The position numbers and the translations under genes are program-made. A DNA stretch of 64,000 nt from an uncultured Verrucomicrobiae bacterium. GTDB lineage: Bacteria; Verrucomicrobiota; Verrucomicrobiia; Chthoniobacterales; UBA10450. The stretch spans positions 64,001-128,000 of the forward strand of contig CAWFGO010000005.1 in the NCBI GenBank assembly GCA_963815455.1. The letters are read 5' to 3'. This document shows positions 1-64,000 of this stretch, piece by piece. Each line of letters opens with the position of its first letter. Within the stretch, counting starts at the first letter, position 1. The notes beneath the pieces are model-generated. The model worked only from the letters and a program-made list of their open reading frames with translations, had not been told where the DNA came from and did not search any database.

Positions 1-50
1 TAAGATGGTCAGGGAGTCGGGAAACGGTTCGGCTGCCTCGCCAACGAACA

Positions 51-2516
51 ATGAATAATTTTACACCCCGCGCTCAACAGGTCCTGGCCCTTGCCCGCAA
101 GGAGGCCGACCGATTCAATCACAACTACGTGGGCACCGAGCATCTGCTGCTGGGATTGATCAAGCTGGGGCAGGGGGTTGCGGTCAACGTTTTGCAAAAG
201 GTCGGCCTCGATTTGGAGACCGTGCGGATGGAAGTCGAGAAGCAGGTCGGCTCCGGGCCGGAAACGAAAATGGTCGGCAACATCCCGTACACGCCGCGGG
301 TGAAAAAGGTTCTGGCGCTGGCGGGCAAGGAAGCCAAGGCGCTCAATCACTCCTACGTCGGCACCGAGCACATTTTGCTGGGACTACTGCGTGAAGGCGA
401 AGGGGTGGCTGCGCGTGTGCTCAAGAGCCTCGAAGTCGATATCAATCGGACCCGCGACGAAATTCAAAAAGAGCTCGACCCGAATTTTATGCCTTCGGAA
501 TCCGAAGAGGGCGAGGCGCCGACCAAGAAAGATGTAAAGACGCCGGCTCTCCGCGCGTTTGGCCGCGATCTCACCGAGCTGGCGAAAAAGAGCGAGCTGG
601 ATCCGGTGATTGGCCGGCATAACGAAATCGAGCGCGTGATTCAAGTGCTTTGCCGCCGGACTAAGAACAATCCGGTGCTGATTGGCGAAGCGGGCGTCGG
701 CAAGACGGCGATTGCCGAAGGACTGGCGCAGGAAATCGCCAGCGGCAACGTTCCCGAGCTATTGCGTGATAAACGAGTGATCACTCTCGATCTCGCGTTG
801 ATGGTGGCCGGGACGAAATACCGCGGTCAATTCGAAGAGCGGATCAAAGCGGTGATGGACGAGATTCGACGCTCGAAGAACGTGATTCTTTTTATCGATG
901 AGTTGCACACGATTGTGGGCGCCGGTTCGGCCGAGGGCGCGATGGACGCTTCGAACATCATCAAGCCGGCGCTGAGCCGCGGCGAATTACAATGCGTCGG
1001 CGCGACCACGATGAACGAATATCGGAAGTACATCGAGAAGGACGCCGCACTGGAGCGCCGTTTTCAGACCGTGAAGGTCGATGCGCCCACGATCGATGAA
1101 GCGATTCAGATTTTGAAAGGGCTGCGGCCGAAATACGAAGCGCACCACAAAGCCAAGCTCACCGACGAAGCGCTCGAAACTGCCGTCCGGTTTTCCGATC
1201 GTTATATCACCGGACGTTTTCTCCCTGATAAAGCAATCGACGTGATGGACGAAGCCGGCGCGCGCGCCCGTATCAACGCCATGACCCGGCCGCCCGACGT
1301 AAAGGAGATCGAAAAAGAAATTGAAGAGATCCGCCTCGAAAAAGAAGCCGCGATCAAGGCCCAGGATTTTGAAAAGGCCGCTTCACTCCGGGACAAGGAG
1401 AAACAAACCAAGGAGCGGCTCGACACGATTTTGGCCAAGTGGCGCGAGGAGCGCGAAGAAAAGGAAGTGGTCGTCACCGCCGACGACATGATGCACATCA
1501 TTTCGAAGGTCACGGGCGTGCCGCTCCAGCGGATGGAACAGGAAGAGACGCAAAAGCTCCTCCGGATGGAAACGGAGATAAAACAGCGCGTCATCGGCCA
1601 GGAAGAAGCGGTTACGGCAATCAGCAAGGCGTTGCGCAGGTCGCGGGCCGACCTGAAGGACCCCAAGCGTCCCATCGGCTCGTTTGTTTTTCTCGGGCCG
1701 ACCGGCGTCGGGAAAACATTCCTCGCCCGTACCCTGGCTGAATTTATGTTTGGCGATTCCGACGCGTTGATTCAGATCGACATGTCGGAGTACATGGAAA
1801 AATTTACCGCTTCGCGCCTGATTGGTTCGCCGCCTGGCTACGTCGGGTACGAAGAGGGCGGCCAGCTTTCCGAAGCGGTGCGCCGCCGGCCGTACTCGGT
1901 TGTCCTGTTCGACGAGATCGAGAAAGCGCATCCCGATGTGATGCATTTGCTTTTGCAGATTCTCGAAGAGGGAAAAATAACCGACTCGCTGGGGAGGAAG
2001 ATCGATTTTCGAAACACGATCATCATCATGACTTCGAACGTGGGCGCGGAGTTGCTGAAGAAGCAAACCGTGATGGGCTTCGGCGCGCCGCGGGATGCGC
2101 AGGACTACGATTCGATGCGCGACAAGATCATGGAGGAAACCAAGCGCGTGTTTAAGCCCGAGTTCCTCAACCGATTGGACGAGATCATCGTTTTCCATTC
2201 GCTGGGCAAACCGGAGCTGCTGCGCATTGTCGATCTTGAAGTGGACAAGGTGCTTATTCGCATCAAGGCCAAAGAGGTTCACATCGAGATGAACGAGAGC
2301 GCAAAAGAATTTCTCATCGAGAAAGGCTACGATCCGCAATATGGCGCCCGGCCGATGCGCCGCGCGGTGGAACGTTATCTCGAAGATCCGCTGGCTGAAG
2401 AATTGCTCCGTGGCAACGTCAAGGCCGGCGATACGGTCCACGTTGTCGCCGAGGGTGGAAAACTCGTGTTCAAGTCGGCCGATGCGAGCGCCGCAACTCC
2501 GGCACAGGCGAGCTGA
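51..2516 (+). CDS. clpC: ATP-dependent Clp protease ATP-binding subunit ClpC
   Basis: Two Clp-N repeats ([11 protein letters not shown]), two AAA+ Walker A motifs ([16 protein letters not shown]), UVR coiled coil, GARPMRR sensor. Confidence 0.96.
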
Positions 2517-2527
2517 AGCGCGGAAAG

Positions 2528-2607
2528 TGTCGTCCTGAGCAAGCGCGAAGGACCTCGCAAATTAACGAAGGCGGCGTGACATTCCTCGCATTCTGCTCGG
2601 AATGACA
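2528..2607. repeat. Palindromic repeat family A (TGTCRTYCYGAGC...GCTCGGAATGACA), copy 1
   Basis: TGTCGTCCTGAGC...GCGAAGGA left arm and TTCCTCGC...GCTCGGAATGACA right arm; related copies at 5282, 18624 and 54855. Confidence 0.75.
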
Positions 2608-4401
2608 AATAATAATGCGCACCAACGCCCATCCTATTGGAACTGGCTTTTTGGCCTGGCTCTGATCGCTGCAACCGTGCTCGTGTACCAGCCGGCCTGG
2701 AACGGAAAGCCGATTTGGGATGATGACATCCACATTACCGTCCCTAGCCTCCGTTCATTGTCTGGATTAACGCGAATCTGGACAGACCCGGCGGCGGCGC
2801 CGCAGTTTTACCCCGTTCTCCACACTGTTTTTTGGCTCGAATACAAACTTTGGGGCGCGTGGCCGCTACCGTACCACCTTGTCAACATTCTCCTTCATGC
2901 GTTTTCCGCGCTGCTCTTGCTAAGAATCCTCCAACGACTTGAAATCCCCGGCGCCTGGCTCGCCGTTTCCGTCTTCGCGCTTCACCCCGTGTTCGCGGAA
3001 TCGGTCGCATGGATATCGGAACTCAAGAATACTCTTTCCGGCGCGTTCTTCTTCGCGACGGCTCTCGCATATTTGCGCTTCGACCAGGGTCGACGACGAA
3101 GCGCATACGTTGTGGCGCTGACGCTTTTCCTAGTGGGTCTTATGGTCAAAACTGTGATCGCAACCTTGCCCGCGGCAATATTGGCGGTCCTCTGGTGGAA
3201 ACGGCGGGGGCTAGCCTGGAAGCGGGACGTGAAGCCGTTGATCCCTTTTTTCGCCGTCGGAATTGCGGCGGGATTTTTCACCGCGTGGGTCGAACGAAGA
3301 TTCTGTGGCGCGGAAGGCAAGGCGTTTGATTTTTCGATGATCGAGCGATTTCTCATCGCCGGACGGGCGTTTTGGTTTTACCTGGGCAAGCTGTTTTGGC
3401 CGGCAAACCTCGTAGTGATCTACCCGCGCTGGCGCGTTAGTCCGACGGCGTGGTGGCAATATCTCTTCCCCGTCGCGGTGCTATTGGTTTTTGCCGCGTT
3501 GTGGATTTGGCGGAAGCGCCTGCCCGCGCTGTTGGCTGCGCTGTTGTTTTTTGCCGTGATGCTTTTTCCGATGCTGAGTTTTTTGAACATATCTTACTTT
3601 AAATTCTCGTTCGTAGCGGATCACTTTCAGTACTTGGCCAGCGTGGGAATTATTGTGTTCGTCGCGGCTGGCGCAGCGGTTTCCATAGCGCGACTGCGAA
3701 ACTGGCAGCGAACGGGCGCGTATGGATTGTGCCTGATTCTGGTGGCGACGTTAGGGGGAATGACATGGCGACAAAGCGTGATATTTCGCGACCCGGAAAC
3801 ATGTTATCGAGCGATCCTGGCGAGCAATCCCGATAGCGCGCTGGCTCACAGCAATTTGGGAAACGTCCTGCTGCGAGACGGACGAGTGGACGATGCAATC
3901 GTGCATGAGACACAAGCGGTGACGCTCCAGCCGGAAAGCGAATTTGCTCACTTTAACCTCGCCCTTGCCCTGTTCGCAAAGGGACGGGTGGACGAGGCGA
4001 TTCTTCATTTGGAAAAGGTTTTGGAAGTAAATCCCAATCATCCACAAGCCTGTTACACCCTTGCCAACATCCTCGCCGACAAGGGAAAAACAGATCAAGC
4101 GATGGCTTATTATCAGCGGACGTTAAAACTTGATCCCCGCTTTGTCGAAGCGCGGGGCAGCCTGGGCAACGTCCTTCTTCAAGAAGGGCAATTCGATGAG
4201 GCCATCACTCAATATCAAAAGATCATTGAGTTCGAACCGCAAAGTGCCACCGCCCATTTTAATCTCGCCGTCGCGCTCGTGCGGAAGGGACAATTCGACG
4301 CGGCTGTCGTCGAGTTAAGGACTGTATTGAGCATTCAGCCTGATTATCCGGATGCCAAGGTACTCTTGACGGACACTCTGGCCCGAAAAGCGCAGCCTTG
4401 A
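2602..4401 (+). CDS. Multi-pass membrane protein with C-terminal TPR repeats (TMTC-like GT-C glycosyltransferase)
   Basis: IWDD motif after TM1, LHPVFAESVAWISE, VADHFQY, tandem TPRs (AHSNLG, AHFNLA). Confidence 0.85.
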   Translation: MTNNNAHQRPSYWNWLFGLALIAATVLVYQPAWNGKPIWDDDIHITVPSLRSLSGLTRIWTDPAAAPQFYPVLHTVFWLEYKLWGAWPLPYHLVNILLHAFSALLLLRILQRLEIPGAWLAVSVFALHPVFAESVAWISELKNTLSGAFFFATALAYLRFDQGRRRSAYVVALTLFLVGLMVKTVIATLPAAILAVLWWKRRGLAWKRDVKPLIPFFAVGIAAGFFTAWVERRFCGAEGKAFDFSMIERFLIAGRAFWFYLGKLFWPANLVVIYPRWRVSPTAWWQYLFPVAVLLVFAALWIWRKRLPALLAALLFFAVMLFPMLSFLNISYFKFSFVADHFQYLASVGIIVFVAAGAAVSIARLRNWQRTGAYGLCLILVATLGGMTWRQSVIFRDPETCYRAILASNPDSALAHSNLGNVLLRDGRVDDAIVHETQAVTLQPESEFAHFNLALALFAKGRVDEAILHLEKVLEVNPNHPQACYTLANILADKGKTDQAMAYYQRTLKLDPRFVEARGSLGNVLLQEGQFDEAITQYQKIIEFEPQSATAHFNLAVALVRKGQFDAAVVELRTVLSIQPDYPDAKVLLTDTLARKAQP

Positions 4402-4411
4402 CGCCGCCCGA

Positions 4412-5287
4412 TCACGCGCGCGGGTGCGCGTTCGCGTAGGCTTTCTTCAAGCGTTCCACGGTGACGTGGGTGTAAATCTGCGTCGTCGACAAACTGGCGT
4501 GGCCTAGCAAGGCCTGCACGCTGCGCAGATCCGCGCCGCGATCGAGCAGATGCGTAGCGAAACTGTGACGGAGTTTGTGCGGACTGATCGAGATCGGGAT
4601 CGACGTGTGGCGCAGGTATCGTTTTAGAATCAGCCAGATCGAGCGAGGGGAGATTCGTGTCCGCGATTTGTTCAGGAAGAGCGGTCCGGAATGCACATTG
4701 GCTGCGGCTCGATAACGCTGGATCGTTTCCAGCGCGGGCAGACCGACTGGACACTCGCGTTCCTTCCGGCCCTTTCCAAAGGCGCGCACCGACTCGGTGT
4801 AAAGATCGACATCGGCTACGTCGAGCGCAGCAAGTTCACTCAAGCGCAAACCGCTCGAGTAAAAAAGTTCCATGATGGCGACATCCCGTAGCGGCATCCA
4901 GGGCGGCGCGGTCCGATTCTTCTCGATCTTGAGCGGCGCGGCCAGCAATTCTTCGATCTGGTTGCGGGTGAGAACCAGCGGAAGTTTTTTATCGATTTTC
5001 GGCAATTGCAGTTCGCGCACCGGATCGCGCCGCAGTTTTTTCCGTTCGGCGAGAAAGCGATAAAACGTCCGGAAGGCCGAAAATTGCAGGCGAACATACG
5101 AGCGTGCCTGTTCCCGTTTCATCAAATCGAAGAGGTAGGCCCGGAAATCGTCGGTTGTGCATTTTTTCCAAGGCGTTTTGTTTTCAGCGCGAAACGCTTC
5201 GAGCGCCTGCCGATAGATCTTGAGTGTGCGCGGCGATGCGTTCCGCTCGACCGCGAGATAACGAAGAAATTCGTTTATTTCTGTCAT
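4412..5287 (-). CDS. xerC: Tyrosine recombinase XerC/XerD
   Basis: LRDVAIMELFYSSGLRLSEL, HKLRHSFATHLL, LLGHASLSTTQIYTH; start placed at MTEINEF. Confidence 0.9.
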   Translation of the reverse strand: MTEINEFLRYLAVERNASPRTLKIYRQALEAFRAENKTPWKKCTTDDFRAYLFDLMKREQARSYVRLQFSAFRTFYRFLAERKKLRRDPVRELQLPKIDKKLPLVLTRNQIEELLAAPLKIEKNRTAPPWMPLRDVAIMELFYSSGLRLSELAALDVADVDLYTESVRAFGKGRKERECPVGLPALETIQRYRAAANVHSGPLFLNKSRTRISPRSIWLILKRYLRHTSIPISISPHKLRHSFATHLLDRGADLRSVQALLGHASLSTTQIYTHVTVERLKKAYANAHPRA

Positions 5288-5364
5288 TCCGAGCGAAGTC
5301 GAGGAATCCCGCGATCCTAGTGGAGAGTATTGCAACGGGATGTCTCGACTCCGCTCGACATGAC
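5282..5364. repeat. Palindromic repeat family A, copy 2
   Basis: TGTCATTCCGAGCGAAGTCGAGGAATCCCG ... CGGGATGTCTCGACTCCGCTCGACATGAC, an imperfect inverted repeat of about 29 bp. Confidence 0.85.
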
Positions 5365-5367
5365 GAG

Positions 5368-5862
5368 CTACTCCGGTTTTTCGATGAGCAAACGAGGTGT
5401 CGCTGCCTGGGCGGCTCCACTCATCTGGCTCCGGAAGATGGGTGGCGGGCTCGCCGAGACCAGTTCGTAATTTTTCAGCACAAACTCCGGATAAATGGAG
5501 TTGCTGGCCGGCTCGTAGACTTTCTCGCCGCTGAAGTAGCCGTAAAGTTTGTATTCGTAGTTGTTGTCGCTGCCGAGTTTCTTTTGCTCGCGGTCCGGAG
5601 CGAGTTTTTCCTTTTCGTTCATCATCACCAGTTGTGCCGTGCTCCAGGGTTGGTTTGGCCGTCGCACGTAGCCCCAGAATTTGAACTCGGGTTTAAAATA
5701 GCGGCGGCCAACGAAGTAATCCCCAGGCGGTTCGGCTGCGATCCTCCGAGCCGCTTCGATTTTCGCCTGTTGAATCCCTTGCGGAACAGTCTCGCATCCG
5801 CCCAAGGTGAGCAGGGCCAGAAAAACCCCGCTGGCAAAAGCAAATCGAACCGTGCTTTTCAT
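5368..5862 (-). CDS. Hypothetical lipoprotein
   Basis: Signal peptide with lipobox LGGC; gene-like ORF co-oriented with xerC. Confidence 0.75.
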   Translation of the reverse strand: MKSTVRFAFASGVFLALLTLGGCETVPQGIQQAKIEAARRIAAEPPGDYFVGRRYFKPEFKFWGYVRRPNQPWSTAQLVMMNEKEKLAPDREQKKLGSDNNYEYKLYGYFSGEKVYEPASNSIYPEFVLKNYELVSASPPPIFRSQMSGAAQAATPRLLIEKPE

Positions 5863-5957
5863 AGTAAGATCGACATCTTCTTACCCATGTTTTGGTTCCA
5901 TGCAATCGCGGCGTTTGTTTTTGCATTGCTCCGGCGCGCTCGTAAACTTCCCGCTTG

Positions 5958-6221
5958 ATGTTGGAGCTTGAAGTCTACGCTGCCGGATTGCGCGATTTGA
6001 ACAAAATTCTGGAGTTGGACCATCAACTCGAGGCGATTCCAGGATTGCGCTACAAAGTCGATAGCAATCACGATATCGTTTACCTCGATCTGGACGAGCC
6101 GACCATCACTTTTCGCGAAATTCGCGCCATCTTTAAGAAGCTCGGTTTGGATCCACGATTTATCGGCGCAATTCCACCCGAGCTGCGGCCAAAGACAAAG
6201 ACCCAACCGCTGAATGTGTAG
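5958..6221 (+). CDS. Small hypothetical protein, possible HMA-like fold without Cys
   Basis: 87-aa ORF heading the mla operon; beta-alpha-beta-beta-alpha-beta-like hydrophobic pattern. Confidence 0.6.
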   Translation: MLELEVYAAGLRDLNKILELDHQLEAIPGLRYKVDSNHDIVYLDLDEPTITFREIRAIFKKLGLDPRFIGAIPPELRPKTKTQPLNV

Positions 6222-6281
6222 GATCCGCGGACGGCGCTTCGAGCGGATCGTAGCCGGACTAGCACAGCCCCCTACTACGGA

Positions 6282-7079
6282 ATGATCGTTCGTTTGTTTA
6301 GCGCGTTGGGTGGACCGGTTCTCGCGTTTTTCCAATACGTGGGCGAGGTCGTGTTCCTGGCGGCGGAAACGGCGAAGTCGCTCTTCACTCGAAGACTGCG
6401 CTGGAAATTATTTCTTAATCAAATCGTGGAGATCGGGCTGCTCTCCCAACTTCTGGTTGTGATCACGGGTGGATTTACCGGCGCAGTATTCGCCGCGCAG
6501 TCCTATTTCCAGCTTAACAAACTGGGAATGCAATCGTCGGTAGGTGCTTTGGTGTCGGTGGCGCTTTGCCGTGAGCTTGCGCCCGTTTTGACTGCGCTAA
6601 TGGTCACCGGACGGGTCGGCGCGGCGATGTCGGCCGAGATCGGCACGATGAAAGTGACCGAGCAAATCGATGCCCTTCGGGCCCTCGCCGTTCATCCGAT
6701 CGATTATTTGGTGGTGCCGCGCACCCTTGCGATGATGATCTCGATGCCGTTACTGGTGGCCGAATGCATCGCGTTTGGGATTGCCACCGGCTATTTCGTG
6801 GCGGTCTACCTGCTCGAGATCAATGGCACTTACTACGTCGCGAACATGGTTCGTTGGACGCAGAGCCGCGATATCATTATGGGTTTAGCGAAGGCATTCT
6901 GCTTCGCCCTCCTTATAGTCTTTATCAGTTGCCACAAGGGACTCACGGCCCGCGAAGGCGCGGTCGGCGTTGGCCGGGCTACGACCGAAGCTGTAGTGAA
7001 TGCGTCGCTGGCGGTTCTCGTGTCAAATTTTTTCCTGACGATGTTCTTGAATATTATTTTTCCGGCAGGATACCAATGA
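6282..7079 (+). CDS. mlaE: MlaE family lipid-asymmetry ABC permease
   Basis: RELAPVLTALMVTGRVGAAMSAEIGTMKVTEQIDAL; GAVGVGRATT. Confidence 0.93.
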   Translation: MIVRLFSALGGPVLAFFQYVGEVVFLAAETAKSLFTRRLRWKLFLNQIVEIGLLSQLLVVITGGFTGAVFAAQSYFQLNKLGMQSSVGALVSVALCRELAPVLTALMVTGRVGAAMSAEIGTMKVTEQIDALRALAVHPIDYLVVPRTLAMMISMPLLVAECIAFGIATGYFVAVYLLEINGTYYVANMVRWTQSRDIIMGLAKAFCFALLIVFISCHKGLTAREGAVGVGRATTEAVVNASLAVLVSNFFLTMFLNIIFPAGYQ

Positions 7080-7888
7080 AAGGGCAACTCGAGGAGCCGG
7101 GCTTCGCCGGGACGGCTGCGCCCCGGTCGATGATCGCGGTTCGATCACTCGCCAAGAAGCTTGGGCAGCAGGAGATCTTGCGTGGAGTCGATCTGGATGT
7201 GACCAAAGGTGAGACGCTGGTCATCATTGGGCGTAGCGGCGGAGGCAAGAGCGTGTTGCTAAAGCACCTCGTCGGTTTGATGAAACCCGACACGGGCGAA
7301 ATCTGGATCGAAGACCAGAACATCGTTGGGATGGGTGAGCGCGAGCTTGCCGGAATCCGGCAAAAGGTCGGGATCTTGTTTCAAGGCGGAGCACTTTTCG
7401 ATTCGATGACGGTCGAGGAAAACATTGCCTTTCCATTACGTGAAGCTGGGGTGCGAGATCCGAGGATTTTACGCGGGAAAGTGGAGGAGATGCTCGAAGT
7501 GATGGAGATGGAGGGTGAACAGGAGAAGATGCCGGTTAGTTTAAGCGGCGGAATGAAGAAGCGGGTTGGCCTGGCGCGATCGATTATTCGGCGTCCGTCG
7601 TGCATCCTTTATGACGAGCCGACCTCGGGCCTGGACCCGGTGGTAGCCGACAGCATCAATCGATTGATTCGGCGCTTACAGCAGCGTTTTGGGGTAACGA
7701 GCATTGTCGTTAGTCACGACATGAAGAGTGCCTTTCACGTGGCCGACCACATCGCCTATTTACACGAAGGGGGAATTTATTTTCATGGCTCGCCGGCGGA
7801 ACTTCAACAGTCTGCCGATCCATTGATTCATGATTTTCTCCACGGACACTCGACTGGGGTGCGAGGAACGATGGATGCTTCCAAATGA
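7076..7888 (+). CDS. mlaF: MlaF family ABC ATPase
   Basis: GRSGGGKS, LSGGMKKRVGLAR, YDEPTSGLDP; ATGA overlap with the mlaE stop. Confidence 0.93.
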   Translation: MKGQLEEPGFAGTAAPRSMIAVRSLAKKLGQQEILRGVDLDVTKGETLVIIGRSGGGKSVLLKHLVGLMKPDTGEIWIEDQNIVGMGERELAGIRQKVGILFQGGALFDSMTVEENIAFPLREAGVRDPRILRGKVEEMLEVMEMEGEQEKMPVSLSGGMKKRVGLARSIIRRPSCILYDEPTSGLDPVVADSINRLIRRLQQRFGVTSIVVSHDMKSAFHVADHIAYLHEGGIYFHGSPAELQQSADPLIHDFLHGHSTGVRGTMDASK

Positions 7889-7943
7889 ACGCAATGCGTG
7901 AAACGGTTGACTGTAGAAGGTCCCGGGGTGGAGAGTGCCTCCG

Positions 7944-8855
7944 ATGAATCGACACGAGCGCGGGCTGGAATTCAAAGTGGGCGTGTTTGTCTTTGTCGGA
8001 TTGTCGATGTTAGCAGCCCTGGTCGTGGAGTTCGGCCGGTTAGGTGAAGGCTTCAAAACATATTATCCCGTTACCGTGCGTTTCACCGACGCGAGCGGTC
8101 TTTTGAAAGGGTCGGATGTTTTGCTGGCCGGCGCCAAGATTGGCCATGTATCCGGTGGCCCCCGCCTTGTTCGAGAAGGGCAGGGGGTGGCAGTGCCGCT
8201 GCGGATCTACGATTATGTGAAAATTCCTCTCGGAAGTAAGTTCGAAGTGGGAAGCTCCGGCTTGCTAGGCGATCGTTTCGTGAGCGTGACGATGCCGCCC
8301 GGGCGCCCGAGCCAATATGTTGCGCGGGATGCCTACATCGAGGGCACGCGCCAGACAGGGATCGACGACATCACACGGGAAGGTGGCGCACTGGCTGTCG
8401 ACATGCGCGAGGCCGTCAAAAAAATCGATGTGACGTTGACGCGCTTAAATCAAGAGGCGTTGTCGTCTGCCAATCTGCAAAACTTGAAGCTGAGCATCGA
8501 ACACCTAAAAGAAGCCACGGGAGCGCTGGCGGAATCCTCGAAGAAGCTCGACGGCGTGATCGAGAAAGCGGATTCCACAATGAGTTCGGCTCACAAAGCG
8601 GCCGACGATATGCAACTCGTTATGGCCGACGCTCGCAAGACCGCGCAGGCGGCGACACAAGTCTTTCGCGACGCGACCGAGGGTAAAGGGGCGCTGGCTG
8701 CGCTTCTCGAGAATCAGGATTTGGCGGACGACCTGCGCGCGTTGATTCATAATTTGCGCATGCACGGCGTTCTATTTTATCGCGACCGCGCATCGAAGAC
8801 CGAGGAGAAAGCCCCAGAGAAAGCGAAACCGGCAGACCGGAGAGGAGGACGCTGA
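7944..8855 (+). CDS. mlaD: MlaD/MCE family protein
   Basis: N-terminal TM, FTDASGLLKGSDVLLAGAKIG, SGLLGDRFV, helical tail. Confidence 0.9.
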   Translation: MNRHERGLEFKVGVFVFVGLSMLAALVVEFGRLGEGFKTYYPVTVRFTDASGLLKGSDVLLAGAKIGHVSGGPRLVREGQGVAVPLRIYDYVKIPLGSKFEVGSSGLLGDRFVSVTMPPGRPSQYVARDAYIEGTRQTGIDDITREGGALAVDMREAVKKIDVTLTRLNQEALSSANLQNLKLSIEHLKEATGALAESSKKLDGVIEKADSTMSSAHKAADDMQLVMADARKTAQAATQVFRDATEGKGALAALLENQDLADDLRALIHNLRMHGVLFYRDRASKTEEKAPEKAKPADRRGGR

Positions 8856-9895
8856 TGACGCCGTTAGTCACCGTAAATCTGCTGCGCGTCCTCTTCGTGA
8901 CGTTTTGCGCGGCGATTGGCGGCATCATCAGCTCTGAAGTTCAGGGGACGCTCTGGCCCGGTGTTTTGGCTGGAGTCATTTTCGGCCTGGCCATCGTGTT
9001 GATCGACCGGCTGCTTAGGGGATTTTCGCTGCGCGCTTTTTCTTCGGCGACCTTTGGTCTGTTGCTCGGGTTGCTCTTCGCCAATCTCCTAATGGCGTCG
9101 GATGTGCTGCATTATCAATCCGACACGATACAATGGATGGCGCGCCTGATTGTGTACAGCGCGTTCGGTTATCTCGGCATGATGCTGGCAATGCGAAGCA
9201 ACCGCGACGAATTCTCACTAATTATTCCGTACGTGCGGTTCGCTCGCGAGACGACTCAACACGAGCCGATCCTGCTCGACACAAGTGTAATCATCGACGG
9301 TCGCATTGCCGACCTGTGCGCGAGCGGATTCCTCAGTCGATCGCTCATTGTTCCGCGTTTTGTGTTGGGCGAATTGCAAGCCCTGGCTGATTCGCGCGAC
9401 CCAATCAAACGCGAACGCGGCCGGCGCGGGCTCGAGATTTTGAATCAGCTTCAGGGCTCGGGCGATATCGAACTCACCATCCACGAGAGCAGCGGCGATG
9501 CGGACCCGGCTGTCGATGCGCGCTTGGTTCGGCTGGCTCGGCTTTTGCAGGCGCGGTTGCTTACAAATGACGCTGCGCTTTGTCAGGTCGCGCACCTGCA
9601 GGCGGTCTCAACGCTCAACTTAAGTGACCTGGCCCGCGCGCTGCGCCCGGTTGTTGTCGTCGGCGAAGAAATCGATATTGCGCTTGTGAAGGAAGGCCGC
9701 GAGCAGCATCAGGCGGTGGGCTATTTACCGGATGGGACGATGATAGTTGTCAACCACGCTCGGGCGCGACTGGGAAAAAGTGCGACAGTGATTGTGGCGA
9801 GCGCGCTCCAAACGGCAGCCGGGCGTTTGATTTTTGCCGAGTTGAAGGAAAGTTCAAATTCGTCGTCCGCTCAAATTATGGAAGTAACCCAATGA
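8855..9895 (+). CDS. Membrane PIN/TRAM domain protein (YacL-like)
   Basis: Four TMs, LLDTSVIIDGRI, RGRRGLEIL, QAVGYLPDGTMIVV. Confidence 0.9.
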   Translation: MTPLVTVNLLRVLFVTFCAAIGGIISSEVQGTLWPGVLAGVIFGLAIVLIDRLLRGFSLRAFSSATFGLLLGLLFANLLMASDVLHYQSDTIQWMARLIVYSAFGYLGMMLAMRSNRDEFSLIIPYVRFARETTQHEPILLDTSVIIDGRIADLCASGFLSRSLIVPRFVLGELQALADSRDPIKRERGRRGLEILNQLQGSGDIELTIHESSGDADPAVDARLVRLARLLQARLLTNDAALCQVAHLQAVSTLNLSDLARALRPVVVVGEEIDIALVKEGREQHQAVGYLPDGTMIVVNHARARLGKSATVIVASALQTAAGRLIFAELKESSNSSSAQIMEVTQ

Positions 9896-10575
9896 TCAAA
9901 CTCACGTCCAACCGATCGCTGCTCCGCGTCGTTCTACTCACTGCGGCGATCTGTATTTCCGCGCTGACAAGTCCGGCCCAGACAATTGACATGACGAAGA
10001 TTGTGTATCGCCTCGCGGGTCCGGAGATTAAGCCAGATTCGCCCGACGCCCAACCGAGGACCGTGTACCGAGCGCAAGACAAGTACCTCCGAATCGAGGA
10101 ACCGCCGAACCCGGCCAAAAAAATGCACATGTTGAAGATCACGCGGGAGCCAGATGCTTGGGCGATCAACCTCATGGATCACACCGCGCAACACCTGCTC
10201 GATCCGGGCCCGACTTTTAATGTGCGAGCACCCATTATCTGGGTGCAGAGACCGCCGGATGAACCGGACCCAGACCGACAATTCATGGCGCTTGAGTTTG
10301 GCAACGAGGAGGCGTTCTTTCGTCAAAACCAGGCCCGCGAGCTGGAGCCGCGTAAGATCGACGGGAAAGAATGCAAAGCTTTAGCAATCAAGACCGATAC
10401 CAGGGAGCTAACGCTGTTGCTCGATCCGGAGACGGGAAAACCGGTTCAAATTGAAGGCACAAAAGGGGGAAAGCCCGATTTTGTTCTGCGCTACGTTTCC
10501 TACGAAACCAATCTCCCCTTCGATCCTTCATTGTTCGAGCCGCCCGAGGGACTCAAGATTACGGAAGCGAAGTGA
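9892..10575 (+). CDS. Secreted hypothetical protein, LolA/outer-membrane sorting-like fold
   Basis: Signal peptide; beta-rich body ending DPSLFEPP. Confidence 0.6.
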   Translation: MIKLTSNRSLLRVVLLTAAICISALTSPAQTIDMTKIVYRLAGPEIKPDSPDAQPRTVYRAQDKYLRIEEPPNPAKKMHMLKITREPDAWAINLMDHTAQHLLDPGPTFNVRAPIIWVQRPPDEPDPDRQFMALEFGNEEAFFRQNQARELEPRKIDGKECKALAIKTDTRELTLLLDPETGKPVQIEGTKGGKPDFVLRYVSYETNLPFDPSLFEPPEGLKITEAK

Positions 10576-10580
10576 TCGGT

Positions 10581-11030
10581 CTAGTACTTGAAGAGCTTGC
10601 TCTGATTTGATTCGACGAACTCCGCACGGTCCACCGACAGCGATTCGTTCATCACTTTGGAAAGTTCCTGAGCCAGGACAATGGCAATGGAGCGCGCATC
10701 ACGGGTATAGACCGGGATCGGGAACGAACCGGCATTGCGATCGTAGCCGTAAATCGTGCCGTCGGTTTCCCACACGCAATAAGCGTGACCGGCTGGACGA
10801 TTATTGTATCGGACGAGGAGGATTTTGGCCCAAAAGTTATGCTCCAGGCTGTGCTGGGTCTCGACCACCGCCAGATAATTGCAGGCCGAAATTACGCAGC
10901 CGTTAAGGACGACGAGATCATCCGCGCCCGGGGTGAGCGTGAGCGGTTGCTGGGGGCGGGCGCTGAGGGTGAGGCAGGCAAGAAGCAAAGCGCAATGATA
11001 AACAATTTTTAGGAACAAACCGGATCGCAT
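10581..11030 (-). CDS. Secreted hypothetical protein with putative transglutaminase/papain-like Cys-His-Asp triad
   Basis: Signal peptide; NGCVISA ... GHAYCVW ... YGYD. Confidence 0.55.
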   Translation of the reverse strand: MRSGLFLKIVYHCALLLACLTLSARPQQPLTLTPGADDLVVLNGCVISACNYLAVVETQHSLEHNFWAKILLVRYNNRPAGHAYCVWETDGTIYGYDRNAGSFPIPVYTRDARSIAIVLAQELSKVMNESLSVDRAEFVESNQSKLFKY

Positions 11031-11222
11031 GAGATTATGGAATTTATAAAGCTTATAGCATTCACCGCCGGCTTTTGGGAAGCTTTTTCTCCTCGTTTAC
11101 GAAAAAAATTTGCGCCGGATTTGCCCCCCCCGCCACCGACCCCACCCTGTTGCCGGCTCAACCCCGGTCTCTTGAGCACGTTTGCCTAGTCCAGCCGGGC
11201 AGGGTAGGTTCTCCGCACAAAA

Positions 11223-11577
11223 GGGGGCGTACTGGCTTCGACTTGTGGTTGGAAGCGCAGGCGGCATGTCGAGGATGGTTCGTTGGCCTCGTAAAAAACC
11301 GAGCCAAAACAAATAAACGCAGATCACCAAGATCTCGCTCTCGCGGCTTAATTGACCGTGACGTTTGGAGCTGGACGCCTGCTACGGCGCCAAACGTGGA
11401 CAGCAGGCTAATCGGACGGCGGAGCGACCGCGCCGGACGGTGAAGGAAATTCGCGGATGCTCGGGAGACGGCAGTGCGCCGGTGCAACGTCGGCTCCTTA
11501 AACTTTAACGCCGGATAAACATGTAGATGTCTGCGTGGATAACCGCGAGGACAGGGGTTCAACTCCCCTCGCCTCCA
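11223..11577 (+). ncRNA. ssrA: tmRNA (transfer-messenger RNA)
   Basis: 5' GGGGGCGTACTGGCTTCGAC; 3' T-arm GGTTCAACTCC and CGCCTCCA acceptor with G3-U pair; tag ORF 11319-11351 encodes ADHQDLALAA*. Confidence 0.96.
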
Positions 11578-11687
11578 GGCTTCGCTCGCGACGAAGTGGC
11601 GAGTGAAGCCTGTCGCGGCGTAGCCCTTTGGCGAAGCCGGACTTTTCGACCCAACAAATCAACGTCGCGAGCTACGCCCCGGCAAGC
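11577..11687. repeat. Palindrome cluster upstream of the GIY-YIG gene
   Basis: Hairpin AGGCTTCGCTCGC/GCGAGTGAAGCCT (11577-11611); imperfect IR GCCTGTCGCGGCGTAGC (11608-24) / GCTACGCCCCGGCAAGC (11671-87). Confidence 0.7.
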
Positions 11688-11699
11688 CATTCAAACCTT

Positions 11700-11945
11700 G
11701 TGGCATTTACCTACGTGTACATCCTCCAAAGCGCGGTCGATCTCGATCGGTTCTATACGGGACTGACCACCGATCTGCGCGATCGTCTTAAACGGCATGA
11801 CGACGGCCGCGTGCGCCATACCGCGAAATGGAAGCCATGGACGCTGAAAACATACATCGCGATGTTGGATCGAAAGCGGGCAGCTGAACTCGAGCAATAC
11901 CTTAAATCACATTCGGGCCGCGCGTTCGTGAAGAAGCATCTGTAG
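11700..11945 (+). CDS. Small GIY-YIG nuclease family protein
   Basis: YVYILQS...FYTGLTTDLRDRLKRH...HTAKWKPW...AELEQYLKS; GTG start assumed. Confidence 0.88.
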   Translation: MAFTYVYILQSAVDLDRFYTGLTTDLRDRLKRHDDGRVRHTAKWKPWTLKTYIAMLDRKRAAELEQYLKSHSGRAFVKKHL

Positions 11946-12034
11946 ACAGCGCAGCCCAGGCGGAGGCTGCCGCGCCGAATGAAGCGACATGTTTCATCCT
12001 TCTCGATTCATCGGTGTTCCGGTAAGTAAGACGC

Positions 12035-12343
12035 GTGATACGCCGGAATTTCAGCAGTCGCGCGCGGGAGCTTTCGGGGGCCAGGCGATTATGATCTTCA
12101 TCCCGAAGAGCGGACGCACCTGGGTGCGGACTTTCCTCTGTTCATACTTTTGCAAACGGCACGGGCATCCGTTTACGCTCGATCCGAATCAATACCGCGA
12201 TCCGGCAATCCCGCGGATTATTTTTAGCCACTATTTGTTCGAGCACCGCACCAGGGGCAGTTTTTGTGATTGGCTCCGCGGAAAATATCTGGTTCCAGCG
12301 GAAGAGCTTCGCCGGGCTAAAATTGTCCTCCTGGTGCGCGATT
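12035..12343 (+). pseudogene. Truncated, frameshifted paralog of the sulfotransferase at 14242
   Basis: GTG-IRRNFSSRAR start, -1 frameshift near 12080, then IPKSGRTWVR...RGKYLVPAEELRRAKIVLLVRD; homology ends there. Confidence 0.85.
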
Positions 12344-12445
12344 TGGCCTTCCAAAGGCGAAAACATGCTGTGTAGTCAGCGGCCCGAAAAGGTGTTTCAA
12401 TACTCGCGAAGCCATGCGCTCGGCATCAACAAGACAACGGTTGAA

Positions 12446-12517
12446 AGAGTCCACCTCATCGAGAAGGCTTTCCAGCGCCTCATGTTCGACACGACAAGCT
12501 TCGAAAGCGTAAGCTAA
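12446..12517 (+). pseudogene. Probable C-terminal remnant of a type III R-M methyltransferase (Mod)
   Basis: RVHLIEKAFQRLMFDTTSFESVS* resembles the V-x-LIE-x-x-F-x-x-LMF end of type III Mod proteins (recognised from memory); the stop overlaps the satD ATG (TAATG). Confidence 0.55.
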
Positions 12518-13194
12518 TGAAAGTCCACGCAGTCATGACAGGCGATGTAATCCGCTCGCGGCATTTATCGGCCGCGCAGCACAAAAGCGTCAATTCGCGT
12601 CTAAAGGCGCTGTCGATAAAGTTTGGTGAACTACATCCCGGATCGATGGTGGGGGAAACAGATATTTTCCGAGGCGATAGCTGGCAGTGTTGCCTCAAAC
12701 AACCTTATCTCGTGGTGACGGCCGCCGTTTTTTTTCGGGCTGGATTGAAGGCGGACGATCTGGACAGCCGAATCGGCCTGGGGATCGGAACGGTAGAAAC
12801 GCTGAATCCAAAAAAGATTTCGGAATCGACCGGACCAGCATTTGTCGCGTCCGGCCGTTCGCTCGACTCGCTGGAGAAGGGCCGGAACATGGGTTTGGTC
12901 GTGTCCGACGAAAAAGATGCGGATTCAAAACGGTATCTTACCGACTTGGTTATCCCCCTTCTCGACGCGCAAATCACCCGCTGGACGCAACGAGAAGCCG
13001 TGGCCGTTTTCGGAAGCATGCACGGTCTAACCCAACAGGAAATCGCGGATTGGCCTCCGGCAAAGGCCGAACACGGCGGCCAGCCAACACGTCAGGCGAT
13101 CCAGGACGCGTTAACGCGAAGCGAATGGACCGGCTTGGTGGAATCGCTTTTGAAAAAGCTGGAGAAACTGTTGAAGGCGGAGGAATGGAAGTGA
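12517..13194 (+). CDS. satD: SatD family protein (nucleotide-cyclase-like N domain, C-terminal HTH-like segment)
   Basis: AVMTGDVIRSR, IFRGDSWQ, RIGLGIG, GPAFVASGR, WTQREA...TQQEIA...TRQAI. Confidence 0.85.
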   Translation: MKVHAVMTGDVIRSRHLSAAQHKSVNSRLKALSIKFGELHPGSMVGETDIFRGDSWQCCLKQPYLVVTAAVFFRAGLKADDLDSRIGLGIGTVETLNPKKISESTGPAFVASGRSLDSLEKGRNMGLVVSDEKDADSKRYLTDLVIPLLDAQITRWTQREAVAVFGSMHGLTQQEIADWPPAKAEHGGQPTRQAIQDALTRSEWTGLVESLLKKLEKLLKAEEWK

Positions 13195-13203
13195 ATTTGG
13201 ATG

Positions 13204-13252
13204 TGCAAGCCAAAAAGCTTGCATTTGTCGATAGCAAGCCAAATAGCTTGCT
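13204..13252. promoter_or_regulatory. Twin palindromic operator-like sites between satD and DUF3307
   Basis: TGCAAGC-CAAAAA-GCTTGCA (13204-13223) and AGCAAGC-CAAATA-GCTTGCT (13233-13252), both perfect 7-6-7 palindromes. Confidence 0.7.
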
Positions 13253-13258
13253 TGAGCC

Positions 13259-13966
13259 ATGACCTCGGTTTTTATCATCCTCCTTTGCGCCCATTGTTTG
13301 GGGGATTTCCTCCTCCAGACCGATTGGATCGCCAGGAACAAGAGACGGCTATGGGTGCTGGCTCTTCATGCCTCCATGCACGGCGCTCTTGCTTACGTGC
13401 TACTGCAGAAGTGGGAAATCTGGAAACTTCCGCTCTTACTGGGAGCGCTCCATTTTGCCGTCGATTTCCTTAAAGCACGCGTCCGGAGATCGGCCACGTC
13501 ATTTGCGGCCGATCAAGCCGCCCATGTGATCCTGCTGGCCGCACTTTCGTGGTGGGCAGTGCACAGCGGGCAAGTTTCGGAGTTCTCAGGATTGGGTTGG
13601 GCTTGGATCGTTCTGCTCTCGGGCTTCAGTGCGGTGGTAAGGGGGGCGGGGTTTTTCGTGGGTGAAGTCGCAGAAGCGCTCATCAGAAATAATCCAGGAT
13701 TGGAAGCTGAAATAAAACAGGGCCTTAAAGAAGGCGGAAAAATGATCGGCCAATTGGAGCGGGCGCTGGTCTTTCTTTTCCTGGGCATTGGTTATCCCGA
13801 AGGCATTGGATTCCTGGTTGCGGCAAAATCGATTCTACGATTTGAGGAGGCCAAGAAGCAGCCGCTCGCCGAGTACGTTCTCGTGGGCACTCTTCTAAGC
13901 TTCAGCCTGGCAGTCGCGCTTTCCTGGTTGACCTTGCGTGTTCTTGAAATGGCTCCAAAACCGTAA
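13259..13966 (+). CDS. DUF3307 family membrane protein
   Basis: AHCLGDFLLQ, HASMH, LHFAVD, ADQAAH, GKMIGQLER, AAKSILRF, EYVLVGTL. Confidence 0.88.
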   Translation: MTSVFIILLCAHCLGDFLLQTDWIARNKRRLWVLALHASMHGALAYVLLQKWEIWKLPLLLGALHFAVDFLKARVRRSATSFAADQAAHVILLAALSWWAVHSGQVSEFSGLGWAWIVLLSGFSAVVRGAGFFVGEVAEALIRNNPGLEAEIKQGLKEGGKMIGQLERALVFLFLGIGYPEGIGFLVAAKSILRFEEAKKQPLAEYVLVGTLLSFSLAVALSWLTLRVLEMAPKP

Positions 13967-13972
13967 GCAAGA

Positions 13973-14079
13973 ATGCCTATCCACTTCGCGGACAAACTAA
14001 TTCTTGCTCGGTGGGCGTTGGGCTAGCTCGATACTTCGACAGATTCTCCGAGATGCTCCGCGGTCCGGAGTTTGAGGGC
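13973..14079 (+). pseudogene. Probable N-terminal remnant of a type III R-M Res (DEAD-box helicase) subunit
   Basis: MPIHFADKLILARWALG*L then frameshifted FDRFSEMLRGPEFEG, resembling the F-x-x-KL-x-L-x-x-W-x-L...EG start of Res proteins (from memory). Confidence 0.45.
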
Positions 14080-14241
14080 CGGTCGGGGAGATGGAAACGG
14101 GTCGCGGGGACGAAACGGGACATCTTTTTATTCTTGTCATGACTTAGTCGGCTTCCGCTTGGCCGATGGCTAGAATGCCGGAGGATGAGATTCGCGCCAT
14201 GCTTCTTTGCGAATGCTGGATTTTCCGGGTAATACAGACGC

Positions 14242-15057
14242 GTGATTCGGCGGAATTTTAGCAGCCGCGCGCGCCAACTCTCAGGCGGCGATGCGATCGT
14301 GATTTCAATTCCGAAAAGCGGGCGCACCTGGGTGCGCGCTTTCCTTGCCGCCTACTTTTCCAAAAAACATGGGCGCGAATTCACTTTGGATCTGAAAGGA
14401 GATGTCGATGCTGGAATCCCGCGGGTGATTTTCACTCACGATCGGTTCGAGCACCGCACGAAGGGCAGTATCTGGGACCGGGTGCGAGGAAAGTATCTGG
14501 TTCCGGCGAAAGAATTGCGCCGCGCCAGGATCATTCTGTTGGCGCGCGATCCGCGCGATTGTTTTGTCTCTCTTTATCTTCAGATGACACGCCGGACGGA
14601 AGAGACGCCAGAGGCATTGCGCACCAAAACGATCGGCGAATTGTTGCGCGATCACCGGCACGGGATTCGAGCGATAATCGAAACGATGAACAGATGGCTC
14701 GAACAGTTCGCCGGGCGCGAAAATTTTGCTTTAATTCGCTATGAATCGTTGCGCAGTGCGCCCGCCGAAAATTTTCGGAAATTACTCTATGCCATTGGCG
14801 ACACTGCGCCGGACTTGTCGATCTTGGAGGAGGCGATCGAATTCTCGCGATTCGAGAACATGCAGCGAATGGAAGCATCCGGCGCGTTCGAATCGAAAAT
14901 CCTGCGGCCAGGCGACGTGCGCGACCCCGAATCGTATAAGGTGCGCCGGGGACGAGTGGGCGGGTTTGCTGAGTATCTTTCCGTCGAGGATCGACAATAT
15001 GCCGATGCCATGTTGACTCGGCTCAATCCACGCTTCGGCTATCGTAAAATGTTCTAA
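14242..15057 (+). CDS. Sulfotransferase domain protein
   Basis: 5'-PSB motif SIPKSGRTW, 3'-PB motif RDPRDCFVS, KVRRGRVGG. Confidence 0.9.
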   Translation: MIRRNFSSRARQLSGGDAIVISIPKSGRTWVRAFLAAYFSKKHGREFTLDLKGDVDAGIPRVIFTHDRFEHRTKGSIWDRVRGKYLVPAKELRRARIILLARDPRDCFVSLYLQMTRRTEETPEALRTKTIGELLRDHRHGIRAIIETMNRWLEQFAGRENFALIRYESLRSAPAENFRKLLYAIGDTAPDLSILEEAIEFSRFENMQRMEASGAFESKILRPGDVRDPESYKVRRGRVGGFAEYLSVEDRQYADAMLTRLNPRFGYRKMF

Positions 15058-15821
15058 ACCCGACCCGTTCCCCAGCGGCGGTGAAGAAAACGTTCCCACG
15101 GCGAGAACAGAATTTTATCCGCGAGCAAACCGATCAGGACGATCACGAGCATGATCCCGATGACCTGATCCATCGCGTTCAATTCGCGGCCGTAGTGGAG
15201 CAAATGACCAAGGCCGAAGCCGGTCAGGATCGTCACGTAAATTTCCGCGGCCATCAGCGAGCGCCATGCGAAAGCCCAACCTTGCTTCATCCCGCTGACC
15301 AAATACGGCAGTGAGGCTGGCAAGATCACCCGCGTCCATCTGTGAAAAAGATGCGAGCCCATTGTTCGCGCGGCCCGCGCGTAAATCGGCGGAATCGTGC
15401 GTACGCCAGTATCGGTTGCGATCACTACCGACCAAACCGTTCCCATGATGACCACGAAGAGCATCGCGCCTTCTGTTTGACCAAACCAAAGCAGGGCCAG
15501 CGGAACCCAACAAACACTGGGCAAGGTTTGCAACCCGAGCGCGAGCACACCGATCGTATCTTCCACGAATGTCGATGAAGCGGTGAGCAAGCCAAGCGGA
15601 AGTCCGATGACAAGACCAATCAAATATCCCAGGAGCAACCGGCGCAGTGTGACCGCGGCGGCTTGAAGCAATGTGCCATCGCGAGTTGCGCCGATTATGT
15701 ATTCGCCCACGCTTCGCGGTGATGGGAGCAGAATGGGCGACCAGATTTTCGCGTGAACAATTGCCGCCCAAATCGCGACCAACGCTGCGAAAAACAAAAG
15801 TGCAAGCAGAGTGCGTCTCAT
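15054..15821 (-). CDS. ABC transporter permease (SsuC/TauC/NrtB type)
   Basis: LQTLPSVCWVPLA, AARTMG, WRSLMAAE. Confidence 0.92.
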   Translation of the reverse strand: MRRTLLALLFFAALVAIWAAIVHAKIWSPILLPSPRSVGEYIIGATRDGTLLQAAAVTLRRLLLGYLIGLVIGLPLGLLTASSTFVEDTIGVLALGLQTLPSVCWVPLALLWFGQTEGAMLFVVIMGTVWSVVIATDTGVRTIPPIYARAARTMGSHLFHRWTRVILPASLPYLVSGMKQGWAFAWRSLMAAEIYVTILTGFGLGHLLHYGRELNAMDQVIGIMLVIVLIGLLADKILFSPWERFLHRRWGTGRV

Positions 15822-16639
15822 CTTTTTACGGCTTCGAGATCAGGAGCGCTTTCCTGGACGTGCGCCCGCAGCGCGGCGGTCAACTGCGATGCGTGTTGCG
15901 CGATGTCGATGCTATTGAAATCGCGAGGGCGGGGGAGTTTCACGTCAAAGATTTCTCTGATCCGGCCGGGAGTCGGCGACATGATCACGACGCGATCAGC
16001 CAGGCAGGCCGCTTCGCGCACGTTGTGGGTAACGAATACGATCGTTTTGCGCCGCTCCTGCCAAATCCGTTGAATGTCGCCGTAGAGTTGTTCGCGGGTC
16101 ATGGCGTCGAGAGCGGCGAAAGGTTCGTCCATCAAGAGAACGCGTGGATTGGGAGCCAGGGCCCGAGCAAGCGCCACCCGCTGGCGCATTCCGCCGGAAA
16201 GCTCGTGCACGTTCGCCTCCATGAAGTTTTCCAGGCCGACCAGATGGAGAAAAAACTTCGCGACCTCGCGGCGCTCGCGATTGGTTAAGCCCGGTTTTAA
16301 TTTCAACCCGAACATGACGTTGCCGAAAACATTCAGCCACGGAAAAAGCGCGGAATCCTGAAACATCACGAGCCGGTGACGGCCGGGCTCGTGCACCGGT
16401 TGATGATCTGCCAGAACGCGGCCCTTATCCGGTTTTTCCAGGCCGGCGATGATATCGAGCAATGTCGATTTTCCGCAGCCGCTCGGTCCCACCATGACGA
16501 TGAATTCGCCTTCGCTCACTTCGAGCGAGACATCGTCGAGCGCATGAACGACGTGGCGTTTCTGGTGAAACCATTTCGATACGTGCTCGACCACCAACTT
16601 TGCCGGCGGCGGTCCTTGTAATTCTTCCTGGAGCGACAT
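15818..16639 (-). CDS. ABC transporter ATP-binding protein (SsuB/TauB type)
   Basis: GPSGCGKS, LSGGMRQR, MDEPFAALD. Confidence 0.93.
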   Translation of the reverse strand: MSLQEELQGPPPAKLVVEHVSKWFHQKRHVVHALDDVSLEVSEGEFIVMVGPSGCGKSTLLDIIAGLEKPDKGRVLADHQPVHEPGRHRLVMFQDSALFPWLNVFGNVMFGLKLKPGLTNRERREVAKFFLHLVGLENFMEANVHELSGGMRQRVALARALAPNPRVLLMDEPFAALDAMTREQLYGDIQRIWQERRKTIVFVTHNVREAACLADRVVIMSPTPGRIREIFDVKLPRPRDFNSIDIAQHASQLTAALRAHVQESAPDLEAVKR

Positions 16640-17595
16640 TAAGGATTCTCGATCAAGCGGCCCAGATCCGGAACGTTGCGCAAAAAGCCCGCTGCTTTTG
16701 CGTTCGCCACAAACTTCTCCAGCGCGTCCGGCCGCGCCTCGTTCGTAAGCACGATTCGCTTCCAGGCATGCGCGACTAAATCAGGCGGCATTTGTGCTTT
16801 CGTTTCTGCGCTCAGTTCCGCGACGACCAATTTCTGCGCTTCTGCCGGGTTCTTGTCGATCCAATCGGTAAGTGCGCGATGCGCTTCCACAAACTTGCGC
16901 GCCAGGTCGCGGTTGGCACCCAGGAATTTCACGGACGAAACGAGCACCGTGGTTGGCGAATCCGTTTCCTCGACTAAAACTTTTCCGCCAGCTTCGATTT
17001 CCAGTCGTGAAAGCCATGGCTCCACCGTCCATACACCGTCGATCTTTCCTTGTTTGAAAAGCGAAAGCTGGTCGGGATTTTCCGCGGGCAAAACCTGAGC
17101 GTCGCCGCCGAGCTGGGTAATTTTCAATCCGCCGGCGCTCAACCATGCCCGACAGGAAACGTCCTGGGTGTTTCCCAATTGCGGCGTCGCGATTCTCTTT
17201 CCGCGAAAATCGGCCGCGCTTTTTAGGATGCCGTTGGCGGGTACGACCAAGCCCGCGCCGCCATTAACCGCGCCGCTAATGATTCGGATTTCTTCGCCCC
17301 GCGATTTCGAATACGCATTGATGGCCGGACTCGGGCCGACGTAAGTGAGATCGATGGAATCTGCGAAGATCGCCTCCATTGCGCTCGGTCCGGCATTGTA
17401 AACGAACCAGTCGATCTTCGCACCGTTGCCGAGACGTTCTTCGAACCAGCCTTTGCCCTGACGCGACATCGCATGAGCAACCAAGGCCTGGACGTGAGTC
17501 ACATTTGGAAAATGGCCGACACGAATTTTCGTCTCGGCCGAAGCCGAGATGCCGGCCGTTGCCATCAACACAATGGATAGGATCGACATCTTCAT
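16639..17595 (-). CDS. ABC substrate-binding protein (SsuA-like)
   Basis: Signal peptide; GHFPNVTH, YVGPSPA, TPQLGNTQD, VEPW. Confidence 0.9.
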   Translation of the reverse strand: MKMSILSIVLMATAGISASAETKIRVGHFPNVTHVQALVAHAMSRQGKGWFEERLGNGAKIDWFVYNAGPSAMEAIFADSIDLTYVGPSPAINAYSKSRGEEIRIISGAVNGGAGLVVPANGILKSAADFRGKRIATPQLGNTQDVSCRAWLSAGGLKITQLGGDAQVLPAENPDQLSLFKQGKIDGVWTVEPWLSRLEIEAGGKVLVEETDSPTTVLVSSVKFLGANRDLARKFVEAHRALTDWIDKNPAEAQKLVVAELSAETKAQMPPDLVAHAWKRIVLTNEARPDALEKFVANAKAAGFLRNVPDLGRLIENP

Positions 17596-17693
17596 CTGTT
17601 TTCAGGCTGCTGTCAGATCCGTCTCACGCGGTCAGATTAGCGCAAGATGAGCATGTGCCGTTCTGCTGTCGAGATCAATCGTGGCCCGCGCAA

Positions 17694-18578
17694 TTATCGC
17701 AGAGGCCGCGCCACCAGGATTCCGCTGTCGCTCCGGAAACGGTAGAGGTACTTTGAAAGGCGGGAATCAACGACAACCCGGCCATAATTGTTCGGCGCTG
17801 AAGCGTGAAGAAAATGCAGGCCGTCCTTGCTCCGCAAGGCCATCCCGACATGCGACGTCGAACGAAGGCCGCTGCGATCGCGTGAAATGATCCCGATGAT
17901 ATCGCCGCTTTGCAGCTTGGATTCGATCTTCGCCACCTGACTTTTGGGAATCTCATAGAGCGGCCGCGACGATACCCGTGCTTCCATTCGTGCCAGCGGG
18001 CCTCTCAATGACTTGTTCGACTTGAGGTAACGATAGTGGCGCCAGCCGATCGACATTTCCCGCGCCGAATGCGGCACGCTCCGTCCTCCGAGGTCTCGGG
18101 TGAGGTCCGCGACCAGGCCGCGCTGATCGTTGTCGTAAAGCCAGTCCTCCAAATAATGGAGGCGCGACAAGTATTCGCCCGTGCAAACGCCGCCCCGATA
18201 CCGGTCCGTCTCGATGTAATGCAGCAAACGGCCAGGGGTCCAGTTTTCCTCCGGTTCATTCAGCATCCGGGCAAAGCCCAGCGAGATTTCGAAAAACGTC
18301 CAGCAATCCATCCCCAAAAAATTCGCCGATGGCGCCTCAACGCGGTTGTCGATCTCGAGCGTGTAATGCTTGTAACGCGTGCCGACCAGGGCTTGGCCTA
18401 CTGCTGCGGCTCGCTCTCCGATCGGCAGTTCTTTCCAATTTTGCGACTTTGCCTTGGCCACTAACCGATTGAACTGGTCCTGCCCTTTGAACACCGTGCC
18501 GAACGGCAGCCGCGATTCGGCCGCGAACGCGGTCGAACAAGTCAAAAACAACGCTACGAATATTTTCCATTTTCCCAT
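17694..18578 (-). CDS. N-acetylmuramoyl-L-alanine amidase-like protein (DUF1460)
   Basis: Signal peptide; MDCWTFFE, RLHYLEDW, SHVG, FLHAS. Confidence 0.85.
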   Translation of the reverse strand: MGKWKIFVALFLTCSTAFAAESRLPFGTVFKGQDQFNRLVAKAKSQNWKELPIGERAAAVGQALVGTRYKHYTLEIDNRVEAPSANFLGMDCWTFFEISLGFARMLNEPEENWTPGRLLHYIETDRYRGGVCTGEYLSRLHYLEDWLYDNDQRGLVADLTRDLGGRSVPHSAREMSIGWRHYRYLKSNKSLRGPLARMEARVSSRPLYEIPKSQVAKIESKLQSGDIIGIISRDRSGLRSTSHVGMALRSKDGLHFLHASAPNNYGRVVVDSRLSKYLYRFRSDSGILVARPLR

Positions 18579-18623
18579 GACCTCGACAACAGAATGCGGA
18601 ATCGGTCGCCAATCAACCCACTC

Positions 18624-18664
18624 TTGTCATCCGAGCCGGACTAGCGTTTCGCTCGGAATGACAA
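18624..18664. repeat. Palindromic repeat family A, short internally deleted copy 3
   Basis: TTGTCATCCGAGC ... GCTCGGAATGACAA in a divergent intergenic region. Confidence 0.7.
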
Positions 18665-18679
18665 TATCGTTCGTTCCAA

Positions 18680-19633
18680 GTGCCGATTCCTTTTTCAAAA
18701 AAAAGCCAGCGAAACGTCGTTCGACAGTCGTCCGACAATGGCCGCGAAAGCCGCTCGACCCGGGTCAAGATGCGGCCGCGTCCCGATTGGCATAAGCGCA
18801 ATTATCTGTCCGAGGTCCTGATCCCGTCGCTCTTCACCAAACGCTCGGGCGACTATGTGCCTCCCGAATTTCCCGTGATTCAGGCCGGCGAAATCTGCAT
18901 CACCTGGATCGGGCACGCTTCGTTTCTCATCCAAACCCGCGAAATGAACATCCTTATTGACCCGATCTGGTCGAAGTGGCTCAAGGTGATCAAGCGGTTG
19001 AAAAAACCGGGGTTTGAAATTCATCATTTGCCGGAGATCGACATCGTATTGGTGACGCATGCGCATTTCGATCATCTAGATCGGCGCACCCTGCGCAAAG
19101 TCGCCGCCGATCAACCGATCGTGGTGCCGACCGGCGTCGGCAATTTGGTCCACGATCTTGGCTTCCACATCGTGCACGAGCTTGATTGCTGGCAAACGAT
19201 CAAGCTCGGTTCGATCGACGTCTCGCTGACTCCCTGTTATCACTGGGGCGCCCGGTTCCTGGCCGATCTCCATCGCGGCTTCGGCGGCTTCGTCATTGCC
19301 GCGGAAGGACGCACCATTTTTCACTGCGGCGACAGCGCTTTCTTTCCCGGCTTCCGCGAGATCGGCGAGCATTACAACATCGACATCGCACTCTTACCTA
19401 TCGGCGCCTACGACGCGCCCACCGGTCGGGAAGTTCATATGAACCCGGAGGAAGCAGTGCGCGCTTTCATCGAGTTAAAGGCAAAAAAGCTCGTGCCGAT
19501 GCATTACGGAACGTTTCCCCTCGGCTACGAACCGATGCACGAGCCGCCACAGCGTTTGCTGGCTGCGGCGAGCGCGCACGGAATCGAGGAGAAAATTCTG
19601 GTCATGACCGAAGGCAAACCGGTGGTGCTGTAG
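18680..19633 (+). CDS. MBL-fold metallo-hydrolase (NAPE-PLD/UlaG-like)
   Basis: TWIGHAS, THAHFDHLD, FHCGDS, HMNPEEA, PMHYGTF. Confidence 0.9.
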   Translation: MPIPFSKKSQRNVVRQSSDNGRESRSTRVKMRPRPDWHKRNYLSEVLIPSLFTKRSGDYVPPEFPVIQAGEICITWIGHASFLIQTREMNILIDPIWSKWLKVIKRLKKPGFEIHHLPEIDIVLVTHAHFDHLDRRTLRKVAADQPIVVPTGVGNLVHDLGFHIVHELDCWQTIKLGSIDVSLTPCYHWGARFLADLHRGFGGFVIAAEGRTIFHCGDSAFFPGFREIGEHYNIDIALLPIGAYDAPTGREVHMNPEEAVRAFIELKAKKLVPMHYGTFPLGYEPMHEPPQRLLAAASAHGIEEKILVMTEGKPVVL

Positions 19634-19703
19634 TGACCGGTGATTTGTGAACGGTCGCGCGCAGATAGAAAACCGATCGCCGATCACTGATCACCGATCA
19701 CTG
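19632..19703. repeat. Inverted pair of 7-mer tandem arrays
   Basis: GTGACCG GTGATTT GTGAACG ... CCGATCG CCGATCA CTGATCA CCGATCA. Confidence 0.65.
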
Positions 19704-21923
19704 CTTCGAGATTGCCCGGGCGCGTTGAGCGCGGGTGGAATCGTGGTCGTGTTCTGCCTCATCTTGCTCTGGCACGATCCGCTCGTTTTTTGGAACGACG
19801 ACTATCAATTGTCGATCCTGCCGGTGTTCGCCGATGTGGCGCGCAGTTGGAATGAAGGGCATTTTCCATTGCTCAGCCCTTACTCATGGGTCTGCAACAA
19901 TCTGGCCGGCGAATTTGAATACGGAACGTTCTCCGTTTTCATTAACGCGGCGGTCGTTCTCATCTGGAAATTTCCGCTTACATTTCCGCAACAAGCGGCC
20001 GCTCTTTCCATTACGCATCTTTTCGTTTTGGCGGTTGGCGCCTTTCTGCTCGCGCGGGACCGGCGACTCTCCATTCCGTTGTCGATCTTCGTCGCGCTAG
20101 TGGCGGCGTTGAATGGCTGGATCATCTGTTGGGGCGCAACCGATTGGTTCGGCGCGCTCGGCGCCTTTGCCTGGTTCCCATGGGCATGGTGGGGCTTGGA
20201 ACGGGCCCTTGGGGTGGCATCGGCTTCCAGCCGATGTTCTCGGATTCACGGGCAAGATGCCCGGGCCACAACGCGTTACCGATTTCTTTGGCCGGCGCCG
20301 TTCATCTATCTGCTCGTGACCGGCGGATTTCCTTACACCGTCGTCATGCTTGTGCTGTTGATCGCGTGGTTGTCGGTCAGATCGTTAGTAGAAACAAAAA
20401 ATCCTATTTCGATCTTGCCGATGCTTTTCGGAGCGGCGCTCGGCTTCGGCCTGTCCGCCCCGGCTTGGCTCGCGATTCTCAATTACGTTCCTGGTTCGGC
20501 GCGTCATTTGCAAATGGCCTCGTCGCATTTTCAATGGCTTGTCCCGCCATCGGCGTTACCCGGATTCGTTCTGCCCTGCTGGACGGTGAACTGGGCAAAT
20601 TTTTCCGCGCGCTACGTGCCGCACACGGCGACAGAATTGGCCTGCGGTCTGGTCGCACCAGTTGCGCTCATCGTCGTGTTCGTTCGGCATGCACGCATTT
20701 TCATACGACACGCAAAATGGGAGCTACTCCTGCTCTTGCTCGTCCTCTTGCTCGCAATGTTGCCCTCGGCGGGACTGTTTCGTTGGAGTTTTCGCTGGCT
20801 GCCATTCTTTCATCTCGTCCTGGCGATTTGTGCCGCGCAAGCGCTACAAATGTTGTTTCGCGAGAGATCAAGACGGCCCGGACCACCAGTCCCGGCGGCG
20901 ACAGTTCTGCTTCTTGCAGTTGTCACAATCGCAATGTCGATCCTGGGCACGAATGGTCATTACGCGTTTCCGCTGACTTGGATTTTTCTTGAGCTCGCGG
21001 TGATGTGGGTTCTTTTGGAGTTTTTCCTGCGCGATATCAAATGGCGCGTTTGGATGCCGGTATGCGTTACATTTGCGGCACTGCTCGCCACCTACCTTTG
21101 CCTCCCGGCCAACGGCGGCGTCCCGAAATTCAATTTCTCCGAGAAACTGCTCGAATCGGCGCCGCTCGATCCGCACCGGCTTTACCTGAGCATCTATCCG
21201 CCGCCAGAAACCGAATACCGTGTCGAAAACAAACCGGGACCGGTCGGGCAGACGGTGCGACCCGGCAACACCGCGATGTGGGCCGGTCTCCGTCTTATTA
21301 ACGGTTATAGCCCGATTCGTCCCGCCGGCGTCGCGCGCGAGTTTTGGTCCGCTGTTCACGGCGAAATCGATGCCGGGATGGGCGATGATTTGCTCAAAGA
21401 ACAAGCCGGTCCTGATGGAAGACTCGCGCTCCTCGGTGTGGATGGAATTACAATTGCCCGGGAAGCAGATGTCGATCCTGAACCGGTGTCGGAGTGGGAA
21501 CTGGTTACCACCACCGATGAGGGCCGCGTCTTTCACCGCCGCGGAGTGCCCTTCGCGCGGGTCCGCTCGATCGCCGCGGTAGATTCGCGCACCGGCCAGC
21601 AATTCTCTACCGCTGCCATCTCGCGGATCGAAGATTCCCGAAACCGAGTGCAAGCCGATGTCGATGTTCCGGCCGGCGAACGCGCTGCTTTATTAATTTT
21701 TTCGCGCCCCTATTTTCGCGGTTATCAAGCCCGTATCGACGGCAAGAAACTTATCGTACAATCTGACAACGGATTGGTCCCGGTCGTGAAAATTCCGCCG
21801 GGAACGCACGGGCGGGTAACGCTCGAATATCGTCCAAGCTGGCTGGTCCTGGGAACGGTGGCGGCTTCCATGTGCGCGGCAATTCTTGCCGTCGGCTGCT
21901 TCCTGGCCGTGCGCAGGTTGTAG
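19647..21923 (+). CDS. YfhO-like multi-pass membrane glycosyltransferase (GT-C)
   Basis: FWNDDY after TM1, many TMs, NGYSPI, YFRGYQARIDG, C-terminal TM; start uncertain. Confidence 0.75.
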   Translation: MNGRAQIENRSPITDHRSLLRDCPGALSAGGIVVVFCLILLWHDPLVFWNDDYQLSILPVFADVARSWNEGHFPLLSPYSWVCNNLAGEFEYGTFSVFINAAVVLIWKFPLTFPQQAAALSITHLFVLAVGAFLLARDRRLSIPLSIFVALVAALNGWIICWGATDWFGALGAFAWFPWAWWGLERALGVASASSRCSRIHGQDARATTRYRFLWPAPFIYLLVTGGFPYTVVMLVLLIAWLSVRSLVETKNPISILPMLFGAALGFGLSAPAWLAILNYVPGSARHLQMASSHFQWLVPPSALPGFVLPCWTVNWANFSARYVPHTATELACGLVAPVALIVVFVRHARIFIRHAKWELLLLLLVLLLAMLPSAGLFRWSFRWLPFFHLVLAICAAQALQMLFRERSRRPGPPVPAATVLLLAVVTIAMSILGTNGHYAFPLTWIFLELAVMWVLLEFFLRDIKWRVWMPVCVTFAALLATYLCLPANGGVPKFNFSEKLLESAPLDPHRLYLSIYPPPETEYRVENKPGPVGQTVRPGNTAMWAGLRLINGYSPIRPAGVAREFWSAVHGEIDAGMGDDLLKEQAGPDGRLALLGVDGITIAREADVDPEPVSEWELVTTTDEGRVFHRRGVPFARVRSIAAVDSRTGQQFSTAAISRIEDSRNRVQADVDVPAGERAALLIFSRPYFRGYQARIDGKKLIVQSDNGLVPVVKIPPGTHGRVTLEYRPSWLVLGTVAASMCAAILAVGCFLAVRRL
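20214..20269. repeat. REP-like doublet inside the YfhO-like CDS
   Basis: GTGGCATCGGCTTCCAGCCGATG ... CACGGGCAAGATGCCCGGGCCAC, two hairpins in inverted orientation; translated as VASASSRC..HGQDARAT. Confidence 0.75.
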
Positions 21924-21924
21924 A

Positions 21925-22443
21925 TCACCGATTCGGCACCCGCGGCGCTAACAAGTTCGGCCCGCGCGATTCACCGGGCTTGTTCCATTGCCCAACGATT
22001 TCCGCCGACCAAATCCAATCATCCTCTCGTTTCCCGTGGATCACGATTGTTTTCTCATAATACTTCCTGAGATTGATTTGTTCGGCCACGAACTCGCGAC
22101 TCCGTTTTGCCCGAGTCAACCGGAAGAGCGTTCCCGATTGATCATCGGCCAACCTGACTCGGTATCCGGCCTCGACCAGCACTACTTTTCCAGTCAGCGT
22201 TTCTGCCCGCGCCTTTGGCTTTGGCGTCGCGGCGGGTTGCGGTGCCGCCGGCGGCTGAGGTGCAGGGGCCGATTCGGCCGCCGTGGCGGCCTCGCCTATC
22301 ATGACGGGCTCGGTTGCGGCGGCGGGCTGGCTAGCGGTCGTTGCAGACGGTTTCGCCGCTCGGGAATGTTTGTGCCAAAGAAAGCACCCATTGAAGGAGG
22401 CAAGGACGAGCGCAGCGCAACATAGACTGAAAAGTCTTTTCAT
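21925..22443 (-). CDS. Hypothetical lipoprotein with Ala/Pro linker and beta-rich domain
   Basis: Lipobox-like FNGC, A/P-rich linker. Confidence 0.7.
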   Translation of the reverse strand: MKRLFSLCCAALVLASFNGCFLWHKHSRAAKPSATTASQPAAATEPVMIGEAATAAESAPAPQPPAAPQPAATPKPKARAETLTGKVVLVEAGYRVRLADDQSGTLFRLTRAKRSREFVAEQINLRKYYEKTIVIHGKREDDWIWSAEIVGQWNKPGESRGPNLLAPRVPNR

Positions 22444-22654
22444 GGCCGAATGTATACACCTCTTGGCCGCCCACGCTCAACACTCAACTCGGAACACTTT
22501 CTCAGGCGTCTCGATCCCGTGCTTGCCTGGTTTGTGGTCGGGATTAGAGTGAGCGCCGCTTGCTCGGGGAGAGAAGGCGGCAGGATGGGCAAGGCACTAG
22601 ATGATATCAGTCTCATTGTGCTACTCTCGATGGTGTAGGAAGCGAATTTTTGGG

Positions 22655-24118
22655 ATGAACAACTCGGCTTTGATGAGGATTCTGGCGATAACGCTGGTGT
22701 CGACCGCTCTGGGATTGGGTGCGCCACGCGCTCTGGGGCAATTGGTTCGACAACCGAACACAACGCTCGCTCTATCGCAGACTTCACCGCCGGCGACGCT
22801 TTCAGCAACCGGCGCATTCGCCGATCTGGCAACGCTCACGCCCTATCCGGGAATTGTGCCGTACACGCCAAACGTAACGTTCTGGAGCGATTACGCGCAA
22901 AAAATGCGCTGGTTTAGCGTGCCGGACATCAATCAGACGATGACATTTAACGCGGACGGCAACTGGACGTTTCCGACCGGCGCGATCTGGATAAAGCACT
23001 TTAATCTCCCTAACGAGCGGACCGATCCGACCGGGCCGAGCCGGCGAATCGAGACGCGGTTCCTGGTCAAAACGGCGACGGGCGTTTATGGCCTGAGTTA
23101 TCAGTGGCGCGAAGATCAGACCGATGCCGATCTCGTCGGGGCCGGTGGGGCGAACGTCGTTTACAATGTGCTCGTTAACGGCATGCCGACAAACCAGACG
23201 TGGCGTTATCCCAGCCGCAGCGATTGCAATCGTTGCCATTCCGCCGTGGCCGGTCATGTGTTGAGCTTCAACACCCGGCAGATGAACGGCTCACACGTTT
23301 ATGGCGCGCAGACTCTCAATCAAATCCAAGCCATGAGCGATGCGGGCTATTTCGCCGCGCCGGTAAGCGGGGTGAATAATTTGCCCGCGTTCGCGAAAGC
23401 TTCGGACACGACGCAGAACCTGGAGTGGCGGGTCCGCTCTTACCTGGCGGTCAACTGCGTGCAATGTCACCAGCCTGGCGGCGAAGCGAACAGCAATTGG
23501 GACGCTAGGCCGACTACGCTCACGGACCAGGCCCAGATGATCAACGGCATTCTTCGCAATCCCGGCACCGATCCGGCAAACCGTTTCGTTGTTCCTGGCG
23601 ACAACGGCCATTCCATGGCGCTCCAGCGCCTTCTGGGGGCGGGCGTGCCACGGATGCCGCCGCTCGCGAGCAACCAGATCGATCCTGATAATATTCAGTT
23701 GATGACCGATTGGATTAATCAGGCGCTGCCGCAACGCCGCTCCTTTCCCGAGTGGCAGATATATTATTTTGGATCAACCAAAGATCCTAATGCTGCTGCC
23801 GATGCGGATCCGGACGGCGATGGGCAGCCGAACATGGAGGAATTTTTCGCCAACACGAATCCGCATGACGCCACCAGCATGTTTGCGCTGCCACAAGGCT
23901 CGGCGCTGAATGGCGGCTCGGAGATCCAGTTCCAATTTACGCAGCCGGCCAATCGTGCTGCTCTGGTTGAAACGAGCACCGATCTTTCCCACTGGAATCT
24001 GTGGGACGTGCCGGGAAATTTGCCGAGCTATCCGCCAACCGCACAACCGCGCACGATCGTCGCGCCTTCGAATGTGGAGAGGCAACGGTTCTTCCGCCTG
24101 CAATTATCCGCGCCGTAG
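22655..24118 (+). CDS. Secreted di-heme c-type cytochrome domain protein
   Basis: Signal peptide; CNRCH and CVQCH; FWSDYAQK; RMPPL; C-terminal DPDGDGQPNMEE Ca-binding motif. Confidence 0.8.
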   Translation: MNNSALMRILAITLVSTALGLGAPRALGQLVRQPNTTLALSQTSPPATLSATGAFADLATLTPYPGIVPYTPNVTFWSDYAQKMRWFSVPDINQTMTFNADGNWTFPTGAIWIKHFNLPNERTDPTGPSRRIETRFLVKTATGVYGLSYQWREDQTDADLVGAGGANVVYNVLVNGMPTNQTWRYPSRSDCNRCHSAVAGHVLSFNTRQMNGSHVYGAQTLNQIQAMSDAGYFAAPVSGVNNLPAFAKASDTTQNLEWRVRSYLAVNCVQCHQPGGEANSNWDARPTTLTDQAQMINGILRNPGTDPANRFVVPGDNGHSMALQRLLGAGVPRMPPLASNQIDPDNIQLMTDWINQALPQRRSFPEWQIYYFGSTKDPNAAADADPDGDGQPNMEEFFANTNPHDATSMFALPQGSALNGGSEIQFQFTQPANRAALVETSTDLSHWNLWDVPGNLPSYPPTAQPRTIVAPSNVERQRFFRLQLSAP

Positions 24119-24129
24119 TTGTCCCTCGT

Positions 24130-24199
24130 TGTAGCGGCGGTCTCCGACCGTCCCACTTTGGATTTGGAAAGAGTGCGACAGTCAGAGACTGCCGCTACA
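24130..24199. repeat. GTAG-type REP doublet (REPIN-like)
   Basis: TGTAGCGGCGGTCTCCGACCGTC ... GACAGTCAGAGACTGCCGCTACA. Confidence 0.8.
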
Positions 24200-24246
24200 G
24201 AGATCGCGCAAGCTTGTCAGGGTTTTACGTGCGACTAAGGTAATCG

Positions 24247-25950
24247 GTGCAGCAAAGCCGCTGGATCATTGCCCCGCCGGAAGAACTTAACGGCGGATCT
24301 ATTTCTTGGAGTGAGATCTGCGGGTCCGATTGCATTGCGCGCCTGCTGATGCGCAGAGGGTTCGCCAGCGCTGAAGAAGTGCAAACATTCCTCGACCCGC
24401 GGTTGAGTTCGCTCAGCGATCCGTTCTTGCTTCCCAACATGAAGGCAGCAGTCTCGCGAATTCTAGATGCGCTGGATCGACGCGAGCGGATCGTGCTTTT
24501 CGGCGATTACGATGTCGATGGTGTGACCTCGGTGGCGCTGCTGGCGGAAATGTTGCGTGCATATGGAAGCGCGCCGGGTTTGTTTTTGCCGTTGCGGATC
24601 GAGGAAGGTTACGGGCTCGGTCGCGAAAGCATCGAGCGCTGTGTCGAACAACACCGGCCCCACCTTCTGATCGCGGTAGACTGCGGGACGTCATCGACCG
24701 AGGAGATTGTCGATCTTAAGAAACGTGGCGTGGACGTGATCGTTCTCGATCATCACGAGCCAAAATCTGCGTTGCCGGACTGCGTTGCGATTGTGAATCC
24801 CAAAATCGATCCGGAATCGCCCTTTCATTATTTTTGCAGCGTTGGGATCGTCTTCAAACTTTGCCACGCCCTGCTCAAAACGCGCCCGGTCGATTTCGAT
24901 CTAAAGTCGAAACTCGATCTGGTCGCGCTCGGTACCGTGGCCGATATCGTTCCGCTGCGCGGCGAGAACCGGGTCTTCGCCAAGCGTGGTGCGGTCGAGA
25001 TTGGGCGATCGGCCAGGCCTGGTTTGAAAAAGTTGATCGAGGTGAGCGGAGTGCGTCCGCCGATTCTGACCGAAGATATCGGCTTCCGTCTCGGGCCGCG
25101 TTTGAACGCATCGGGACGGTTAAGCAACGCGGAGCGATCGCTGCGACTCCTCCTCACAGAGGACGAAGCTGAAGCGTCGGCGATTGCCGAGGCGCTCGAC
25201 AAAGAAAATCGCGAACGTCAGTCCGTCGAAAAAGAAATCTTCCTCGCCGCGGACGAGCAAATCGCGCGCGAATTCGATCCGGTGCGCGACGCGGCGATCG
25301 TGGTCGCGGCGCGCGGCTGGCATCCGGGCGTGTTGGGAATTGTGGCGTCGCGAATTTGCCGCAAATATCATCGGCCTGCGATTGTCATCGGTTTCGAGGA
25401 GAACGGCACAGGGAAGGGGAGTGGCCGGAGTATTGAAGGGCTAAACCTTGTCGAAGCGTTGAACCGTTGCAGCGATACCTTGCAGAAGTACGGCGGCCAT
25501 GAGATGGCGGCTGGCCTAACCGTTCTCGAAAAGGATGTCGATCTTTTCTCGACGACGTTCCGCCGCGCAGCGCGAGAACTTTTGTCCGACGAACATTTGC
25601 AACCGTGTTTGCGTCTGGATCACGAACTGATGTTCTCCGATCTCAATTTCGATCTTCTTCGATGGCACGAGATGCTCCAGCCCTTCGGCAACGGAAACCC
25701 GGCGCCGCTTTTTTTCTCCCGCGCAGTGGAACCGGTTGGATCGCCGCGCCTGGTCAAAGAGAAGCATCTTATTTTGCGGCTGCGCCAGCGCAATCATCAT
25801 CGGCGCGCGGTCTTTTTTGACGGAGCGAGTACGCCGCTGCCACCGGCGCCATGGGATGTTGCGTTTCGGATTCGCGCGGATGAATACCAGGGGGACACTC
25901 TGCTCGGGATACAGATTCAATCTGTGCGTGAAGCGGAGCGAATAGGATGA
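24247..25950 (+). CDS. recJ: Single-stranded-DNA exonuclease RecJ
   Basis: FGDYDVDG, VDCG, LDHH, GTVADIVPL, GSGRS, GGHEMAAG. Confidence 0.96.
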   Translation: MQQSRWIIAPPEELNGGSISWSEICGSDCIARLLMRRGFASAEEVQTFLDPRLSSLSDPFLLPNMKAAVSRILDALDRRERIVLFGDYDVDGVTSVALLAEMLRAYGSAPGLFLPLRIEEGYGLGRESIERCVEQHRPHLLIAVDCGTSSTEEIVDLKKRGVDVIVLDHHEPKSALPDCVAIVNPKIDPESPFHYFCSVGIVFKLCHALLKTRPVDFDLKSKLDLVALGTVADIVPLRGENRVFAKRGAVEIGRSARPGLKKLIEVSGVRPPILTEDIGFRLGPRLNASGRLSNAERSLRLLLTEDEAEASAIAEALDKENRERQSVEKEIFLAADEQIAREFDPVRDAAIVVAARGWHPGVLGIVASRICRKYHRPAIVIGFEENGTGKGSGRSIEGLNLVEALNRCSDTLQKYGGHEMAAGLTVLEKDVDLFSTTFRRAARELLSDEHLQPCLRLDHELMFSDLNFDLLRWHEMLQPFGNGNPAPLFFSRAVEPVGSPRLVKEKHLILRLRQRNHHRRAVFFDGASTPLPPAPWDVAFRIRADEYQGDTLLGIQIQSVREAERIG

Positions 25951-28700
25951 TCGAGAAAGACGCCGAGATCGCGATTTCGCAATCGTTGGACCAACTAGAA
26001 TGGATTCCGCGGCCGAAGCTTCTCGCTTTGCGCCGGCTTGGCATCGAGAGGGTGGAAGATCTACTCACGCATTATCCGCGACGTCACGAAGATCGACATC
26101 AGTTTCCCCATTTTCCGCGCGAGGAGAGCGACACGCCGATTTGTCTCTGCGGTGAAGTGGTCAAAACATCGGTGCGCCGATTTGGCGGCTGGAAAAAAAT
26201 CTTCGAGGCCACACTGGAGGAATCGGGCTCAAACGCGCTGAGCGAGCCGCTGGTTTGCCGGTGGTTCAATTTGCATTATGTGCAAAAAATGATCGCGACG
26301 GGCCAGCAACTCGTCGTGTTCGGGAAGCCGCGCCTGCGGGGAAAACGGATTTGCATGGAGCACCCTGAGTTCGAAGTGATTGAGAACGACGAGGAGATGT
26401 CGATCCATTTTCGGCGAATTACGCCGATTTATCCTGCCACCGAGGGTCTTTCCCAACGCGTGTTGCGCAGCCTGATCCATCGTTTGTTAGACGAGCTTGC
26501 CGACGAACCGTTGGAAACATTGTTGCCGAAGGAACTGGCCGGCGCCGACCGGCGCGCCGCGCTTGGCGCGATTCATTTTCCGGAGAACTGGGAAGCGCAT
26601 CACGCGGCGCGACAGCATCTCGTGCTCTCGGAATTTTTCGCGATGCAAATGTTGATCGCCTCCCGGCGTTCGGAAGCATCAATTCGGGCCGGCGAATCGC
26701 ATTGCGGCACCGGAGCGTTGCTCGAAAAATTTGTGGGTGCGCTCCCATTCGATTTGACCAGCGCGCAGTCGAAAGTGATCGCTGAAATCCGGCGCGATCT
26801 CGCCTCGAGCCATCCGATGAATCGGTTACTGCAGGGCGACGTCGGTTCCGGAAAAACCGTGGTGGCGATCGCGGCGATGCTCCTGGCAATCGAAGCCGGA
26901 TATCAGGCGGCGTTCATGGCGCCGACGCAAATTCTGGCGGAACAACATTACGCCGTGCTCCGCCGCTGGCTTGAACCGCTGGGCATTCGATTGTCGATCC
27001 GCACGGCAGCGCGACAGGAAGACAACGCGCCGCTGCCGTTGTTCGCGCAGGCGCAGAATTTAACGCACGGAAGGATTCTGGGGAGCACAGGCTGCCAGCC
27101 TGTTGCGTCCGGCAGCTTGCCGGACTCTTCTGCGCCCGAGGAAAAAATAGGGAAAATCCTGTCCGGCATGGCCGAACCTATTTACCACCGGCGCAGCCTC
27201 CCTCATTTCGAGCGGCCCTGGGCCAAATACGCAATTACCTTCGCAACACGAAATCGTTGGCGACTGTCGCCAAAAGCGCGTGATGTCGTGCTGGAATCCA
27301 TCATCAACTGGAAGGATAAGCGTTACGAACTCTACGCTGCGTGCGTAATGCCGGATCACGTGCATATGCTGATCGAACCGATGGTCGAGCGGCAGGGCGC
27401 GTCTGGTGACTCGGTCTTTTTTTCCATTTCAAAAATTCTGCACACGATCAAATCGTTTACTGCCAAACAAATCAACAGGACAGAAAGCAGAAGCGGATCG
27501 GTTTGGGAGATAGAATCGTTCGACAGAATGATTCGATCGGAGAGTGATTTGCGGGAAAAATTTCTATATATTACGGGTAACCCTTGGGACGTGGGGGTCG
27601 CCAAACAGGGCGAAGATTACCGATGGGTCTGGTACCCTGGGAGCCGCGACGCCATTCAATTCGCGGCAGGCTGCCGCGAACCACAGGCTGGCAGCCTGTG
27701 CTCCCCGGAGGCGAAGCTCGCTCCCGAGGAGCCTCAAATCATCGTGGGAACGCACGCGCTGCTTTACGACAATGTTTCCTTTTCGAATCTTGGATTGGTG
27801 GTCATTGATGAGCAGCACAAGTTTGGCGTTGCCCAACGCGCTCGCTTAACGGATCGCGAACCGGCGCCGGATGTGCTCGTCATGACAGCGACGCCAATTC
27901 CGCGGACGTTGACCATGACGGTTTACGGCGATCTCGATGTTTCAATCATTGATGAGATGCCGCGCAATCGGGGGAAGATAATCACCGCGGCCCGCGACGA
28001 ATCGAAGCTTGGCGAGGTCCTGGTATTTTTGCGCGGGCAGTTGGAAGCCGGGCGTCAAGCGTACGTGATTTATCCGTTGATCGACGAAAGCGACAAGCTC
28101 GATGCCAAGGCGGCGGCGGCGGAATATGAATTGTGGCTGGAACGTTTGCGCCCATATCAATGCGAGCTGCTGCACGGCCGCATCCCTGCTCCGGAAAAAC
28201 AGGAAATCATGGAACGGTTTCGCCAAGGCCAGACCAGCGTTTTGATCAGCACGACCGTGATCGAGGTCGGGGTCGATGTTCCAAATGCTGCGGTGATGCT
28301 GGTTGAAAACGCGGAACGCTTCGGCTTGGCCCAGCTGCATCAACTCCGTGGGCGGATCGGGCGCGGCGAGCATAAGTCGTATTGCATTTTGTTAACGTCG
28401 GACGACTCGAAGGAGACGGCGGCGAAGCTCGCCGTTCTGGAAAAAACAATCAACGGTTTCGACGTGGCCGAAGCCGATTGGGATTTGCGTGGGCCGGGCG
28501 ATCTGTTAGGCACGGCGCAAAGCGGTCTCCCCGGCCTCAAGATTGGTAATTTAAAGTCGGACGCGCAATTGATGCGCCGCGCGCGAGCAGCGGCGATGTC
28601 GATCTTCCGGGCCGATCCGGGTTTGGAGCTGCCGGAGAATCAACATTTTCGCCGTTTGATTGTCGAAACACAGGGACGAACCTTCTCAAACGTCAGTTGA
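25947..28700 (+). CDS. recG: ATP-dependent DNA helicase RecG carrying an in-frame RAYT transposase insert
   Basis: Wedge domain, LQGDVGSGKT, APTQILAEQH, [insert], VGTHAL, DEQHKFG, MTATPIPRT, QLHQLRGRIGR, LRGPGD. Confidence 0.95.
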   Translation: MIEKDAEIAISQSLDQLEWIPRPKLLALRRLGIERVEDLLTHYPRRHEDRHQFPHFPREESDTPICLCGEVVKTSVRRFGGWKKIFEATLEESGSNALSEPLVCRWFNLHYVQKMIATGQQLVVFGKPRLRGKRICMEHPEFEVIENDEEMSIHFRRITPIYPATEGLSQRVLRSLIHRLLDELADEPLETLLPKELAGADRRAALGAIHFPENWEAHHAARQHLVLSEFFAMQMLIASRRSEASIRAGESHCGTGALLEKFVGALPFDLTSAQSKVIAEIRRDLASSHPMNRLLQGDVGSGKTVVAIAAMLLAIEAGYQAAFMAPTQILAEQHYAVLRRWLEPLGIRLSIRTAARQEDNAPLPLFAQAQNLTHGRILGSTGCQPVASGSLPDSSAPEEKIGKILSGMAEPIYHRRSLPHFERPWAKYAITFATRNRWRLSPKARDVVLESIINWKDKRYELYAACVMPDHVHMLIEPMVERQGASGDSVFFSISKILHTIKSFTAKQINRTESRSGSVWEIESFDRMIRSESDLREKFLYITGNPWDVGVAKQGEDYRWVWYPGSRDAIQFAAGCREPQAGSLCSPEAKLAPEEPQIIVGTHALLYDNVSFSNLGLVVIDEQHKFGVAQRARLTDREPAPDVLVMTATPIPRTLTMTVYGDLDVSIIDEMPRNRGKIITAARDESKLGEVLVFLRGQLEAGRQAYVIYPLIDESDKLDAKAAAAEYELWLERLRPYQCELLHGRIPAPEKQEIMERFRQGQTSVLISTTVIEVGVDVPNAAVMLVENAERFGLAQLHQLRGRIGRGEHKSYCILLTSDDSKETAAKLAVLEKTINGFDVAEADWDLRGPGDLLGTAQSGLPGLKIGNLKSDAQLMRRARAAAMSIFRADPGLELPENQHFRRLIVETQGRTFSNVS
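27080..27706 (+). mobile_element. REP-flanked RAYT (HUH/Y1, IS200/IS605-related) element inserted in frame in recG
   Basis: Perfect 24-bp terminal IR GGGGAGCACAGGCTGCCAGCCTGT / ACAGGCTGGCAGCCTGTGCTCCCC plus inner hairpins; domain from ATG 27168 with RRSLPH, YAITF, VMPDHVH, IKSFTA, W..ESFDRMIR, YITGNP; no stop codon. Confidence 0.92.
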
Positions 28701-30232
28701 TGAAAAATCTCGCCAAATTCTTACTATTGGTGCTGCTGGTTAGCGCAGCAATCTCGTTTCTCTATGATTACCGGCTCAAGCATGGGAATCTGAAGCCGCT
28801 CCCAAGCCGAACACCGGAAAAATATACGCTCGCAAACGAGCCTAACATCAAATCGCAGCAGGTCGCCTCTCTGGAAGCGCTGAACAGAGAGCGGCGGGCA
28901 CTGGTAAACAGCGTGATCCCGTCCGTCGTTGCGGTGAAGACCTCGAAGAAAATCGAGATCCGCCGGCAATATGGGCTCGATCCATTTCAATTTTTCTTTC
29001 GCAATCCGAGCCAGTTCCGCAGTCCGCGGGATCAGGCGCTGGTACAAAACTCTCTTGGCTCTGGAGTCATCGTGACAAACGAGGGACACATCATCACCAA
29101 CAACCACGTTGTCGATCAAGTGGACGATATCGAAGTGCAGTTAAGCGATGGACGCACCACCAAAGCGCGGGTTGTCGGCGCGGATGCGCAGCTCGATCTG
29201 GCTGTCCTTAAGATCGACGAACCGGGGGTCAAGCCGCTCAAGCTGGCCGATTCCGATGCGGTACAGGTAGGCGATTTTGTTTTGGCGATCGGAAATCCTT
29301 TTGGGTTCGAAGAAACAGTGACGGACGGAATCATTAGCTCGAAGGGACGCCCGAATCGCAGCGACGCGTTTAGCGATTTGCTGCAAACGGATGCAGCCAT
29401 CAATCCGGGCAACAGCGGGGGCCCGTTGATCAACCTTAGCGGTGAAGTCGTTGGGATTAACACCGCGATCATTTCACGCAGTGGCAGTTCTTCCGGAATT
29501 GGCTTCGCTATTCCGTCCAACACGGTGCGCAACGCACTCGAGAGCCTGCTGAAGCAAGGCCGGATCATACGCGGTTATCTCGGGATTCAGACGCGAGCGT
29601 TGCAGCCGCCAGGTCAACGAGCGCCGGAAACCGAAGGCGTTACGGTAGATGACGTCATCGCAGGATCGCCTGCGGCCGAGGCCCGCTTGCAAAAGGGAGA
29701 CGTGATTCGCAAGTTCGCTGGGCATGATGTGAAAAATTTTCCGGCGCTGCGCAGTCTCGTCGCTCAGGCTGAGCTGAACAAAAAAGTCGAGCTGGAAATT
29801 GTTCGCGATGGGAAACCGATGAAGGTCACGACGGAAATCAGGGAGCAACCGATGGACTTTCAAACCGCGCAGTCGCCGCAAGGAAACCAGCCCCAGCCGC
29901 AAGTGCCGGCCGAACCGGACGCGGGCGATCAGGGCGAACCCGACGCGGGCAACCCGCTCGGAGCAATTCACGTTGAGGCCCTAACGTCTGAGATGATGCG
30001 CCAGCTCGATCTGCCAAATAATGCGCATGGCGTGGTTATTACGAATGTCGATCCTAACGGCGGAGCCGCGGAGCTGCAGAAAGGCGATGTCATTGAAGAA
30101 ATTAATCAGCAACCGATCGGATCGCTCTCAGATTACGACAGGATCGCCGGGGCGCTGGATCCGACTAAACCACATGTCTTGTCGGTGTGTCGGCACCGGA
30201 CGCGTTCGTTCGTTGTGCTGCGGCCGCGATGA
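28700..30232 (+). CDS. DegP/HtrA (Do) serine protease with two PDZ domains
   Basis: LGSGVI, TNNHVV, DLAVLK, TDAAINPGNSGGPL, PDZ domains. Confidence 0.93.
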   Translation: MKNLAKFLLLVLLVSAAISFLYDYRLKHGNLKPLPSRTPEKYTLANEPNIKSQQVASLEALNRERRALVNSVIPSVVAVKTSKKIEIRRQYGLDPFQFFFRNPSQFRSPRDQALVQNSLGSGVIVTNEGHIITNNHVVDQVDDIEVQLSDGRTTKARVVGADAQLDLAVLKIDEPGVKPLKLADSDAVQVGDFVLAIGNPFGFEETVTDGIISSKGRPNRSDAFSDLLQTDAAINPGNSGGPLINLSGEVVGINTAIISRSGSSSGIGFAIPSNTVRNALESLLKQGRIIRGYLGIQTRALQPPGQRAPETEGVTVDDVIAGSPAAEARLQKGDVIRKFAGHDVKNFPALRSLVAQAELNKKVELEIVRDGKPMKVTTEIREQPMDFQTAQSPQGNQPQPQVPAEPDAGDQGEPDAGNPLGAIHVEALTSEMMRQLDLPNNAHGVVITNVDPNGGAAELQKGDVIEEINQQPIGSLSDYDRIAGALDPTKPHVLSVCRHRTRSFVVLRPR

Positions 30233-30357
30233 GGCGTGCTAGATCGTCCGGCGGGGCAGGCAATTTCGTCTCATTCTGCACGCGTTCGCTCCGCGACTTA
30301 CGATTCCTAAATTGAATAAAGGCCTGGGCGCGTGAGTCCAACGCCTGAAAACCGATT

Positions 30358-31956
30358 ATGATTATGAAGAAAATATTTTTTGCATTAACCATGCTCGCTT
30401 TGGTTTTGCCCGCCATCCCGCGGGCCAACGGAGCCGAGCTCACCGTGAATCTTTTCTACGATAATCTTTCCGGTGGAAACTGGATTGATGCGGATGAGTA
30501 CGGCTATGGCTGGCAACCAGACGTAGCGGCGAACGATTCGGATTGGCGGCCTTATGCCGACGGTTACTGGGCATATACCGATTATGGATGGACGTGGATA
30601 TCGTACGAGGACTTTGGCTGGGCCACGTATCACTACGGCCGGTGGGCCCGCCTGGCCGACTACGGGTGGGTCTGGTTTCCGGGCTCTGATTTGGAATGGG
30701 GGCCAGCCTGGGTTTCCTGGCGCTTCGGCGGCAATTACTGTGGTTGGGCACCGCTGCCGCCGCGCGGACCCGGGATCGTCTATGACGGACGGCCAATTGG
30801 AGGACACGTGGATATCGAATTCGATATCGGACCGGCCTATTACAACTTTGTCGATATTCGGTATGTCGGCGAACCAGTCCTGCGCAGCCACATTTACGCG
30901 CCGAGCTATAACGTGACGTACGTAAACCAAACGGTAAATGTCACCAACATTACCGTTAAGAATAAGATCGTTTACAATTACGGACCGAGTTACGAGGTGT
31001 TGTCCAAGCATTCGGCCCGGCCCATTCAGCGACTGAAAATCGAGCGTGAGACGAATGTCGATTTTTCAACTGCGGCAAAATCCGGGAGGCTGACCAAGGT
31101 ACAGGGAGACAAGCTCATGCTCGGTGCTCCGCAAAATATCGAGAGGTCGTCCAAAACAATTGCGCCGCCGAAAGTGAAAACCAAACTGGCCAGGGACAAG
31201 GTCAAGCTTGAACACGGCTGGTCCGTTGCCGGCGACGAAAAGGCGCAGACGGAACTGAAACAGAAAATCAAGACACAGGACTTGAAGAAAATCCCGCCGC
31301 CGACTGAGGGAACGTCTGGCCAGGCCGAGAATGGTGCATCGCCGGGTGAGACCAGCGCTGCGTCGCAAGCCGAAAAAGACAAGCACCGCCGGCCGGGCGA
31401 ATCAGCCGATCAAACCGCATCTCCAGCCCGTGAAAGTTCGCCAGAAGAAACTTCGATGACTTCGGGCCGGGGCAAACAGAAGGACAAAAAGGAGGAGGTT
31501 GTCGGCGGACCGCCCACCGTACCCGAGCCGATGAATCCGCCAGGTGGCACGAAACGCAACGTCGGGAAAGAATTGTCGAAGGGCAAAGGCAAGGACAAGA
31601 ATCTGGAACCTGGAGTTCCGGTTCCGCCGGATGAAATGAATCCTGCGACGGGCCGACTGGGCGGTAAACGTAAAATGATGCCTCCGGAGCCGGCGGCCGG
31701 CGAGACTGCCGCCAGTGAGATCGAACAGGGCGCCGGGCAAGGAAAGATGAAAAAGAAAATGGGCGTGCCACCGACGGCGCCCGAGCCCATTAACCCGCCG
31801 GGTTCGGCTCAAGGCAACTCCAGGAAACGCGGGCCGGGGATGAACCCCCCGGGGGGACCAGTCAGCGCCGACGTTCCTGGCGGTGAGCAACGCGGTGGGG
31901 GCAAGCACGAGGGAAAGAAAAAAGGCGCGCACGAATCGCCAACGCCTGGCCCGTAG
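30358..31956 (+). CDS. Secreted DUF6600-like protein with long low-complexity C-terminal tail
   Basis: Signal peptide; WRPY..GYW..TDYGWTW, WATYHYGRW, WGPAWVSW, GWAPLPP; K/P/G-rich tail. Confidence 0.8.
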   Translation: MIMKKIFFALTMLALVLPAIPRANGAELTVNLFYDNLSGGNWIDADEYGYGWQPDVAANDSDWRPYADGYWAYTDYGWTWISYEDFGWATYHYGRWARLADYGWVWFPGSDLEWGPAWVSWRFGGNYCGWAPLPPRGPGIVYDGRPIGGHVDIEFDIGPAYYNFVDIRYVGEPVLRSHIYAPSYNVTYVNQTVNVTNITVKNKIVYNYGPSYEVLSKHSARPIQRLKIERETNVDFSTAAKSGRLTKVQGDKLMLGAPQNIERSSKTIAPPKVKTKLARDKVKLEHGWSVAGDEKAQTELKQKIKTQDLKKIPPPTEGTSGQAENGASPGETSAASQAEKDKHRRPGESADQTASPARESSPEETSMTSGRGKQKDKKEEVVGGPPTVPEPMNPPGGTKRNVGKELSKGKGKDKNLEPGVPVPPDEMNPATGRLGGKRKMMPPEPAAGETAASEIEQGAGQGKMKKKMGVPPTAPEPINPPGSAQGNSRKRGPGMNPPGGPVSADVPGGEQRGGGKHEGKKKGAHESPTPGP

Positions 31957-31971
31957 TGGCCAGCAAGTAGA

Positions 31972-32044
31972 TGTAGCCGGGATCGGTGATCCCGGTGCAT
32001 TGGCCGCGTTCTTTCCCAAGCCGCGGTCAGCGCCCGCGGCTACA
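31972..32044. repeat. GTAG-type REP doublet cognate to the 37.2-kb RAYT
   Basis: TGTAGCCGGGATCGGTGATCCCGG (identical to the reverse complement of 37683-37706) ... GCCGCGGTCAGCGCCCGCGGCTACA. Confidence 0.88.
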
Positions 32045-33031
32045 GCAATTCAGCGATCTGGACCGCGTTCAACGCCGCGCCCTTGAGCAATTGGTCGCCC
32101 GATACCCAAAACGACAGTCCGTTTTCAAGCGCGCAATCCAGGCGGACGCGGCCAACCTGGCAATTGTCTTTCCCCGCCACACTCAAAGGCATGGGGTAAC
32201 GATTATTCTGCGGTTCATCGACCAACTCCAGCCCCGGCGCCTTGGCCAGGACTTCGCGCGCCTGTTCCACCGACACCTTTTTCTCAAACTCTGCGTTCAC
32301 GGCCACCGAATGCGCGCGATAAACCGGCACCCGAACGCAGGTAACTGAAGCGCGGAACTCGGGCAAATGCATAATTTTGCGTCCTTCGTTTTGCATTTTC
32401 ATTTCTTCCTTGGTGTAGCCGCTCTCGAGAAAAGAATCTACGTGCGGCAGCAGATTGAACGCGATCGGGTGCGGATAGACTTTTGTTTGTCGATCTTCTT
32501 CACCGTTTGCTACCTGCCGTTTCAATTCCTCAATTGCCCGCTGGCCGCTTCCTGAGACTGCTTGATAACTTGCCGCGAAAATACGGCGAACACCAAATAC
32601 CCGGTGCAATGGATAAAGCGCCATCAGCGCGACGGCTGTCGTGCAATTCGGGTTGGCAATAATGCCGCGGTGGCTCCGCGCATCCTCGGCATTGATTTCC
32701 GGAATCACCAGCGGCACCTGCGGCTCCATCCGAAAAACGGACGAATTGTCGATCGTAATCGCGTCGGCCTGGCAGGCGATCGGAACAAATTTCCGCGAGA
32801 TTTCTCCGCCGGCGCTAAAAAAAGCGATGTCGATCTTGTCGAACGAGTGTTCGCCAAGTTCTGTCAACGGGAATGGATTCATCGCGAAATCGAACCGATT
32901 TTCCCGACGAGCGGGCGGACGCCAGAGGTCGCAAGACTTGCTACTGGAAAACCGCGCCGCTCCAGAACACTCAACAGTTCCTGGCCAACCGCACCAGTCG
33001 CGCCTACGATGGCGATATGATAACCTTTCAT
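32040..33031 (-). CDS. asd: Aspartate-semialdehyde dehydrogenase with two +1 frameshifts (probably sequencing errors)
   Basis: MKGYHIAIVGATGAVGQE from 33031; ANPNCTT, SYQAVSGSG, TCVRVPV, DQLLKGAALNAVQI; extra bases near 32933 and 32866. Confidence 0.9.
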
Positions 33032-33063
33032 CCGCAGCCGGACTTTATCGCCTGCCTGATCTG

Positions 33064-33522
33064 ATGCAAACCTCGATGACCATTCACGTTTCGATTCGTA
33101 ATCAGCGGCTCACCCTGAAAGAGGGCGAGAAAACAATCCGCACTTATCCCGTCTCCACTTCCCGATTCGGAATCGGCACGGAGGAGGGAAGCAATAAAAC
33201 GCCAACCGGACGTTTTCGCGTCGTGGAAAAAATCGGCGGCGACATGCCGAGTGGAACAATTTTTCGAAGTCGCATTCCGCTCGGCCCCGACGATCCTCCG
33301 CCGCCGACGGAGGATTTGGTGTTATCGCGCATTCTCTGGCTCGACGGACTGGACGATCACAACGCGAACACTCGCGGCCGTTTTATTTACATCCACGGCA
33401 CGAAACACGAGCACAAGATCGGAACCGCTGACAGTCACGGCTGCGTCCGAATGCGCAACGCGGACGTGATCGAACTGTTCGATCTCGTGGATGAAGAGAC
33501 GCCAGTCGTGATCGAGGAATGA
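33064..33522 (+). CDS. L,D-transpeptidase (YkuD) family protein
   Basis: YPVSTS, TPTGRF, IYIHGT, SHGCVRMRN. Confidence 0.9.
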   Translation: MQTSMTIHVSIRNQRLTLKEGEKTIRTYPVSTSRFGIGTEEGSNKTPTGRFRVVEKIGGDMPSGTIFRSRIPLGPDDPPPPTEDLVLSRILWLDGLDDHNANTRGRFIYIHGTKHEHKIGTADSHGCVRMRNADVIELFDLVDEETPVVIEE

Positions 33523-33669
33523 AGTTCACTTTCATCGTTTGGATATAGACTGGGATTCGGCTGTCGGAATCCCGGTGGATAATCCAAAAAGATCGAGAAA
33601 ATCGTTGCTTCCATGGGGTTCCCTGCCTAAACAGGCGGAGCAACTTGCGGTGAAAGGAGGCGATATAAA

Positions 33670-33801
33670 TTGAGATTTTTAAAAGCGATCATGATCGTGG
33701 CTGTTTTGGCCAGTGCGTTGACCTTGGGGGCGTGTGCCCACAAACAAGAATCAAGCACCACCAGCACAACGGCGGCGAGTTCCACCGGTTACTCGAAGTA
33801 A
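33670..33801 (+). CDS. Small 43-aa lipoprotein (below the ORF-track cutoff)
   Basis: SD GAAAGGAGG at 33652-33660, TTG start, MRFLKAIMIVAVLASALTLGACAHKQESSTTSTTAASSTGYSK*, lipobox LGAC. Confidence 0.8.
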   Translation: MRFLKAIMIVAVLASALTLGACAHKQESSTTSTTAASSTGYSK

Positions 33802-33833
33802 ATCCCGTTTGTTTGGCGTGGATAACTTTAACC

Positions 33834-33867
33834 AAAAGGCCAGGTCGTATTCGGCCTGGCCTTTTTT
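33834..33867 (+). terminator. Intrinsic terminator
   Basis: AAAAGGCCAGGTCG-TATT-CGGCCTGGCC-TTTTTT. Confidence 0.85.
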
Positions 33868-33989
33868 GTTGGTGAATGTCATGTCGATGCAGTCCATGGC
33901 GCTGTGCGCCGTGTCGAGGCCACCGCGGTGGCTACGGCTGATGCATCGGCTCCCTTCCAATTTCATCCAGTTCCATTTAAACTGCGCCG

Positions 33990-35492
33990 ATGGAACTCAA
34001 CGGCCAGACATTGACTCTTGCGGAGATCGCCGCGGTCGCTCTTGGTAACGAGACTATTCGAATTTCGGCAGCAGCTCGCCCGCGCATTCTGGCTTCGCGC
34101 AAAGTGATCGAGGAAATCGTTGCCCGTAATGCCGTCGTTTACGGAGTGAACACCGGTTTCGGCAAACTGGCCGATGTTCGGATTCCCCAGGGAGACTTGC
34201 GCGAACTCCAACTCAATCTGGTTCGCAGCCACGCCTGTGGCATAGGCAATCCGCTTTCCGAGCCCGAGGTGCGCGCCATGATGCTGCTCCGGGCCAACGT
34301 GCTCGCTCTCGGTTACAGCGGAATCAGGATCGACATCGTCGAGATGCTTTGCGAAATGCTCAACCGCCGCGTGCAGCCGGTCGTTCCCGAGAAAGGATCG
34401 GTCGGCGCCAGTGGCGATCTCGCGCCACTTGCCCATCTCGCTTTGAGCTTGATCGGTGAAGGCGAATCGTTTTTCGAAGGGCAACGAATGCCGGGCGCCG
34501 ACGCACTGAAGCGCGCGAAATTGAAACCGGTCCAGCTCGAAGCCAAGGAAGGCCTTGCGCTCCTCAACGGCACTCAGGCCATGCACGCGGTCGGTGGATT
34601 GTCGATCTTGCGAGCAAAACGGTTGTCGCGCGTCGCCGATATTTCCGGCGCGATGACTCTCGAAGCGCTTAAGGGCACTCCCGCAGCGTTCGATCCTCGG
34701 CTCCATGAAGCCCGGCCGCATCCCGGCCAGAAAGCGGTCGCCCAACATCTGTTGTCGATCATGGAAGGCAGCGAGATCCGCGAATCGCACGTTGAGGACG
34801 ATCCGCGCGTTCAGGACGCTTACAGTCTGCGTTGTATGCCACAGGTCCACGGCGCCGTTCGAGGCGCGCTGGATCATTGCGAAAGCGTTCTGCTCGTCGA
34901 ATCCGCATCGGCCACCGATAACCCGCTCGTCTTTGAAAATGGCGACGTGATCTCCGGCGGAAATTTTCACGGCGCGCCGCTGGCGCTCGCATTCGATTAT
35001 GCTGCAATTGCCCTGACAGATCTAATGAGCATCGGTGAACGTCGCATTGACCGGCTCAATAATCCCGATAAGAGCGAAGGTCTGCCTGCGTTTCTCGCGC
35101 GTCGAGCCGGCCTGGAATCCGGATTCATGATCGCCCATGTGGCGGCGGCCTCATTGGTAAACGAAGCGCGGGTCCTGGCCCATCCGGCCAGCGTTGACAA
35201 CGTGACAACGTCCGGCGGAAAAGAAGACCACGTCTCGATGGGAATGACCGCGGCGTTGAAATTGCGGTCAATTGTCGATCTTGCCGAGAATTTGCTCGCC
35301 ATCGAACTGCTGGCCGGCGCGGAAGCGTTGGAACATCGACGCCCGCTCAAAGCCGGAGCCGGTGTCGAACGCGCTTTCACGGCCATCCGTAAAATCGCGC
35401 CGCCGCTGACTAAAGATCGTTCGCTCTCGGGCGACATCGCCCGTGTGGCCGAAGCGATTCGCCGGGGAGATTTCGATAGCGAAAAACTATGA
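33990..35492 (+). CDS. hutH: Histidine ammonia-lyase
   Basis: [21 protein letters not shown] (MIO motif), [15 protein letters not shown]. Confidence 0.96.
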
Positions 35493-37156
35493 GCGGGAAA
35501 CGAATCATCCGGGCGCCGCGCGGGACAAAGCTCAGTTGCAAAGGCTGGCACCAGGAAGCGGCCATGCGGATGATCATGAACAATCTCGATCCGGATGTGG
35601 CCGAGGCTCCGGACCGGCTGGTTGTTTACGGCGGAACGGGACGCGCCGCGCGAAGCTGGGAAGCGTTCGATGCGATTGTCGATTCGCTGCGCAAGCTCGA
35701 GAACGACGAAACGTTGCTTGTTCAATCTGGGAAGCCGGTCGGAAAATTCCGGACGCACGATGAAGCGCCACGGGTTTTGATCGCGAATTCAAACCTCGTC
35801 GGACAATGGAACAATTACGCCGAGTTTAACAAGCTCGAGCGTCTGGGACTGACGATGTACGGACAGATGACCGCCGGCTCGTGGATTTACATCGGCAGTC
35901 AGGGAATCGTTCAGGGAACGTTCGAGACGTTTGCTGCGGCGGGCCGCAGGCATTTCGCCGGCTCGCTGGAAGGAAAGTTTGTTGTAACCGGCGGTCTGGG
36001 TGGAATGGGCGGGGCGCAACCGCTGGCCGCGACCATGAATGGCGCGCTATTTCTCGGAGTCGATGTCGATCCTGCACGGATCGAGAAGAGATTGAAGAGC
36101 GGCTATTGCGACAAGATCGCATGGTCGCTGGATGAAGCACTGAAGCTGATCGATCAGGCGCGCAAAGATCGACAAGCGATTTCAGTCGGGCTCGTCGGCA
36201 ATTGCGCCGATGTTCTGCCCGAAATCGTTAAGCGCGGCGTGGTGCCGGATATTCTCACCGATCAAACCAGCGCGCACGACGCGTTGAACGGGTACGTGCC
36301 GCACGGGATGTCGCTCGAAGACGCGTTGGCGTTGCGGGCAAAAAATCCCGAGTCGTACATCGACAAATCGATGCGTTCGATGGCTGTGCACGTCGAAGCC
36401 ATGCTCGCGCTGAAAAAGAAAGGAGCCGTCACGTTCGATTACGGAAACAACATTCGGGCCCAGGCGCAGAAGGCTGGCGTTAAGAACGCGTTCGATATTC
36501 CCGGGTTCGTTCCGGAGTACATTCGTCCGCTCTTTTGCGAAGGGAAGGGCCCGTTCCGCTGGGTCGCGTTGAGCGGTGATCCCGCCGACATCGCTCGGAC
36601 CGACAAGCTCGCGCTGGAAATCTTCCCGAAGAACGAAACGTTATCTCGCTGGATGAAGCTCGCGAAAGAGCGGATTCAATTTCAAGGATTGCCCGCGCGG
36701 ATTTGCTGGCTCGGCTACGGCGAGCGCGCCGAATTCGGTGTGGCCATGAACGATTTGGTCAAGCGGGGCGAAATCAAAGCGCCCATCGTGATCGGGCGCG
36801 ATCACCTCGATGCCGGCTCGGTTGCATCGCCCAATCGCGAAACCGAGGGGATGATCGACGGCAGCGATGCCATCGCCGATTGGCCGTTGCTCAATGCGCT
36901 GGTGAACACCGCCGCCGGCGCGTCCTGGGTCTCAATCCACAACGGCGGCGGCGTCGGGATCGGTTACTCGCAGCACGCCGGCATGGTCGTGGTCGCCGAC
37001 GGCACGGAAAATTCGAAGCGAAGGTTGGAACGCGTGCTCACCAGCGATCCCGGCATGGGCGTTCTCCGTCATGTTGACGCCGGATATGAGCGTGCAATCG
37101 ATTTCGCTGAAAAAAATAGGATCACGGTGCCCATGAAACCCAATGCACGCGATTAG
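35489..37156 (+). CDS. hutU: Urocanate hydratase
   Basis: [36 protein letters not shown]. Confidence 0.97.
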
Positions 37157-37161
37157 TCTAT

Positions 37162-37706
37162 TGTAGCCGGCATCGGTGATGCCGGTTTCTTAGATGCCCA
37201 AACATTTATCCCGGCTCGAGCGTGTGTGGGTCGAGTCACCGATTTATTTCATCACGACCTGCACGTTCAAACGCAGGTCAATTCTAGCATCCGAGAACAT
37301 CGCCAACATTCTTCGCGAGGAATGGCAGAATGCGCACCATCGACATGGATGGGTCATTGGGCGGTAAGTAATCATGCCCGATCACGTGCATTTCTTCTGC
37401 TCTGCCGAATTCAATGCGACGAAATTGTCGAAATTTCTGCAGTCATGGAAACAATGGACGAGTAAACGTATCAGCCGTGAGGTTGGCCTTTTGGGGAAAA
37501 TTTGGCAGGCAGAGTTCTTCGATCACGTCTTGCGATCAGGCGAAAGCTACAGTCAAAAATGGGACTACGTGAGAGAGAATCCAAAGCGCGCCGGATTAGT
37601 TGCAAACAGAGATGATTGGTTGTGGCAGGGCGAAATCGAGTCACTCATCTTGTAGTTTGCGCCAAACAGCGGAATTCAAGATCCGGGATCACCGATCCCG
37701 GCTACA
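37162..37706 (+). mobile_element. REP-RAYT-REP element 2
   Basis: TGTAGCCGGCATCGGTGATGCCGG (37162-85) and CCGGGATCACCGATCCCGGCTACA (37683-706) flank a RAYT gene. Confidence 0.88.
37194..37655 (+). pseudogene. RAYT transposase with an in-frame TAA at 37365
   Basis: MPKHLSRL..IYFITTCT..GR*VIMPDHVHF..WQAEFFDHVLR..YVRENP. Confidence 0.88.
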
Positions 37707-37772
37707 GATTCATCGAATCGGACAAATTTTGGTAAGCCGGCGCTCGTATGCTACTAATCAGTCGCAACTTAT

Positions 37773-37885
37773 ATGCAAAAACTGATTGAATGCGTGCCGA
37801 ATTTTTCCGAGGGGCGCGTTCTGAATGTGATTCGTCCGATTGCCGATGCGATTCAGTCAGTGAATAGCGTTTCGCCGCTCGATGG
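37773..37885 (+). pseudogene. ftcD: 5' remnant of glutamate formimidoyltransferase
   Basis: MQKLIECVPNFSEGR..VIRPIADAIQSV..LD, then homology ends; lies downstream of hutHU. Confidence 0.8.
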
Positions 37886-37911
37886 GATACGCCAGCGAAT
37901 GTCCTCTCTTA

Positions 37912-39310
37912 TTATCCGCCTGGCGGTGGAAGTTGATTCATGAAACCGAGGTCGGACGTGGAGAATCGATTGATGTTTGGCAGGACGGTAACCAGGTCAG
38001 TCGGGCTGGAAATTCCGTACCATTTTGCCAGTGTGGCCGAGTACTGATCGACAGAGGTGCTTGGTACCCATCGGCCTTCGCCGATGTCGTCCGGTCCGTT
38101 GAGCGCGAGCGTCGGATAGGCGCCGTATATGTCGCCACCTTTGACGGAACCACCGAGCACCATCGAGTGGCTGCCCCAGGCGTGGTCTGCGCCTGAGCCG
38201 TTGGCTTGAAATGTTCGCCCGAAGTCCGAGGCGGTAAACAAGGTTACGCGATCGGTGATATTGAGTTCCTCGGTGGCCTGATAAAAGGCGCTCATGCACT
38301 GGCTCAATTCGGCTAACAGATTCGCTTGAGAGGCCATCTCGTTGCTATGGGTATCGTAACCGCCTACCGAGCAAAAGAAAATCTGGCGCCGCATTCCGAG
38401 GGCTTCTCGCGCGGCGATGATTTTGGCGATCGTTTGCAGTTGGTCGCTGAGATCGGAGTTACCGGGAAACGGAGTATTGAGCGTGATTCCGTTCAGCGCG
38501 CTTTTGAGCAGCGCGTCATTGGTAATGGCGCGGTTGGTGATTCTTGCGAACTCGGCTTCAAACAGGTTCTGGTGGGGCAGGTTGAGCAAGTCCTGCACGG
38601 CTTGGTAGCGGATTTGTCCGTTGTGCCCGCCGAACCCGGTCAAACTGATGGGCCCGGCATTTGAGACCTGGTTATCGGAGACAGTTCGGCCGACTTGAAA
38701 AGCATTGGCGCCGGCGAGGGAGATCGACATCGAAATCGTGTCGACGTTGTTGAAGGAAGTGAGGAGATCGGCCAGTCGTCCACCCCAGCCACTGGTTGGC
38801 GGTGCATCGGGCCAGCCGGTCTGCCATTCCACCTGTTGATCGGCATGTGAAAAAAGCTGCGGCGGGAGCTTGGCGGTGCCGTTGAGGTATTGCACCCGGG
38901 TAGTCGGCTCGACCAAGGTGCCGACATTCGCCATGAGTGCGAGTTTGCGATCGTTATTAAAAAGCGATTGCAACTCAGGCATGTTTGGATGCAATCCAAA
39001 AGTGCGGCCCTGGCCGTCCGGAGTCACCAGATTGAGCGGGAGCAGCGAGTCTTGCGCGAGCGCCAGTGGACCGCGGGCGGCGGAGTAAACTTGATAGCCG
39101 GACGCATCCGTCGGCACGATCATATTATTGGCGTCGTTGCCCCCGTACAAAAAACAGACAGACGAGAGCGCGGAATTCGGTGCTGGAACCTATGGCCTGG
39201 GCAGTGGCGGCGTTGATCGCGCGCAAGTTCCAGACGGTGGACGCGATGGAGGTAGTGCCGAGCGCGGCGCAGGCCGCCTGTCGAAGAAAACTGCGACGAG
39301 TGATTTCCAT
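37912..39310 (-). CDS. DUF1501 family Tat-exported protein (+1 homopolymer frameshift near 39150)
   Basis: ITRRSFL Tat motif, LVCLF/LYGGND, LFSHADQ, GGYDTH, SDFGRT, DHAWG. Confidence 0.88.
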
Positions 39311-39328
39311 ATGATTTTGCGGGGTAAA

Positions 39329-40960
39329 CTATCTTTCAGTGACGAACTCCGGCGAGGTAGCGAGGAGGTGAACAGCGGTTTGAGCGCGTTCGAGCGTGCT
39401 TGTCGGAGGAATCTGGGTTACGGCGTTGACCACAATATTTCGCGTCGCGGCCGACATGTTCCCGTTCATCAGCAAATCTTTGAGCGAATCGACCATTGCG
39501 CCGGGATCGGAAGCCTTCGCCGTTAGCGAAGATAAATTGAGGACGAGCGCATCCGGATTCCCAACGGAAGTCTGTTGATAGGTGGCTCTGCGCATTTTAT
39601 TGGCGGACGTGATGACCGTGGTGTCGGTGGTGATCTGAAATTCGGGGGATAACAATCCCGCCTGCTCGATTGCGCCTGGTTGCGCATAATCCGGTGCGAA
39701 GAAATTAAACACGCTCGGGGCGAAGAGCGGCGCTTGGCCGAATGTAAAGGACTGGTCGTTGACGATAAATTTGCCGCTCGCAGATGAGGCGCTGAAAGCG
39801 CGGTAAAGATTCGCCAGTCGAATGACCGGTTCGCGCTCTTTCCCATAACCCGCGGCTGTCGTCTGGGCGCTCGAACGGGCTTCGTTGTCGAGAAGAATGG
39901 CTTGCACGACAGCCTTGAGGTCGCCCCGGATGCCCTTGCCGTTATTCGCGAAAACGGCGGCGACGCGTGAAATGTAACCCGGCGACGGATTGCTCGTGAT
40001 CAGGCGCTGAATCAATCGGCGCGCAATAAACGGCCCGGTGTTCGGATGATTGAACAACTGGTCCAACGCGGCTTTCAGGTCCTGGGCCTGGGTCTGATTG
40101 GCCGGCAATGTAACTCCGTTCAAAAGCGTTTTGGGCCCCGTGTCGTGATGCTCGGAGAAGGCCATCATTGGCTGGCGATAATTGGGCGGGGCCCAACTCC
40201 AGGTCGGCATGCCGGTTTGCGCCCAATACCAGCCCGTGAACACGTGGGCAAAGCCTTCGACCGCGTCCTGATCGTAGCTTGGAATCGGCTGATTGTTGGC
40301 GTCGCGTTGCTGAGAGCCGTCAGGATTGAGTTTATAGAGCCCAATGGTGAAGAGCTGCATGACTTCGCGAGCGTAGTTCTCGTTGGGCTCGGTATTCCGA
40401 TAATGGTTCGGCTTATCGTTATGAACCATGTCGAGGTAATCGCCCATGGCTGGATTCAACGTCACGTCCTCGATTAGCGTCCGGAAATTGGCGAATGCAT
40501 CCCGGGCCAGAAGGTCCCAATAAACCGCCATCGCTTCGGGATGCTCGAACATCCCGTTGCCATTGGCCGAAACCACCATGATCTCGCTAAGAGCGAAAGC
40601 GACTCGCTGCCGGAGTTGGTCGGGCGCGTTTACAACGGTGTACCACCAAGCTTCCTGGAATTGGCGGTTAGATGGCCCGTCGTCCGGAGGTAATGCCGCT
40701 ACGGCTGCGTCGACGCGCGGAAGTGTAGCGGAGGCGGAAGTGGCAAACTGTTGCTTCAAGAACTTGTTAAATCCTTTTTTCTGCACCTGCGAAATCAGCG
40801 CCGTGGTCGGACCGAACGTGGCTTGATTGAGAAAACGGGCCGCGTCCGAACTGGTCACTTTGCCGGCCTTGCTCTTCGCCTCCGCGGCAGCGGCGAGGCT
40901 GATCAGAAGAATGCTTGTGGAAAGAGCGAAGTATTTCGCTTGGAAGAAAGGGGGTTTCAT
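39329..40960 (-). CDS. DUF1800 family protein
   Basis: AARFLNQATFGP, DQLRQRVAFALSEI, PNENYAREVMQLFTIGL, SPEF. Confidence 0.92.
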   Translation of the reverse strand: MKPPFFQAKYFALSTSILLISLAAAAEAKSKAGKVTSSDAARFLNQATFGPTTALISQVQKKGFNKFLKQQFATSASATLPRVDAAVAALPPDDGPSNRQFQEAWWYTVVNAPDQLRQRVAFALSEIMVVSANGNGMFEHPEAMAVYWDLLARDAFANFRTLIEDVTLNPAMGDYLDMVHNDKPNHYRNTEPNENYAREVMQLFTIGLYKLNPDGSQQRDANNQPIPSYDQDAVEGFAHVFTGWYWAQTGMPTWSWAPPNYRQPMMAFSEHHDTGPKTLLNGVTLPANQTQAQDLKAALDQLFNHPNTGPFIARRLIQRLITSNPSPGYISRVAAVFANNGKGIRGDLKAVVQAILLDNEARSSAQTTAAGYGKEREPVIRLANLYRAFSASSASGKFIVNDQSFTFGQAPLFAPSVFNFFAPDYAQPGAIEQAGLLSPEFQITTDTTVITSANKMRRATYQQTSVGNPDALVLNLSSLTAKASDPGAMVDSLKDLLMNGNMSAATRNIVVNAVTQIPPTSTLERAQTAVHLLATSPEFVTER

Positions 40961-41061
40961 AGTGGGATTGGCCGAAACGCTCGCTATTTTGCAGCAAGAG
41001 TTGAACCATAATTGCCATAATTGTGACGGTTGTGACGGGAACGCGGCAAGGGTTCACTTTT

Positions 41062-41134
41062 TTGAACGTTGAACGTTGAGCGTTGAGCGTTGGCCGATTG
41101 CGAGCATGAGCATGAGCATGAGCATGAGCACGAG
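41062..41134. repeat. Adjacent 7-mer (TTGARCG) and 6-mer (GAGCAT) tandem arrays
   Basis: TTGAACG x2, TTGAGCG x2, TTGGCCG (41062-96); GAGCAT x4 plus GAGCAC (41102-31). Confidence 0.8.
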
Positions 41135-42728
41135 TAAAAGCAGATATGACGTCGTCATTCTGGGCGCGGGGCATAACGGTCTCGTGGCTGCGAGTTATCT
41201 CGGCCGCGCGGGACTGAGTGTGCTGCTTCTGGAAAAAAACGATTACATCGGCGGTGCGACGACTTCACAGAAGGTTTTTCCCGATTATGACGCGCGGCTT
41301 TCGCGCTACTCGTATCTGGTCAGTTTGTTTCCGGAGAAAATTATTCGTGATCTCGGATTGAATCTCGAGCTCCGGCGGCGCGCGATCGGGTCGTTTACGC
41401 CCTACCTCAAAGACGGCCGCCACGATGGATTGCTGCTGAGCAATGTCGATGAAGAGGCGAGCCGTCGATCGATTGTCGATCTTACTGGAAGCGATGCCGA
41501 GTACGAACAGATGAAGAAGTTTTACAATTTGTCGCGGGTGTTTGCCGAACATTCCTGGGATTCCATGCTCGAGCCGCTCGTGGCCAAGGAGGAGTTTCAG
41601 CGCCGGTTCGATGTCGATCCTGTTTCACGCGAGGCGTGGCGCAGTCTGGCCGAGGAACCGCTCGGACGCGCAATCGAGCGTCATTTGAAAAACGATCTGG
41701 TGCGCGGCCTCGTCCTGACCGATGCCAAGATCGGCGTCTTTACCCATCCCCACGATCCGTCGCTCCTGCAGAATCGCTGTTTTCTTTATCACTTGATCGG
41801 TAACAAGACCGGCGAATGGAAGGTGCCGGTAGGCGGGATGGGTGCGGTGGCGTTTGAACTGGAACAGGCCGCGCGAAAAGCCGGCGCCGAATTCGTCACC
41901 AATGTCGATCTTCGCGCTGTCGATGGGAGAGGGGAGAACAAGACCGTTGAGTTTGAAATCAATGAGGAACGGCAGAGGGTCGAGGCGCGATTTCTTTTGG
42001 TCAACTTTGGCCGGAATGTCCTGGGAAAATTAACCGGCCAATTATTTCAGCCCGAGCGCACGGACGAAGGCTCCGTGTTCAAAATTAACATGCTGCTTCG
42101 GCGATTACCCAAGTTGAAGGCGAAGAATCATCCGGCGACCGAGGCGTGGTGCGGAACGTTTCATAGTGACGAAGGCTACGAAGCGATGAAAGTGAGCTAC
42201 GATCAGGCCTCGAAGGGGCAATTACCGGACAAGACACCGTGCGAGGTGTATTGCCACACCCTGACCGACGACAGCATTCTCGCTCCGGAGCTGCGGGAAC
42301 AAGGTTTTCATACGATGACACTTTTCGGGCTCGACGCGCCCTACTCGCTATTTGCGCGTGACAACAAAACGATGCGAGCGGATGCCGAGAAAAAATTTCT
42401 CGCGAGCATGAATCAGTGGCTGGAAGAACCGCTCGAAGCATGCCTCGCCGTTGGACGCAATGGCGAACCCTGCATTGAGAGCAAGAGCCCGCTGGATATC
42501 GAGAACGCGCTGGGGATGTATCACGGCAATATTTTTCACGACGCCCCGACGTGGCCATTCGCGATCGAAGAGGCACAAGCCGGCACCTGGGGCGTCGAAA
42601 CCGAATTCGAAAATGTGTTTCTATGCGGCTCGAGCGCGCAGCGCGGCGGCGCGGTCAGCGGCATTCCCGGGCACAATGCAGCGATGAAAGTGCTGAAAGC
42701 GTTGGTTCCGGGGAGCACAGGCTGCTAG
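41106..42728 (+). CDS. Phytoene desaturase-like FAD-dependent oxidoreductase
   Basis: GAGHNGLVAA, GGMG, GNIFH, GGAVSGIPGHNAA; start is one of four ATGs inside the hexamer array. Confidence 0.88.
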   Translation: MSMSMSMSTSKSRYDVVILGAGHNGLVAASYLGRAGLSVLLLEKNDYIGGATTSQKVFPDYDARLSRYSYLVSLFPEKIIRDLGLNLELRRRAIGSFTPYLKDGRHDGLLLSNVDEEASRRSIVDLTGSDAEYEQMKKFYNLSRVFAEHSWDSMLEPLVAKEEFQRRFDVDPVSREAWRSLAEEPLGRAIERHLKNDLVRGLVLTDAKIGVFTHPHDPSLLQNRCFLYHLIGNKTGEWKVPVGGMGAVAFELEQAARKAGAEFVTNVDLRAVDGRGENKTVEFEINEERQRVEARFLLVNFGRNVLGKLTGQLFQPERTDEGSVFKINMLLRRLPKLKAKNHPATEAWCGTFHSDEGYEAMKVSYDQASKGQLPDKTPCEVYCHTLTDDSILAPELREQGFHTMTLFGLDAPYSLFARDNKTMRADAEKKFLASMNQWLEEPLEACLAVGRNGEPCIESKSPLDIENALGMYHGNIFHDAPTWPFAIEEAQAGTWGVETEFENVFLCGSSAQRGGAVSGIPGHNAAMKVLKALVPGSTGC

Positions 42729-42835
42729 CCTGTTCGTCTCGGCAGCTTGCCGAGACGTTTCCGAATTGTTGTTCGCTTTGCGAAAGTGTTGCCGGCAAGC
42801 TGCCGGCAACTGCAGGCTAGCAGCCTGCGCTCCCC
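42710..42835. mobile_element. Non-autonomous (MITE/REPIN) copy of the recG-inserted element
   Basis: GGGGAGCACAGGCTGCTAGCCTGT + GTCTCGGCAGCTTGCCGAGAC ... GTTGCCGGCAAGCTGCCGGCAAC + GCAGGCTAGCAGCCTGCGCTCCCC. Confidence 0.9.
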
Positions 42836-42853
42836 AGATCTGAGATGTCGAGC

Positions 42854-44783
42854 TTAATGAGTGACGGTCGATTTTTCCCATTCACCCGTCAGGCGTGCGA
42901 GCTCCTCAGTAACGGCGGACAGTTCGCGATTAACGGCGACGGCGCGGCCGCCGGATTCGTAGGCGGCGGGATCTTCGAGAATGGCCAGAAGTTCTTTTTG
43001 CTGGCCTTCCAGCGCGGCAATTTTCATTTCGAGCTCGCGCAGGCGTTTTTCCCTGGCCCGCTTGGCCTGGCCAATCGCATTGCGCGCTTCGGCTTCCAAA
43101 CGTTTCTGCGCTTTCCGTGAGCCGGCAGAGCGGGGCGCGGTTTCGGCGCCATTCGATTGTCGATCCTGGCAGGCCTTGTCCGGAAGTGAGTGCGGTTCGT
43201 GCCGACGTGGCTTTCGATTTGTCCAAATAGTATTGGTAGTCGCCGGGATATGGCGTCAGCCGGCCGACGGCGATGTGAAGGATGCTCTTGGCAATGGCGC
43301 GGATGAAATGCACGTCGTGGCTGATGAAGATGAGCGTTCCGTGATATTGCTTGAGCGCACCGATCAGCGCATCGATCGATCCAACATCGAGATGCGTTGT
43401 CGGCTCATCCATGAGCAGGAGATTGGGCGGATCGAGCAGAAGCTTGACCAGCGCTAAACGGGACTTTTCACCGCCACTGAGCACTGCCACCGATTTGAAA
43501 ACGTCGTCGCCGCGAAACAAGAACGACCCAAGAACAGTGCGTGCCGTTTGCTCGGAAACGGGGTTGGGCGCGTCGAGCGCACTTTCGAGAACTGTGTGAC
43601 GCGGGTTTAAGACATCGATGCGATTCTGGGAAAAGTAACCGACCCGAACATTGTGTCCGAGATCGCGCGTGCCCTTCTGCACCTCCAGAACGCCGGCGAG
43701 CAATTTGAGCAGCGTGGATTTGCCCGCGCCGTTTGGGCCGACCAGAACGGTGCGCTGTCCGCGCTCGGCATGAAATTGCATTCCCCGATAAACGACGAGG
43801 TCGCCGTAGGCATGATCGATATCTTTCAGCGTGATAACACGCAGACCGCTTCGCGGCGGCTGGGGAAAATGAAACTTGATTGTTCTCGCGTGGGCGGTCG
43901 GGGCCGCGATTTTTTCCATGCGATCGATCTGCTTCAGTTTGCTTTGCGCCTGCGAAGCTTTGCTGGCCTTTGCTCGAAAGCGATCGGCAAAAAGTTGCAG
44001 CGAGGCGATCTCCTTTTGTTGATTCTTGTAAGCTGAGAGTTGTTGCGCTTCGCGGGCTGCTTTCTGTTCGATGTAGCTGTCCCAGTTGCCGCGATAACGG
44101 ACCAGCTTCGAATTCGCGATCTCGACGATGCCCCCAACAAGCTGGTTCAGAAACTCGCGGTCGTGGGAGATCATCACGATCGCGCCCGGATAAGTTCGCA
44201 GATATTCCTGAAACCACTGGAGCGATTCCAGATCGAGATGGTTCGTCGGCTCATCGAGAAGAAGAAGATCCGGCTCCATCACCAGAAGGCGGGCAAGATG
44301 TGCGCGCATGACCCAGCCGCCACTCAGTGCCCGCGCCGGCCGATCAAAATCACTTTCTCGAAAGGCGAGTCCCGCGAGCACGCGTTTCGCCTTCGGTTCG
44401 AGCTGCCAGCCGCCGTGCTCGTCGAAAACGTGCAAAGCACGATGATACGCCGCGTCATCGGACCCGGCACCGAGCTCGTGTTGTTTAATGACCTTTTGCG
44501 CGTGGACAAGCTCCGGCGTGATTGCCAAAGCCAGCTCGAGCACGGTTTCGTCACCTGCCGCCGCAGTTTCCTGCGGCAGAAATCCGATCGTTACGCTTTT
44601 TTCGGATGCAACCTCGCCGCTGTCAGGAGAGATCTCGCCGAGAATGAGCGAGAATAGGGTGGATTTGCCGGCGCCATTTGGCCCGACCAGTCCGAGGCGA
44701 TCGCCGCGATTGACTTGGAGCGAGACCTTGTCAAAGAGCGGGCGGCCGCTAAACGATTTGCTGAGCTGAGAGACGGTGAGCAT
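42854..44783 (-). CDS. ABC-F family ATPase (+1 frameshift near 43150-43185)
   Basis: Two GPNGAGKS Walker A motifs, LSGGW, LDEPTNHLD, LSGGEK; the C-terminal coiled coil continues in ORF 42854-43099. Confidence 0.9.
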
Positions 44784-44846
44784 TGCGAAACGCGAAGTGT
44801 TCACGCGCTCGGCGCTGTGCGCAACCCATGTTCGGTTGCTGGGCAG

Positions 44847-45398
44847 TTAGATTTTGCGTGAGTCGTAGGCCCAGTGGAGCAGCGCCTGGCGTTGCTTGCG
44901 CCGGCAATTCAGATCGCGCGGACGGCAGTTCTTCCTCAGTTGCGCAACATGCCGGCGAACAGCCTTCCATCGCTCGATCTGGCGTTCATCATCGATGCAG
45001 CGGCGCCCCATGTAGTAGCGGCAATACCATTGAAACCAGCCGCGCGGATCTTGGTCATAAATCCATCCTTTCTTCCGCCAAACAGAGAGTGGTTGCGACG
45101 CGTTCACGCCGAAAAAGTTCAGCGCCGGATCGTGTCGATCCTGGCAAAGCTTCGCTCGCGTGAGCCAGTCGGCCGGAAATTCCGCCGTGCAATCGTTCAT
45201 GTATCTGCCGCCGAATACGCCGAGCCGCAGCATTTGTTTGGGCGAAAGCTCGGGCCGGAAATCGAAACGAAAATCGCGCCCGACCGGCTTCGTCCGATAA
45301 TAAACGTAGCCCTTCTGCATCAGGTCGTTTACTTCGATGCGAAGTGGTCTTGGGCATTGGCCACCGCGTTCTCTAGACTTGCTTTTTCTGTGTCCCAT
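44847..45398 (-). CDS. Conserved hypothetical protein
   Basis: PKQMLRLGVFGGRY, KGWI..QDPRGWFQWYCRYY.GRR, RQALLHWAYD. Confidence 0.75.
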   Translation of the reverse strand: MGHRKSKSRERGGQCPRPLRIEVNDLMQKGYVYYRTKPVGRDFRFDFRPELSPKQMLRLGVFGGRYMNDCTAEFPADWLTRAKLCQDRHDPALNFFGVNASQPLSVWRKKGWIYDQDPRGWFQWYCRYYMGRRCIDDERQIERWKAVRRHVAQLRKNCRPRDLNCRRKQRQALLHWAYDSRKI

Positions 45399-45414
45399 GG
45401 CTGAGAAATAGACG

Positions 45415-46553
45415 ATGCGCATTTTTGTTCCAAAGGAAACAACTCCCGGAGAAAGGCGCGCGGCCATTGTTCCTGAGACGGTGAAGAAATTCCTAGCACT
45501 GGGAGCTGAGGTCGGGATCGAGCACGGGCTAGGCGATTTGATCTGTCGCAGCGACGTGGAATATCAAAGCGCCGGCGCCGCCGTGATCGCAGATCGCACA
45601 TCCGGTTTAGGCGAGGCCGACTGCGTGCTGCGGTTGCAAAAACCGTCCGCTGCCGAAATCGCGCAGTTGCGGGAGCATTGCGTTCACATCAGTTTTCTCG
45701 ATCCGTTTAACGAACGCGATCTCATCGAGCGCTTCGCGGCAGCCAAGGTGAGCGCGATCTGCATGGAAATGATTCCGCGCTCAACGATCGCGCAAAAAAT
45801 GGACGCGCTGAGCTCGCAGTCGAGCCTCGCTGGATATCACGCGATAATCCTCGCAGCCGATGAGCTCGACCGCATTTTCCCAATGATGATGACTCCTGCC
45901 GGCACGATCCAGCCGGCGCGCGTTTTCGTGATCGGCGTAGGCGTGGCAGGTTTGCAAGCAATCGCGACGGCAAAGCGGCTCGGCGCGCGCGTGGAAGCAT
46001 TCGACACGCGGCCGGTGGTGGAAGAGCAGGTACGTTCGCTGGGCGCCCGGTTCGTAAGAGTCGATCTGGGCGAGACTGGTCAGACCGAACAGGGCTATGC
46101 AAAAGCGCTGACTGAAGAACAGCTCGCGGCGCAACGCGAAGTCATGGCCAAACATTGTGCAAATGTCCGACGTGGTGATCACATCCGCGCAAGTCTTTGG
46201 CCGAAAAGCGCCGGTGATTGTGACAACGGAGATGGTGAAGCGAATGAAACCTGGCAGCATCGTTATCGATCTTGCAATCGAAACTGGTGGAAACGTCGGA
46301 GTGCGCGGAGTTCGACAAGGTGGTGGAAGTCAATGGTGTCCGCGTTTTCGGATACGCTAACATGCCCTCGCGTGCGGCCTGGCCGGCCAGCGAAATGTAT
46401 TCGAATAACGTGGGAGCGCTGGTCGAACATCTCTGGAATAAGGAACAGAAGACCATCGTTGTTGATCCCGCGGACGAATTGCTGCGCGGTTGTCTCATCA
46501 CGCACGCGGGCAATGTCGTCAACGAAACCATCAGGAAACACCACAAGTTATGA
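45415..46553 (+). CDS. pntA: NAD(P) transhydrogenase subunit alpha part 1 (two +1 frameshifts near 46160 and 46297)
   Basis: VPKET..GERR, AQKMDALSS, GVGVAGLQA; continues as SDVVITSAQVFGRKAP and ASEMYSNN in other frames. Confidence 0.9.
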
Positions 46554-46828
46554 TCGACATCTTCATTTTTATTTTTGTCCTGTCTGTTTTTCTCGGTTTT
46601 GAGTTGATCTCGAAAGTCCCATCGCAATTGCACACTCCCTTGATGTCAGGGTCGAACGCGATTTCGGGCATCACCATTGTCGGCGCGCTGGTGGCGGCGG
46701 GTGTGGGCGGCGGCGAGTTCGCCACGTGGCTGGGCTTCATCGCCGTGATTTGCGCCACAATCAACGTGGTGGGCGGCTATCTCGTGACCGACCGGATGCT
46801 GGCGATGTTCAGGAAAAAGAAAGAGTAG
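46550..46828 (+). CDS. pntA: NAD(P) transhydrogenase subunit alpha part 2
   Basis: LHTPLMSGSNAISG, NVVGGYLVTDRMLAMF. Confidence 0.93.
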   Translation: MIDIFIFIFVLSVFLGFELISKVPSQLHTPLMSGSNAISGITIVGALVAAGVGGGEFATWLGFIAVICATINVVGGYLVTDRMLAMFRKKKE

Positions 46829-46831
46829 GCG

Positions 46832-48190
46832 ATGGAGTGGCTCTACATCATTGCGGCGTCGCTGTTCGTAATCGGGCTGAAAATGCTCGGCTCGCCCCAG
46901 ACCGCTCGGAATGGGAATTTAGTCTCAGCGGTTGGTATGTTGATCGCGATCGGCGCGACGCTGTTCCAGGGCGGGCTGAGTTTCACCTGGATCATCGCTG
47001 GAATTATTATCGGCTCTGCCATCGGCGCGATTTCGGCCTATCGAGTGAAGATGACATCCATGCCGGAAATGGTTGCGCTTTTCAACGGCTTCGGCGGACT
47101 GGCCAGTTTGCTCGTGGGCTGGGCCGAATATCACATGCACAGAGATGCGCCCACGTTCACCATTGTGTCCATCTATCTCGCCGTTTTGATCGGGGGCGTT
47201 ACTTTTACTGGAAGCATTCTGGCGTTTGCCAAACTTTCCGAGCTTGTAACCGGTAAGCCGGTAATGTTTCGGGGGCAGCAATTCGTTAACGCTTTGCTAC
47301 TTATCACTGCGGTGGCCTTCGGGATCATTTTCACAATCGATCCCGAGGCGCACTACGCGATCTTGATTGGCGGGGTGGCGATCGCCCTGGTCTTAGGCAT
47401 CTTTTCGGTGTTGCCCATCGGAGGCGCGGACATGCCGGTAGTGATCTCCTTGCTCAACAGTTACTCCGGTCTGGCCGGCACTGCCGCCGGTTTCGTTCTT
47501 CAGAACAACATGCTCATCGTGGCCGGCACATTGGTGGGCGCGAGCGGAATCATTCTTACCCAGATCATGTGCAAGGCGATGAATCGCTCGTTGGCCCATG
47601 TCCTCTTCAGCGGGTTCGGCTCGGCTGCCGGTGCTATTGCGGCCGCAGGTGAAAAGAAGGATGCGAAATCGCTTTCGTCGGCCGATGCCTACTTCGTTCT
47701 GGAAGCGGCGCGCTCGGTTGTCTTTGTGCCCGGTTATGGAATGGCGGTCGCCCAGGCGCAGCATATGGTCAAGGAGCTGGCCGATCATCTCGAAGCAAAT
47801 GGCGCCGAAGTAAAATATGCGATCCATCCCGTCGCTGGGCGAATGCCCGGGCACATGAACGTGCTGCTGGCTGAAGCGGATGTCCCCTACGAACAACTGG
47901 TCGAGATGGACGCGATTAATCCTGTGATGCCGACCGTCGACGTCGCTCTCGTTATCGGCGCGAACGACGTGGTCAATCCCGCGGCGCGCGAAGAGAAATC
48001 GAGTCCGATTTACGGCATGCCCATCATCAATGTCGATCAGGCGCACACCGTCTTCGTGCTCAAGCGCTCGATGGCATCCGGCTTCGCCGGCGTGGAGAAC
48101 CCGCTCTTTTTCAAGGAAAACACGCGGATGATTTTCGGCGACGCCAAGAAAACGCTGCAGGAAATCGTGACTGAATTTAAGGCGGCGTAA
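46832..48190 (+). CDS. pntB: NAD(P) transhydrogenase subunit beta
   Basis: MPEMVALFNG, GGADMPVVISLLNSYSG, HPVAGRMPGHMNVLLAEA. Confidence 0.96.
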   Translation: MEWLYIIAASLFVIGLKMLGSPQTARNGNLVSAVGMLIAIGATLFQGGLSFTWIIAGIIIGSAIGAISAYRVKMTSMPEMVALFNGFGGLASLLVGWAEYHMHRDAPTFTIVSIYLAVLIGGVTFTGSILAFAKLSELVTGKPVMFRGQQFVNALLLITAVAFGIIFTIDPEAHYAILIGGVAIALVLGIFSVLPIGGADMPVVISLLNSYSGLAGTAAGFVLQNNMLIVAGTLVGASGIILTQIMCKAMNRSLAHVLFSGFGSAAGAIAAAGEKKDAKSLSSADAYFVLEAARSVVFVPGYGMAVAQAQHMVKELADHLEANGAEVKYAIHPVAGRMPGHMNVLLAEADVPYEQLVEMDAINPVMPTVDVALVIGANDVVNPAAREEKSSPIYGMPIINVDQAHTVFVLKRSMASGFAGVENPLFFKENTRMIFGDAKKTLQEIVTEFKAA

Positions 48191-48473
48191 CCTTTGGCGT
48201 TGGCTTTCGGTTGGACTCGGCAGTCGGTGCATTCCGCTCGTGTCTGGTAATGGCCGCCGCCGCCTTTTTCGGTGGAGGAGAGGATGGGGCCGGATGCGTA
48301 TCGCGATAGAACTTCGTTCCGAGGCCGAGCATAAAAGCGGCCAGGATGAAAATTGCGACTCGCTTCTCCCGCGGGGTAAGGACCACTCTTCGCCTGACCT
48401 CCTCGAAGGTGAAGCGCCGGCGAGTTTTCAATCGCTGGCTTTTTGTGTTTGCCACTTCCTCACCCGAAAGCAT
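48177..48473 (-). CDS. Small single-TM hypothetical protein
   Basis: LTPREKRVAIFILAAFMLGLGTKFYR; start uncertain. Confidence 0.55.
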   Translation of the reverse strand: MLSGEEVANTKSQRLKTRRRFTFEEVRRRVVLTPREKRVAIFILAAFMLGLGTKFYRDTHPAPSSPPPKKAAAAITRHERNAPTAESNRKPTPKVTPP

Positions 48474-48781
48474 CGGAAGTTTCCTCTGACGTGCTCGTGG
48501 TAATAATGCGCCTTTGATTGCGAAGCCATTAACTTGTGATGGACCGAACGCGGAACGCCGACGTAGCGATAAATAGCGCCGTTCAAGAATTCGATTTCGA
48601 GAATTTGAAGACGCTTGCTGTAACCAACGAAAGCGATTGCGCTTGAGGCAACCGGCTCGCGTGGAATCCGCGAAGTGATTTTCTCAGGCTGATCTTGAGA
48701 TGCCGCCGGTGTTTCTTGGGGAACACAGAGCGCTATCCCAGCGGCAATCAAGATCGACAGCCAGCTTGATGCGGCATTCAT
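48428..48781 (-). CDS. KTSC domain protein with signal-like N-terminus
   Basis: VASSAIAFVGY...LEIEFLNGAIYRYVGVP...SKAHYY. Confidence 0.85.
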   Translation of the reverse strand: MNAASSWLSILIAAGIALCVPQETPAASQDQPEKITSRIPREPVASSAIAFVGYSKRLQILEIEFLNGAIYRYVGVPRSVHHKLMASQSKAHYYHEHVRGNFRCFRVRKWQTQKASD

Positions 48782-48888
48782 CGTGAGTGGTCTAGCAAAA
48801 ACGAGCCGGACCTGGCCAGACAAATTAACGCCTCAAGAATTTTGTCATTTCGCTGGGGCGATTACGGTGCGAATATAGCGGATAAACA

Positions 48889-49593
48889 ATGGCTTTGCTT
48901 AAGACCTCCACCAGCTCTGTTTGCGGACTCCTGTTCGTGCTCGCCGGATTTTGTCATGCCGACACAATTCAATTGCGCTCGGGTCAGGAAGTTCACGCCA
49001 CCGTCGCCAGATACAAAAACAACGCATTCGAAGTGCGGACCGACGACGGCAAAACGATGAGTTATCCGTCCAACAACGTGAAGAGTATTCGATTCGATGC
49101 GCGTAGTTCTCCCTCCAAGCTGGCTACACGCACAAATGGATTGCAGGAGGGAACCGTTACGATGTTTGAAAACGGTAAGCTCACCGTTGCCCAGCCCAAC
49201 GGAAGCCGGACTTTCCCAACGATCTTTGTCGACCGTGTGGATTTCGTCGCCGATCGGGGTCAAAGCATCGAGCTAATCGCGCGCGGTCAGCAGGTGGACA
49301 TCAAGCAGCATCTTGCGCTCGGCAATGTCACGATTGTCGACTTTTATGCTGAATGGTGCGGGCCATGTAAGAAAATTTCGCCGGTGCTAGAGCGGCTTGC
49401 TCAAACCGATCCCGAGATTGCGCTGCGCAAGATCGACATCGTCAATTGGCAATCGCCCGTGGCCAAGCAGTACAAGATCGATGGGGTGCCGCACGTTGAG
49501 GTCTACAATCGTCAAGGTGAGCTTGTCGGGTCGGTCAGCGGAGTGGACCCCGCAACGGTGTTGAAATACGTCGCGAAAGCCAAAAGCGGCTAG
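48889..49593 (+). CDS. Secreted thioredoxin family protein
   Basis: Signal peptide; VDFYAEWCGPC, GVP. Confidence 0.88.
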   Translation: MALLKTSTSSVCGLLFVLAGFCHADTIQLRSGQEVHATVARYKNNAFEVRTDDGKTMSYPSNNVKSIRFDARSSPSKLATRTNGLQEGTVTMFENGKLTVAQPNGSRTFPTIFVDRVDFVADRGQSIELIARGQQVDIKQHLALGNVTIVDFYAEWCGPCKKISPVLERLAQTDPEIALRKIDIVNWQSPVAKQYKIDGVPHVEVYNRQGELVGSVSGVDPATVLKYVAKAKSG

Positions 49594-49761
49594 TTGCTGC
49601 GAAGTCCATTGTCATTTCGGTGGGCTTGTTCTACAATCGGGCCTCGAACGCCAGATTCTACCCAGCTAATCGAATGTTCTCTCCACGCATTCGGCCATCT
49701 GAAAGGGGCTTTGGCTACGGTTACCAATCCCGCCTAAGACATAGAAACTTAGCTTATTCTC

Positions 49762-51513
49762 GTGAGTAGAACATGTTCCTCCCAGGTTGGGTTCTTGGCG
49801 CCGCGCGTCCTTTTTGCTTTCGGCCTTTGCTCTGTCGGGGTGCTGCTTGGTGTGATTGGCCTTTCAGCCAAGCCTCTCGGGTCTGCGGTTAATGATGGAA
49901 TCCAACGCCGGTCCGAAGCGGGGAAAAGGATCAACAAGCCCGGTTTCGATCGATCTGTTGCAGGCCCCGGGTTTATTGATGGTTACGAAGTGAATTATCT
50001 GTCGGGCGTGGCCTGCAATTCTGCCACCGATTGCTGGGCAGTGGGCGGCTTCGCTTCGGCCTGGATTGAGCATTGGAACGGATCGCATTGGTCGGGCGTG
50101 GTCGGTCCTGTTTTTAGTTCGATTTCCATCTTGTCGGATTTGACCTGTGTTTCAGCTGTCGATTGCTGGGCAGTCGGTAGTTTCCACAACGTTGCCAGCG
50201 GCCGGGTCGAAACGCTGATCGAGCATTGGGACGGAACCGATTGGTCCATGGTCAGTTCGCCAAACGCAAGCGCATCAATTCCCAACAAGCTGGGCGCGGT
50301 GACCTGTCAGTCGGCATCCGATTGTTGGGCGGTTGGATCGTACGGCGCCTACACGACTTTCCCGCAACAAACGCTCATCGAACATTGGGACGGTTTCTCG
50401 TGGTCGATTGTGGCGTCTCCCAATACCAGCCCGACGCAGGAAAATTTTCTGAGCGATGTCACCTGTACTGGTCCGTCCGATTGTTGGGCGGTTGGACACA
50501 CGACGTTGTCTACACGGGGCCTGATCGAGCATTGGGATGGGGCGGCGTGGAGCATTGTCACGTCGCCAGCTCCAAACACACCCCTGGCAATTTATGGGGT
50601 GACCTGCTCATCTCCCACGGAATGCTGGGCGGTTGGGTATTTTCACAATGGCGCTGGGAATCAAAGTCTGGTTGAAAAATGGGACGGGAGTTCTTGGACA
50701 ATCGTCGGCACGCCATACGGAAAATCGGAGTCGCTTGCTCGTGTGACCTGCACATCGGCCTCGAATTGTTGGGCGGTAGGCGATGATTCTCAAAGCAACG
50801 GGATCACTGTTGCGCATTGGGACGGTATTGGCTGGAGCATTGTTGCGGCGCCAAATCCGGGAGCGGATGGCGAAGCGCTCACCGCGGTGGCTTGTGTTTC
50901 TGCTCAAGATTGCTGGGCCGTTGGCTATACCAGCTCCCATGGCCAGCTATTCGAACACTGGGATGGTGGAGCCTGGTCCATTTTTCCAATCCCCGCGCCC
51001 AATTTGAGCGCAGTTGTATCTCGAAAAGTTCATGGCACCACGGGCTACTGGGATATCAATCTTCCACAAACTGGAACCCCCGGGGTGGAATGTCGATTTG
51101 GGGGATCCAATCGCGCCTACCAAATGGTCTTCACATTCGACACCGACCTCACGAACGTTGCAGGCGTGAACACGAATGCCGGGAGTGTTAGCAATAGTTC
51201 TATTGGACCGAATCCGAATCAATACACCGTAAATCTTACCGAGATTCCGAATGCCCAGTACATCGCCGTGACATTAGACACTGTCCAAGATGTCGAAGGT
51301 GGCACTGGCAACGCGGCGGCCACGATGGGAGTGCTCATCGGTGATAGCAGTGGAAACGGTGTAATCAATTCCACCGATCTTTCGCAGACCAAGGCGCGAG
51401 TCGGCCAGCCAATCACCACGAATACCTTCCGCTCCGACATTCAGGCTAACGGAAGCGTTAACGCGGCGGACATCTCTCTCGTGAAACTGAACATGGGATC
51501 TTCGCTCCCGTAG
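49762..51513 (+). CDS. Secreted Cys/Trp repeat (beta-propeller-like) protein with dockerin-like C-terminal module
   Basis: Seven C-x4-CWAVG...(H/K)W(D/N)G..W repeats; VVSRKVHG...GDSSGNGVINSTD...DIQANGSVNAAD. Confidence 0.82.
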   Translation: MSRTCSSQVGFLAPRVLFAFGLCSVGVLLGVIGLSAKPLGSAVNDGIQRRSEAGKRINKPGFDRSVAGPGFIDGYEVNYLSGVACNSATDCWAVGGFASAWIEHWNGSHWSGVVGPVFSSISILSDLTCVSAVDCWAVGSFHNVASGRVETLIEHWDGTDWSMVSSPNASASIPNKLGAVTCQSASDCWAVGSYGAYTTFPQQTLIEHWDGFSWSIVASPNTSPTQENFLSDVTCTGPSDCWAVGHTTLSTRGLIEHWDGAAWSIVTSPAPNTPLAIYGVTCSSPTECWAVGYFHNGAGNQSLVEKWDGSSWTIVGTPYGKSESLARVTCTSASNCWAVGDDSQSNGITVAHWDGIGWSIVAAPNPGADGEALTAVACVSAQDCWAVGYTSSHGQLFEHWDGGAWSIFPIPAPNLSAVVSRKVHGTTGYWDINLPQTGTPGVECRFGGSNRAYQMVFTFDTDLTNVAGVNTNAGSVSNSSIGPNPNQYTVNLTEIPNAQYIAVTLDTVQDVEGGTGNAAATMGVLIGDSSGNGVINSTDLSQTKARVGQPITTNTFRSDIQANGSVNAADISLVKLNMGSSLP

Positions 51514-51529
51514 GCAGGCACACTCACTA

Positions 51530-52264
51530 TCAGCGCCCGAGCGGAGTTGTGACCTCTGTTTCTCGCGGGGGAGTAAACTCGAATGTCGATGCCGAAATGG
51601 GCGCACGCGATTGGTTCGAATAATTCGTGATGACGCGGTCGCCATTTGGTTGCACAACCTCCGTGCGTTCGGCCAGAAGGTCGCTATTCAGCCGGAGATC
51701 GAATTTCTGAAACGTACGTTTCATGGATGACGAGCGTGGCAGGAGTTCCAACTCGTAGCCATTGTCGATCTTTGATCCCGTAACGTGAAATGTGTTTTCG
51801 ATATTTTCCATGTTCAGCGCCGTGTTGATCGCGGCGATTGCCGCATCGACCGGGGAGCGTTTACCGAGCGTGTAATGCTCGGCTGATTTGAAATTCGGAT
51901 AATAAATCCAGAGGTCGCGGCCGTTGCTCACCGTCACGCTTGGTGCGTTGCCTTTCACTTCGCGTCGGAACTTGTTTGGCGCTTCAAACCAGACTTTGCC
52001 CGTGCTCACAATCGGTTTGTTCATGAGCCGAATCGCTTTCTCCTCGCGAAAATCCGCCGAGACATGCGGCGCGGCCGCGCGCCGCTCCCGAATCTTCGCC
52101 AAAAGATCTTTGAGTTCATCCTGTGAAAGTGGAGCTGCCTGTGCCAGGCCAGCCAGAACGATAAGCGAGGCGGTCGCACAGGCAGGGACGGACCTCCGGG
52201 CCGTCCGACAAATTCTTCGGCGCGCTCGGAGAGCGCGCCCTACCTGAGAAATCATGTTGCGCAT
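51530..52264 (-). CDS. LolA-like outer-membrane lipoprotein carrier protein
   Basis: ADFREEK, GKVWFEAPNKFRRE, VSNGRDLWIYYP, FEFTPP. Confidence 0.85.
   Translation of the reverse strand: MRNMISQVGRALRARRRICRTARRSVPACATASLIVLAGLAQAAPLSQDELKDLLAKIRERRAAAPHVSADFREEKAIRLMNKPIVSTGKVWFEAPNKFRREVKGNAPSVTVSNGRDLWIYYPNFKSAEHYTLGKRSPVDAAIAAINTALNMENIENTFHVTGSKIDNGYELELLPRSSSMKRTFQKFDLRLNSDLLAERTEVVQPNGDRVITNYSNQSRAPISASTFEFTPPRETEVTTPLGR
52180..52245. repeat. GTAG-type REP doublet in frame inside the LolA signal peptide
   Basis: AGGCAGGGACGGACCTCCGGGCCGTCCG ... CGGCGCGCTCGGAGAGCGCGCCCTACCT; 66 bp. Confidence 0.8.
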
Positions 52265-52305
52265 ATTAGTTGTCGATCTTGCAGTTGGACGTTGGATGTT
52301 TGCGT

Positions 52306-54801
52306 TTAATCATCGCGCCATGTTTTCGGTCTGGCTGCCGCGGCGGCGGGAAGGGTAAAGAAAATTGTGGACACCAAACTCCAGAAAATACCAATGGCGC
52401 AGGCGGCGCCGAGTCCGCTGAGCGACGGATTTTTCGCCAGCACCAACGAACCGAATCCGGCGACGGCGGTCAATCCGGCGAGCAAAACCGGTTTCACCAC
52501 GCCCGCCACATCGTGCTCGATCTGGTGCGCTTTTTGCCAGGCAAACAAAACATAGATGCCGTAATCGACCCCGATCGCAATCACCAGTCGAAACGCGAGA
52601 ACATTCAATAAATTCAGCGGCAGATTGAAGAGCTTCATGGTGGCAAGCATCGCACCGACGCCGAATACGAGAGTCAGTTCCTGGATCACCCAGAGCCGCC
52701 AATCGCGATACAATATGGCCAGAAGTAATCCTTCGAAGATCGCCATCGCGCCGGTAATGATGAGCAACTGGCGTTGGGCCCATAGCAGCAGATTCGCCAG
52801 GGTAAAACTCCATCCCGAGAGGACCATCGGCACGCCCGCCACCGGCAATTCCTGGCTGAGGGCAAGATACTGCGAATGTTTTCGAATCCGATCGTTGCTG
52901 GTGGCAAAGCCGACCGTGAGCAGCGGATCATGCGCGAAGTAGCGATCGATCAAAAACCACCAGCTCGACGATTTCGAAAGTTTTTCCCGCCAGTTTGGCA
53001 CTGGAGTGTTCGCCCCGGCCGCCGATTGCAGATTATCAAGCAGTTGGAAAGCACTGGCGAAAGAATCGCGGCTGAATCCTTCCGCATCGAGCGTTTCCTT
53101 CAGCGTTTGACGCGCGGCGTCAAAATCGATCGCGCGCAGGCGCACTTGATTTTGCTGGATCGACAGCGGCGAACGCACCAGAGCGAGAGGGGTGGAGAAG
53201 TTTTTGATTTTCCCCGCGGCTTCCAGCTCGTGCCAATGCGCGGCGATCTTTTTCCAATCGTCGTGCAGCTGTTGCTCATTCGCCGCGTGAACGATGGCCA
53301 GGACCGGTTCCCAGCGCGCCGGCATTTTGCTCATGATCGCGGCCAGCGCTTGAGCCGCCCGGCTCTTTTTCGGTTCGAGCGAGCGCGTGCTCGAATCGAA
53401 CGGCAGCGGCGGTCGCGGCGAAAAACCGAACACGCTCAAGATCGACAGCGTGACCGCTGCGAAGATCAATATCGGAATCGGACGCCGCACACTCCAGCCG
53501 ACATATTTCTTTACCGCCTCGAAAATCCAATCGTGCCGGGGCGGGGCCGGCCCCTCGCGCACGAACAGGAACAATATCGTGCACATGAAAAAACCGGCGA
53601 ATAAGATCCCGATGGCAATCAGAACGCCGAGTTGAGAAAAGCCGATCGATCCGCTCAATATCAAAGCGAGAAAACCGACGGCGGTGGTTAACGCGCCGAA
53701 GAACACGGCTCGCCCCAATTTCTCCACGGCCGTGGAAATTGCTTGCCCGTGTGTTTCGCCATCGGTGCGCGCCTGTTGATATCGGCCAAAGATCAGGATC
53801 GCAAAATCGACGCCGAGCCCGACCAGAATTGCGCAAAATCCCACTGTCACCATGTTTAGTCGCCCGAAAATGAGCAGACCGAGAGCAAGAGCGACGAGAC
53901 ATGAGAGCAGCAGCGAGAAGCCCATGCCCAGCAGCGGCATCCAGCGGCTAAAACCGGCAAAGAAGATGACGCCGACCAGCACCACGGAGCCCAACAAAGT
54001 CACGACAATATCGTGGCGCATGCTCAGAGAGATTTCGGACACGTAAGCGGCGCGACCGGTGACGAACACTTCGAGCGGTTCGCCATCCCAGCCTTCGATC
54101 GCGTGAGCCCGGAACGCATCGACCTCGCGCATCACACGCTGGCATTCAAATGCGTTGAGCGACGGTTGATTGGTGACAACCACAAAAATCCGCATAGTGC
54201 GGTCGGGCGAGGCCAGAGGTTGTTCTTCGTCGACCGGGTTGCTTTCGGCAAAGGGCTTGAGGGCTGGTCCGATTAATCCGAGCGGATCGAACTCGAGCTC
54301 AAACTGCGGTCGCGGAGAGCCGGCTTCGATTTGCTGATGAAGCCGGTGCAAACGCTGGCGCATTTTTTCCGGCTGCAGGATCGACATCGCGTCGTCGAAG
54401 GCGGCTGGATCGAGATTCAAAAGCAGTGGAACTGCGATCGACTGCAAATCGCGAACGCCCTCGGGCGTTTCCATCGGAGATCCGGTCAGGACGCGTTCGC
54501 ACCACGGTTGTTTCCGGAGGTGATCGGCAAAAATCGACGCGAACTCCTCCAGCTTATCCACGTCTTCAGGCTGAGATTGCAGCGCGAAAGTGAGCTGGCG
54601 CGTTTGTTCGAAAGCCCGGTCGTATGTCTTCAGTCCAGTCACGGAGCTGAACTGCCCGGGCAACATGTTAAGCACCTCGCTGTCGAGGGAGATTCGCGAA
54701 ACGAAAATGATTACGCACACCGTCGCCAGGATAATCACGCCGAGCCACACCGTGGCGCGGCGCTGAGTCACAGCGCGGGCGATAAAATCACTGATTCGCA
54801 T
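52306..54801 (-). CDS. MMPL/RND family transporter
   Basis: GLGVDFAI and AIGVDYGI, LTTAVGF/LTAVAGF, two TM clusters. Confidence 0.9.
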   Translation of the reverse strand: MRISDFIARAVTQRRATVWLGVIILATVCVIIFVSRISLDSEVLNMLPGQFSSVTGLKTYDRAFEQTRQLTFALQSQPEDVDKLEEFASIFADHLRKQPWCERVLTGSPMETPEGVRDLQSIAVPLLLNLDPAAFDDAMSILQPEKMRQRLHRLHQQIEAGSPRPQFELEFDPLGLIGPALKPFAESNPVDEEQPLASPDRTMRIFVVVTNQPSLNAFECQRVMREVDAFRAHAIEGWDGEPLEVFVTGRAAYVSEISLSMRHDIVVTLLGSVVLVGVIFFAGFSRWMPLLGMGFSLLLSCLVALALGLLIFGRLNMVTVGFCAILVGLGVDFAILIFGRYQQARTDGETHGQAISTAVEKLGRAVFFGALTTAVGFLALILSGSIGFSQLGVLIAIGILFAGFFMCTILFLFVREGPAPPRHDWIFEAVKKYVGWSVRRPIPILIFAAVTLSILSVFGFSPRPPLPFDSSTRSLEPKKSRAAQALAAIMSKMPARWEPVLAIVHAANEQQLHDDWKKIAAHWHELEAAGKIKNFSTPLALVRSPLSIQQNQVRLRAIDFDAARQTLKETLDAEGFSRDSFASAFQLLDNLQSAAGANTPVPNWREKLSKSSSWWFLIDRYFAHDPLLTVGFATSNDRIRKHSQYLALSQELPVAGVPMVLSGWSFTLANLLLWAQRQLLIITGAMAIFEGLLLAILYRDWRLWVIQELTLVFGVGAMLATMKLFNLPLNLLNVLAFRLVIAIGVDYGIYVLFAWQKAHQIEHDVAGVVKPVLLAGLTAVAGFGSLVLAKNPSLSGLGAACAIGIFWSLVSTIFFTLPAAAAARPKTWRDD

Positions 54802-54854
54802 AAGGGAACCACGAATGAACACGAAGATGCGAATGATGACGAGTTCTTAGCACG

Positions 54855-54947
54855 GTCATCCTGAGCGAAGCGCAGCGAAGTCGAAGGATCCCGTGACGCC
54901 AGCTTAAAGCTATGCAACGGGATTCCTCGGCTTTCGCTCGGAATGAC
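54855..54947. repeat. Palindromic repeat family A, copy 4
   Basis: GTCATCCTGAGCGAAG..GTCGAAGGATCCCG ... CGGGATTCCTCGGCTTTCGCTCGGAATGAC. Confidence 0.85.
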
Positions 54948-54953
54948 GAAGAG

Positions 54954-55376
54954 TCAAAAGCGAAGAAGAAAAGTTTCCGCGCCGGTCGCGTGACGAATTG
55001 TTTGTCGATCCTCGGCGCGAATTATTTTGTCGTGCAGCGTGAGCCAGCCTCGCAACTGCGCCGGCGCACGATCGATCGGGCCGGACCAGCCGGGCCCGGC
55101 CATGGCCCCTCTTACTTCGGCAAACGATGCGTCTTGCCGAGTAGTCAGCAGCGTCAGACCCGGTCCTTTTGAAAAGGTCAGCTCGAAATCGCCGGTCCTG
55201 GAAAAGCGCACCAGAACATCGCCGATGAGCGTGGTTTTGCCGTTGCGATACAGAAGTTGACCACTTCGGATCCGCCAATCGCCAGACGGCGCGGCGAACT
55301 GATGGTGCGACATCGTCGCGCAACCGGCCAAACAGATTGCCATCGAGATCCCGCAGGCTCTTTGCAAGATCGACAT
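54954..55376 (-). CDS. Hypothetical lipoprotein
   Basis: Lipobox LAGC; lies in an operon between the halogenase and MMPL genes. Confidence 0.7.
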   Translation of the reverse strand: MSILQRACGISMAICLAGCATMSHHQFAAPSGDWRIRSGQLLYRNGKTTLIGDVLVRFSRTGDFELTFSKGPGLTLLTTRQDASFAEVRGAMAGPGWSGPIDRAPAQLRGWLTLHDKIIRAEDRQTIRHATGAETFLLRF

Positions 55377-55381
55377 CGTGA

Positions 55382-56677
55382 TTAGGAATTCGCGCCCACA
55401 GGTTCTGGAGCGAGTTCGGCGTCCAATTGCGGCATCAGTGTCAGGCGCGGCGCGATCGGATAACGCCGTTGCAGCCAGACCAGGAAATAAAAGACCGACA
55501 TCCGCCATTTGATCCCGAAGTCGGTGCCATTGTTTCCACCGAGCACGGCGTTGACCGCTCCCGGCAAATTCCACAGCGGTCGCGGCGCGGAAAACACTTC
55601 GATGAACTCCTTTGTGTACCAGGCATTGACGAAGCGCAGATAAACGTCCATGGCGCGGTTCACCTGTTTTTCGTAGTGAAAAAACAACCGCGCTGCCTTG
55701 CTTGGCCGATCGAGCACTTCGTGCAGCGCATCGGCCGCCAGCTCACCGCTGAACACCGCCAGGAAAACGCCGCTGCTAAAAATTGGATCGATAAAACCGG
55801 CAGCATCGCCCGCCAGCAGCCAGCGGTCGCCATACAATGTTGTGCCGCGGTAAGAAAAATCCGCCGCGACGTGAACGTCGGAAACGCGCTGCGCGTCATG
55901 CATTCGCTTCATGATCACCGGCTGCTCCGCGATGGCCCGGTCGAGAAAGTCTTTCGGCATCAGTTTGGAATTGCGAAAGGTTTCTCCATCCAGGACGACA
56001 CCGATGCTGGTGCGCTCGGGCGTAAGAGGAATAATCCAAAACCAGCGGTCGATTCCGCGGACAAGCGTGGTCAGCGTGCCGTCAATCCCTTCCTCGCGCC
56101 AAACGCCGGCGTAATGCGCGAAGATCGACAACTTCTTCAAGTGTTCGTAGGTCTTTTTGATGTTGAATTGATTGCCGAGCACGGAATTGCGACCGCTGGC
56201 GTCGATCACGTAGCGGGCCCGAACATTGGTTCCGTTTGTCGTCGCAAGATGGACATGTTCGTTTGCGAATTCGATTTTGGTCACTTCGGTTTGCTCCCGC
56301 ACTTCGGCGCCATTTTCAGCGGCATGATCGAGCAGCAGTTTATCGAAATCCGATCGCGTGACCTGATAGGAGTGATCGGTCTTCGAGCGATAGGCGTCCT
56401 TGAAATAAAACTTTATCCCTTTGTCGCCGCAGGCGCTGAAAAATTCGCCGCCGTATTTCTTTAGAAAACCGGCGCGTTCAAACTTTGGAAGCAGATCCAT
56501 CCGGGCGAACGCTTTCATGCTAAAAGGCAAAAGCGATTCGCCGATGTGAAACCGCGGGAATTTCTCGCGCTCGAAAACGATTACCCGCCGGCCCGCGCGT
56601 GCGAGCAGGGTCGCGGCTGTGCTTCCAGCCGGTCCACCGCCGATAATGGCGACGTCGTACATGTCGATCTTGTTCAC
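55382..56677 (-). CDS. FAD-dependent oxidoreductase / flavin-dependent halogenase family protein
   Basis: GGGPAGS, FPRFHIGESLLP, WFWIIP (WxWxIP), GDAAGFIDPIFSSG. Confidence 0.88.
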   Translation of the reverse strand: MNKIDMYDVAIIGGGPAGSTAATLLARAGRRVIVFEREKFPRFHIGESLLPFSMKAFARMDLLPKFERAGFLKKYGGEFFSACGDKGIKFYFKDAYRSKTDHSYQVTRSDFDKLLLDHAAENGAEVREQTEVTKIEFANEHVHLATTNGTNVRARYVIDASGRNSVLGNQFNIKKTYEHLKKLSIFAHYAGVWREEGIDGTLTTLVRGIDRWFWIIPLTPERTSIGVVLDGETFRNSKLMPKDFLDRAIAEQPVIMKRMHDAQRVSDVHVAADFSYRGTTLYGDRWLLAGDAAGFIDPIFSSGVFLAVFSGELAADALHEVLDRPSKAARLFFHYEKQVNRAMDVYLRFVNAWYTKEFIEVFSAPRPLWNLPGAVNAVLGGNNGTDFGIKWRMSVFYFLVWLQRRYPIAPRLTLMPQLDAELAPEPVGANS

Positions 56678-56729
56678 GCGACGATCATGTTAGCAACGTA
56701 AGGCGACTTTCCAACCCACGAATCGCGTC

Positions 56730-57452
56730 CTAGAAAGTGGCGGAACGAGGGAGATTCCACTTATCGCGGAGATTTTCGTAAGCCGGCCGGGGCAATTGAA
56801 CGAGCACCGGATGTTTGGCCGGATCGAGCCAGCGGATGATTATCCTCAGGTTTTCCTCCGCCATGGCTGTGCAACCGGAGGTTGAAGTAGCGCGGTTTTG
56901 CCAAATGTGGAGAAAAATGCAGGAACCGGCGCCGGGCTTGGGCGGGATGTTGTGCTCGACGAAGACTCCACATTTATAAACGTCGACGCCGAACATCTTT
57001 TCCGCGTGCTTCCAATCGCGTCGGCGGATTTCGGATCCATCGACCAGGCGATTGTAATAGCGCGAGTGCGGATCATCGACGGCCACAACATTCTCGGTTA
57101 TCGCCACGAACGGCATTTTGGTTTCGCGTTTAAGACCGAAAACGCTTCCTAGTTTGAAAACGCCGGCCGGCGCCTTGTAATCGCCTTCTTTCTTGACCGG
57201 ACCGGAAAGACCAGACGTTTCGATGAGGCCACGTCCCCAGGCCAGGCCCGCCCGGCCGACCACAACTGAAATTGTCGATCCTGTTGGCCGCCAGGAGGAC
57301 GTCGCATTCCGTTCGAACATCGACATCGTGCCGGAAGCTGATTCCCATGAGTCGGTTGTCACAATCAGGCATTGGCGCGATCTTTCCAGCGGAGCCGCTG
57401 CGGCGATCACAGCGCATACAGTCATCGCGAAAACAATTGCAAGGGAGCGCAT
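56730..57452 (-). CDS. L,D-transpeptidase-like (YkuD superfamily) secreted protein
   Basis: KKEGDYKAPAG, GSCIFLHIW, TSGCTAM. Confidence 0.85.
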   Translation of the reverse strand: MRSLAIVFAMTVCAVIAAAAPLERSRQCLIVTTDSWESASGTMSMFERNATSSWRPTGSTISVVVGRAGLAWGRGLIETSGLSGPVKKEGDYKAPAGVFKLGSVFGLKRETKMPFVAITENVVAVDDPHSRYYNRLVDGSEIRRRDWKHAEKMFGVDVYKCGVFVEHNIPPKPGAGSCIFLHIWQNRATSTSGCTAMAEENLRIIIRWLDPAKHPVLVQLPRPAYENLRDKWNLPRSATF

Positions 57453-57536
57453 GATTTAGATGAACCACAGATTCGTGAATACTGAACTCTTTTTTATCTG
57501 TGTTAACCTGTACTCGTCCGTGGCCGGGATTAATAA

Positions 57537-58643
57537 ATGAAATTGATCGACCGATTTGTTGGACGCGAGCTGATCGCGAACGTGCTGTTCGCGATTGCTG
57601 TGCTTAGTCTGGTCCTGGTGGTGGGCAATATTTTTCGCAAACTGCTGCCCCTGCTCGTGAACCATGACGTGCCGGTGGAATACCTGGTCAGTTTCATTGC
57701 CTATATCCTGCCGTTCTCGCTCATTTTTACGATCCCGTGGGGTTTGCTCACCGCGATCCTGCTCGTGTTCGGCCGGCTCTCGGCCGACAACGAATTGATC
57801 GCGCTTCGCGCGAACGGAGTAAGCATTACTCGCATTTGTCTTCCGTTGGGAGCGATCGCGCTGGTCTGCACGGCGATCTGTTTCTGGCTCAACGTTCAAG
57901 CCGCGCCGGCGGCGCAGGAAAAATTGCGTAGCACGATCTACGACATGGCCACGCGCAACCCGATGGCTCTGTTCGGCAGCGACCAGGTTATTGATCAGTT
58001 TCCTGGGCGAAAAATTTACGTGGGCAAAAAAAACGGGAACGAGCTCGAAAACATCATCGTGTTCGAAACCAACCAAGATTCGCTGCCGATCAAGGTGACG
58101 TTTGCGCGCACGGGCCGGCTCGAAGCCGATCTCGAGAACAAACGGATCCTCATGCATCTTTACCATGCCCGCTATCAACAGCGTGATGAGCAGGCGCCGT
58201 CCGATTTGCGCAAGATTCGCGATGGAATCAGCATGACCGAGGGGACATTGCCAATCAGTCTCGAGGATCTTTATGAAAAACAGAAGAAACGCCCCAGCCG
58301 CTCCGCCTTGTCGATCGAACAATTGCTCGATCAATTGAAAAGCGGAAACAAACGCGAGCGCAGCTCGAGCCGGACCGAGATTAACAAGCGTTTCTCGTTT
58401 CCGTTCGCCTGTCTGGCCTTTGCTGTGATCGGGGTGCCGCTGGGCGTGACGGCGCATCGCCGAGAAACCTCGATCGGGTTCGCCATGGGATTGATCGTCG
58501 CGATTTCCTATTTTCTCTTTGTCATACTCGGCGACACCCTGCGCGGAAATCCGAAGGTGCATCCGGAGTTGCTGGTCTGGTTCCCCAACGTGCTTTTTCT
58601 TGTTCTGGGCGCGCTGTTGTTCCGGCGCCTGGCGAAACAATAA
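57537..58643 (+). CDS. LptF/LptG family LPS export permease
   Basis: LIDRF, RLSADNELIALRANG, LIVAISYF, WFPNV. Confidence 0.9.
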   Translation: MKLIDRFVGRELIANVLFAIAVLSLVLVVGNIFRKLLPLLVNHDVPVEYLVSFIAYILPFSLIFTIPWGLLTAILLVFGRLSADNELIALRANGVSITRICLPLGAIALVCTAICFWLNVQAAPAAQEKLRSTIYDMATRNPMALFGSDQVIDQFPGRKIYVGKKNGNELENIIVFETNQDSLPIKVTFARTGRLEADLENKRILMHLYHARYQQRDEQAPSDLRKIRDGISMTEGTLPISLEDLYEKQKKRPSRSALSIEQLLDQLKSGNKRERSSSRTEINKRFSFPFACLAFAVIGVPLGVTAHRRETSIGFAMGLIVAISYFLFVILGDTLRGNPKVHPELLVWFPNVLFLVLGALLFRRLAKQ

Positions 58644-58645
58644 CC

Positions 58646-59348
58646 TTTTTCAGATAGGGACATCTTTCCAAGATGTCCGACGAAACTCGCTGCAGGCGAA
58701 AAAATTACGGACGCCCCGTAGGTGCGTCGCTACCTGAGTTGAAGTTGGTACGGCCAATCCTCGATTCTCTCCACGAGACCCGCTCGCATCGGATTCTGCA
58801 GGATGTAGGCGGCCTTTTCATCGAAACTTTCGTCGCTACGCAGTCGATGATCGAAGAAATCGCGTCGCCAGCGAATGCCGGCGTGCGTTGTCGTATAGCG
58901 CTTCCAACTTGTGACAGTCTTTTTCATGCCGGCATCGGGTCCGAATCGGGCCAGCATATGCAAATGATCCGGCGTTAAGAGGAGAATCGGCACGCCCCAA
59001 TCATGTCGATCATGATAGAAGCGGGCAGCAGCGAAGACTGCTTTGGCCATCTCGGGATGACAAAGATGATTTTCGCCCTTCGGCTGGCAGCAGATGGTGA
59101 TGAAGAAAATCGCATCGGCTGTGCCGATGAAATGGGGCGGGTCGTGAGGCAACGCCCGGCGGCCGACCGGATCGTGGGGCGAACGCATATCCTTGGAATC
59201 CTGTAGCGAAGTGCGGCTGAGTCCCAGCGGAAATTCTACGGACGCCCCGGAGGGGCGTCCCTACCTGGAGCGGCAACGTTGCGCGAAGGCTGGTAGCCGA
59301 TTTTTCAGGTAGGGACATCTTTCCAAGATGTCCGACGAAACTCGCTGC
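58646..59348 (-). mobile_element. REP-RAYT element 3 with multiple REPs and a 48-bp direct repeat
   Basis: REPs at 58652-79, 58708-35, 59239-66 and 59307-34; direct repeat 58646-93 / 59301-48 with one mismatch. Confidence 0.85.
58730..59188 (-). CDS. RAYT / Y1 HUH transposase
   Basis: RRALPH, IFFITIC, TPDHLHML, WRRDFFDHRLR, YILQNP.RAGL, WPY. Confidence 0.92.
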   Translation of the reverse strand: MRSPHDPVGRRALPHDPPHFIGTADAIFFITICCQPKGENHLCHPEMAKAVFAAARFYHDRHDWGVPILLLTPDHLHMLARFGPDAGMKKTVTSWKRYTTTHAGIRWRRDFFDHRLRSDESFDEKAAYILQNPMRAGLVERIEDWPYQLQLR

Positions 59349-59409
59349 GCAGTGTCGATTGGTTCTGGCGAATGGATGTCCCCGGAGGCGGGGTGCGGAC
59401 CCACCTGTC

Positions 59410-60231
59410 CTATCCGTTTCTCTTCGAGGCCAGGCGAAGATAATCTTCCTCGAGCGCTCGCAAGCGTTGCAGAATCTCATTGAGCGCGAGCTCATTTTTC
59501 AGGTTTACCTGATAATCGATCTCGGCCCGCAGGCGGTCCTTGTGACTTTGCCGGTTTTGCGACATCAAAATGATTGGGGCCTGCAACGCAGCGACCATGT
59601 TAAGAGCCGTGCTCAACAACAGAAATGGGTAGGCATCGAAACCCTTGTTCGCCAGGATCCAGATGTTTAGCACGATCCAGAGGTTGAAAAAGAGCACGGC
59701 CGACAGAATGAATTTCCAACTTCCGCCAAATTCCGCGAGCACATCGGCCGCCCGGTCGGCCACGGTGAGGCTCGCGGCCTCTTCTTCGTTCACATTGCGC
59801 GTAGCTCGATGACGCAAGAGTTCGTCGGTGCGCCGGAGACGATTGGCGATGGCGGTAAGCATCTCCAGAGCGAATTTCGGGTTCCGCCCGACGAAGGAGA
59901 GCAGGTGATCGCGCGACAGCACGGCTAGGCGCGATTCTTCCATGGTCGTCGCGTTGGCCGAACGCGATTCTCCATTGAGCAAGGCCATCTCGCCGAAAAA
60001 TTCGCCCCGGCCCAGCTCGGCCAGAGTCAGCTCGTGCCCGTCCCGGGCCTGGACGCTGATGCGGACCTTGCCGCGCTCGATCACGTACATGGCGTCGCCG
60101 GCATCGCCGGCCCGGAACACCTCCATGTGTGGACCGCATTCGCGTTCCTCGAGGAATTCGCACAACTTGGTCGCCGCCTCCGCGTCGAGCGATTCAAACA
60201 ATGGCACCTGGCGCAAGGTCTCGATCGTCAT
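59410..60231 (-). CDS. cNMP-binding domain + DUF1003 membrane protein
   Basis: FFGEMALL..RSANA; ADVLAEFGGSWKF, FDAYPF, APIILMSQNRQ. Confidence 0.9.
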   Translation of the reverse strand: MTIETLRQVPLFESLDAEAATKLCEFLEERECGPHMEVFRAGDAGDAMYVIERGKVRISVQARDGHELTLAELGRGEFFGEMALLNGESRSANATTMEESRLAVLSRDHLLSFVGRNPKFALEMLTAIANRLRRTDELLRHRATRNVNEEEAASLTVADRAADVLAEFGGSWKFILSAVLFFNLWIVLNIWILANKGFDAYPFLLLSTALNMVAALQAPIILMSQNRQSHKDRLRAEIDYQVNLKNELALNEILQRLRALEEDYLRLASKRNG

Positions 60232-60363
60232 TGGGCAAGGCGGAGGTAAAGGGTTGGGCTGGGCCAGAATGGCATATAAACAAGTAGCCGCGCCACCATT
60301 TCTCTGAGATTAACGTTAATTGCCACGTCCGAGAAGCCTGAATTCTAACCGGTCCGAAGAGCC

Positions 60364-60388
60364 TGTAGCCGAGGGCGTTGACCTCGGC
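60364..60388 (+). repeat. Single GTAG-type REP
   Basis: TGTAGCCGAGGGCGTTGACCTCGGC, close to the reverse complement of 32020-32044. Confidence 0.7.
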
Positions 60389-60462
60389 TGGGGCGATCCA
60401 TGGAACGGCCGCCGAGAACGCAGTTGCAAACCGCCTCTTTGCCGCTAAATTCGGCGTTCCTT

Positions 60463-60732
60463 ATGGCAAAAACCTCCTGGATTAATCGCAACGAGCGCAA
60501 ACGTGCTACGGTGAAAAAATACGCCGCAGTGCGAGCCGAGTTGAAAGCGAAGAAGGATTACGCGGGGCTCGCCCAGCTGCCACGCAATGCCAGCCCTACC
60601 CGTGTGGTGAACCGTTGCGAAGTTAGCGGCCGCCGGCGCGCTTTTATTCGCCGGTTCAAAGTGTCTCGTCTCACGTTTCGCGAGCTGGCGTCGCAAGGGC
60701 TCATCCCTGGCGTAACCAAGTCAAGCTGGTAG
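60463..60732 (+). CDS. rpsN: 30S ribosomal protein S14 (89-aa, Zn-ribbon-less form)
   Basis: [39 protein letters not shown]. Confidence 0.95.
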
Positions 60733-60778
60733 TTTCCTTCGACATCGGGTTTCGGATGCGAGGGCTCGCATCCGGGCA

Positions 60779-62194
60779 ATGAACTTCCCCTCACTTTTGT
60801 TTTTGTCGGTAACGCCAATCGGTGACGTCATCGCGCGCCATTGGGATCCACCGATCCTGATCGCCGGTAAAATGGCGGCCATCGCTGCGCTCGTCCTCAT
60901 GAATGGTTTCTTTGTGATGGCCGAGTTTGCTCTTGTAAAAATCCGTGAGAGTCAGCTCGACGCTTTGGCTGACGAAGGCAACAAGCGGGCCGCGTTTACC
61001 AAACAAGTGAAGGCCAACCTCGACGCCTATCTGTCGGCGTGTCAGCTCGGGATTACTCTGGCCAGCCTCGGGCTGGGCTGGTTGGGTGAGCCGTTCCTCG
61101 CCCGCATCCTTCAACCGGCCTTTGCTCTCCTCGGGGTCGAATCGCCGGCAGTAATCACGCCCATTTCCTTCACGCTGGCGTTTTCCGTGATCACTTTCCT
61201 GCACATCGTTCTTGGCGAACAAGCCCCGAAAATCCTCGCGATCCGCAAGGCCACGTCGGCCGCGCTTTTTGTCAGCGGGCCGCTCCGGCTTTTTTACACG
61301 ATCTTTCAACCGGCGATTTGGTTCCTGAACGCGTCGAGTAACTGGTTCCTGCGCCATCTCTTTCGGGTCAAGCCCGCCGCCGAAGGTGAACTGGCCCATA
61401 GCGAGGACGAATTACGGTTGATCCTCCGCCAGAGCGAGAAATCGCACGACGTTTCCGCGCTGGGCCGGGAACTGGTTTTCAATGTTCTCGATCTGCGCGA
61501 TCGAGTGGCGCGCGACGTCATGACTCCACGCGGCGAAATCGTTTATCTGGACCTGGAGGACGATTTTGAGACCAACATGAAAAAGGCTCTCGAATCCAGG
61601 CACACCCGGTTCCCGCTTTGCCGCGAAAACCTCGATAACACTGTCGGCCTCATTCACATCAAGGAACTGATGCCCATGATGCGCGATCCGCACCCGGACC
61701 TATTGAAGATCAAACGCGAGCTGATCCCGTTGCCGGAGATGATGTCGCTGGAAAAATTGCTCAAGTTATTCCTGAGCAAGCACGCGCATCTGGCCATGGT
61801 GGTGGATGAATTCGGTGGCACCGTAGGCATGGTTACGCTGGAAAACGTGCTCGAAGAGGTGGTGGGCGACATCCAGGACGAGTTCGACGCGGAAAAAGAG
61901 GAATTTCGCAAGATCAACGAGAACGAGTTTGCCGTAGCCGGCTCGCTCGGCCTCTATGAGCTGAACGACGCCACCAGTCTGGAACTGGAGAGCGCCGACG
62001 TCAGCACCGTCGGGGGATACGTGACGCATCTGCTCGGCCATCTTCCCAAACAAGGTGAACAGGTGAAGATCGACAACTACCTCGTCACGGTTTCACAAAC
62101 CGACGGCCGCCGCGTCGGCCAATTGCACTTCAAGAAAATCAGCGAGCAACCCGGCGAAATGTCATTTCCGGCGGAAAAGTCGCAAAAACTTTAG
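60779..62194 (+). CDS. Hemolysin family CNNM/CBS/CorC protein
   Basis: [44 protein letters not shown]. Confidence 0.93.
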
Positions 62195-62261
62195 TCCGAC
62201 AAGGGCCAGGTTTTTGCGCGCTTAAGCCTGAGGCATTTCTAGTTTGGCAATCGCCAATCTG

Positions 62262-64000
62262 CTATGGCAATGCGGTCCCGGATTTTGCTTTTACGAAGGA
62301 GATATCGGAACTGTTGATCGAACCGTCGACGGTCACGTCTTCGCGGAAATTGGAATTCGTGACCGCTTGTCCGGACTGCGATTTTGTCTGGCTAATGTCG
62401 GCCGAGTTCACGGAACGGTTTGCGGTTGTGTCCCCGGCAATCACACCCATCTCGACTGAAACATTTCTCGCGCCGCTGCCATCGTTTACGCCGAACAACG
62501 TAATCGCGATCGTCTGCGCGTTCGCTATGCCGGTCAGGTTGACCGTAACCTCGTTGACCGCGGTGCTCGTTCCTGAAACATTTCCGGTCCCGGACGTCAC
62601 GCTCGCACCGGCGAGCGTAACCGGCGTGGCAAAGGTAATCACGATCTGATGTTCATCGGAGTTTGCGCCCTGGCCTTTGCGGCATTCGATGCCGGGCCCG
62701 CCGCTGAATGGAAGATCGACATCGAAAGTTCCGGCGGCGCCATGGGTTTTTCGCGAGACGGCTTTCACAAGCGCGGGATCGAAAACGTACGCCTGCGCCA
62801 CGTCGATCAGGTTGAAAAGCACGCCGCCGATTCCACCGAACGAAGGCACAGAGTTCGCCGGCTGCTGCAAGGTCATTGTGCTGGCGGTTACTTCGTGCAG
62901 ACGATTATCAATTGCGCCAGCTTCGGTGACGTTGATAAGCGGCACATAAATCGTGATGTTTCCATTCGGAGCGAGTGTGGACTGACAGTTCGCGGCCGGG
63001 AGCGTTGTTAAAGGCGGGTAGACGAGCACGCCGCCGCCTCCCACCAATTGGATGGCGTTTTCGCCCGCGTAGCATGTCAACGCGCCTCCGCTGGTCGATT
63101 CGGCGTAAGCGTGAAAATTCTTTCCGCCGTTCGGATCCGTGCTGGACGGTACGAACCACTGCGTTAGCCAAACGAGATCGATATCGGGATCCTGCGCGGG
63201 GGTCGGGGCCAAACTAGTCAAGTCGCTCAGTTGCATCACAACTTTGTAACAAGGCGCAACCGCCGAGCATGGCGGGGTTGTCACTTTCGTAACACTCGAG
63301 TTCAGAATGTCGAGCTGCGGCATGTTCGCGCTGCTAGTCCCGTTCACTTCATATTTGCCGTCATCATTTGGGTCGGACATTGCATTGAATGGCACGATTC
63401 CGCTGACATTCACCGGCGACGTCGCGGCATAAAGTCCGGTGCCGCCATTTTGGCGAACGTACATGGCATGGCCTGCGGCCGAGCCGATGATGTTGTTCGA
63501 ATCGACGTAGGCAATGTGCGCTTCGCCCAGTGGTCCGGTCCGCATTTGGAGATAATCGCCTAGCGAGCGGCTGGAAAGCTGGTTCTGTCCGCCGATCAAG
63601 CTCTGGACAGCGCCGCGATGAACATGATGCTCGCTGGCGAGAATCGGCGCCGTGAAAGTGGGAACCGGAGCATGCGCGTTGAGCGATTGCACCATCCACA
63701 CGCTCCACGTGCAATCGTTGCAATCATCAGGGGCATTATTGCCGCCGCTCGGCGTATTTGGCGTTCCGTACCAAACGATGTTTACGCGTCCGTCATCACC
63801 GGCGCTGATCCAGGCGAACACATTCTCGCGCAGCGTGCCGACGGGCGAGCCGGACGTGTCGATCTGAATGGGGGTCGACCAAGTATTTCCCTGGTCGGTC
63901 GAATAGGCGAACTTGAGCACCACGTCGCCGGTCAGAACGGATCCGGCCACCGGCGCTTGTTCCCAAACCGCGTATAGATTGCCAGCTCTATCGATCGCCA
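62262..64000 (-). CDS. Large secreted protein (5' end outside window) with an Asp-box and a dockerin-like C-terminal module
   Basis: STDQGNTWS Asp-box; AVSRKTHG...GDTTANRSVNSADI...DVTVDGSINSSDI. Confidence 0.8.
   Translation of the reverse strand, partial: AIDRAGNLYAVWEQAPVAGSVLTGDVVLKFAYSTDQGNTWSTPIQIDTSGSPVGTLRENVFAWISAGDDGRVNIVWYGTPNTPSGGNNAPDDCNDCTWSVWMVQSLNAHAPVPTFTAPILASEHHVHRGAVQSLIGGQNQLSSRSLGDYLQMRTGPLGEAHIAYVDSNNIIGSAAGHAMYVRQNGGTGLYAATSPVNVSGIVPFNAMSDPNDDGKYEVNGTSSANMPQLDILNSSVTKVTTPPCSAVAPCYKVVMQLSDLTSLAPTPAQDPDIDLVWLTQWFVPSSTDPNGGKNFHAYAESTSGGALTCYAGENAIQLVGGGGVLVYPPLTTLPAANCQSTLAPNGNITIYVPLINVTEAGAIDNRLHEVTASTMTLQQPANSVPSFGGIGGVLFNLIDVAQAYVFDPALVKAVSRKTHGAAGTFDVDLPFSGGPGIECRKGQGANSDEHQIVITFATPVTLAGASVTSGTGNVSGTSTAVNEVTVNLTGIANAQTIAITLFGVNDGSGARNVSVEMGVIAGDTTANRSVNSADISQTKSQSGQAVTNSNFREDVTVDGSINSSDISFVKAKSGTALP

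Follow-up and report, generated by a model that had tools for sequence, protein, structure and literature searches.

The streptococcal sat operon encodes the same two protein families (PF16264, PF11750), in the same order, as the gene pair described here, and we take SatE of Streptococcus pyogenes to be the DUF3307 protein; the S. pyogenes proteins are distant and are compared with ours by name. The family annotation at present is 'secretion and acid tolerance' alone, and where three papers touch on SatD they describe it merely by the acid-tolerance label (PMC10326533, PMC13492114, PMC5786311). The S. pyogenes chromosome carries satD (221 aa) at a site adjoining gid, where its reading frame runs into that of satE (238 aa; PMC4440532). 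With carriage in 178 of 249 genomes of this species, satD is the lone accessory gene in the top quarter of essentiality, being essential in 9/9 Tn-seq datasets, whereas the other gene of the two-gene satD operon is non-essential in 9/9 (PMC11323703). Supplementary rows of PMC4440532 give satD as essential, the overlapping satE as non-essential and gid as 'NC'. Polarity is an unlikely cause of this essentiality, because trmFO, which lies in a separate operon, scores 0.13 in the meta-analysis (PMC11323703); the effect could reflect non-specific harm from an overexpressed membrane protein. Our search of the open-access literature returned no publication joining SatD with DUF3307 or with 'phage defense', those listed for SatD together with a cyclase were unrelated, and among publications judged by title we found no mechanism for either family (PF16264/PF11750 included) or for the plasmid pEC34A discussed below.

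The anti-phage system Panoptes (mCpol/OptS and 2TM-beta/OptE) shares with this pair a two-aspartate palm protein encoded upstream of a membrane protein (D6/D57 in OptS, D10/D54 in SatD). The product of OptS restrains a toxic membrane effector (PMC12657218, PMC12657230), and the toxicity of that effector without its synthase is paralleled by the essentiality of satD in S. pyogenes, which fits a product, repression or binding alike as the restraint. The pair differs from Panoptes in that SatD has a helix-turn-helix (HTH) domain and a putative operator array, and in that the membrane partner in our locus is all-helical and without a beta-barrel, 2TM-beta or CARF domain; SatD goes unmentioned in the mCpol papers that our search listed. 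Class III cyclases, including PycC of Pycsar, resemble the predicted structure of SatD in their fold, in both metal aspartates and in the position of a phosphate-binding Arg, but the base-selecting Lys and the transition-state Asn/Arg of these enzymes are not conserved in SatD, and the partner gives no PycTM/PycTIR match in PADLOC at E 1e-8. Unlike CBASS, where the enzyme is a CD-NTase (cGAS/DncV-like), SatD matches palm-fold enzymes and has no PADLOC match. Like the accessory systems that lie inside operons for R-M, BREX and Hma (PrrC; HEC/PDC candidates; 10.1101/2024.01.29.577857), our pair is placed exactly between two core genes, with translational coupling to mod, but neither of its proteins has a PADLOC model (no match at E 1e-8), and it mostly occurs outside such operons. 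The pair is a real conserved module outside CBASS, Pycsar and Panoptes. By analogy, it may work like Panoptes or like a toxin-antitoxin pair; co-variation between HTH residues and operator bases points to an upstream DNA-binding protein with cognate operators, as is typical of the latter.

The window, a stretch of 64,000 nucleotides from an uncultured Verrucomicrobiae bacterium, carries the pair in an insert behind a tmRNA gene, with all genes on the forward strand. The tmRNA gene (11223..11577; ARAGORN, tag ADHQDLALAA), likely an integration landmark, is followed by a small GIY-YIG nuclease gene of uncertain start (11628..11945; Pfam GIY-YIG E 6e-12), the truncated 5' copy of a sulfotransferase gene (11999..12342), the wreck of a type III R-M system and a second, intact sulfotransferase gene (14242..15057; Pfam Sulfotransfer_1 E 8e-19) that forms the right boundary of the insert. 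The truncated copy shares 72% identity with the intact one over 14228-14550, and the insert is bracketed by this duplicated sulfotransferase start. In a genome of the same genus (G001), the sulfotransferase region lies within ~140 bp 3' of the tmRNA and the GIY-YIG gene is absent from this site.

Two intact genes stand between gene fragments, as the original prediction had it: satD (12517..13194, 225 aa; Pfam SatD E 7e-5), with a predicted palm domain and C-terminal HTH, and a membrane protein gene (13259..13966, 235 aa; Pfam DUF3307 E 2e-15). The predicted junctions are also present. Upstream, type III mod survives as its final 23 codons (12446..12517), which end in ...VHLIEKAFQRLMFDTTSFESVS, and their TAA at 12515-12517 overlaps the satD ATG; downstream, a res-like ATG at 13973, 6 bp past the DUF3307 stop, opens what remains of the start of type III res (13973..14094), broken by a stop after codon 17 and a 7-bp deletion. 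The S. pyogenes genes overlap, whereas in the window satD and the DUF3307 gene are separated by a 64-bp gap containing an array of two palindromes, GCAAGC-N6-GCTTGC at 13205..13222 and its counterpart at 13234..13251, 29 bp past the first and ending 7 bp before the DUF3307 ATG; both are likely SatD operators. The first reading of this DNA had overlooked the C-terminal HTH of SatD, the palindrome pair, the tmRNA and the duplicated sulfotransferase start. The upstream junction is real and no assembly artefact, because a contig from a public soil run, from a related strain differing by 10 letters and 3 gaps, spans 12304-12656. The mod tail in that contig has a 2-bp insertion, and the remnant is therefore not maintained as a frame. 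Over DUF3307 codons 1-129, the differences listed between the window and the soil strain comprise 15 silent and 11 replacement changes, which indicates purifying selection (pN/pS 0.24, p 4e-4, from one low-depth contig).

To identify the flanking fragments we used a genome of the same order (G039), in which an SNF2 helicase gene, an ORF that we take to be four-helix-bundle-like, mod, a GxxExxY/PDDEXK_3 gene, satD, a frameshifted DUF3307 gene and res follow one another, and which PADLOC annotates with MTase_III (E 5e-203), REase_III and a DrmD-like protein. Window positions 12446-12514 match residues 1111-1133 of this Mod (78%, E 2e-6), and 13982-14079 match the N-terminus of this Res in two pieces (92% and 80%, E 1e-5); matches to related R-M loci at the DNA level reach E 1e-14 for the mod tail and 4e-22 for the res head. 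The flanks were thus correctly recognised as the C-terminus of Mod and the N-terminus of Res, and the claim that the pair was retained while its host R-M system was deleted is upheld by the remnants on either side of the intact genes. Searching the window's genome (90% complete) with tblastn gave no further mod or res pieces and no complete copy of either gene. At empty sites mod and res overlap in TGATG, and in the window mod and satD overlap in TAATG; satD therefore took over the translational coupling.

The original prediction further held that the space between R-M subunits often carries accessory defence genes, and a survey of this slot agrees. Using the Res protein we recruited 80 metagenome loci; in 68 of them the mod-res junction is visible from both sides, and the slot in these is empty in 33, holds called cargo in 28 and contains an uncalled gap in 7. 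There were 34 cargo ORFs, and after 5 near-duplicates had been set aside, PADLOC was run on the other 29, giving a match for 25, strong in 18, with HEC-01, PDC-M56, RhuM/PDC-S05, SoFic and YhcG/PDC-S02 as the strong models; the called cargo consists mostly of defence or candidate-defence genes. In the study of Payne et al., 7/9 embedded candidates were validated, HEC-01 was among the tested candidates giving no protection, and the PDC models were themselves defined through embedding (10.1101/2024.01.29.577857). SatD was found in 0/80 of these related R-M loci. The mod-res slot therefore accommodates cargo of the defence type and is only rarely occupied by SatD.

Similar wrecks recur elsewhere. 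In one locus (L006) the start of an SNF2 gene runs straight into the terminal 86 residues of Mod, behind which come the intact pair and a Res that breaks off after 35 aa, and in another (L013) a tRNA is followed by the last 33 residues of Mod and then by the SatD/DUF3307 pair. A BREX system has been deleted on both sides of the pair in L066, where the intact pair is preceded by brxA and a fusion that finishes with the PglX tail, and followed by the start of PglZ fused to the tail of BrxL; L080 is similar on its upstream side. On a quick tree the four R-M-nested cases all fall in one 13-member clade, and these could go back to a single insertion; the two BREX cases are sisters in a separate clade. 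Judged from these sequences, the pair lies within the wrecks of at least two independent host systems. We also screened 150 fragments with PADLOC, mostly from the 222 listed upstream fragments and including 5 downstream ones; the screen missed the known remnants of the window and of L013, and remnants hidden at other loci are therefore uncountable.

The SatD of the window matches the Pfam family at 22.9 bits, below the curated cut-off of 29. At E 0.05 this family is matched by 32/61 aligned members, and a profile of our own recovers a Pfam-positive SatD (L100). The structural model (pLDDT 94.5) places the palm at residues ~1-155 and the recognition helix of an HTH at ~191-201. Matches of the palm to class III cyclases, GGDEF proteins, GTP cyclohydrolase III and Cas10/Cmr2 are tied at Z 10-12 (Z 11.8, rmsd 2.9 and 137 aligned residues for 5mbg; Z 10.7-11.5 for Cas10/Cmr2 palms), and the fold matches include the cyclase Ma1120 (5d15, E 4e-5) and the Pycsar cUMP synthase (7r65, E 4e-4). 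In a profile alignment with Ma1120 (E 0.06), the TGD and RGD motifs of SatD fall on both metal aspartates of that cyclase. Over 61 rows, D10 is conserved in 60, D54 in 61, R52 and Q57 in all, and R85, at the phosphate-binding Arg position of class III cyclases, in 59. The base-selecting Lys and the transition-state Asn and Arg fall, as we place them, at I50, V110 and R114, of which the first is I/V/L in 58/61, the second is variable and the third is retained in 15/61. No member of the 61 matches Pfam mCpol at E 0.05, and no mCpol/OptS chain is among the top matches listed in three fold searches. A cyclase-like palm fold with a two-aspartate metal site is thus predicted for SatD, in line with the original proposal, and the GD/RGD motifs on which that was based, like the His/Asp motifs of the partner, are present and conserved. 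The C-terminus matches HTH families in some members (Sigma70_r4_2 in 9/61), and SatD is likely a DNA-binding protein.

To relate the HTH to the palindromes, we compared SatD residues with array bases across loci. Nowhere else in the window's genome does the palindrome pattern of the window occur as a phased pair. In 79 loci, a strict detector finds the array between the two genes in 37, upstream in 17 and downstream in 0, against 3/3950 shuffles, and the palindrome spacing is 29 in 43/44 of its matches; a motif-free detector with the spacing fixed at 29 finds arrays in 67/79 loci and in 0/395 shuffles. A search of the array for a promoter consensus was negative. For bases 1, 2, 4 and 5 of the palindrome, the top-correlated of 210 columns are residues 192, 193, 194 and 197. 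R192 occurs with G in 10/10 cases and Q192 with A in 55/57, while K/R197 occurs with C in 25/25 and Q/D/E197 with G in 37/39. Residue 197 and base 5 each change 13 times on a tree built without the HTH. Independent pairs for residues 192 and 197 number 3 and 4 and never go the wrong way, which falls short of significance (p 0.125-0.25), and those for residue 194 show no direction. Because recognition residues of the HTH co-vary with bases of the palindrome, we infer DNA binding by SatD, and this co-variation strongly suggests that the palindrome array is what it binds.

The model of the membrane partner (pLDDT 95.8) is all-helical, with eleven helices, no strands and about five hydrophobic segments on a hydrophobicity scale. 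It consists of an N-terminal His/Asp domain (DUF3307, 4-101) and a C-terminal domain (~115-235), and near-invariant positions are found in both: the His/Asp residues in the former, and E167, R168, K190, R194, E205, Y206 and T211 in the latter. In paired searches of two 401-genome samples, a short partner of ~115-125 aa with the C-terminal half only lies directly behind satD in six genomes, and the His/Asp domain occurs without any SatD found in two. We considered the short partners as broken genes and rejected this, since the short form recurs with its own starts. Phages also encode stand-alone DUF3307 proteins of 120 aa (E 0.09-0.6, TM ~0.65 on target). Because the His/Asp domain is missing from some partners and is found without SatD, the C-terminal domain is the constant partner of SatD, and the His/Asp domain is probably not the effector core. 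Intact satD without an intact partner is seen in G039, G330 and G692 (G153 is uncertain), G064 has a full-length intact partner and no satD found, and both genes are broken in G219 and G446; natural loss thus leaves satD alone in 3-4 genomes and the partner alone in 1, which is too few for a test. The partner fold has no PDB match (no Foldseek match at E < 0.001; best Z 8.5, to helical bundles), and an ESM Atlas search returned DUF3307 or unnamed clusters alone. A match to Cas10d (Z 7.7) was dismissed because it is confined to a helical stretch, and Pfam searches of 56 members gave nothing to relate DUF3307 to Zn-dependent phospholipase C or to YdjM hydrolases. Complex prediction for SatD with the membrane protein scored 0.00 in both runs and weighs neither way.

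The family comprises 4353 clusters at 50% identity (E up to 0.001) and extends over bacteria, archaeal plasmids and prophages, with a patchy distribution: SatD is found in 3/61 genomes of the order and 22/401 of the phylum, the window's genome being included in both. At 81 loci selected by SatD, the partner lies behind satD in 78 (full-length in 71, partial or broken in 6 and truncated by the end of a contig in 1), and the remaining 3 stop at contig edges before it. Defence-neighbourhood enrichment, which the original prediction expected, is modest. Of 779 neighbours, the 150 nearest non-redundant ones were scanned by Pfam and 148 chosen ones by PADLOC; among these neighbours, known defence genes or remnants lie near ~8/81 genome loci, and small TA genes near several more, but the scanned neighbours are mostly housekeeping. 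In the phylum-sample and phage loci, 7/83 ORFs match PADLOC at E 1e-12, and few of the phylum-sample loci adjoin a known defence gene. Stable housekeeping contexts of the pair are found in Chloroflexota and Ignavibacteriota. A tRNA lies within 600 bp upstream in 9/81 loci, some of them kin and not independent, compared with 0.97% for points drawn at random from the window's genome.

Plasmids and viruses carry the pair as well. In 72,556 plasmid records SatD is matched in 6 and DUF3307 in 18. Eight plasmid loci were opened, of which two lie in defence clusters (OLD+UvrD, TIR and Pycsar; OLD+UvrD and DUF4365), one has an AbiEi pair nearby, three have no defence cluster, one is unannotated, and the last is pEC34A, a 3.8-kb ColE1-like plasmid on which the pair is the sole annotated cargo. 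The pEC34A cassette has 0 matches among 5426 complete E. coli genomes, and no array in it passes the detector (16 of 20). Among eight viral loci, three temperate phage contigs carry the pair in an accessory position 3' of replication genes, in two of them before endolysin and terminase, and five have SatD without a partner match. One of the accessory positions in prophages lies near an AbiZ-like gene.

To explain these observations we tentatively favour, at somewhat short of an even chance, a mobile, self-contained pair in which SatD restrains a toxic membrane partner and which acts as an accessory anti-phage tripwire. SatD dimers would sit on the array and keep the membrane gene downstream of it repressed, together with the res gene that follows in an intact operon; such binding and repression by SatD are very probable. 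The palm domain would bind, and perhaps join, nucleotides, so that restraint is coupled to the nucleotide state of the cell. The C-terminal membrane domain would be the toxic unit, and we think it fairly probable that loss of SatD makes the partner toxic. An infecting phage that shut off host expression or drained nucleotides would then release the membrane toxin. The role of the pair in defence is the least supported step, and is plausible because of the slot use and the prophage and plasmid carriage. We favour an inhibitory toxin-antidote logic over activation because in S. pyogenes satD is essential and its operon partner dispensable, and the deletions may stop just short of the pair because a SatD-restrained toxin pair would be hard to lose. 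In favour of this tripwire reading are the slot use, the wrecks with intact satD, pEC34A, the plasmid and phage carriage, the arrays, the essentiality and the asymmetry of loss. Against it are the housekeeping neighbours, the 0/80 slots, the missing PADLOC match, the failure of HEC-01, G064, the few independent pairs, the distance of the S. pyogenes proteins, the possible single R-M insertion and the missing promoter consensus.

The essentiality asymmetry in S. pyogenes would also be expected of a selfish addiction cassette without a defence role, in which a toxic partner under SatD hitch-hikes and is hard to lose, with tRNA sites, plasmids, prophages and R-M/BREX slots as its landing sites. 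The tRNA frequency upstream of the pair (9/81 against 0.97%), the patchy spread (3/61 and 22/401) and the mostly housekeeping neighbours suit such a cassette, but the repeated use of slots that otherwise hold defence-type cargo and the accessory positions in prophages, one near the AbiZ-like gene, do not, and as a whole we regard it as unlikely. We are similarly doubtful that SatD is a ligand-sensing one-component regulator, with the palm as sensor, of a non-toxic membrane enzyme or transporter that has an everyday physiological role and whose R-M position is incidental. The HTH-operator code, the class III Lys/Asn/Arg that are not conserved, the stable housekeeping contexts, the S. pyogenes site by gid and the counter-example of G064 all point that way; it is harder to reconcile with an accessory gene that is essential in 9/9 datasets while its partner is dispensable, with the pair as sole annotated cargo of a small plasmid, and with the retention of D10 and D54 in 60 and 61 of 61 members. 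The original prediction had preferred activation of the CBASS/Pycsar type, in which infection turns on a SatD cyclase whose product activates the membrane effector. This now appears very improbable, despite a palm fold near class III cyclases including that of Pycsar (7r65), the conserved aspartates and R85, and a gene order that runs from enzyme to membrane protein. A synthase of this type should be dispensable, yet satD is essential in S. pyogenes with a dispensable partner; the substrate and transition-state residues of class III cyclases are not conserved, and activation leaves the HTH and the operators unexplained. One locus (L032) has a PycTIR gene in place of most of the partner, which would suit activation, but this gene is interrupted by an in-frame stop and seems to have been inserted separately.

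A more far-reaching version of the tripwire reading, in which SatD-DUF3307 is an undescribed, cross-domain immune system of inhibitory signalling whose palm enzyme makes a nucleotide antidote while the HTH and array control toxin transcription, is unlikely. Were it true, phage proteins that shut off the host or sponge up nucleotides would trip the system, which would serve as a second line behind the surrounding R-M or BREX operon; it would explain the essentiality of satD in S. pyogenes, and the stand-alone DUF3307 proteins of phages could be a counter-measure. Should SatD be holding a toxic partner in check, the published puzzle of an accessory yet essential satD in S. pyogenes would become directly testable. 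A palm-plus-HTH antidote would be a new layout for toxin-antitoxin and nucleotide-guard defence. Whatever the biological role, the residue-to-base code (R192-G, Q192-A; K/R197-C, Q/D/E197-G) predicts DNA preference, and the window SatD, with R192 and D197, agrees with its GCAAG half-site.

The start of the sulfotransferase gene occurs twice in the window, once upstream of satD (11999-12342) and once downstream (14228-14550), and the two copies are 72% identical to each other, while each is about 76% identical to the homolog in the same-genus genome G001. The upstream copy breaks off at 12342 and has apparently lost 1 bp within a run of G. This doubled start suggests that the insert came in along with the sulfotransferase of a relative. 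About 105 bp (12343-12448) separate the sulfotransferase fragment from the end of mod; no second match to this stretch was found across the window's genome, and it is also present in the contig from a soil run. Directly after the tmRNA is a small GIY-YIG gene (11628-11945), and in locus L011 a small ORF following a tRNA-Ser (2771-3010) resembles it by appearance. The gene at 4412-5335, which we take to be an XerC-type tyrosine recombinase from its motifs, is probably unrelated to the insert.

In locus L019, two near-identical tRNA-Ser copies (7750-7841 and 9476-9567), one of them altered, enclose satD and its DUF3307 partner alone, and this arrangement looks like a minimal integrated element. 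The pair is also found on an archaeal plasmid of Haloplanus (L100, 7294-8711), close to an AbiEi pair and with a 29-bp phased palindrome upstream.

Four contigs from a viral collection (L087 and L089-L091) carry an open frame of 400-412 aa with SatD as its first half, and no DUF3307 match was found behind it. In L092, L098 and L099, which comprise a contig of a lambdoid prophage and plasmids of enterobacteria, the partner is longer (>300 aa) and has an insertion separating the two domains. In L032, a PycTIR-like gene (1252-2169) containing an in-frame TGA stands behind satD in place of the greater part of the DUF3307 gene, and in L203 (G330, 2269-3677) satD has no partner and the genes immediately after it are a HEC-01-like ATPase pair. 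A full-length, intact partner lies behind a glycosidase-like gene in L231, and a search of that genome (G064) found no satD; this partner without satD is a counter-example to the proposed restraint by SatD.

The res gene of L004 (G039, 15-3949) is in two parts, and the second half runs on the other strand close to the contig end, which is an inversion or a misassembly. In L206 (G296, 2356-3642), satD is directly preceded by a type I restriction subunit.

What the first reader, a model, noticed from the sequence alone, without database searches (positions are those of the whole stretch)
27080..27706. Complete REP-flanked HUH transposase inserted in frame inside the RecG helicase (RecG::RAYT)
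Seen: between helicase motif Ia (APTQILAEQH) and Ib (VGTHAL) lies a 627-bp (209-codon) element. It has perfect 24-bp terminal inverted repeats, each itself a hairpin, and a second inner hairpin on each side. It encodes a full RAYT domain with an intact HUH motif (MPDHVH) and catalytic Tyr (YITGNP), in the same frame as recG and with no stop. Both REP arms are read through (GSTGCQPVASGSLPD; AAGCREPQAGSLCSP), and all RecG motifs remain intact. The related copy at 42710 reads GSTGC* in this frame (TAG), whereas the recG copy has CAG. There are no intein (HN/C) or group I intron features and no target duplication. Inference: either a 'stealth' transposon tolerated as an in-frame domain in a conserved gene and possibly excised as ssDNA, or a domesticated helicase-HUH fusion resembling relaxase-helicase or Rep-helicase architectures that acts on REP hairpins/cruciforms.
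Basis: partly seen in the sequence, partly recalled or inferred. Interest (0 to 1): 0.93.

Follow-up and report, generated by a model that had tools for sequence, protein, structure and literature searches.

The report
Transposase living inside RecG helicase loop
This bacterium's only RecG repair-helicase gene carries, in its own reading frame, a complete hairpin-flanked transposase that appears to be translated as an extra protein domain, and relatives show such elements being gained, swapped and lost at the same loop and inside other housekeeping genes, suggesting a mobile element that hides in proteins without splicing.

Summary
Confirmed. A REP–RAYT–inverted-REP unit sits in frame in the single-copy recG, between motifs Ia and Ib. 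It is no one-off: 12 of 60 relatives carry it, while the same-genus genome and a ~94%-identical soil relative are empty in frame. The same RAYT clade sits in frame in AlaRS, MetH, CarB, ThrRS and a glycyl-radical enzyme. RecG-site inserts are not one clade (AU p 2e-9). Sister recG alleles hold different elements (host dS 0.12, insert dS 1.7), and REP-only scars exist. HUH+Tyr is intact in 120 of 127 cores; ω≈0.13. The cognate REP is most amplified where recG holds that element (50, 66, 37 copies versus ≤14 in 34 other genomes), and it is then the only cognate RAYT found. Best reading (0.68): an active, mobile REPtron tolerated as a translated, unspliced domain. A domesticated helicase–HUH machine is unlikely. 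The CAG/TAG argument fails, because CAG is the family consensus. No expression or activity data. I found no description in nine literature searches; this scan's earlier AI notes reported the same on other DNA (recG, purH, leuS, priA, alaS).

The parts
25947..28700 (+). recG with in-frame REPtron; 917-aa ORF; only recG found in the genome
   Evidence: one recG over cut-off in G000, next-best hit below it (90% complete genome)
25947..27047 (+). RecG N-terminal part (wedge domain, motifs I and Ia, up to the PLF motif)
   Evidence: left end of the empty-allele joint
27048..27076 (+). variable left flank, translated, not shared with the empty allele of a ~94% identical relative
27077..27125 (+). 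left REP arm: TCT, GGGGAG foot, hairpin 1 (about 27086-27103), hairpin 2 (27107-27125); translated as a disordered linker
27180..27638 (+). RAYT / TnpA-REP core (aa 412-564): HUH H471-V-H473 (27357-27365), catalytic Y541 (27567-27569)
   Evidence: (profile matches 4er8 TnpA-REP, E 1.7e-4)
27660..27709 (-). right (inverted) REP arm with two hairpins; translated as a disordered linker
27710..27737 (+). variable right flank
27738..28700 (+). RecG C-terminal part (motif Ib to the end)
42707..42838 (.). RAYT-less REPIN of the same family, one of 32 such pairs in the genome
   Evidence: z -10
24247..25950 (+). recJ; its stop overlaps the recG start (operon context)
28697..30232 (+). Do/HtrA-family protease; predicted start overlaps the recG stop, so a frame-breaking insert would risk polarity (inference)

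Best explanation
An active, mobile REPtron (REP - RAYT - inverted REP) that survives inside housekeeping genes by being translated as a domain of the host protein, with no RNA or protein splicing. SHOWN: in-frame position; two independently folding domains joined by REP-encoded disordered linkers (in a predicted model); purifying selection on both parts; recurrent gain, swap and loss at this loop; occupation of other genes. INFERRED steps: (1) it is expressed from the recJ-recG-htrA unit as a full 917-aa RecG::RAYT; (2) the tethered HUH domain nicks single-stranded REP DNA beside the GGAG/GTAG foot and does strand transfer, amplifying its cognate REPINs in trans; (3) more rarely it moves the whole unit, probably as ssDNA; (4) intragenic copies persist only if they are in frame and in a tolerant loop, and resident REP arms or REPINs then serve as landing pads for later elements, giving fixed hot spots; (5) REP-to-REP deletion gives REPIN-only, scarred or empty alleles.
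For: Full-length RecG::RAYT in 12 of 60 relatives; empty in the same-genus G001. In-frame empty joint (690 nt skipped, 21 other letters) in contigs ~94-95% identical in 3 of 4 runs, all from one study. On a 47-row RecG tree (13 filled, 34 empty) the state needs 10 changes, 9 of them forced by starred branches, and is no more clustered than shuffles (81 of 500). Swaps: host dS/insert dS 0.12/1.71, 0.33/1.64, 0.49/2.19, 0.66/1.72, with different REP types on at least one arm. One clade for RecG-site cores is rejected (18 vs 22 rows, p-AU 2e-9). 38 of 40 clade matches in 121 genomes lie in frames of at least 762 aa. Host genes: RecG, AlaRS (2 sites), MetH (2), ThrRS, CarB, PFL-like. HUH+Tyr intact in 120 of 127 cores. 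Core omega median 0.13 vs host 0.09 in the 10 unsaturated pairs of 903. REP type A is at 50, 66 and 37 copies in the three genomes whose recG holds a type-A element and at most 14 in the other 34; type B is at 56, 29 and 16 in recG-type-B genomes, against 1 in G000. The recG insert is the only RAYT flanked on both sides by the expanded REP among 16 Y1 hits in G000 and among 4, 5, 4 and 5 NF047646 hits in G005, G017, G040 and G020. No in-frame ATG ahead of the core in 32 of 36 inserts. Alignment-based AF2 model: mean pLDDT 76, RecG and RAYT ordered, residues 357-425 and 567-591 disordered; best Foldseek hit 1gm5 RecG.
Against: No expression, proteomic or biochemical data; activity rests on correlation among non-independent genomes. 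Exceptions to the REP correlation: G023 has 14 type-A and 15 type-B copies with no cognate RAYT identified, and G027 has a type-B-variant insert but only 6 exact copies. No near-identical RAYT duplicates within G000, so movement is slow. Many inserts are co-inherited with the host (insert dS close to host dS), and insert GC3 tracks host GC3, which points to long residence. 5 of 57 RecG inserts lack the Tyr. Swaps could also arise by host recombination between REP arms. The window's own copy has an internal ATG at 27168; GTG/TTG starts were not counted. The 40-row AU set was chosen after seeing the first tree.
Confidence: 0.68

Rival explanations
1. Old, mostly immobile passengers: a few ancient insertions are inherited vertically and repeatedly deleted. 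Apparent swaps come from ordinary host recombination between REP arms after DNA uptake, and the RAYT at most amplifies REPINs but never moves itself (the classical RAYT view).
For: Co-inherited pairs with matching dS; insert GC3 follows host GC3; a large RecG-only cluster of type-A inserts; scars in G012, G013, G032; published statements that RAYTs show no evidence of their own mobility (PMC8266576 introduction; 10.1101/2021.07.10.451892 passages).
Against: Related RAYT lineages occupy different genes and intergenic sites, which needs non-homologous movement at least several times. Swaps at host dS 0.12. Filled state scattered on the host tree.
Confidence: 0.14
2. Homing-like spread: the HUH domain nicks empty recG alleles and the insert is copied in by gene conversion from a filled allele, as inteins and introns with homing endonucleases do.
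For: Fixed sites in conserved genes with an invasion-decay-loss pattern; most RecG-site cores cluster by site more than shuffles do.
Against: In four swapped pairs the host flanks stay sister-like (0.84-0.97 identity) in the first 90-nt window next to the junction, with no donor-like tract (tracts under about 90 nt are not excluded). RAYT lineages cross between genes. Known RAYTs recognise REP hairpins and cut at a dinucleotide, not a long target (PMC8266576, PMC3333891).
Confidence: 0.07
3. Domesticated helicase-HUH fusion (relaxase-helicase-like) in which RecG unwinds and the RAYT nicks REP cruciforms for a host benefit.
For: Both parts are under purifying selection. In G000 the recG-type REP (29 exact copies) outnumbers those of the MetH (5), CarB (5) and AlaRS (1) inserts, so tethering to RecG may help the RAYT reach ssDNA.
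Against: Absent from the same-genus genome and from a ~94% relative; replaced by unrelated RAYTs; the same clade sits in AlaRS, ThrRS, MetH, CarB and a PFL-like enzyme; Tyr lost in 5 of 57; long disordered linkers of variable length.
Confidence: 0.05
4. The insert is removed after transcription or translation (unrecognised RNA splicing, ribosome bypass or proteolytic release), so RecG is restored and a free RAYT is made.
For: Paired terminal inverted repeats could bring the ends together in RNA; the linkers are disordered and could be cut by proteases.
Against: No intein or intron family match; no conserved splice-type residues at the junctions in 13 aligned inserts. The strict frame conservation through both arms is what read-through predicts, and the model shows the helicase folding around the insert.
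Confidence: 0.05
5. Misassembly or a one-off decaying insertion.
For: No contig in the four runs laid spans this organism's own junctions.
Against: 57 distinct in-frame RecG inserts from independent assemblies; frame and catalytic residues intact here.
Confidence: 0.01

Closest known systems
REPtron / RAYT (TnpA-REP) with REPINs/BIMEs (E. coli TnpA-REP, PDB 4er8; PMC3333891 abstract and discussion part 1; PMC8266576 introduction and passages; PMC5581495 passages)
   Same: HUH+Tyr Y1 domain (profile match to 4er8); GGAG/GTAG foot followed by a hairpin; inverted REP pair around the gene; a genome-wide population of cognate REPINs that tracks the RAYT.
   Different: Classical RAYTs are extragenic stand-alone genes, single-copy at a fixed locus, with no evidence of their own mobility. 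Here the unit is a translated domain inside housekeeping proteins, both REP arms are coding (also in stand-alone members), four fusions coexist in one genome, and elements are swapped at a site and shared between genes.
Intragenic in-frame REPs of Opitutus terrae and Rickettsia palindromic elements (PMC3733652 sections 15 and 16 read)
   Same: Palindromic repeats read in frame inside conserved genes, often DNA-repair genes including dnaE2; G000 has two in-frame REPINs in its error-prone polymerase gene and one in metH.
   Different: Those encode 20-82 aa and are non-autonomous; here the whole transposase is embedded.
IStrons (group I intron + IS200/IS605-type transposon; PMC4227781 and 10.1101/2023.11.20.567912, search listing only)
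   Same: A single-strand transposon made harmless inside host genes.
   Different: IStrons splice out of the mRNA; no intron family matches here and the insert keeps the host frame.
Inteins with homing endonucleases (recalled, not from a call)
   Same: Nuclease domain translated inside conserved proteins at fixed sites, patchy distribution, cycle of invasion, decay and loss.
   Different: No splicing domain; HUH rather than LAGLIDADG/HNH; ends defined by DNA hairpins; no long co-conversion tracts.
IS200/IS605 insertion sequences (PMC8266576 introduction)
   Same: Y1 HUH chemistry, hairpin ends, no target duplication.
   Different: The domain scores much higher on the RAYT model than on IS200 (76.3 vs 21.5 bits); symmetrical inverted REP ends; no near-identical copies in the genome.

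Membership tests
RAYT / TnpA-REP | Y1 domain with HUH motif and catalytic Tyr, RAYT-type sequence | tested here: met
   PF01797 over cut-off; NF047646 covers positions 5-145 of 146 at 72-76 bits, slightly under the cut-off of 80; 4er8 match
REPtron | RAYT flanked by REP and inverted REP with a GTAG/GGAG foot 5' of a hairpin | tested here: met
   GGAG foot here, GTAG in G005, G018, G020
REPtron | cognate REPINs spread through the genome | tested here: met
   74 arms, 33 pairs in G000; cross-genome counts
REPtron (classical) | stand-alone, extragenic tnpA-REP gene | tested here: not met
   in frame within recG; no own stop; no in-frame ATG ahead of the core in 32 of 36 inserts
REPtron (classical) | single fixed locus, vertical inheritance, no mobility of the RAYT | tested here: not met
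RAYT / TnpA-REP | cleaves ss REP DNA at C|T and catalyses strand transfer | not testable with these tools
   CT or CC directly precedes the foot in 64 of 74 arms, compatible but not a test
Intein | Hint splicing domain and terminal splice residues | tested here: not met
   no intein family in Pfam; junctions not conserved
IStron / group I or II intron | ribozyme core | tested here: not met
   no intron family in Rfam at E<=1
IS200/IS605 | TnpA-IS200 sequence class and multiple near-identical copies | tested here: not met
   NF033573 21.5 bits vs cut-off 55; no near-identical copies among 16 Y1 hits
Homing element | co-conversion of flanking host DNA | tested here: inconclusive
   no donor-like tract in 90-nt windows of four swapped pairs; shorter tracts and true donors not excluded
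RecG | wedge domain, SF2 motifs, C-terminal domain, purifying selection | tested here: met
   helicase activity of the fusion not testable here

The most novel reading that the evidence does not exclude
A distinct class of 'domain-resident' mobile elements: HUH transposons whose hairpin ends double as flexible peptide linkers, so the whole element is an unspliced protein domain that borrows the promoter, start and stop of essential genes. It stays catalytically active while tethered, drives REPIN expansion, and re-invades a fixed set of tolerant loops by REP-to-REP cassette exchange. This would be a third way of hiding in genes beside introns and inteins, and direct evidence that RAYTs move themselves.
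Probability: 0.45. Interest if true: 0.93.

Novelty: new variant of a known kind. Interest (0 to 1): 0.84.

Why it matters
RAYTs are regarded as domesticated, non-jumping transposases, and how REPs spread is still open. These loci give a natural experiment: swapped, empty and scarred alleles at one site, and REP families that track a single embedded RAYT. They make RAYT mobility and REPIN amplification directly testable with defined donor and target DNA. They also show a splicing-free route by which a 200-aa nuclease domain enters essential proteins (a source of domain accretion), map loops that tolerate large inserts, and flag a class that surveys may have filtered out: PMC6006769 states that unexpectedly long proteins were discarded as fusions or annotation errors. 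The hosts are Chthoniobacterales, including records named Ca. Udaeobacter.

Tried and rejected
Single-sequence AlphaFold gave an unusable model (pLDDT 33.6) and was replaced by an alignment-based one. Sequencing runs: no RNA holder listed, so expression is untested. In one search the insert core had almost no cover in those runs and no contig spanned this organism's junctions; that lack is not used as evidence, only the bridging joint is. The AU test of the RAYT alignment against the host tree rejected it (delta logL 455), but two equal-length host control blocks were also rejected (59 and 71), so I rely on the size of the effect and on the pairwise dS values. The careful 127-row tree did not finish; the quick tree was used, then a careful 40-row tree. 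No sigma-70-like promoter in 26800-28000 (weak test). The CAG/TAG adaptation argument was rejected. Possible left-arm scars in G001 and in the empty allele are too short to count. In one search the pattern picked wrong motifs for three right arms, so only left-arm counts are used. Dropped rows: L036 (no motif Ib in frame) and L041 (under 500 aa) from the tree; two clade-2 CarB cores from the 127-row tally; RecG inserts with incomplete flanks (43 of 57 kept). The phylum-wide search found only 2 strong matches outside G000 among 250 genomes, so this clade is concentrated in one order. Literature: nine searches found no description of whole RAYTs in frame in host genes; the library lacks most subscription journals and I opened no supplements (those of PMC3733652 and PMC6006769 could list such cases).
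Full report
OBSERVATION. The frame 25947-28700 is open for 917 codons. It passes RecG cut-offs and carries a full-length RAYT-type Y1 domain at aa 421-560; a profile of the clade matches E. coli TnpA-REP, 4er8. The 24-bp perfect inverted repeat is real and extends to 46 nt at 85%. Each arm is a GGGGAG foot plus two hairpins. There is no abutting target duplication, no intein family and no intron family. It is the only recG found in this 90%-complete genome and lies between recJ and a Do/HtrA protease gene with overlapping stop and start codons.

THE ENDS ARE A REPIN FAMILY. The arm occurs 74 times in the genome with up to 2 mismatches, as 33 inverted pairs (32 RAYT-less REPINs of 101-150 bp plus the recG element) and 8 singles. 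TCT or TCC precedes the foot in 59 of 74. Three REPINs are themselves read in frame: one in metH and two in the error-prone polymerase gene. In-frame REPs in genes of this kind are published for Opitutus terrae (PMC3733652, sections 15 and 16 read).

NOT A ONE-OFF. Of 60 relatives searched with the whole protein, 12 gave a full-length match (9 of 36 in the family, 3 of 24 in other families); the same-genus genome G001 is empty. Three of the 60 are flagged unpublished; they enter only this denominator. Contigs 94-95% identical to this recG join 27047 to 27738 across 21 other letters, in frame, in 3 of 4 runs of one study; these come from a related organism, not shown to be the same strain. Some empty alleles keep REP remains: a whole REPIN in G012, a right arm in G032, a fragment in G013. 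A profile of 15 cores found 40 matches in 27 of 121 genomes of the order, 38 of them in frames of at least 762 aa. It found 519 stretches in the species-genome collection, of which the best 80 were kept; nearly all are Verrucomicrobiota and many are named Chthoniobacterales or Ca. Udaeobacter. Among 127 distinct cores (a set biased towards recG by the query), 57 are in RecG, 32 in AlaRS (two sites), 18 in MetH (two sites), 8 in ThrRS, 4 in CarB and 1 in a glycyl-radical enzyme; 2 lie in frameshifted recG/metH and 5 stand alone. Sites were assigned by flanking motifs, with 8 proteins checked against Pfam. G000 itself has fusions in recG, alaS, metH and (a different RAYT clade) carB, each apparently single-copy. 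Stand-alone members also translate their arms: 17 of 33 parsable short homologues show REP-type peptides on both sides (some are fragments of fusions). Outside the order the clade is rare (2 strong matches in 250 genomes).

IT COMES, GOES AND IS REPLACED. On a RecG tree built without the insert (47 rows, sampled independently of state, although the fetched loci are a subset of the 60), the filled state needs 10 changes, 9 forced by starred branches, and is no more clustered than shuffles (81 of 500). Such counts cannot separate gain from loss, but swaps show gains. Four pairs of close recG alleles hold very different inserts: host dS 0.12, 0.33, 0.49 and 0.66 against insert dS 1.71, 1.64, 2.19 and 1.72, with different REP types on at least one arm. 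Identity between the two RecG halves correlates at 0.91 across 43 alleles, insert versus host at 0.50-0.52. Holding 18 RecG-site cores together against 22 others is rejected (p-AU 2e-9; set chosen after the first tree), and type-B RecG cores group with stand-alone copies. In swapped pairs the host flanks stay sister-like up to the loop (0.84-0.97 in the first 90 nt), so the exchange is confined to the loop. For this window, the nearest RecG relatives (G001, G013, G010 and the organism) all lack the RAYT, so a gain in this lineage is the simpler reading, though not proven.

IT IS KEPT INTACT AND PROBABLY ACTIVE. HUH and Tyr are intact in 120 of 127 cores; 5 of 57 RecG inserts have lost the Tyr. 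In the 10 of 903 pairs with unsaturated insert dS, omega is 0.13 (range 0.06-0.51) for the insert and 0.09 for RecG. Selection on an in-frame domain could partly reflect a need to fold, so this alone does not prove catalysis. The REP census is more telling. The type-A motif has 50, 66 and 37 copies in the three genomes whose recG holds a type-A element and at most 14 in the other 34. The listed G005 copies even carry the GTAG foot of that genome's recG arms. The type-B motif has 56, 29 and 16 copies in G040, G020 and G018 (recG type B) and 1 in G000. In G000, G005, G017, G040 and G020 the recG insert is the only detected RAYT with the expanded REP on both sides. Exceptions: G054 (22 type B, perhaps served by its alaS insert with one-mismatch arms), G023 (14 and 15, unexplained) and G027 (6, variant arms). 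The genomes are related, so no p-value is given.

HOW IT IS TOLERATED. The alignment-based model (43 sequences; mean pLDDT 76, pTM 0.63) folds RecG on both sides and the RAYT as its own domain, with residues 357-425 and 567-591, which include both REP arms, disordered. The best structural match is RecG 1gm5. 32 of 36 inserts have no in-frame ATG between the left REP and the core, and none has a stop. The window's copy does have an ATG at 27168, which could only give a RAYT joined to the RecG C-terminal half. The simplest reading is translation as a fusion; this is not shown.

MECHANISM AND RIVALS. Published biochemistry shows TnpA-REP nicking single-stranded REP DNA at C|T and catalysing strand transfer (PMC3333891 abstract and discussion part 1; PMC8266576 introduction and passages). 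I infer that the tethered domain does the same, amplifies REPINs in trans, and occasionally moves the whole unit. Selection would keep only in-frame copies in tolerant loops, and resident REPs would act as landing pads. In support, the metH site holding a REPIN in G000 holds a whole element in other genomes, and several inserts carry an extra REPIN in the left linker. Confidence 0.68. Rivals: immobile passengers reshuffled by host recombination (0.14), homing (0.07), domesticated helicase-HUH (0.05), hidden splicing or processing (0.05), artefact (0.01). One hint for a helicase effect remains: in G000 the recG-type REP has 29 exact copies against 5, 5 and 1 for the metH, carB and alaS inserts.

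COMPARISON AND NOVELTY. By parts it is a REPtron. It fails two features stated for classical ones: extragenic stand-alone position and lack of RAYT mobility (PMC8266576; PMC3333891; 10.1101/2021.07.10.451892 passages; PMC5581495 passages, no mention of fusions). It works like an intein or IStron in hiding inside genes, but has neither splicing apparatus. Nine literature searches found no account of whole RAYTs in frame in host genes; PMC6006769 (passages) says long proteins were discarded as fusions or annotation errors. Subscription journals and supplements were not seen. Earlier AI notes of this scan describe the same arrangement on other DNA, in recG and in purH, leuS, priA, alaS and a BREX methyltransferase. 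I saw them after forming my reading and do not count them as evidence. Verdict: real, a new variant of a known kind with a plausible claim to a new lifestyle class; interest 0.84.

Noticed in passing
G000:C2:503631-506831 (L203): The error-prone DNA polymerase (DnaE2-type, NF004225) gene carries two separate in-frame type-A REPINs, at C2:503930 and C2:506294.
   Followed up: partly
G000:C3:169636-174156: metH carries both a full in-frame RAYT (site A) and a RAYT-less type-A REPIN at site B, which holds a full element in other genomes.
   Followed up: partly
G000:C1:1469339-1473118 (L014); G027:C3 (L156): carB holds an in-frame RAYT of a second, longer clade with its own REP type; in other genomes the same carB region holds clade-1 RAYTs.
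   Followed up: partly
window 37194-37652: A stand-alone RAYT of another clade with one internal TAA stop just before the HUH motif.
   Followed up: no
L122:2747-7366, L115, L079, L087/L159: Single alaS or metH genes carrying two RAYT domains, one at each site (1212-1663 aa frames).
   Followed up: no
L163, L164, L165, L129: Stand-alone clade members sit as whole cistrons inside pilus/secretion-like operons (gene type judged by eye), three of them at the same intergenic position, with both REP arms inside the ORF.
   Followed up: partly
empty alleles (L032, L037, L040, L043-L046, L180, L181, L184): A short 'SFLPL'-type empty loop of 18-19 aa recurs in several separate RecG clades, while other empties keep the 'PLPLF' motif of filled alleles; this could mean local allele exchange or repeated precise repair.
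   Followed up: no
G000 genome-wide: Other abundant palindromic repeat families exist (top 20-mers at 36 and 26 copies); the 26-copy one flanks a stand-alone RAYT at C3:534002, and the 36-copy one flanks none of the 16 Y1 hits.
   Followed up: no
L104: A recG::RAYT closely related to verrucomicrobial ones lies in a record labelled Solirubrobacterales: a binning error or a transfer.
   Followed up: no
L053:3-2960: Chimeric element: type-A and extra REPIN sequence on the left, type-B arm on the right, in a recG 95-96% identical to L054, which has a different core.
   Followed up: partly
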